Assembly: GCF_003432385.1 (NCBI RefSeq)
Contig: NZ_CP031841.1
Coordinates: 4,280,165-4,304,164, forward strand
Direction of reading: 5' to 3'
From: Breoghania sp. L-A4
Lineage (GTDB): Bacteria > Pseudomonadota > Alphaproteobacteria > Rhizobiales > Stappiaceae
DNA length: 24,000 nt
The position numbers were made by a program, and so were the translations under genes. This document shows positions 1 to 24,000 of this stretch, piece by piece (position 1 is the stretch's first letter; every line of letters starts with the position of its first letter). The notes under the pieces are model-generated. The model was given only the letters and a program-made list of their open reading frames with translations, was not told where the DNA came from and made no database searches.

Positions 1-716
1 ACGGCGTCCTGGCCGGCGACAACGGCGAAATCGCGCACCCGGCGCAGCAGACGTCCGGCGATGCGCGGCGTGCCGCGCGCGCGCTTGGCGATCTCGTTGG
101 CGCCATCGTCCGTCATCCCGATGCCGAGAATGCGCGCGCCGCGCCGCACGATCAGTTCCAGTTCCTCGACGGTGTAGAAATTCAACCGCACGGGAATGCC
201 GAAGCGGTCGCGCAAGGGTGTGGTCAGCAGACCGAGCCGGGTGGTGGCGGCGACCAGCGTGAACTTCGACAGATCGATCTTCACCGAGCGCGCCGCCGGC
301 CCCTCGCCGATGATCAGATCGAGCTGGAAGTCTTCCATGGCGGGATAGAGAATTTCCTCCACCGCCGGGCTGAGCCTGTGAATCTCGTCGATGAACAGCA
401 CGTCGCGTTCCTCGAGATTGGTGAGCAACGCCGCAAGGTCCCCGGCCTTGGCGATGACGGGGCCGGAGGTGGCGCGAAAGCTCACGCCCAATTCGCGCGC
501 CATGATCTGCGCCAGCGTGGTCTTGCCCAGCCCGGGAGGACCGACGAAGAGCACGTGGTCGAGCGCCTCGCCACGCGCCTTGGCCGCCTCGATGAACACC
601 GACAGATTGGCGCGCGCCTGCGCCTGACCGACGAACTCGCCGAGCGCCAGCGGCCGCATGGAGCTGTCCGGCTCGTCGCCGCGTTCCCGGGGCGTGACGA
701 CTCGATCATCGCTCAT
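1..716 (-). CDS. ruvB: Holliday junction branch migration helicase RuvB (N-terminal ~238 aa; the 3' end runs off the left edge)
   Basis: My own reverse translation from the ATG at 716 gives [78 protein letters not shown]...[40 protein letters not shown]... This includes the Walker A motif GPPGLGKTT and the DEIH Walker B motif. It is absent from the ORF track because no stop codon falls in the window. It lies downstream of ruvA as expected. Confidence 0.95.
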
Positions 717-790
717 GGGTGGGCCCCAGCGTTGAATTGCGGGAAACGGGCTCGGTTTCGAGACGGCTCGTGGGGCGTTCGGCGTTTGCC

Positions 791-982
791 GCCCATCCTT
801 CGAGACGCCCGTGTGCCACGGGCTCCTCAGGATGAGGTTGGGGGTTTGGCGGGCATGACAAAGCGGCCTTGCGCACGCACCCCATCCCGAAGGGTCGCGT
901 CCAGAACGATGTCGACACAGTGCTCGCCGCCCCCTCAACCTCATCCTGAGGAGGCGCGCCAGCGCCGTCTCGAAGGATGGGC
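791..982. repeat. Inverted pair of ~52-nt REP/RIME-like palindromic intergenic elements (copy A 791-844, copy B 931-982)
   Basis: The arms gcccatccttcgagacg (791-807) and tcctcaggatgaggttg (824-840) recur as exact reverse complements at 966-982 and 936-952. Each copy has its own small GC hairpin in the centre (cccgtg..cacggg in A; ggcgc..gcgcc in B). Translation of the element produces the LEGW and PHPEE peptide artefacts I associate with alphaproteobacterial intergenic repeats. Confidence 0.75.
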
Positions 983-1067
983 CACGCACCGGGACCGTAC
1001 GGCACGCGCCTCGCCCCAAGCACGACGCGCGTGCCGATGGCTCGCGGAAAGACCAATGTGTCCCCGC

Positions 1068-1685
1068 TCATGACGACAGTTCCTTGAGGCCGAGACGGAT
1101 GAGCGTGGCGGTGCCCGCGTCCTCACCCGCGCTGCGCTGCGCGCTGGCGACAGCGGCGGCGGCCTGCGGCCCCCCATAGCCTAGATTGACAAGCGCGGAG
1201 ACAGCATCGGCCACCGGGCGCGGGGCGGTCTTCCCGGCGATCTCGGACGCCAGTTGGACGGTGCCGCTATCCGCATCCGCGAAGGCCGGGGCCTTGGCCT
1301 TGAGCTCGGTGACGATGCGCTCGGCGACCCGCTTGCCGACTCCCGGCGCGCGCGCGATGGTGACCTTGTCCTGCAGCGCGATGGCGTTGGCGACCTCGCC
1401 GGGCTTGAGGATACCGAGAATGCCGAGCGCCACCTTGGCGCCCACACCCTGCACCGTCATCAGCATGCGGAACCACTCGCGCTCCAGATCGGAGGCAAAG
1501 CCGAACAGCCGGATCTGGTCCTCGCGCACATAGGTCTCGATGGAAAGGACCGCCGCCTCGCCGACCGGCGGCAGGCCCTGCAGCACCCGGGAGGGACATT
1601 GCACGTGATAGCCGACGCCATGGACGTCGAGGATCACGAAATCCTCGCCGTAGCTGTCGATGACGCCCTTGAGTTTGCCAATCAA
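1068..1685 (-). CDS. ruvA: Holliday junction DNA-binding protein RuvA
   Basis: 205 aa starting [28 protein letters not shown], with HhH-region sequence [15 protein letters not shown] and [13 protein letters not shown]. The start is TTG at 1685, preceded by AGGGG and placed 4 nt after the ruvC stop. Confidence 0.95.
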
Positions 1686-1689
1686 GCCC

Positions 1690-2253
1690 CTACCCCGCTA
1701 TCCGTATTGCCGTGCCGTCGGTGGCCTCTGTCTCATTGCCCGATCCTCTCCGCCAGACGCGCGTGCGCGGCGGCCGCCCGCGATGTTGCGCGTGACAGAT
1801 GGCGATGGCGAGAGCATCGGCCGCGTCGTCGGAATTGAACGTCGCCTTCGGCATCAGGACCTTCACCATCATGCGGATCTGCTTCTTGTCGGCGTGGCCC
1901 GCTCCGACGACGGTCTTCTTGACGAGGTTCGGCAGATATTCGCCCACCACCAGCCCGGCAATGGCCGGCACCAGCATGGCGATTCCACGCGCCTGGCCAA
2001 GCTTCAGCGTCGCGTTGGCGTCCTTGTTGACGAAGGTCTGCTCAACCGCCGCCTCATCCGGGCGATGGGTTTCCAGCACGTTCACCAGTCCGTCGTGCAA
2101 CTGCACCAGCCGGTCGGCCAGCGCGCGGCTCGACGTCGATACGACCGTGCCCGAGGCCACGAACTTCAGGTTCGTGCCGGTGACGTCGATGACGCCCCAT
2201 CCCGTATTACGCAGGCCCGGATCGATACCGAGGATTCGAATCGTGGTGTTCAT
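1690..2253 (-). CDS. ruvC: Crossover junction endodeoxyribonuclease RuvC
   Basis: [24 protein letters not shown]... matches the typical RuvC N-terminus with its catalytic Asp. The region [11 protein letters not shown] lies near the C-terminus. I prefer the ATG at 2253; an in-frame TTG at 2271 is an alternative start. Confidence 0.9.
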
Positions 2254-2469
2254 AGAACAAAGGGGTAACAACGAAACCGCGTGAACGCCAGATTATCCTG
2301 CCTGGCACCGTGCAATAGCGCGCCTGGCCCTTGCCTGAAATGTGGCCGGCGACACAAGCGGACGGCGCGGCGGCCTGCTTTGCGCGGCACGGCCTGCTTG
2401 ACTTCCACCGGCCTATTGGGCACGCATCTGCCACTCATGCATGACATATGGGAACGAGGACATACCAAC

Positions 2470-2865
2470 ATGTTGAAAGCATTTTTCGCGACCCTGGTCG
2501 GCGCCGCCCTGATCGGCGTGCCCGCCGTCGCGGCCGATCTCAAGATCAAGGAAATCGATGTCGGCACCGGCACGAAAGCCACGACCGGCGATCTGGTGTC
2601 CGTGCACTACACCGGTTGGCTGGCGGACTCGACCAAGTTCGACTCAAGCCGCGATCGCGGTGAGCCGTTCCGGTTCACCCTGGGCGCCGGACAGGTCATC
2701 AAGGGCTGGGACCAGGGCGTCGCCGGCATGCGGGTCGGCGGCAAGCGCGAACTGACGATCCCTCCGGCGCTTGGCTACGGCACCAGGGGCGCCGGCGGCG
2801 TCATCCCGCCGAATGCGACACTGAGCTTCGAGGTCGAACTGCTCAAGGTCAACGGCGCGGACTGA
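2470..2865 (+). CDS. Secreted FKBP-type peptidyl-prolyl cis-trans isomerase
   Basis: The ATG at 2470 follows GAGGA. The signal-like N-terminus is [22 protein letters not shown]. The FKBP core is [65 protein letters not shown]. The upstream part of track ORF 2281-2865 is Arg/Cys-rich and looks non-coding. Confidence 0.9.
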
Positions 2866-2891
2866 CGCGCGCCGTCCCGGTACGTTCAAGA

Positions 2892-2920
2892 CCGCGCGCC
2901 GAAATCCTGCCGGCGCGCGG
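2892..2920 (+). terminator. Perfect 10-bp GC hairpin downstream of the FKBP gene (possible terminator; no U-tract)
   Basis: ccgcgcgccg (2892-2901), a 9-nt loop, then cggcgcgcgg (2911-2920), starting 27 nt after the stop at 2865. It is not followed by a T run, so terminator function is uncertain. Confidence 0.3.
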
Positions 2921-3024
2921 CCTGCCCTCCCGGATCGATCCCCGGTTTCGCGACCCTCCGCCTTTTTCCGGGTCTGGAGGATCCGGTTGCCTTCACGCCA
3001 CCCATTTGAAGTGACACCCCGTCC

Positions 3025-3789
3025 ATGATCGCGGACCTCATGCCGGATTTCTCGGATCCGGCCGTGCTGACCATTCTTGTCGCGGCGATGATCGGCGGGG
3101 CCGTGCGCGGCTTCGCGGGCTTTGGCGCGGCGATGATCTTCATGCCGGTGGCCAGCATCGTCATCGACCCGAAGATCGCCGCGGCCGCCTTCCTCGTCAT
3201 GGATGATGTGCTGACCATGCCGATGGCGCTGCGCGCGGCACGGATCTGCGACTGGCGCACGGTGCTGCCGGCCTTCGTCGGCGCGCTGCTGACCGTGCCG
3301 CTGGGCGCGCTGATGCTGGCCAATGCCGACCAGTTGACGATGCGCTGGGGGATCTCGATCCTGGTGCTGGCGCTGCTGGGGCTGCTGATTTCCGGCTGGC
3401 GCTACAAGGGCGCGCCGACCCTGCCCGTCTCGCTGGGCGTCGGCGCGACCTCCGGTTTTCTCAGCGGCGTGTCGCAGGTCGCCGGACCGCCCGTGGTCGC
3501 CTTCTGGATGAGCGGCCCGCAGCCCGCGATCATCATCCGCGCCAACCTGATCGTCTATTTCGCGCTGGCCAGTTTCGGCGCATTGGCCGCCTACTGGTGG
3601 AACGGGCTGTTCACGCTGGATGTCGCCAAGACACTGGTGATCATCATGCCGGTCAACGCGCTGGCGCTCTATTGCGGCTCGCATTTCTTCTCGCGCTCAT
3701 CAGAACGGCTTTTCCGCCTCGTCGCCTACGGAATGGTGGCGATTGCCGCGATCGGCTCGCTGCCGGTGCTGGACGGCGTGCTCAGATAG
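3025..3789 (+). CDS. TauE/SafE (DUF81) family anion exporter, polytopic membrane protein
   Basis: 254 aa, hydrophobic throughout with multiple predicted TM helices. Gly-rich motifs typical of the family as I recall it: GGAVRGFAGFGAAMIFMP and GATSGFLSGVSQVAGPP. Confidence 0.8.
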   Translation: MIADLMPDFSDPAVLTILVAAMIGGAVRGFAGFGAAMIFMPVASIVIDPKIAAAAFLVMDDVLTMPMALRAARICDWRTVLPAFVGALLTVPLGALMLANADQLTMRWGISILVLALLGLLISGWRYKGAPTLPVSLGVGATSGFLSGVSQVAGPPVVAFWMSGPQPAIIIRANLIVYFALASFGALAAYWWNGLFTLDVAKTLVIIMPVNALALYCGSHFFSRSSERLFRLVAYGMVAIAAIGSLPVLDGVLR

Positions 3790-3912
3790 GCGACGGCCGC
3801 GCCGCAGACACGGATCGTCCCCGAACATCAGTGCGATGGCTGTTCAGCGCAAATCACACTCATCTGATGTAAAAGCGTGATGACGGATTTATCGAACGGA
3901 ACCGGAAGTCAC

Positions 3913-4413
3913 ATGTTCTTCGTACGTACCGCCGGAAAGCAGGACCTTGAGGCCATCTTGGCGCTCCTGTCGGAAACCTGGCACGACACCTATGACGCAA
4001 TCTACGGACCCGACAGGGTCGCGGAGATCACCGCATCGTGGCATTCGCGCCAGTCCCTGGAGGCGAAGCTCACGCAACTGGCGTCGGAATTCATCGTCGC
4101 CGACGATGGCACGCGCATCGGCGGTGTCGCCTTTGCGGCGTGGTCCGATCAGCAGACGAAGCGGGTCACGCTGCACCAGCTTTACGTCCACCCCGACTGC
4201 CAGGGGCAGCGAATAGGCGCAGCGCTCCTCGGCGAGATCATCGACGCCTTTCCAGACGCCAACGCCCTGAGGCTTGAGGTGGAGCCGGCCAACGAGAAGG
4301 CCATCGGCTTCTATCGGGCACACGGGTTTGAAAAGGTCGGCGAGACGAAGGATTGCGGCGGCCGCACCGGCATTCCCGCCGCCATCTATGAACGGCCGCT
4401 CGCTACGGACTAG
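3913..4413 (+). CDS. GNAT family N-acetyltransferase
   Basis: MFFVRTAGKQDLEAILALL... The acetyl-CoA binding region is LHQLYVHPDCQGQRIGAALLGEI (the Q/RxxGxG/A motif), followed by NEKAIGFYRAHGFEKVGE. Alternative in-frame starts are at 3877 and 3880. Confidence 0.8.
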   Translation: MFFVRTAGKQDLEAILALLSETWHDTYDAIYGPDRVAEITASWHSRQSLEAKLTQLASEFIVADDGTRIGGVAFAAWSDQQTKRVTLHQLYVHPDCQGQRIGAALLGEIIDAFPDANALRLEVEPANEKAIGFYRAHGFEKVGETKDCGGRTGIPAAIYERPLATD

Positions 4414-4601
4414 CCGCCTAAAAGCGGAAAGGCGCGCAGCCTGTTTCCTGGCGGCGATCGGCGCGCTGCCGGCGTTCTACTGGGTGCCACGGCAAACCTG
4501 CCTTCAGATCGGCAGAGTGAGAAATCTCACCGGGCATCATCAAGACCACGCGTAAATTCCGTTACGTAAGTTTATTCACTCAACAATTCTTGGAGACGGA
4601 C

Positions 4602-5105
4602 ATGCGCAATACCGCAATCAAATGCCTCGTCGCCTGCGTTATCACCATCATGGCAGGCCCGGCTCTCGCCGACAGCCAGGAGGTCTCGGCAAAGGTGACG
4701 CTGAATAATTTCTCGAACAGCAACATCGAAATCGGCATCCGGACGTCGGATCTCGGCGCCGCATTCCACTCGTGCACGACGGGCAGCAAACCATCCTGCA
4801 CGGTGACCGACGATCAGTCATCGATCCCGAAAAATATTGGCAACATCCTTTGCATGCCCAGCGCCATGAACGTCTCGATCGACAGCAGTTGCCAGTCGTT
4901 GCTTGATGCCGGCGAAAGCGAAAGCTGCCAGTCGAATTCAGCGTCAGGTTACTGCTATGGAAATGTCGTCATGCCAGCCTGCAACTATCGCACGGAGGAC
5001 GACAAATCGACCGCGGCAAGCTGGACCTGGACACTGTCGCCAGGCAGCAACGGCGTCATCGATCTGGCATGTTCGCAAAGCGGCTATCAGGGGTACACGC
5101 AGTAG
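4602..5105 (+). CDS. Hypothetical secreted Cys/Ser/Asn-rich protein (orphan)
   Basis: The ATG at 4602 lies 5 nt after GGAGA. The signal peptide is MRNTAIKCLVACVITIMAGPALA followed by DSQ. The mature part has 8 Cys and is rich in S, N and T. Third codon positions stay G/C-rich, which supports this frame. I recognise no family motif. Confidence 0.6.
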   Translation: MRNTAIKCLVACVITIMAGPALADSQEVSAKVTLNNFSNSNIEIGIRTSDLGAAFHSCTTGSKPSCTVTDDQSSIPKNIGNILCMPSAMNVSIDSSCQSLLDAGESESCQSNSASGYCYGNVVMPACNYRTEDDKSTAASWTWTLSPGSNGVIDLACSQSGYQGYTQ

Positions 5106-5123
5106 CGCTCCGCGCCCGCAGTG

Positions 5124-5159
5124 AAAAAGGACGGGCGCCGGATGGGTCCGCCCTTTTTC
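5124..5159. terminator. Candidate bidirectional intrinsic terminator between convergent genes
   Basis: aaaaa-gg-ac-GGGCG-(11-nt loop)-CGCCC-ttttt. The A run and T run flank the stem. It sits between the stop at 5105 (+) and the stop at 5182 (-). The stem is only 5 bp. Confidence 0.45.
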
Positions 5160-5181
5160 AATTCCACGTAAACCGTATCGT

Positions 5182-5931
5182 TCAGGCGGCCGTGAGCTTC
5201 GCCATCACCTCATCGGAGACCTCGAAGTTGGTGTAGACGTTTTGCACGTCATCATCGTCCTCGAGCGTCTCGATCAGCTTCATCAGCGTGGCCGCCTTTT
5301 CCTCGTCGACCTCGATGTCGTTCTGCGCGCGCCAGATCATCTTCACCGATTCCGCCTCGCCCAGCGCGGCTTCGAGCGCCTTGGACACGTCGCCGAGATC
5401 CTCGAAGGCGCAGGTGATCGTGTGGCCGTCCTCGTCCGACTGCACGTCCTCGGCGCCGGCCTCGACCGCCTGTTCCAGCACGGTGTCCGCGTCGCCGGCC
5501 TCGGGCTTGTAAACGATCTCGCCGATGCGATCGAACATGAAGGAGACGGAGCCCGTCTCGCCCAGCGTTCCGCCGTTCTTGGAGAAGGTGGAGCGCACAT
5601 TGGAGGCGGAGCGATTGCGGTTGTCGGTCAGCACCTCGACGATCACCGCCGTGCCGCCCGGGCCATAACCCTCGTAGCGGATTTCCTCATAATCGCTGGC
5701 ATCGCCCATCTGCGACTTGGAAATCGCGCGCTCGATGTTATCCTTGGGCACCGACTGTCCACGGGCGTTCTGGATCGCCAGGCGCAGGCGCGGGTTGCCG
5801 TCCGGATCCGGCCCGCCGACCTTGGCGGCCACGGTGATTTCCTTCGACAGTTTTGAGAAATGCTTCGCCCGCACCGCGTCCTGGCGGCCCTTGCGGTGCT
5901 GGATGTTCTTGAATTTCGAATGTCCGGCCAT
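5182..5931 (-). CDS. yebC: YebC/PmpR family DNA-binding transcriptional regulator
   Basis: [57 protein letters not shown] is the canonical YebC N-terminus. The ATG is at 5931. The 31 codons further upstream in the track ORF look spurious. Confidence 0.93.
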
Positions 5932-6127
5932 GGTTGTCTCTGCTTTAACGTGAGCCTTCGCGGCCCTGCCTCCGGGCGGGAGCCGTGTCGAGGGCCGGCA
6001 GAGACAAATGTCTCCGCGCCTCAACCAGGTCCCGGGATTGAAACGGTCGGCCGCTTATAAGCCGGGATGAACGCGAAATCCAGCGCTGCGCACGCCTCGC
6101 GCGCACCCGCCGCGCCTTCCGTAAAAC

Positions 6128-6949
6128 TCAGTTCCAGAAATCCGGGATGGTCTCGGACAGGTTCGGCCCGAGCCGCAGCGGCGCGATATGGGTGGCCAGC
6201 CCGGTGTTGAGATCAACCTCCACGGCGACGCCGCAGATCGTCGCCTCGCCGGTGGCCGGCTGAAAGCGCGCGCCGGGGATCTTGCGCAGGAACCGGTTGA
6301 TCGGCTCCTCCTTGTCCATGCCCAGCACGCCGTCGTAGTCGCCGCACATGCCGGCGTCCGACATATAGGCGGTGCCGTGGGCAAGAATCTGGTGGTCGGC
6401 GGTGGGCACATGGGTGTGGGTGCCGACGACGAGGCTGACCCGGCCGTCGAGAAAATGGCCCATGGCCTGCTTCTCGCTGGTGGCCTCCGCGTGCATGTCG
6501 ATGACCACGGCGTCGGCCACCTCGCCCATCGGGCAGGCATCCAATTCGCGCTCCACCGCGGCGAAGGGATCGTCGAGCGCGTCCATGTAGATGCGGCCCA
6601 TGACGTTCATCACAAGCACGCGCGCGCCGTTGCGCGCATTGTAGAGATTGGCGCCGCGTCCGGGCGTGCCCTTGGGATAGTTGACGGGCCGCAGCAGCCG
6701 GTCCTGGCGCTCGATGAACACCAGCGCCTCGCGCTGATCCCAGGAGTGGTTGCCGAGCGTCACGACATCCGCGCCCGCGTCGATCACGTCCTGGCAGATC
6801 TCCTCGGTAATGCCGAAGCCGCCGGCGGCGTTCTCGCCGTTGACGATGACGAAATCGAGCGCATGGTCGTCGACCAGCGACGGCAGCCGCTCGATCACCG
6901 CGTTGCGGCCGGTCTTGCCGACCAGGTCACCGAGGAACAACAGCCTCAT
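6128..6949 (-). CDS. YmdB-like (TIGR00282) metallophosphoesterase / 2',3'-cyclic-nucleotide phosphodiesterase
   Basis: MRLLFLGDLVGKTGR..VIVNGENAAGGFGIT..TLGNHSWDQ..DMHAEATSEK..GTHTHVPTAD. These are the calcineurin-like metal-binding motifs in the order typical of YmdB. Confidence 0.9.
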   Translation of the reverse strand: MRLLFLGDLVGKTGRNAVIERLPSLVDDHALDFVIVNGENAAGGFGITEEICQDVIDAGADVVTLGNHSWDQREALVFIERQDRLLRPVNYPKGTPGRGANLYNARNGARVLVMNVMGRIYMDALDDPFAAVERELDACPMGEVADAVVIDMHAEATSEKQAMGHFLDGRVSLVVGTHTHVPTADHQILAHGTAYMSDAGMCGDYDGVLGMDKEEPINRFLRKIPGARFQPATGEATICGVAVEVDLNTGLATHIAPLRLGPNLSETIPDFWN

Positions 6950-6950
6950 A

Positions 6951-7562
6951 TCAGTTTGTGTCCGTGCTTGCGCTCAAGTCCTTTTGGCCGGAGCAGGTGA
7001 TGAGTCCCGCCTCCGTCAGCACGCGGCCCAGAGGCTTGTCGTGCGGCTCGTCCGGCACGGCCTGCACTTCCTGCACCGAAAAGGCGATGCCGATCAAGAC
7101 GCGCGGGCCGGCTTCCTCAAGTTTGGCGATCGCCTTGTCATAATGCCCCTTGCCGTAGCCGATGCGATTGCCCCGCCGGTCAAACGCCGCAAGCGGCACC
7201 AAGAGCACGTCGGGCTGCAGTTCCTCGGACGCCTCCGACGGTTCGGATGTGCCGAAGCCGGCAGGCACCAGCTCGGTCTCGGGCGAGAGCTCGCGAAAGA
7301 TCATGTGCGGCTGGCGGACGACCGGCAGGCACAGCCGGTGCCCACGCTGGCCGATGGCGTGCATCAGGGGGCGCGGGTCGATCTCGTCAAAAATCGGCCA
7401 GAATCCGGAAACAATAGCGCCCTGGGGCAGATCAAGGCTGTCGAGATGGTCCATGAGCGCCAGCGAGCCCTCGATACGCACCTGCGGGCCGAGAGCGCCG
7501 CGACGGCCAAGCGCCTCCCGCCGCAGCGCGTCCTTCGAAGCGATGACAGCGGCGTCGGTCAC
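6951..7562 (-). CDS. 5-formyltetrahydrofolate cyclo-ligase
   Basis: Contains SKDALRREALGRRGAL near the N-terminus and NRIGYGKGHYDK in the C-terminal half. The stop at 6951-6953 lies 1 nt before the ATG of the downstream gene, so the two look like an operon. I prefer the GTG at 7562, preceded by AGGACGG. The track's TTG at 7619 is the maximal alternative. Confidence 0.85.
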   Translation of the reverse strand: MTDAAVIASKDALRREALGRRGALGPQVRIEGSLALMDHLDSLDLPQGAIVSGFWPIFDEIDPRPLMHAIGQRGHRLCLPVVRQPHMIFRELSPETELVPAGFGTSEPSEASEELQPDVLLVPLAAFDRRGNRIGYGKGHYDKAIAKLEEAGPRVLIGIAFSVQEVQAVPDEPHDKPLGRVLTEAGLITCSGQKDLSASTDTN

Positions 7563-7649
7563 GAGATCCGTCCTGGGAGAGTGGTGGTTCGGCGTGCCCG
7601 CGACGATCACCGCGGGCAAGAGGCGCCGGAAAGGGCGAGGGCAACAGGT

Positions 7650-7810
7650 TGGCGAAGCCGCCTCGGCCGTCCGAGGTTGTGATCCCGGGAACCTACAACG
7701 TAGGTGGGCGCCGTGTGTCCGGGCCCACGGGCCCGGTCAGGAACAGCTCCCGTGGGGATCATTAAGGCCCCGGGGATTGTGTCTCAAACGCACCGCGCAG
7801 CGACGCCAGA
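7650..7810 (-). ncRNA. ssrS: Candidate 6S RNA (about 160 nt)
   Basis: It sits immediately upstream of 5-formyl-THF cyclo-ligase on the same strand, which is the classic ssrS-ygfA arrangement. Hand folding gives a long closing stem: UGGCG 7808-7804 pairs with CGCCA 7654-7650, and CGUUUGAG 7790-7783 pairs with CUCGGACG 7675-7668. There is a large asymmetric central region with a 3'-side mini-hairpin (ACCUAC-GUU-GUAGGU). The apical GC hairpin is CCGGGCC-CGUG-GGCCCGG at 7736-7719. A TATATC -10-like box at 7820-7815 lies about 6 nt upstream of the proposed 5' end. The ends are approximate. Confidence 0.55.
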
Positions 7811-7895
7811 AGCAGATATAGACCCGCATGTGCCCGAGCGCCAGAGGCAGCCGTCGCCGTGCGTGTCAAAACGGAGCCGCCGGTCGCATGCGCGA

Positions 7896-8240
7896 TCAGC
7901 CGGCGGCGTTCTTGCCGATCATCGCCGCCGCCAGCGCGCTGATCCTTTCAACATTCAATGTGGCCGAGTCGACGGCGCTCTGCGCCAGGGCCACCGCCTC
8001 GTTGGCTTGCGGGCCGTCCCCGTCGCGCAGCAGCATTTCCTCCGCCACCCCCAGCACCGCATTGGCAATGGTCTGGGTGTTGCGCAAATGGGCAACCGCA
8101 TCCTGAACGGCCATGGCGGCGGCCTGCTCGATCATCACCGCCGGCCCGGGAACGGCGGAGGTCTCAAGATCTTGTGCCAGGCCGACCTTCTCGTGGAAAG
8201 CCGCCGCCAACTCGTCCGGTTGGGTTTTCGTGGGGCTCAT
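7896..8240 (-). CDS. Small Ala-rich helical protein, divergent RebB-like paralog (114 aa)
   Basis: The ATG at 8240 overlaps the stop of the upstream ORF (ATGA). AGGGAG lies 10 nt upstream. The sequence is MSPTKTQPDELAAAFHEKVGLAQDLETSAVPGPAVMIEQAAAMAVQDAVAHLRNTQTIANAVLGVAEEML... Its resemblance to the xNAVxAQQ core of the two upstream ORFs is weak. It forms only the 3' end of the spurious 424-aa track ORF 7896-9170. Confidence 0.6.
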   Translation of the reverse strand: MSPTKTQPDELAAAFHEKVGLAQDLETSAVPGPAVMIEQAAAMAVQDAVAHLRNTQTIANAVLGVAEEMLLRDGDGPQANEAVALAQSAVDSATLNVERISALAAAMIGKNAAG

Positions 8241-8560
8241 ACAGACGCACTCCCTGCTTTCTCGGCCTTCTGACCCGCGGTCTGGGCAGGTTTGCCGGAC
8301 GCGGTTTTCGCCGGCCGCGCCGCGGCTTCGCCACCCGCTTTCGCCACGGCGCTCACCGCGAGAATACGCGTCACCGCGCTGACGACAGCGGCGTTTGCCG
8401 TGATGGACGCGTTCTGCTGCGCCTGCACGGCGTTGATCATCGACAGATTGGCGCTCTGCGCGCGCACCTGCATCAGCGCGGCCGCTGCGACGCGTTGCGG
8501 AGCCGGAACCACCTCGTCCGCCTCGGACGGTTGCGCGGCTTCGTTCGTTTGAGTGGGCAT
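8237..8560 (-). CDS. RebB-like (killing-trait family) paralog with an Ala/Lys-rich C-terminal tail (107 aa)
   Basis: The ATG at 8560 is preceded by GGGGAGA. The core AQSANLSMINAVQAQQNASITANAAVVSAVTRIL aligns by eye with AHSTGILMENAVAAQQQAAVLAQAAANQGVIQIY of the upstream ORF. The tail is AKAGGEAAARPAKTASGKPAQTAGQKAEKAGS. Confidence 0.65.
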   Translation of the reverse strand: MPTQTNEAAQPSEADEVVPAPQRVAAAALMQVRAQSANLSMINAVQAQQNASITANAAVVSAVTRILAVSAVAKAGGEAAARPAKTASGKPAQTAGQKAEKAGSASV

Positions 8561-8614
8561 GAAGTCTCCCCTGGATTGTGACGCGAGCGTGTTCGTCTCG
8601 CCGGATCTGAACGC

Positions 8615-8935
8615 CTATTTGGGCTTGGGCTCGGTGGTGGCCCGCAGAGCGGAGAGCAGCGACAACATGTTGTCGGGGACATCTGACTGGGCCACTTTCA
8701 TCGTGGCCGCATTGAGCGTGTAGATCTGGATGACGCCCTGGTTCGCCGCAGCCTGCGCCAGCACCGCGGCTTGCTGCTGCGCGGCGACCGCGTTTTCCAT
8801 CAGGATCCCGGTCGAATGGGCCAACGTCTGATAGAGATTCCCCATCGCCATGGCCGGGGCTTCGCCAAGCACCCCGGTGTTGGTCTGGGTTACGGCATCG
8901 GTGACCTGGGGGTTCACGGTTGTCGAGTCGGGCAT
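8615..8935 (-). CDS. rebB: R-body protein RebB family (Pfam RebB, killing trait), 106 aa
   Basis: The ATG at 8935 is preceded by the strong SD GGGAGGAG. MPDSTTVNPQVTDAVTQTNTGVLGEAPAMAMGNLYQTLAHSTGILMENAVAAQQQAAVLAQAAANQGVIQIY matches my memory of the RebB family signature (VNxQITDxVTQxNxxVLGExPAxAMGxxYQxxAHSxGIxxxNAVxxQQ). The size matches Caedibacter RebA and RebB. Third codon positions are G/C-rich. Confidence 0.8.
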   Translation of the reverse strand: MPDSTTVNPQVTDAVTQTNTGVLGEAPAMAMGNLYQTLAHSTGILMENAVAAQQQAAVLAQAAANQGVIQIYTLNAATMKVAQSDVPDNMLSLLSALRATTEPKPK

Positions 8936-9062
8936 GCAATTCTCCTCCCTGAAGTCGAAAATTCAGTCTCCGGCAAAGCCGGTTCAAAACGAATGCGTGC
9001 CCGAAACAGGCGCGACAAAAGAAGGTCTGCCCCAAGATCCGGGCCGGCCGAACATGCGTCCG

Positions 9063-9102
9063 GGCGCGGCGGACGCTAGGCATTCCGGAGTGCCGCCGCG
9101 CC
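9063..9102. other. Perfect 10-bp GC stem-loop in the zapA-reb intergenic region
   Basis: ggcgcggcgg (9063-9072), a 20-nt loop, then ccgccgcgcc (9093-9102). On the minus-strand transcript it is preceded, not followed, by a U run, so it is not a canonical terminator. Confidence 0.5.
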
Positions 9103-9193
9103 AAAAATAACGCTACGGCAGACGCATGGAACGCGAAACCGGAGGGAATGGCAAGCCCCTCAAGCCGCAAGCCTGCCGCAAATACGGCCGGCT

Positions 9194-9221
9194 TTTAAAG
9201 ACGCGCAGTCATTGCGGTCAA
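9194..9221 (-). promoter_or_regulatory. Sigma70-like promoter candidate for the reb cluster
   Basis: On the minus strand: TTGACC (9221-9216), a 16-nt spacer, then TTTAAA (9199-9194). It starts about 40 nt downstream of the zapA stop. It would give a 5' leader of about 250 nt containing the 9063-9102 hairpin. This is a pattern match only. Confidence 0.25.
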
Positions 9222-9259
9222 TAATGTGCAGCCATCGGGACCGCGGCGTCGGAACCTTT

Positions 9260-9637
9260 TCAGCTTGTCGAGGCGCGCACGGAACGGTTGAGCGATTGCG
9301 CCAGTTCCTCGATGCGTCCGGCAGCCTCGTCGACGCGCGCAACGATTGTGTTCTCGTTCTCCTCGAGACGATCGACGGTCGCGGCGCGCGACTCGCGCAA
9401 GCTCGCGAGTTCGCCCTCGAGCCCCTTGATGCGGCGCTCGGCTTCGGAGAGCTGGTCGACCATCATGATGCCCGCCATGACCGTCAGCCGCTGATCGCCG
9501 ATTTCCCCGAAACCACCCTTCAACTGTCCGATGGTCTCGTTGAACCGCTCACCCAGCCCGATCAGCCGGTCTTCCTCGCCATCATCGCACGCCATTCTGT
9601 AGTTGCGGCCATTGATCGTTACGGTCACCTGCGCCAT
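9260..9637 (-). CDS. zapA: Cell division protein ZapA
   Basis: MAQVTVTINGRNYRMACDDGEEDRLIGLGERFNETIGQLKGGFGEIGDQRLTVMAGIMMVDQL is the typical alphaproteobacterial ZapA N-terminal domain. It is followed by a coiled-coil tail. Confidence 0.9.
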   Translation of the reverse strand: MAQVTVTINGRNYRMACDDGEEDRLIGLGERFNETIGQLKGGFGEIGDQRLTVMAGIMMVDQLSEAERRIKGLEGELASLRESRAATVDRLEENENTIVARVDEAAGRIEELAQSLNRSVRASTS

Positions 9638-9642
9638 GCGGC

Positions 9643-9924
9643 TTACCCTCCATGGGTTTCAAGAACGGTGCGGATGGATTCCATGGCGGAAACCAGACGC
9701 CGCGAGACTTCCTTGTTGGCGCTTTCGAGCCGGTCCGATCGTCCTTCGGAGGTGTCCAGCGTCTCGGCGAGCCGCGCGCGGTCCTCGCCCAGCCGCTGCA
9801 GCTCATCCTGCAGCGCCGCCACGGTCGTGTCGCTGTCGAGCCGCCGGTTGACAGCCGCTTCAAGCTGTCCGATCGCGGCGGACAGGCGGGTGAAGGCCGC
9901 GTCGAGTTTGCTGGATTGCGTCAT
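9643..9924 (-). CDS. DUF4164 coiled-coil protein, ZauP-like (ZapA-associated)
   Basis: 93 aa, entirely heptad-like (LDAAFTRLSAAIGQLEAAVNRRL...LQDELQRLGEDRARLAETL). It lies immediately upstream of zapA with a 5-nt gap, as I recall for Caulobacter zauP-zapA. Confidence 0.8.
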   Translation of the reverse strand: MTQSSKLDAAFTRLSAAIGQLEAAVNRRLDSDTTVAALQDELQRLGEDRARLAETLDTSEGRSDRLESANKEVSRRLVSAMESIRTVLETHGG

Positions 9925-10263
9925 GATCTACCCCGGCGGCCTGCTGCAACCATCGCCACTGTCGTCCTGTCTTCAGCCGTACGCGGTCGCCTGGGTCTAT
10001 CGGCCGCTCCCGCGCCATCCATGCCGTCCCGGGCCGGGCGTGGCACCGATTCCCTGACACAAGGCGCACGTCGCAACCCGAAGACCCGAACCGGCAATCC
10101 GGCACGCATCCCATTCGAATATCACGATCCGCTTCGAAAGTGCATGAAGATCTATCCGGCATCCTCTTGCGAAGCCTAGGCTCAGGAGAATTACCACGTC
10201 AATGCCGGTGCGGCGGCTGCCCATAGGGAAGCCATTGAATCTCTGCTGCGGCGCCCGGTTGCA

Positions 10264-10291
10264 TTGACTCGGCAAAGGTTCCTGCTATTTG
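10264..10291 (+). promoter_or_regulatory. Sigma70-like promoter candidate upstream of tkt
   Basis: TTGACT (10264-10269), a 16-nt spacer, then TATTTG (10286-10291) with an extended -10 TG at 10283-10284. It lies about 125 nt upstream of the tkt ATG. This is a pattern match only. Confidence 0.3.
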
Positions 10292-10417
10292 TCGTGCGCC
10301 TCGCGGCAGGCGCTCACGCCAGACCGCGATTTCACCGGGCGCACGCCAGCTGCCCAAGCGACAGGACCTCGGACGAAAGCGTCGGCCGTACGGGCCGGTC
10401 CGTGCGACGGGAACCAA

Positions 10418-12406
10418 ATGACCGATCTTCAAAAACACAACCGGATGGCCAATGCGATCCGCTTTCTCGCCATCGATGCCGTCGAGCAGGCCAAGTCCGG
10501 ACACCCCGGGCTGCCCATGGGCGCCGCCGACATTGCCACCGTGCTGTTCACACGATTCCTGAAGTTCGATCCCACCGCGCCGAACTGGCCGGACAGGGAC
10601 CGCTTCGTGCTGTCGGCCGGACACGGCTCGATGCTGCTTTACGCATCGCTGCACCTGCTGGGCTATGAAGACTTCACGCTGGACCAGTTGAAGAATTTCC
10701 GCCAGATCGGCGCGCTGACGGCGGGCCATCCGGAATACGGCCACGGCGCCGGCATCGAGACGACCACCGGTCCGCTCGGCCAGGGCATCGCCAACGCCGT
10801 GGGCATGGCGCTCACCGAGCGCATCATGAATGCGCAATACGGCGACGATGTCGTCGACCACCACACCTATGTTCTGGCAGGCGACGGCTGCCTGATGGAA
10901 GGCATCAGCCAGGAAGCCATCTCGCTGGCCGGCCACCTGCAGCTTTCCAAGCTCGTCCTGTTCTGGGATGACAACGGCATCTCGATCGACGGAGCCGTGA
11001 GCCTTTCGGATTCGACCGATCAGGCCGCGCGCTTCGAGGCGTCGGGCTGGAACACCATTCGCGTCGACGGCCATAACCCCGACGAGATCGCAGCCGCGAT
11101 CACCTCGGCGCGCGCCGCCGACCGGCCGACGATGATCGCCTGCAAGACGACCATCGGCTTCGGCTCGCCCAACAAGGCCGGCAAGTCCTCCGCGCATGGC
11201 TCGCCCCTGGGCGCCGACGAAATCGCCCTGACGCGCAAGGAACTCGGCTGGGAAGAAGCGCCGTTCGAAATTCCCGCCGACGTGCGCGACGCATGGCGCA
11301 TCGCGGGCCTGCGCTCCGGCCAGGCGCACAAGGAATGGGAGAAGCGTTTCGAGGGCCTGGACGGCGAGATCCGCTCCGAGTTCGATCGCCGCATCCGCGG
11401 CGACCTGCCGGCGGGTTTCGGCGACGCCATGCGCGCGCTGAGGACGAAGCTCGCCGCGGACGAGCCGACGCTGGCCACCCGCAAGGCTTCCGAACTGGCG
11501 CTGGAGACCATCAACGCGGCGGTGCCCGAAACCATCGGCGGTTCGGCCGACCTGACCGGCTCCAACAACACCCGCACCAAGGACATGAAGGCGATCGCGC
11601 CGGGCGATTTCTCCGGCCGCTTCATCCATTGGGGCATCCGCGAGCACGGCATGGCCGGCGCCATGAACGGCATGGCGCTGCACGGCGGCGTGATTCCCTA
11701 TTCCGGCACCTTCATGGTGTTCACCGACTACTGCCGCCCCTCGATTCGCCTCGCGGCCCTGATGAACCAGCGCGTGATCCACGTGATGACGCACGACTCC
11801 ATCGGCCTGGGCGAAGACGGCCCGACGCATCAGCCGGTCGAGCATCTGGCGAGCCTGCGCGCCATGCCCAACCTCCTGGTCATGCGCCCGGGCGATGCCA
11901 TGGAAACCGCCGAGTGCTGGCAGATTGCCTTCGAGCATACCAGTGGCCCGACGATCCTGGCGCTGACCCGGCAGAACCTCAAGGCATTCCGCGCCCAGGC
12001 CGACGACAAGCTGCTGTCCGCCCAGGGCGCCTATGAAGTCGCCGGCAGCAAGGACGACGCACAGGTGACGATCTTCGCCACCGGTTCGGAAGTCGAGATC
12101 GCGCTGGAAGCGCATGCCACGCTCACCGAGAACGGCATTGCCGCACGAGTCGTCTCCGTTCCCTGCATGGAGCTCTTCGAGGCCCGCTCGGAGGACTACA
12201 AGGCATCGATCATCGGCGACGCCCCGGTCAAGGTTGCGGTTGAAGCCGGTGTCCGGATGGGATGGGATCGCTTCATCGGCACCGACGGCATCTTCATCGG
12301 CATGTCGGGCTTTGGCGCCTCGGGTCCCTACAAGGAACTCTACAAGCACTTCGGCATCACCGCCGAAGCCATCGTCGAGCAGGCCACCGCGAAGCTGGCG
12401 CAATAA
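10418..12406 (+). CDS. tkt: Transketolase
   Basis: [44 protein letters not shown]..., with the TPP-binding motif [15 protein letters not shown] and later [20 protein letters not shown] prefer the ATG at 10418 on N-terminal homology. The track ORF starts further upstream at 10289. Confidence 0.95.
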
Positions 12407-12508
12407 AAACCCCCGCGGCATCTTCACCAGAGGACGCCGCGGCACCATTTCGAACTTGAATTGATACGGGCGAGACCGGGCGCAGGCCCGGCACGACGGG
12501 AGACGACA

Positions 12509-13519
12509 ATGGCAGTCAAGGTAGCAATCAACGGATTTGGACGCATCGGCCGCAACGTGCTGCGCGCCATCGTGGAATCGGGCCGGACCGACATCGAGGT
12601 CGTCGGTATCAACGACCTGGGCCCGGTGGAAACCAATGCCCATCTGCTGCGCTATGATTCCGTGCACGGCCGCTTCCCGGCCGAAGTGACTGTCTCCGGC
12701 GACACCATCGCGATTGACGGCGGCAAGCCGATCAAGGTCACCGCGATCCGCGATCCCAAGGACCTGCCCTGGGGCGAACTCGGCGTCGACATCGCGATGG
12801 AATGCACCGGCATCTTCACCGCCCGGGACAAGGCCGCGCTGCACCTGGAAGCCGGAGCCAAGCGGGTGCTGGTCTCCGCTCCCGCCGCCGGCGCCGACAA
12901 GACCATCGTCTTCGGCGTCAACGACAGCGCGCTGACCAAGGACGATCTCGTCGTCTCCAACGCCTCGTGCACCACAAACTGCCTGTCGCCCGTCGCCTAC
13001 GTGCTGAATGAGACCGTCGGTATCGAAAAGGGCTTCATGACGACGATCCACTCGTACACCGGCGACCAGCCGACGCTGGACACGATGCACAAGGATCTGT
13101 ATCGGGCGCGCGCCGCCGCCATGTCGATGATCCCGACCTCCACCGGAGCGGCAAAGGCCGTCGGCCTGGTGCTGCCGGAGCTCAACGGCAAGCTGGACGG
13201 CGTATCGATCCGCGTGCCGACCCCGAATGTCTCGGTGGTGGACCTCAACTTCATCGCCAAGCGCGAGACCTCCGTCGAGGAGATCAACGCCGCGATCAAG
13301 ACGGCGGCCGACGGCAAGCTGAAGGGCATTCTCGGCTACACCAACGAGCCGCTGGTCTCCATCGACTTCAACCACGACAGCCACTCGTCGATCTTCCACA
13401 TGGACCAGACCAAGGTCATGGAAGGCACCTTCGTGCGCATCCTGTCCTGGTACGACAACGAGTGGGGCTTCTCCAACCGCATGTCCGATACCGCCGTCGC
13501 CATGGCGAAGCTGATCTGA
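12509..13519 (+). CDS. gap: Type I glyceraldehyde-3-phosphate dehydrogenase
   Basis: [20 protein letters not shown] is the Rossmann N-terminus. The active site is [10 protein letters not shown], and [11 protein letters not shown] lies near the C-terminus. GGGAGA precedes the ATG at 12509. Confidence 0.95.
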
Positions 13520-13525
13520 TCAACA

Positions 13526-13560
13526 GAGCGGGAACCGGGCTCCGGTTCCCGCTCGTTTTA
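13526..13560 (+). terminator. Rho-independent terminator after gap
   Basis: A perfect 13-bp stem: gagcgggaaccgg (13526-13538), loop gct, ccggttcccgctc (13542-13554). It is followed by gTTTTa and starts 7 nt after the gap stop. Confidence 0.75.
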
Positions 13561-13705
13561 TGAAAGCCGGCCTGCGCAAAGCCTGAAACCCATCATGCCG
13601 CCGTCCTGGCGGTGTCCTGATTTGGCGCTCAGTTCGTCAGCAGTACGCGATTGCATTCGTCGGGCCAAACGCGACAGCCGAACGAAACTGCTCCCGGAGT
13701 TGTGC

Positions 13706-14902
13706 ATGACATCCTTCAAAACCCTCGACGACATGACCCTCTCCGGAAAGCGCGTGCTGGTTCGGGTCGATCTCAACGTGCCGATGGCCAATGGCGTGGT
13801 GTCCGACACGACCCGCATCGAACGTATCCTGCCCACGATCCGCGAGATCGTGCATCAGGGCGGCAAGGTGATCCTGCTGGCCCACTTCGGCCGCCCCAAG
13901 GGCAAGCCGGTGGCCGAGATGTCGCTGAAGCCCGTCGTGCGCCCGCTGAGCGAACTGCTGGGACAAAGCGTCGATTTCGCGAGCGACTGCATCGGCCAGC
14001 CGGCGGCCGACGCTGTGGCCAAGATGGTCGACGGCGGCGTCCTGCTGCTGGAAAACACCCGCTTCCACGCGGGCGAAGAGAAGAATGATCCCGCGTTTGC
14101 CAAGGCGCTGGCCGCCAACGGCGACGTCTACGTGAACGACGCCTTTTCCGCCGCCCACCGCGCGCACGCATCGACGGAAGGTCTGGCGCGCCTGCTGCCG
14201 GCCTGCGCCGGACGCACCATGCAGGCCGAGCTTGACGCGTTGAATGCCGCGCTTGGGACCCCGAAGCGTCCGGTGCTCGCCGTTGTCGGCGGCGCGAAAG
14301 TCTCCTCCAAGATAGACCTTCTGGAAAACCTCGTCGGCCGTGTCGACATGCTGGTGATCGGCGGCGGCATGGCCAACACCTTCCTCGCCGCCCAGGGCAT
14401 CGATGTGGGCAAGTCCCTGTGCGAGCACGACCTGGCCGGGACGGCGACGCGCATCATGGCTGCGGCGAAGGCCGCCGGGTGCGAAATCGTTCTGCCGGTG
14501 GACGCGGTTGTGGCGCGCGAATTCGCCGCCAACGCACCCAGCGAAACGGTGGCGCTCGACGCCATTCCCGCCGACGCCATGATCCTCGACGTGGGCCCGG
14601 CCTCCATTGCCCATGTGTCGGAGAAGATCGACGCCGCCGCGACGCTTGTGTGGAACGGCCCGCTTGGCGCCTTCGAGATCGCGCCCTTCGACACAGCCAC
14701 GGTCGCTGCCGCGCGGCACGCCGCCGCGCGCACCAAGGCCGGCGCGCTTCTGTCGGTGGCTGGCGGCGGCGACACGGTGGCGGCCCTCAACCATGCGGGC
14801 GCGGCGCAGGATTTCACCTATGTTTCCACCGCCGGCGGCGCCTTCCTGGAATGGCTCGAAGGCAAGGAATTGCCCGGCGTCGCTGCGCTGGAATCCGAAT
14901 AA
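13706..14902 (+). CDS. pgk: Phosphoglycerate kinase
   Basis: [27 protein letters not shown]...[11 protein letters not shown]...[10 protein letters not shown]...GGGDT are canonical PGK motifs. GGAG lies 8 nt before the ATG at 13706. Confidence 0.95.
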
Positions 14903-14991
14903 TGATAGAATCCGGCGCGCGATGAATGCGCGCGCCACGGCTGGCATGCCTTGCACGGGCACAACGTATGGACGATCGAAGGGGCTAGAGA

Positions 14992-16017
14992 ATGAGCGAA
15001 CTGCTTGAAGATATTGTGGCTGCCATGATGAGCAAGGGCCAGGGCATCCTGGCCGCCGACGAGAGCACGGGCACCATCAAGAAGCGGTTCGACCAGATCG
15101 CGACCGAGAACACCGAGAACAACCGCCGCGACTACCGGGAAATGCTGTTCCGCACCGAGCCGGCGATGAGCGACAATATCTCCGGCGTCATTCTCTACGA
15201 CGAGACGATCCGCCAGAAGGCCAAGGACGGCACGCCGCTGACCGAGCTGATCAAGGCCGCGGGCGCGGTTCCGGGCATCAAGGTCGACATGGGCGCCAAA
15301 CCGCTGGCCGGCTTCGAGGGCGAGACGGTGACCGAAGGTCTCGACGGATTGCGCGAGCGGCTGAACGAGTATTATGAGCTCGGCGCCCGTTTCGCAAAGT
15401 GGCGCGCGGTGATCGCCATCGGCGAGGCCATGCCGTCGTCCAATTGCGTGCAGGCCAATGCCCATGCGCTGGCCCGCTATGCGGCTCTGTGCCAGGAAGC
15501 CGGCATCGTGCCGATCGTCGAGCCGGAAGTGCTGATGGACGGCCCCAATGCGGACCACGACATCGAGACCTGCTACGACGTCACCGAATGGGCGCTCAAC
15601 ACGGTTTTCAGCGAGCTGTATCAGGCCGGCGTCTTGCTGGAGGGCATGGTGCTGAAGCCGAACATGGTGATTGCCGGTCAGAAATGCGCAGAGCAGGCGT
15701 CCACCGAGGAAGTCGCGGAGATGACCGTGCGCTGCCTGAAATCGACGGTGCCCGCCGCGGTTGGCGGCATCGCCTTCCTGTCGGGCGGCCAGAGCGATGT
15801 TCAGGCGACCGAGAATCTGTCCCTGATGAACGCCATGGGTGGTCTGCCGTGGACGCTGACCTTCTCCTATGGCCGCGCCCTGCAGCAGGCGGCGCTCAAG
15901 GCCTGGGGCGGCAAGGCGGAGAACGTTGCGGCCGGCCAGGCCGCCTTCGCCCATCGCGCGAAGATGAACGGTCTCGCCGCCACCGGCACCTGGTCGCGGG
16001 AGCTGGAGACCGCGTAG
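14992..16017 (+). CDS. fba: Class I fructose-bisphosphate aldolase
   Basis: GILAADESTGTIKKRF near the N-terminus, the Schiff-base lysine context EGMVLKPNMV, and LSGGQS and FSYGRALQ. These resemble the eukaryote-type class I aldolase. Confidence 0.93.
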   Translation: MSELLEDIVAAMMSKGQGILAADESTGTIKKRFDQIATENTENNRRDYREMLFRTEPAMSDNISGVILYDETIRQKAKDGTPLTELIKAAGAVPGIKVDMGAKPLAGFEGETVTEGLDGLRERLNEYYELGARFAKWRAVIAIGEAMPSSNCVQANAHALARYAALCQEAGIVPIVEPEVLMDGPNADHDIETCYDVTEWALNTVFSELYQAGVLLEGMVLKPNMVIAGQKCAEQASTEEVAEMTVRCLKSTVPAAVGGIAFLSGGQSDVQATENLSLMNAMGGLPWTLTFSYGRALQQAALKAWGGKAENVAAGQAAFAHRAKMNGLAATGTWSRELETA

Positions 16018-16057
16018 GGCGGGATTAAACCCCCGTCAACGCAACAAGACTAGTTGA

Positions 16058-16124
16058 AGAGGGGCTGCGGACGTTTTCCGGTTGAATCGGAAACTGCGTC
16101 CGCCACCCCTCTTTTGCCGTTTTT
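16058..16124 (+). terminator. Rho-independent terminator after fba
   Basis: Long stem: agaggggctgcggacg (16058-16073) pairs with cgtccgccacccctct (16097-16112), giving 14 of 16 bp. An inner helix tttccg/cggaaa lies within it. It is followed by tttt-gccg-ttttt. Confidence 0.7.
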
Positions 16125-16182
16125 GGCCCTCATGTGCCATTTCTGGATACAAGCTGCCTGTACCAGTGCCCCGGAGAAACCC

Positions 16183-16842
16183 GTGTTCCGTTCCCGCTTG
16201 TTTCTGATCACCCCCACCGTCTTTGACGTGGAGACCTTCGCGCCGCAACTGCGCGAGGCCCTCGCGGGCGGCGACGTCGCGTCCTTGCTGATCGCGTTTG
16301 ACGGCGCGGACACCGAGAAGATGCAAACTGTGGCTGAAGTGCTGACGCCGATCGCCCAGGATGCGGATGTCGCGGTGCTCATTCGCAACGACACGCAGGC
16401 GGCGGGCCGCTCACGCGCCGACGGCGTCCATGTCGACACCGACGTTGACGATCTGCTTCTGGCGTTGGAGAGCATGCGGCCGAACCGCATCGTCGGCGCG
16501 GGCGGGATCAAGGACCGGCACACCGCCATGATGATCGGCTCGACGGACGCGGACTACATTTTCTTCGGAATGCTCGATCTCGAAGAACGCGATGAAGCGC
16601 ACCCCAAGAACCTGGACTTCGGTGAATGGTGGGCAGAGGTGTTCGAAGTGCCGTGCGTGGTAATGGCGGGACGCGACCCCGCTTCGGTGCACGACATCGC
16701 CATGACGCGGGCGGACTTCGTCGCCCTGCGGGCCGGCGTTTGGGAACACCCGGAAGGCCCGCGCAAGGCGGTGGCCGACGCCAATGCCGCACTCGATGCG
16801 GCGGCCGCGGACCTGAAGGCGCTGGAGGACAACGCTGGATGA
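16183..16842 (+). CDS. Thiamine-phosphate synthase (ThiE/TenI) fold protein, apparently degenerate
   Basis: FRSRLFLITP...DVASLLIAF...ADGVHVD...IVGAGGIKDRHTAMMIGSTDADYIFFG fits the TMP-TENI-like barrel layout. The GTG at 16183 lies 6 nt after GGAG. Alternative starts are ATG 16132 and TTG 16054, but 16054 overlaps the fba terminator. Confidence 0.7.
   Translation: MFRSRLFLITPTVFDVETFAPQLREALAGGDVASLLIAFDGADTEKMQTVAEVLTPIAQDADVAVLIRNDTQAAGRSRADGVHVDTDVDDLLLALESMRPNRIVGAGGIKDRHTAMMIGSTDADYIFFGMLDLEERDEAHPKNLDFGEWWAEVFEVPCVVMAGRDPASVHDIAMTRADFVALRAGVWEHPEGPRKAVADANAALDAAAADLKALEDNAG

Positions 16843-24000: not shown

What the first reader, a model, noticed from the sequence alone, without database searches (positions are those of the whole stretch)
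7896..9259. Three-gene RebB-like (R-body / killing-trait) cluster inside a housekeeping cell-division and 6S RNA block
Three tandem minus-strand ORFs encode 106, 107 and 114 aa (8935-8615, 8560-8237, 8240-7896). Each has a good Shine-Dalgarno sequence, and the last two are translationally coupled through an ATGA overlap. The first carries what I recall as the Pfam RebB signature (VNPQVTDAVTQTNTGVLGEAPAMAMGNLYQTLAHSTGILMENAVAAQQQ). The second shares the S-x-x-L-x-M-x-NAV-x-AQQ core by eye, and the third is more divergent. The sizes match Caedibacter RebA and RebB. R-bodies are pH-triggered extendable protein ribbons that rupture membranes. As far as I recall, functional work exists for only a few organisms (Caedibacter, Azorhizobium caulinodans, Pseudomonas aeruginosa). 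Four things are unusual here. The set is minimal, with only paralogs. I could find no RebC-like short ORF or linked regulator. ORF2 has an Ala/Lys-rich tail. The cluster sits between zapA and the 6S RNA/5-FCL genes rather than on a plasmid or island with mobility genes.
Basis: partly seen in the sequence, partly recalled or inferred. Interest (0 to 1): 0.8.

Follow-up and report, generated by a model that had tools for sequence, protein, structure and literature searches.

The report
Compact R-body (reb) operon beside 6S RNA
The three small genes are a real but stripped-down member of the already well-surveyed R-body (Reb) gene family, inserted between the cell-division gene zapA and the 6S RNA gene in one branch of the marine/rhizosphere genus Breoghania; only its site and its small size are unusual.

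Summary
Three co-directional minus-strand genes of 106, 107 and 114 aa lie between zapA and the 6S RNA gene of Breoghania sp. L-A4. ORF1 is a canonical RebB protein (Pfam PF11747, 93 bits against a cut-off of 24). ORF2 is a truncated Reb that keeps only the NAV-QQ core (31 bits). ORF3 has no Pfam hit. It belongs to a small helical-hairpin family that sat next to RebB genes in every complete context examined, and that matches the "HP1.2" partner of the Group 1 reb loci described in 2013. Natural fusions of an ORF2-like domain to an ORF3-like domain exist. Related Hyphomicrobiales have zapA directly followed by 6S RNA, so the 1.4-kb cluster is an insertion. A second Breoghania genome shares it, and all three genes there have dN/dS below 1. 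NCBI already names ORF1 and ORF2 "RebB family R body protein", and Reb loci are catalogued in 671 taxa. I file this as a new member of a known kind. Unusual features are the single primary Reb subunit, the absence of a regulator, HP1.1 or HP1.3, and the housekeeping location just upstream of the intact 6S promoter. Whether it builds a working R-body is untested.

The parts
8936..9259 (-). 324-nt non-coding leader between the zapA stop and the ORF1 start. It presumably holds the reb promoter or operator.
   Evidence: No credible ORF of 20 aa or more. No Rfam match at E<=1. It is poorly alignable with the orthologous 180-nt leader of L001, apart from one block.
9125..9156 (-). Conserved 32-nt block GCTTGCCATTCCCTCCGGTTTCGCGTTCCATG in the leader. 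It is a candidate promoter or operator.
   Evidence: 26 of 32 positions are identical to L001 by my reading of the two leaders printed. The core of 17/18 was found by blastn. The rest of the intergenic region has diverged. Its function is inferred only.
8615..8935 (-). ORF1, a primary RebB-family R-body subunit (106 aa).
   Evidence: PF11747 at 93 bits against GA 24. It carries NPQVTD, APAMAMGNLY and ENAVAAQQQ motifs and the conserved SDVPDNMLSLLSALRA tail. It has 1109 homologues, and NCBI names it 'RebB family R body protein'.
8237..8560 (-). ORF2, a truncated Reb paralog (107 aa). It keeps only the central NAV-QQ core and adds an Ala/Lys-rich tail.
   Evidence: PF11747 at 31.1 bits, residues 24-70 matching profile positions 19-65. 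It lacks the QITD motif. NCBI names it RebB family. It is 39.5% identical over 43 aa to the N-terminal part of Azospirillum HP1.3. dN/dS is 0.41.
7896..8240 (-). ORF3, a Reb-associated helical-hairpin protein (114 aa) of the HP1.2-like family. It is translationally coupled to ORF2 through ATGA.
   Evidence: No Pfam or NCBIfam hit. 36 relatives were found among 1.84 billion representative proteins. In every complete context examined its relatives lie directly after a RebB gene. The family profile hits the Azospirillum 116-aa gene at E 8e-29. The AF2 model is a hairpin, H33-72 and H76-112, pLDDT 87. dN/dS is 0.46.
7867..7907 (-). Stem-loop spanning the ORF3 stop codon, followed by UCCGUUUUG. It is a candidate terminator of the reb operon.
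   Evidence: RNAfold predicts an 8+4 bp GC-rich hairpin. The consensus terminator scan missed it. The U-tract is short, so termination is inferred and not shown.
7815..7846 (-). The 6S RNA gene's own promoter-like element (CTGG-N20-TATAT), left intact downstream of the insertion.
   Evidence: CTGG and TATAT are invariant in all 7 Hyphomicrobiales aligned, with or without the reb insert (alignment A4).
7651..7806 (-). 6S RNA (ssrS), the downstream boundary of the insertion.
   Evidence: Rfam RF00013 at 75.7 bits against GA 46.4.
9260..9637 (-). zapA, the upstream boundary of the insertion.
   Evidence: Its orthologue in L001 carries Pfam ZapA. It is 97% identical to L001 and 72% to B. corrubedonensis.

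Best explanation
This is a compact chromosomal reb operon of the 'Group 1' type. It has one primary RebB structural subunit (ORF1). It also has two accessory partners that travel with this Reb subfamily: a core-only Reb (ORF2, HP1.4/HP1.3-like) and a helical-hairpin protein (ORF3, HP1.2-like). The 1.4-kb module was inserted between the zapA stop codon and the 6S RNA promoter in the common ancestor of Breoghania sp. L-A4 and one sister genome. It has since been kept under purifying selection that is weaker than on the flanking genes. Inferred mechanism: the operon is transcribed from its own promoter in the 324-nt leader and probably ends at the hairpin over the ORF3 stop codon. ORF1 polymerises into the Reb ribbon. 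ORF2 and ORF3 interact with each other and act as minor or assembly components, by analogy with RebD, RebC and RapA. Family membership, gene linkage, the insertion and the selection pattern are shown here. Polymer formation, pH-driven extension, and promoter and terminator function are inferred.
For: ORF1 and ORF2 exceed the PF11747 gathering score. ORF1 has all diagnostic Reb motifs (motifs as defined in PMC13430693). Linkage: ORF3-family genes directly follow a RebB gene in L001, L023, L024, L025, L026, L028/L029, L033 and L035. The L027 contig is cut just upstream of its copy. P0142, P0148 and P0150 fuse an ORF2-like Reb core to an ORF3-like domain. The Azospirillum brasilense plasmid, named as Group 1 in PMC3583457, has a 116-aa gene at the HP1.2 position that matches the ORF3 profile at E 8e-29. 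Insertion: four relatives have zapA, a 50-500 nt gap, then 6S RNA. The 6S promoter motif is conserved in all seven taxa aligned. Retention: L001 has the same synteny. dS of the reb genes (0.49-1.06) is similar to the flanks (0.39-0.69), and dN/dS is 0.19-0.46. GC content matches the flanks.
Against: There is only one primary Reb. Characterised R-bodies use two: RebA+RebB or RebP1+RebP2 (PMC8322103). Caedibacter single knock-outs form rolls that no longer extend with pH (bioRxiv 10.64898/2026.05.21.725848). HP1.1 and the long HP1.3 of typical Group 1 loci are absent. No regulator is linked. The L001 orthologue of ORF1 lacks the conserved C-terminal segment. There are no expression or ultrastructure data for Breoghania. 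The assignment of HP1.x names to the Azospirillum genes rests on size and order only.
Confidence: 0.62

Rival explanations
1. The cluster is a decaying remnant of a larger reb locus. The genes are still readable but no longer build an R-body. The lineage is losing the system piece by piece.
For: There is a single primary Reb, and HP1.1/HP1.3 and a regulator are missing. Protein divergence is far higher than in the flanks: 48-73% identity across the aligned codons of the three reb genes, against 96-97% for DUF4164, zapA and YmdB and 85% for 5-FCL. The L001 ORF1 orthologue is cut to 84 aa and lacks the conserved tail. B. corrubedonensis keeps only a solo ORF3-like gene near the 6S gene and has no RebB at all.
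Against: All three reading frames are intact in two genomes separated by dS of about 0.5-1, with dN/dS of 0.19-0.46 rather than about 1. The Shine-Dalgarno sequences and the ATGA coupling are preserved. An even smaller RebB + ORF3-like pair exists in Caulobacter sp. AP07, which suggests small modules are a stable state. Reb proteins of 84-96 aa without the tail are normal in Azospirillum.
Confidence: 0.2
2. The proteins form a Reb-like helical polymer or complex with a role other than a pH-triggered membrane-breaking ribbon. Examples would be a static roll or a storage or stress-related inclusion. Its expression would be tied to stationary phase through read-through into, or shared control with, the adjacent 6S RNA gene.
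For: Caedibacter mutants with only one of RebA/RebB make rolls that do not extend (bioRxiv 10.64898/2026.05.21.725848). The cluster ends about 50 nt before the 6S promoter, and the terminator candidate has only a short U-tract. No zapA terminator was detected. The host is a free-living rhizosphere bacterium with no known eukaryotic target (PMC6357640).
Against: 6S RNA keeps its own conserved promoter in taxa with and without the insert, so no coupling is required. B. corrubedonensis carries unrelated cargo at the same junction (WYL/HTH regulator plus glyoxalase). That pattern fits a permissive insertion site better than a functional link. There are no data on expression.
Confidence: 0.15

Closest known systems
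Group 1 reb loci of Raymann et al. 2013 (e.g. the Azospirillum brasilense plasmid: RebB x5, HP1.4, HP1.3, HP1.2, HP1.1)
   Same: A primary RebB gene is followed by a core-only Reb-like gene and an HP1.2-like gene, all on the same strand and with overlapping or closely spaced genes. The ORF3 profile hits the Azospirillum 116-aa gene at E 8e-29, with 37% identity over 89 aa.
   Different: There is one primary Reb instead of several. There is no HP1.1 (about 360 aa) and no long proline-rich HP1.3. ORF3 has lost the N-terminal QI(I/V)D motif that the Azospirillum and Magnetovibrio homologues keep. The locus is chromosomal and sits inside a housekeeping block.
Caedibacter taeniospiralis type 51 reb operon (rebA, rebB, rebD, rebC) on pKAP298
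   Same: Small helical Reb paralogs of about 80-115 aa lie in tandem. ORF1 is 47% identical to a Caedibacter Reb. Sizes are comparable (PMC3764935).
   Different: Caedibacter has two major subunits plus RebD, and RebC is unique to it. Its operon is plasmid-borne and the host is an endosymbiont. No ORF3-like gene appears in the pKAP298 stretch examined. The ORF3 profile gives only weak hits there, to RebD, RebB and RebA.
Labrenzia alexandrii / Roseibium / Ruegeria pomeroyi reb clusters (Group 2 type; same family Stappiaceae for the first two)
   Same: These are chromosomal or megaplasmid reb genes in marine Alphaproteobacteria. R-bodies have been seen by EM in L. alexandrii (PMC3764935).
   Different: These carry an ECF sigma factor, and in Ruegeria also a Crp-type regulator. 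The Reb genes are separated by four larger hypothetical genes (PMC3764935). Breoghania has none of these. Its ORF1 is closest to Reb proteins from Caulobacter, Magnetovibrio and Magnetospirillum, which points to a separate acquisition.
Caulobacter sp. AP07 RebB + 106-aa gene pair
   Same: It holds the closest homologue of ORF1 (72% identity). That gene is followed one base later by an ORF3-family gene (E 6.5e-12). The pair is embedded among housekeeping genes next to rpmB, with no linked regulator of the kind seen in other reb clusters.
   Different: It has two genes only and no ORF2-like core-only Reb. The chromosomal site is different.

Membership tests
RebB / 'Killing trait' (Pfam PF11747) | Score at or above the Pfam gathering threshold (24 bits) | tested here: met
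   ORF1 scores 93 bits and ORF2 31.1 bits. ORF3 gives no hit at E<=10, so ORF3 is not filed as a member. One ORF3 relative, P0153, reaches 25.7 bits over the same core region.
RebB / 'Killing trait' (Pfam PF11747) | Diagnostic motifs of primary Rebs: proline-flanked QITD, conserved Tyr, and NAV followed by QQQ (PMC13430693) | tested here: met
   ORF1 has NPQVTD, APAMAMGNLY and ENAVAAQQQ. ORF2 has only INAVQAQQN. ORF3 has ANAV but no QITD and no QQ. The feature is therefore met for ORF1, partly met for ORF2 and not met for ORF3.
RebB / 'Killing trait' (Pfam PF11747) | Assembly into SDS-insoluble coiled ribbons that extend at low pH | not testable with these tools
   This needs EM and biochemistry. 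The AF2 monomer of ORF1 is uninformative (pLDDT 57). No Reb structure was found in the PDB by sequence or by fold.
Group 1 reb synteny pattern (Raymann et al. 2013) | HP1.2-type partner (about 110-120 aa) next to the reb genes | tested here: met
   The ORF3-core HMM hits A. brasilense L031:7261-7611 (116 aa) at E 8.3e-29. tblastn gives 37% identity over 89 aa. The identification of that gene as HP1.2 is by size and order.
Group 1 reb synteny pattern (Raymann et al. 2013) | HP1.4/HP1.3-type distant Reb homologues lacking some conserved positions | tested here: inconclusive
   ORF2 has that architecture. It matches the N-terminal part of HP1.3 only weakly (39.5% over 43 aa, E 0.005 in a small database). 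It has an Ala/Lys tail rather than a proline-rich one.
Group 1 reb synteny pattern (Raymann et al. 2013) | HP1.1 (about 360 aa) in the locus | tested here: not met
   tblastn of the A. brasilense 359-aa protein finds nothing in the window or in L001.
Type 51 R-body operon (Caedibacter) | Two major subunits (RebA and RebB) plus RebC | tested here: not met
   Only one primary Reb is present. No small ORF lies in the leader. RebC has no homologues outside Caedibacter (PMC3583457, PMC13430693).
Genomic island / mobile element | Presence/absence polymorphism at a conserved site | tested here: met
   zapA and 6S are adjacent in L006-L009. The reb insert is found only in the window and L001. B. corrubedonensis has different cargo at the site.
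Genomic island / mobile element | Atypical composition, integrase or transposase, tRNA target, or flanking direct repeats | tested here: not met
   GC is 0.62-0.69, the same as the flanks. No mobility genes were found. Only short chance-level repeats were found.

The most novel reading that the evidence does not exclude
A module with a single primary Reb plus the ORF2-like and ORF3-like (HP1.2) partners may be the smallest natural unit able to build an R-body-type polymer. In that case the ORF2-ORF3 pair, fused in some organisms, would be the widespread assembly factor that stands in for Caedibacter's orphan RebC. Insertion just upstream of the 6S RNA promoter might also place it under stationary-phase control.
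Probability: 0.15. Interest if true: 0.55.

Novelty: new member of a known kind. Interest (0 to 1): 0.3.

Why it matters
R-bodies are being developed as pH-driven protein actuators. How the accessory proteins guide assembly is still open; the 2026 preprint shows that RebC and RebD steer the assembly pathway. A three-gene, 1-kb natural module would be a convenient minimal test system. Two results here point to the HP1.2-like family as a direct partner of the core-only Rebs: natural ORF2-like/ORF3-like fusions, and an ORF3-family gene directly after a RebB gene in every complete context examined. That family has no Pfam or NCBIfam model, and ORF3 is still annotated as hypothetical. For genome biology the finding is modest. 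It shows the zapA|ssrS junction acting as a permissive insertion site in Breoghania without disturbing the 6S promoter.

Tried and rejected
1. A profile-profile comparison of the full ORF3 family alignment against a RebB alignment gave a hit. The hit came only from the fused N-terminal Reb domains of three members. After trimming to the ORF3 core it was not significant (E 0.27). I therefore do not claim ORF3 as a RebB member.
2. A word-indexed protein search with ORF2 found only ORF2 itself.
3. tblastn of ORF3 and of the fusion protein P0150 against plasmids found nothing.
4. A PDB sequence search found only designed helical repeats or chance hits. A PDB fold search of the ORF3 model gave only generic hairpins at E>=0.17.
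5. The AFDB fold library was not available, so I could not test whether the ORF3 model resembles Reb models.
6. The AF2 model of ORF1 was low-confidence.
7. The consensus promoter/terminator scan found nothing useful in the leader.
8. I tried to read EcfG-, RpoH- or sigma-54-type promoters into the leader by eye. None fitted, and none is claimed.
9. I looked for direct repeats that could mark an integration event and found only short chance-level matches.
10. An Rfam scan at relaxed threshold found no RNA element in the leader.
11. The supplementary text held for PMC13430693 does not mention Breoghania.
Full report
**Source and observation**

The window comes from the 5.03-Mb chromosome of Breoghania sp. 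L-A4. ORF1 and ORF3 have 100%-identical database entries on a contig of 5,029,620 bp. The strain is an acyl-homoserine-lactone producer from a Phragmites rhizosphere (PMC6357640).

On the minus strand the gene order is as follows:
- DUF4164 (9924-9643)
- zapA (9637-9260)
- a 324-nt gap
- ORF1 (8935-8615, 106 aa)
- ORF2 (8560-8237, 107 aa)
- ORF3 (8240-7896, 114 aa)
- 6S RNA (7806-7651, Rfam 75.7 bits)
- 5-formyltetrahydrofolate cyclo-ligase (7619-6951)
- YmdB (6949-6128)

Each ORF has a purine-rich ribosome-binding site. ORF2 and ORF3 overlap in ATGA.

**What the three proteins are**

*ORF1* is a textbook primary Reb protein.
- It scores 93 bits on PF11747 against a gathering score of 24.
- It carries the motifs that a 2026 survey uses as diagnostic: NPQVTD, a second proline, the conserved tyrosine, and NAV followed by QQQ (PMC13430693).
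- It also has the conserved C-terminal SDVPDNMLSLLSALRA segment.
- It has more than 1,100 homologues. The nearest (62-75% identical) come from Caulobacter, Magnetovibrio, Magnetospirillum, Methylobacter and Thiodiazotropha, not from other Hyphomicrobiales.

*ORF2* passes PF11747 at 31.1 bits, but only over the central part, profile positions 19-65. It lacks the N-terminal QITD region and ends in an Ala/Lys-rich tail. NCBI already names both ORF1 and ORF2 "RebB family R body protein".

*ORF3* has no Pfam or NCBIfam match, and NCBI calls it hypothetical.
- An exhaustive HMMER search of 1.84 billion representative proteins found only 36 relatives at E<=0.001.
- Its AlphaFold2 model is a confident two-helix hairpin, H33-72 and H76-112, mean pLDDT 87.
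- No solved structure resembles it beyond generic hairpins.

**ORF3 belongs to a Reb-linked family**

I looked up the genomic context of ORF3 relatives. In every case with enough sequence, the gene directly follows a RebB gene, often overlapping it. These are L001, L023, L024, L025, L026, L028/L029, Caulobacter sp. AP07 (L033) and Magnetovibrio blakemorei (L035). One more relative, in L027, lies on a contig that is cut just upstream of the gene.

Three relatives (P0142, P0148, P0150) are natural fusions. Each has an N-terminal Reb core, which passes PF11747 at 28-38 bits, joined to a C-terminal ORF3-like domain. This is Rosetta-stone evidence that ORF2-like and ORF3-like proteins work together.

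A profile of the ORF3 core matches a 116-aa "hypothetical" gene in the Azospirillum brasilense plasmid reb locus at E 8e-29. Raymann et al. name that plasmid as carrying their Group 1 synteny pattern, which consists of HP1.1 (about 360 aa), HP1.2 (about 110-120 aa), HP1.3 (about 170 aa) and HP1.4 (about 60-80 aa) (PMC3583457). The Azospirillum genes of 359, 116, 155 and 77 aa fit that description in size and order. On that basis I identify ORF3 with HP1.2 and ORF2 with the HP1.4/HP1.3 type. This correspondence is an inference from size and order, not from accession numbers.

**Is ORF3 itself a Reb homologue?**

The evidence is mixed.
- Against: a trimmed ORF3-core profile against a narrow RebB profile is not significant (E 0.27). 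An earlier apparent hit came only from the fused members.
- For: one family member (P0153) reaches 25.7 bits on PF11747 over the core region. The ORF3-core profile's next-best hits after the family's own Azospirillum member, across three reference loci, are all Reb or Reb-like proteins: Ruegeria RebB at 8.7e-5, Caedibacter RebD at 6e-4, the Azospirillum 77-aa HP1.4-like Reb at 1.2e-3, and Caedibacter RebB and RebA at 0.004-0.016. Among 3,741 ORFs from GC-rich loci it hit nothing unrelated to reb genes below E 0.5.

I conclude that remote homology is likely. ORF3 fails the family's formal test and is not filed as a RebB member.

**The cluster is an insertion**

I fetched zapA loci from 21 genomes.
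- In four relatives (a Stappiaceae MAG, a Rhodobiaceae MAG and two Cohaesibacter-type MAGs; L006-L009), zapA is followed within about 50-500 nt by 6S RNA.
- Only the window and L001 carry the reb genes in that gap. L001 comes from assembly GCA_041596535.1, and its ZapA is 97% identical to the window's.
- Breoghania corrubedonensis has a different 1.4-kb insert at the same junction: a WYL/HTH regulator and a glyoxalase-fold protein.
- B. corrubedonensis also has a solo ORF3-like gene on the other side of the 6S gene. It scores E 5.5e-13 against the family profile and is 37% identical to ORF3.
- A promoter-like element immediately upstream of 6S (CTGG-N20-TATAT) is invariant in all seven taxa aligned. 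The insert therefore sits between the zapA stop codon and an intact 6S promoter.
- There is no compositional anomaly, no mobility gene and no meaningful flanking repeat. This agrees with the earlier report that reb loci show no signs of recent mobile-element transfer (PMC3583457).

**The genes are maintained**

I compared L-A4 with L001.

| Genes | dS | dN/dS |
|---|---|---|
| DUF4164, zapA, YmdB | 0.39-0.69 | 0.03-0.06 |
| 5-FCL | 0.48 | 0.19 |
| ORF1 | 1.06 | 0.19 |
| ORF2 | 0.99 | 0.41 |
| ORF3 | 0.49 | 0.46 |

The cluster was therefore already present in the common ancestor of the two strains. It is under purifying selection, but a looser one than on the flanking genes. One caveat is that the L001 orthologue of ORF1 ends at 84 aa and lacks the conserved tail. 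Reb proteins of that length are normal in Azospirillum.

**Expression signals (inferred only)**

- The leader shares one 32-nt block with L001 (9156-9125, 26/32 identical by eye, with a core of 17/18 by blastn) in an otherwise diverged spacer.
- A GC-rich hairpin covers the ORF3 stop codon and is followed by UCCGUUUUG (7907-7867).
- No Rfam element lies in the leader.
- The simple promoter/terminator scan was uninformative.

**Likely mechanism**

The best reading is a compact reb operon. ORF1 is the ribbon subunit. ORF2 and ORF3 form an interacting accessory pair, comparable in role to minor or assembly components such as RebD, RebC or RapA (PMC8322103; bioRxiv 10.64898/2026.05.21.725848).

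The main doubt is sufficiency. Characterised systems use two major subunits. Caedibacter constructs lacking RebA or RebB still make rolls but lose pH-driven extension (same preprint). A static roll, or gradual decay of the system, are therefore serious rivals.

**Comparison and novelty**

- Reb homologues were surveyed in 2013 (PMC3583457) and again in 2026. The 2026 survey covers 671 taxa and includes secondary groups seeded from the hypothetical proteins of the 2013 synteny patterns (PMC13430693).
- R-bodies have been seen in the related species Labrenzia alexandrii. Its locus is of the other type, with an ECF sigma factor (PMC3764935).
- No paper links Breoghania with R-bodies.
- The locus is thus a new, unusually small member of a known kind.

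The features worth recording are:
- the single primary subunit;
- the missing HP1.1, HP1.3 and regulator;
- the housekeeping insertion site next to ssrS;
- the support for ORF2-like and ORF3-like proteins as direct partners.

Noticed in passing
L002:6462-7632 and L002:8086-8589 (Breoghania corrubedonensis DSM 23382): The same zapA|6S junction holds unrelated cargo here: a WYL/HTH regulator and a glyoxalase-fold protein. A solo ORF3-like gene (E 5.5e-13 to the family profile, 37% identical to ORF3) lies on the other side of the 6S gene, between 6S and 5-FCL, with no RebB gene nearby. I cannot tell whether it is a relic of an ancestral reb cluster or a separate event.
   Followed up: partly
window 7815-7846; alignment A4: A promoter-like element, CTGG-N20-TATAT, ends about 10 nt before the 6S RNA 5' end. 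Both boxes are invariant across seven Hyphomicrobiales genomes, while the surrounding spacer is not conserved.
   Followed up: partly
P0142, P0148, P0150 (L028:5716-6333, L029:873-1490): These are natural fusion proteins of 156-205 aa. Each joins a Reb core (NAV-QQ; PF11747 at 28-38 bits) to an ORF3-like hairpin domain. In L028/L029 the fusion follows a RebB gene and a 101-aa gene with no Pfam hit.
   Followed up: partly
L033:5001-5706 (Caulobacter sp. AP07): The closest homologue of ORF1 forms a two-gene cluster with an ORF3-family gene that starts one base after the RebB stop codon. The pair is embedded among housekeeping genes beside rpmB. It is an even smaller reb module than the one in the window.
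   Followed up: partly
L001:9413-9667: The orthologue of ORF1 in the sister genome ends at 84 aa. It lacks the C-terminal SDVPDNMLSLLSALRA segment, much of which is invariant in the 20 close homologues aligned in A2.
   Followed up: partly
window 10199-13399 (-), 6188-7000 (+), 7896-9170 (-): Very long ORFs run antisense to, or out of frame with, real genes. One example is a 1066-aa ORF opposite transketolase and GAPDH. They are typical high-GC shadow ORFs, not genes. The 424-aa ORF is simply the ORF3 frame running open upstream.
   Followed up: no
window 16626-17987 (+): A 453-aa protein with five Sel1 repeats lies between the thiamine-phosphate synthase-like gene and efp, in an otherwise housekeeping glycolysis/translation block. 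Part of its ORF overlaps the preceding ORF, so its true start is probably internal.
   Followed up: no
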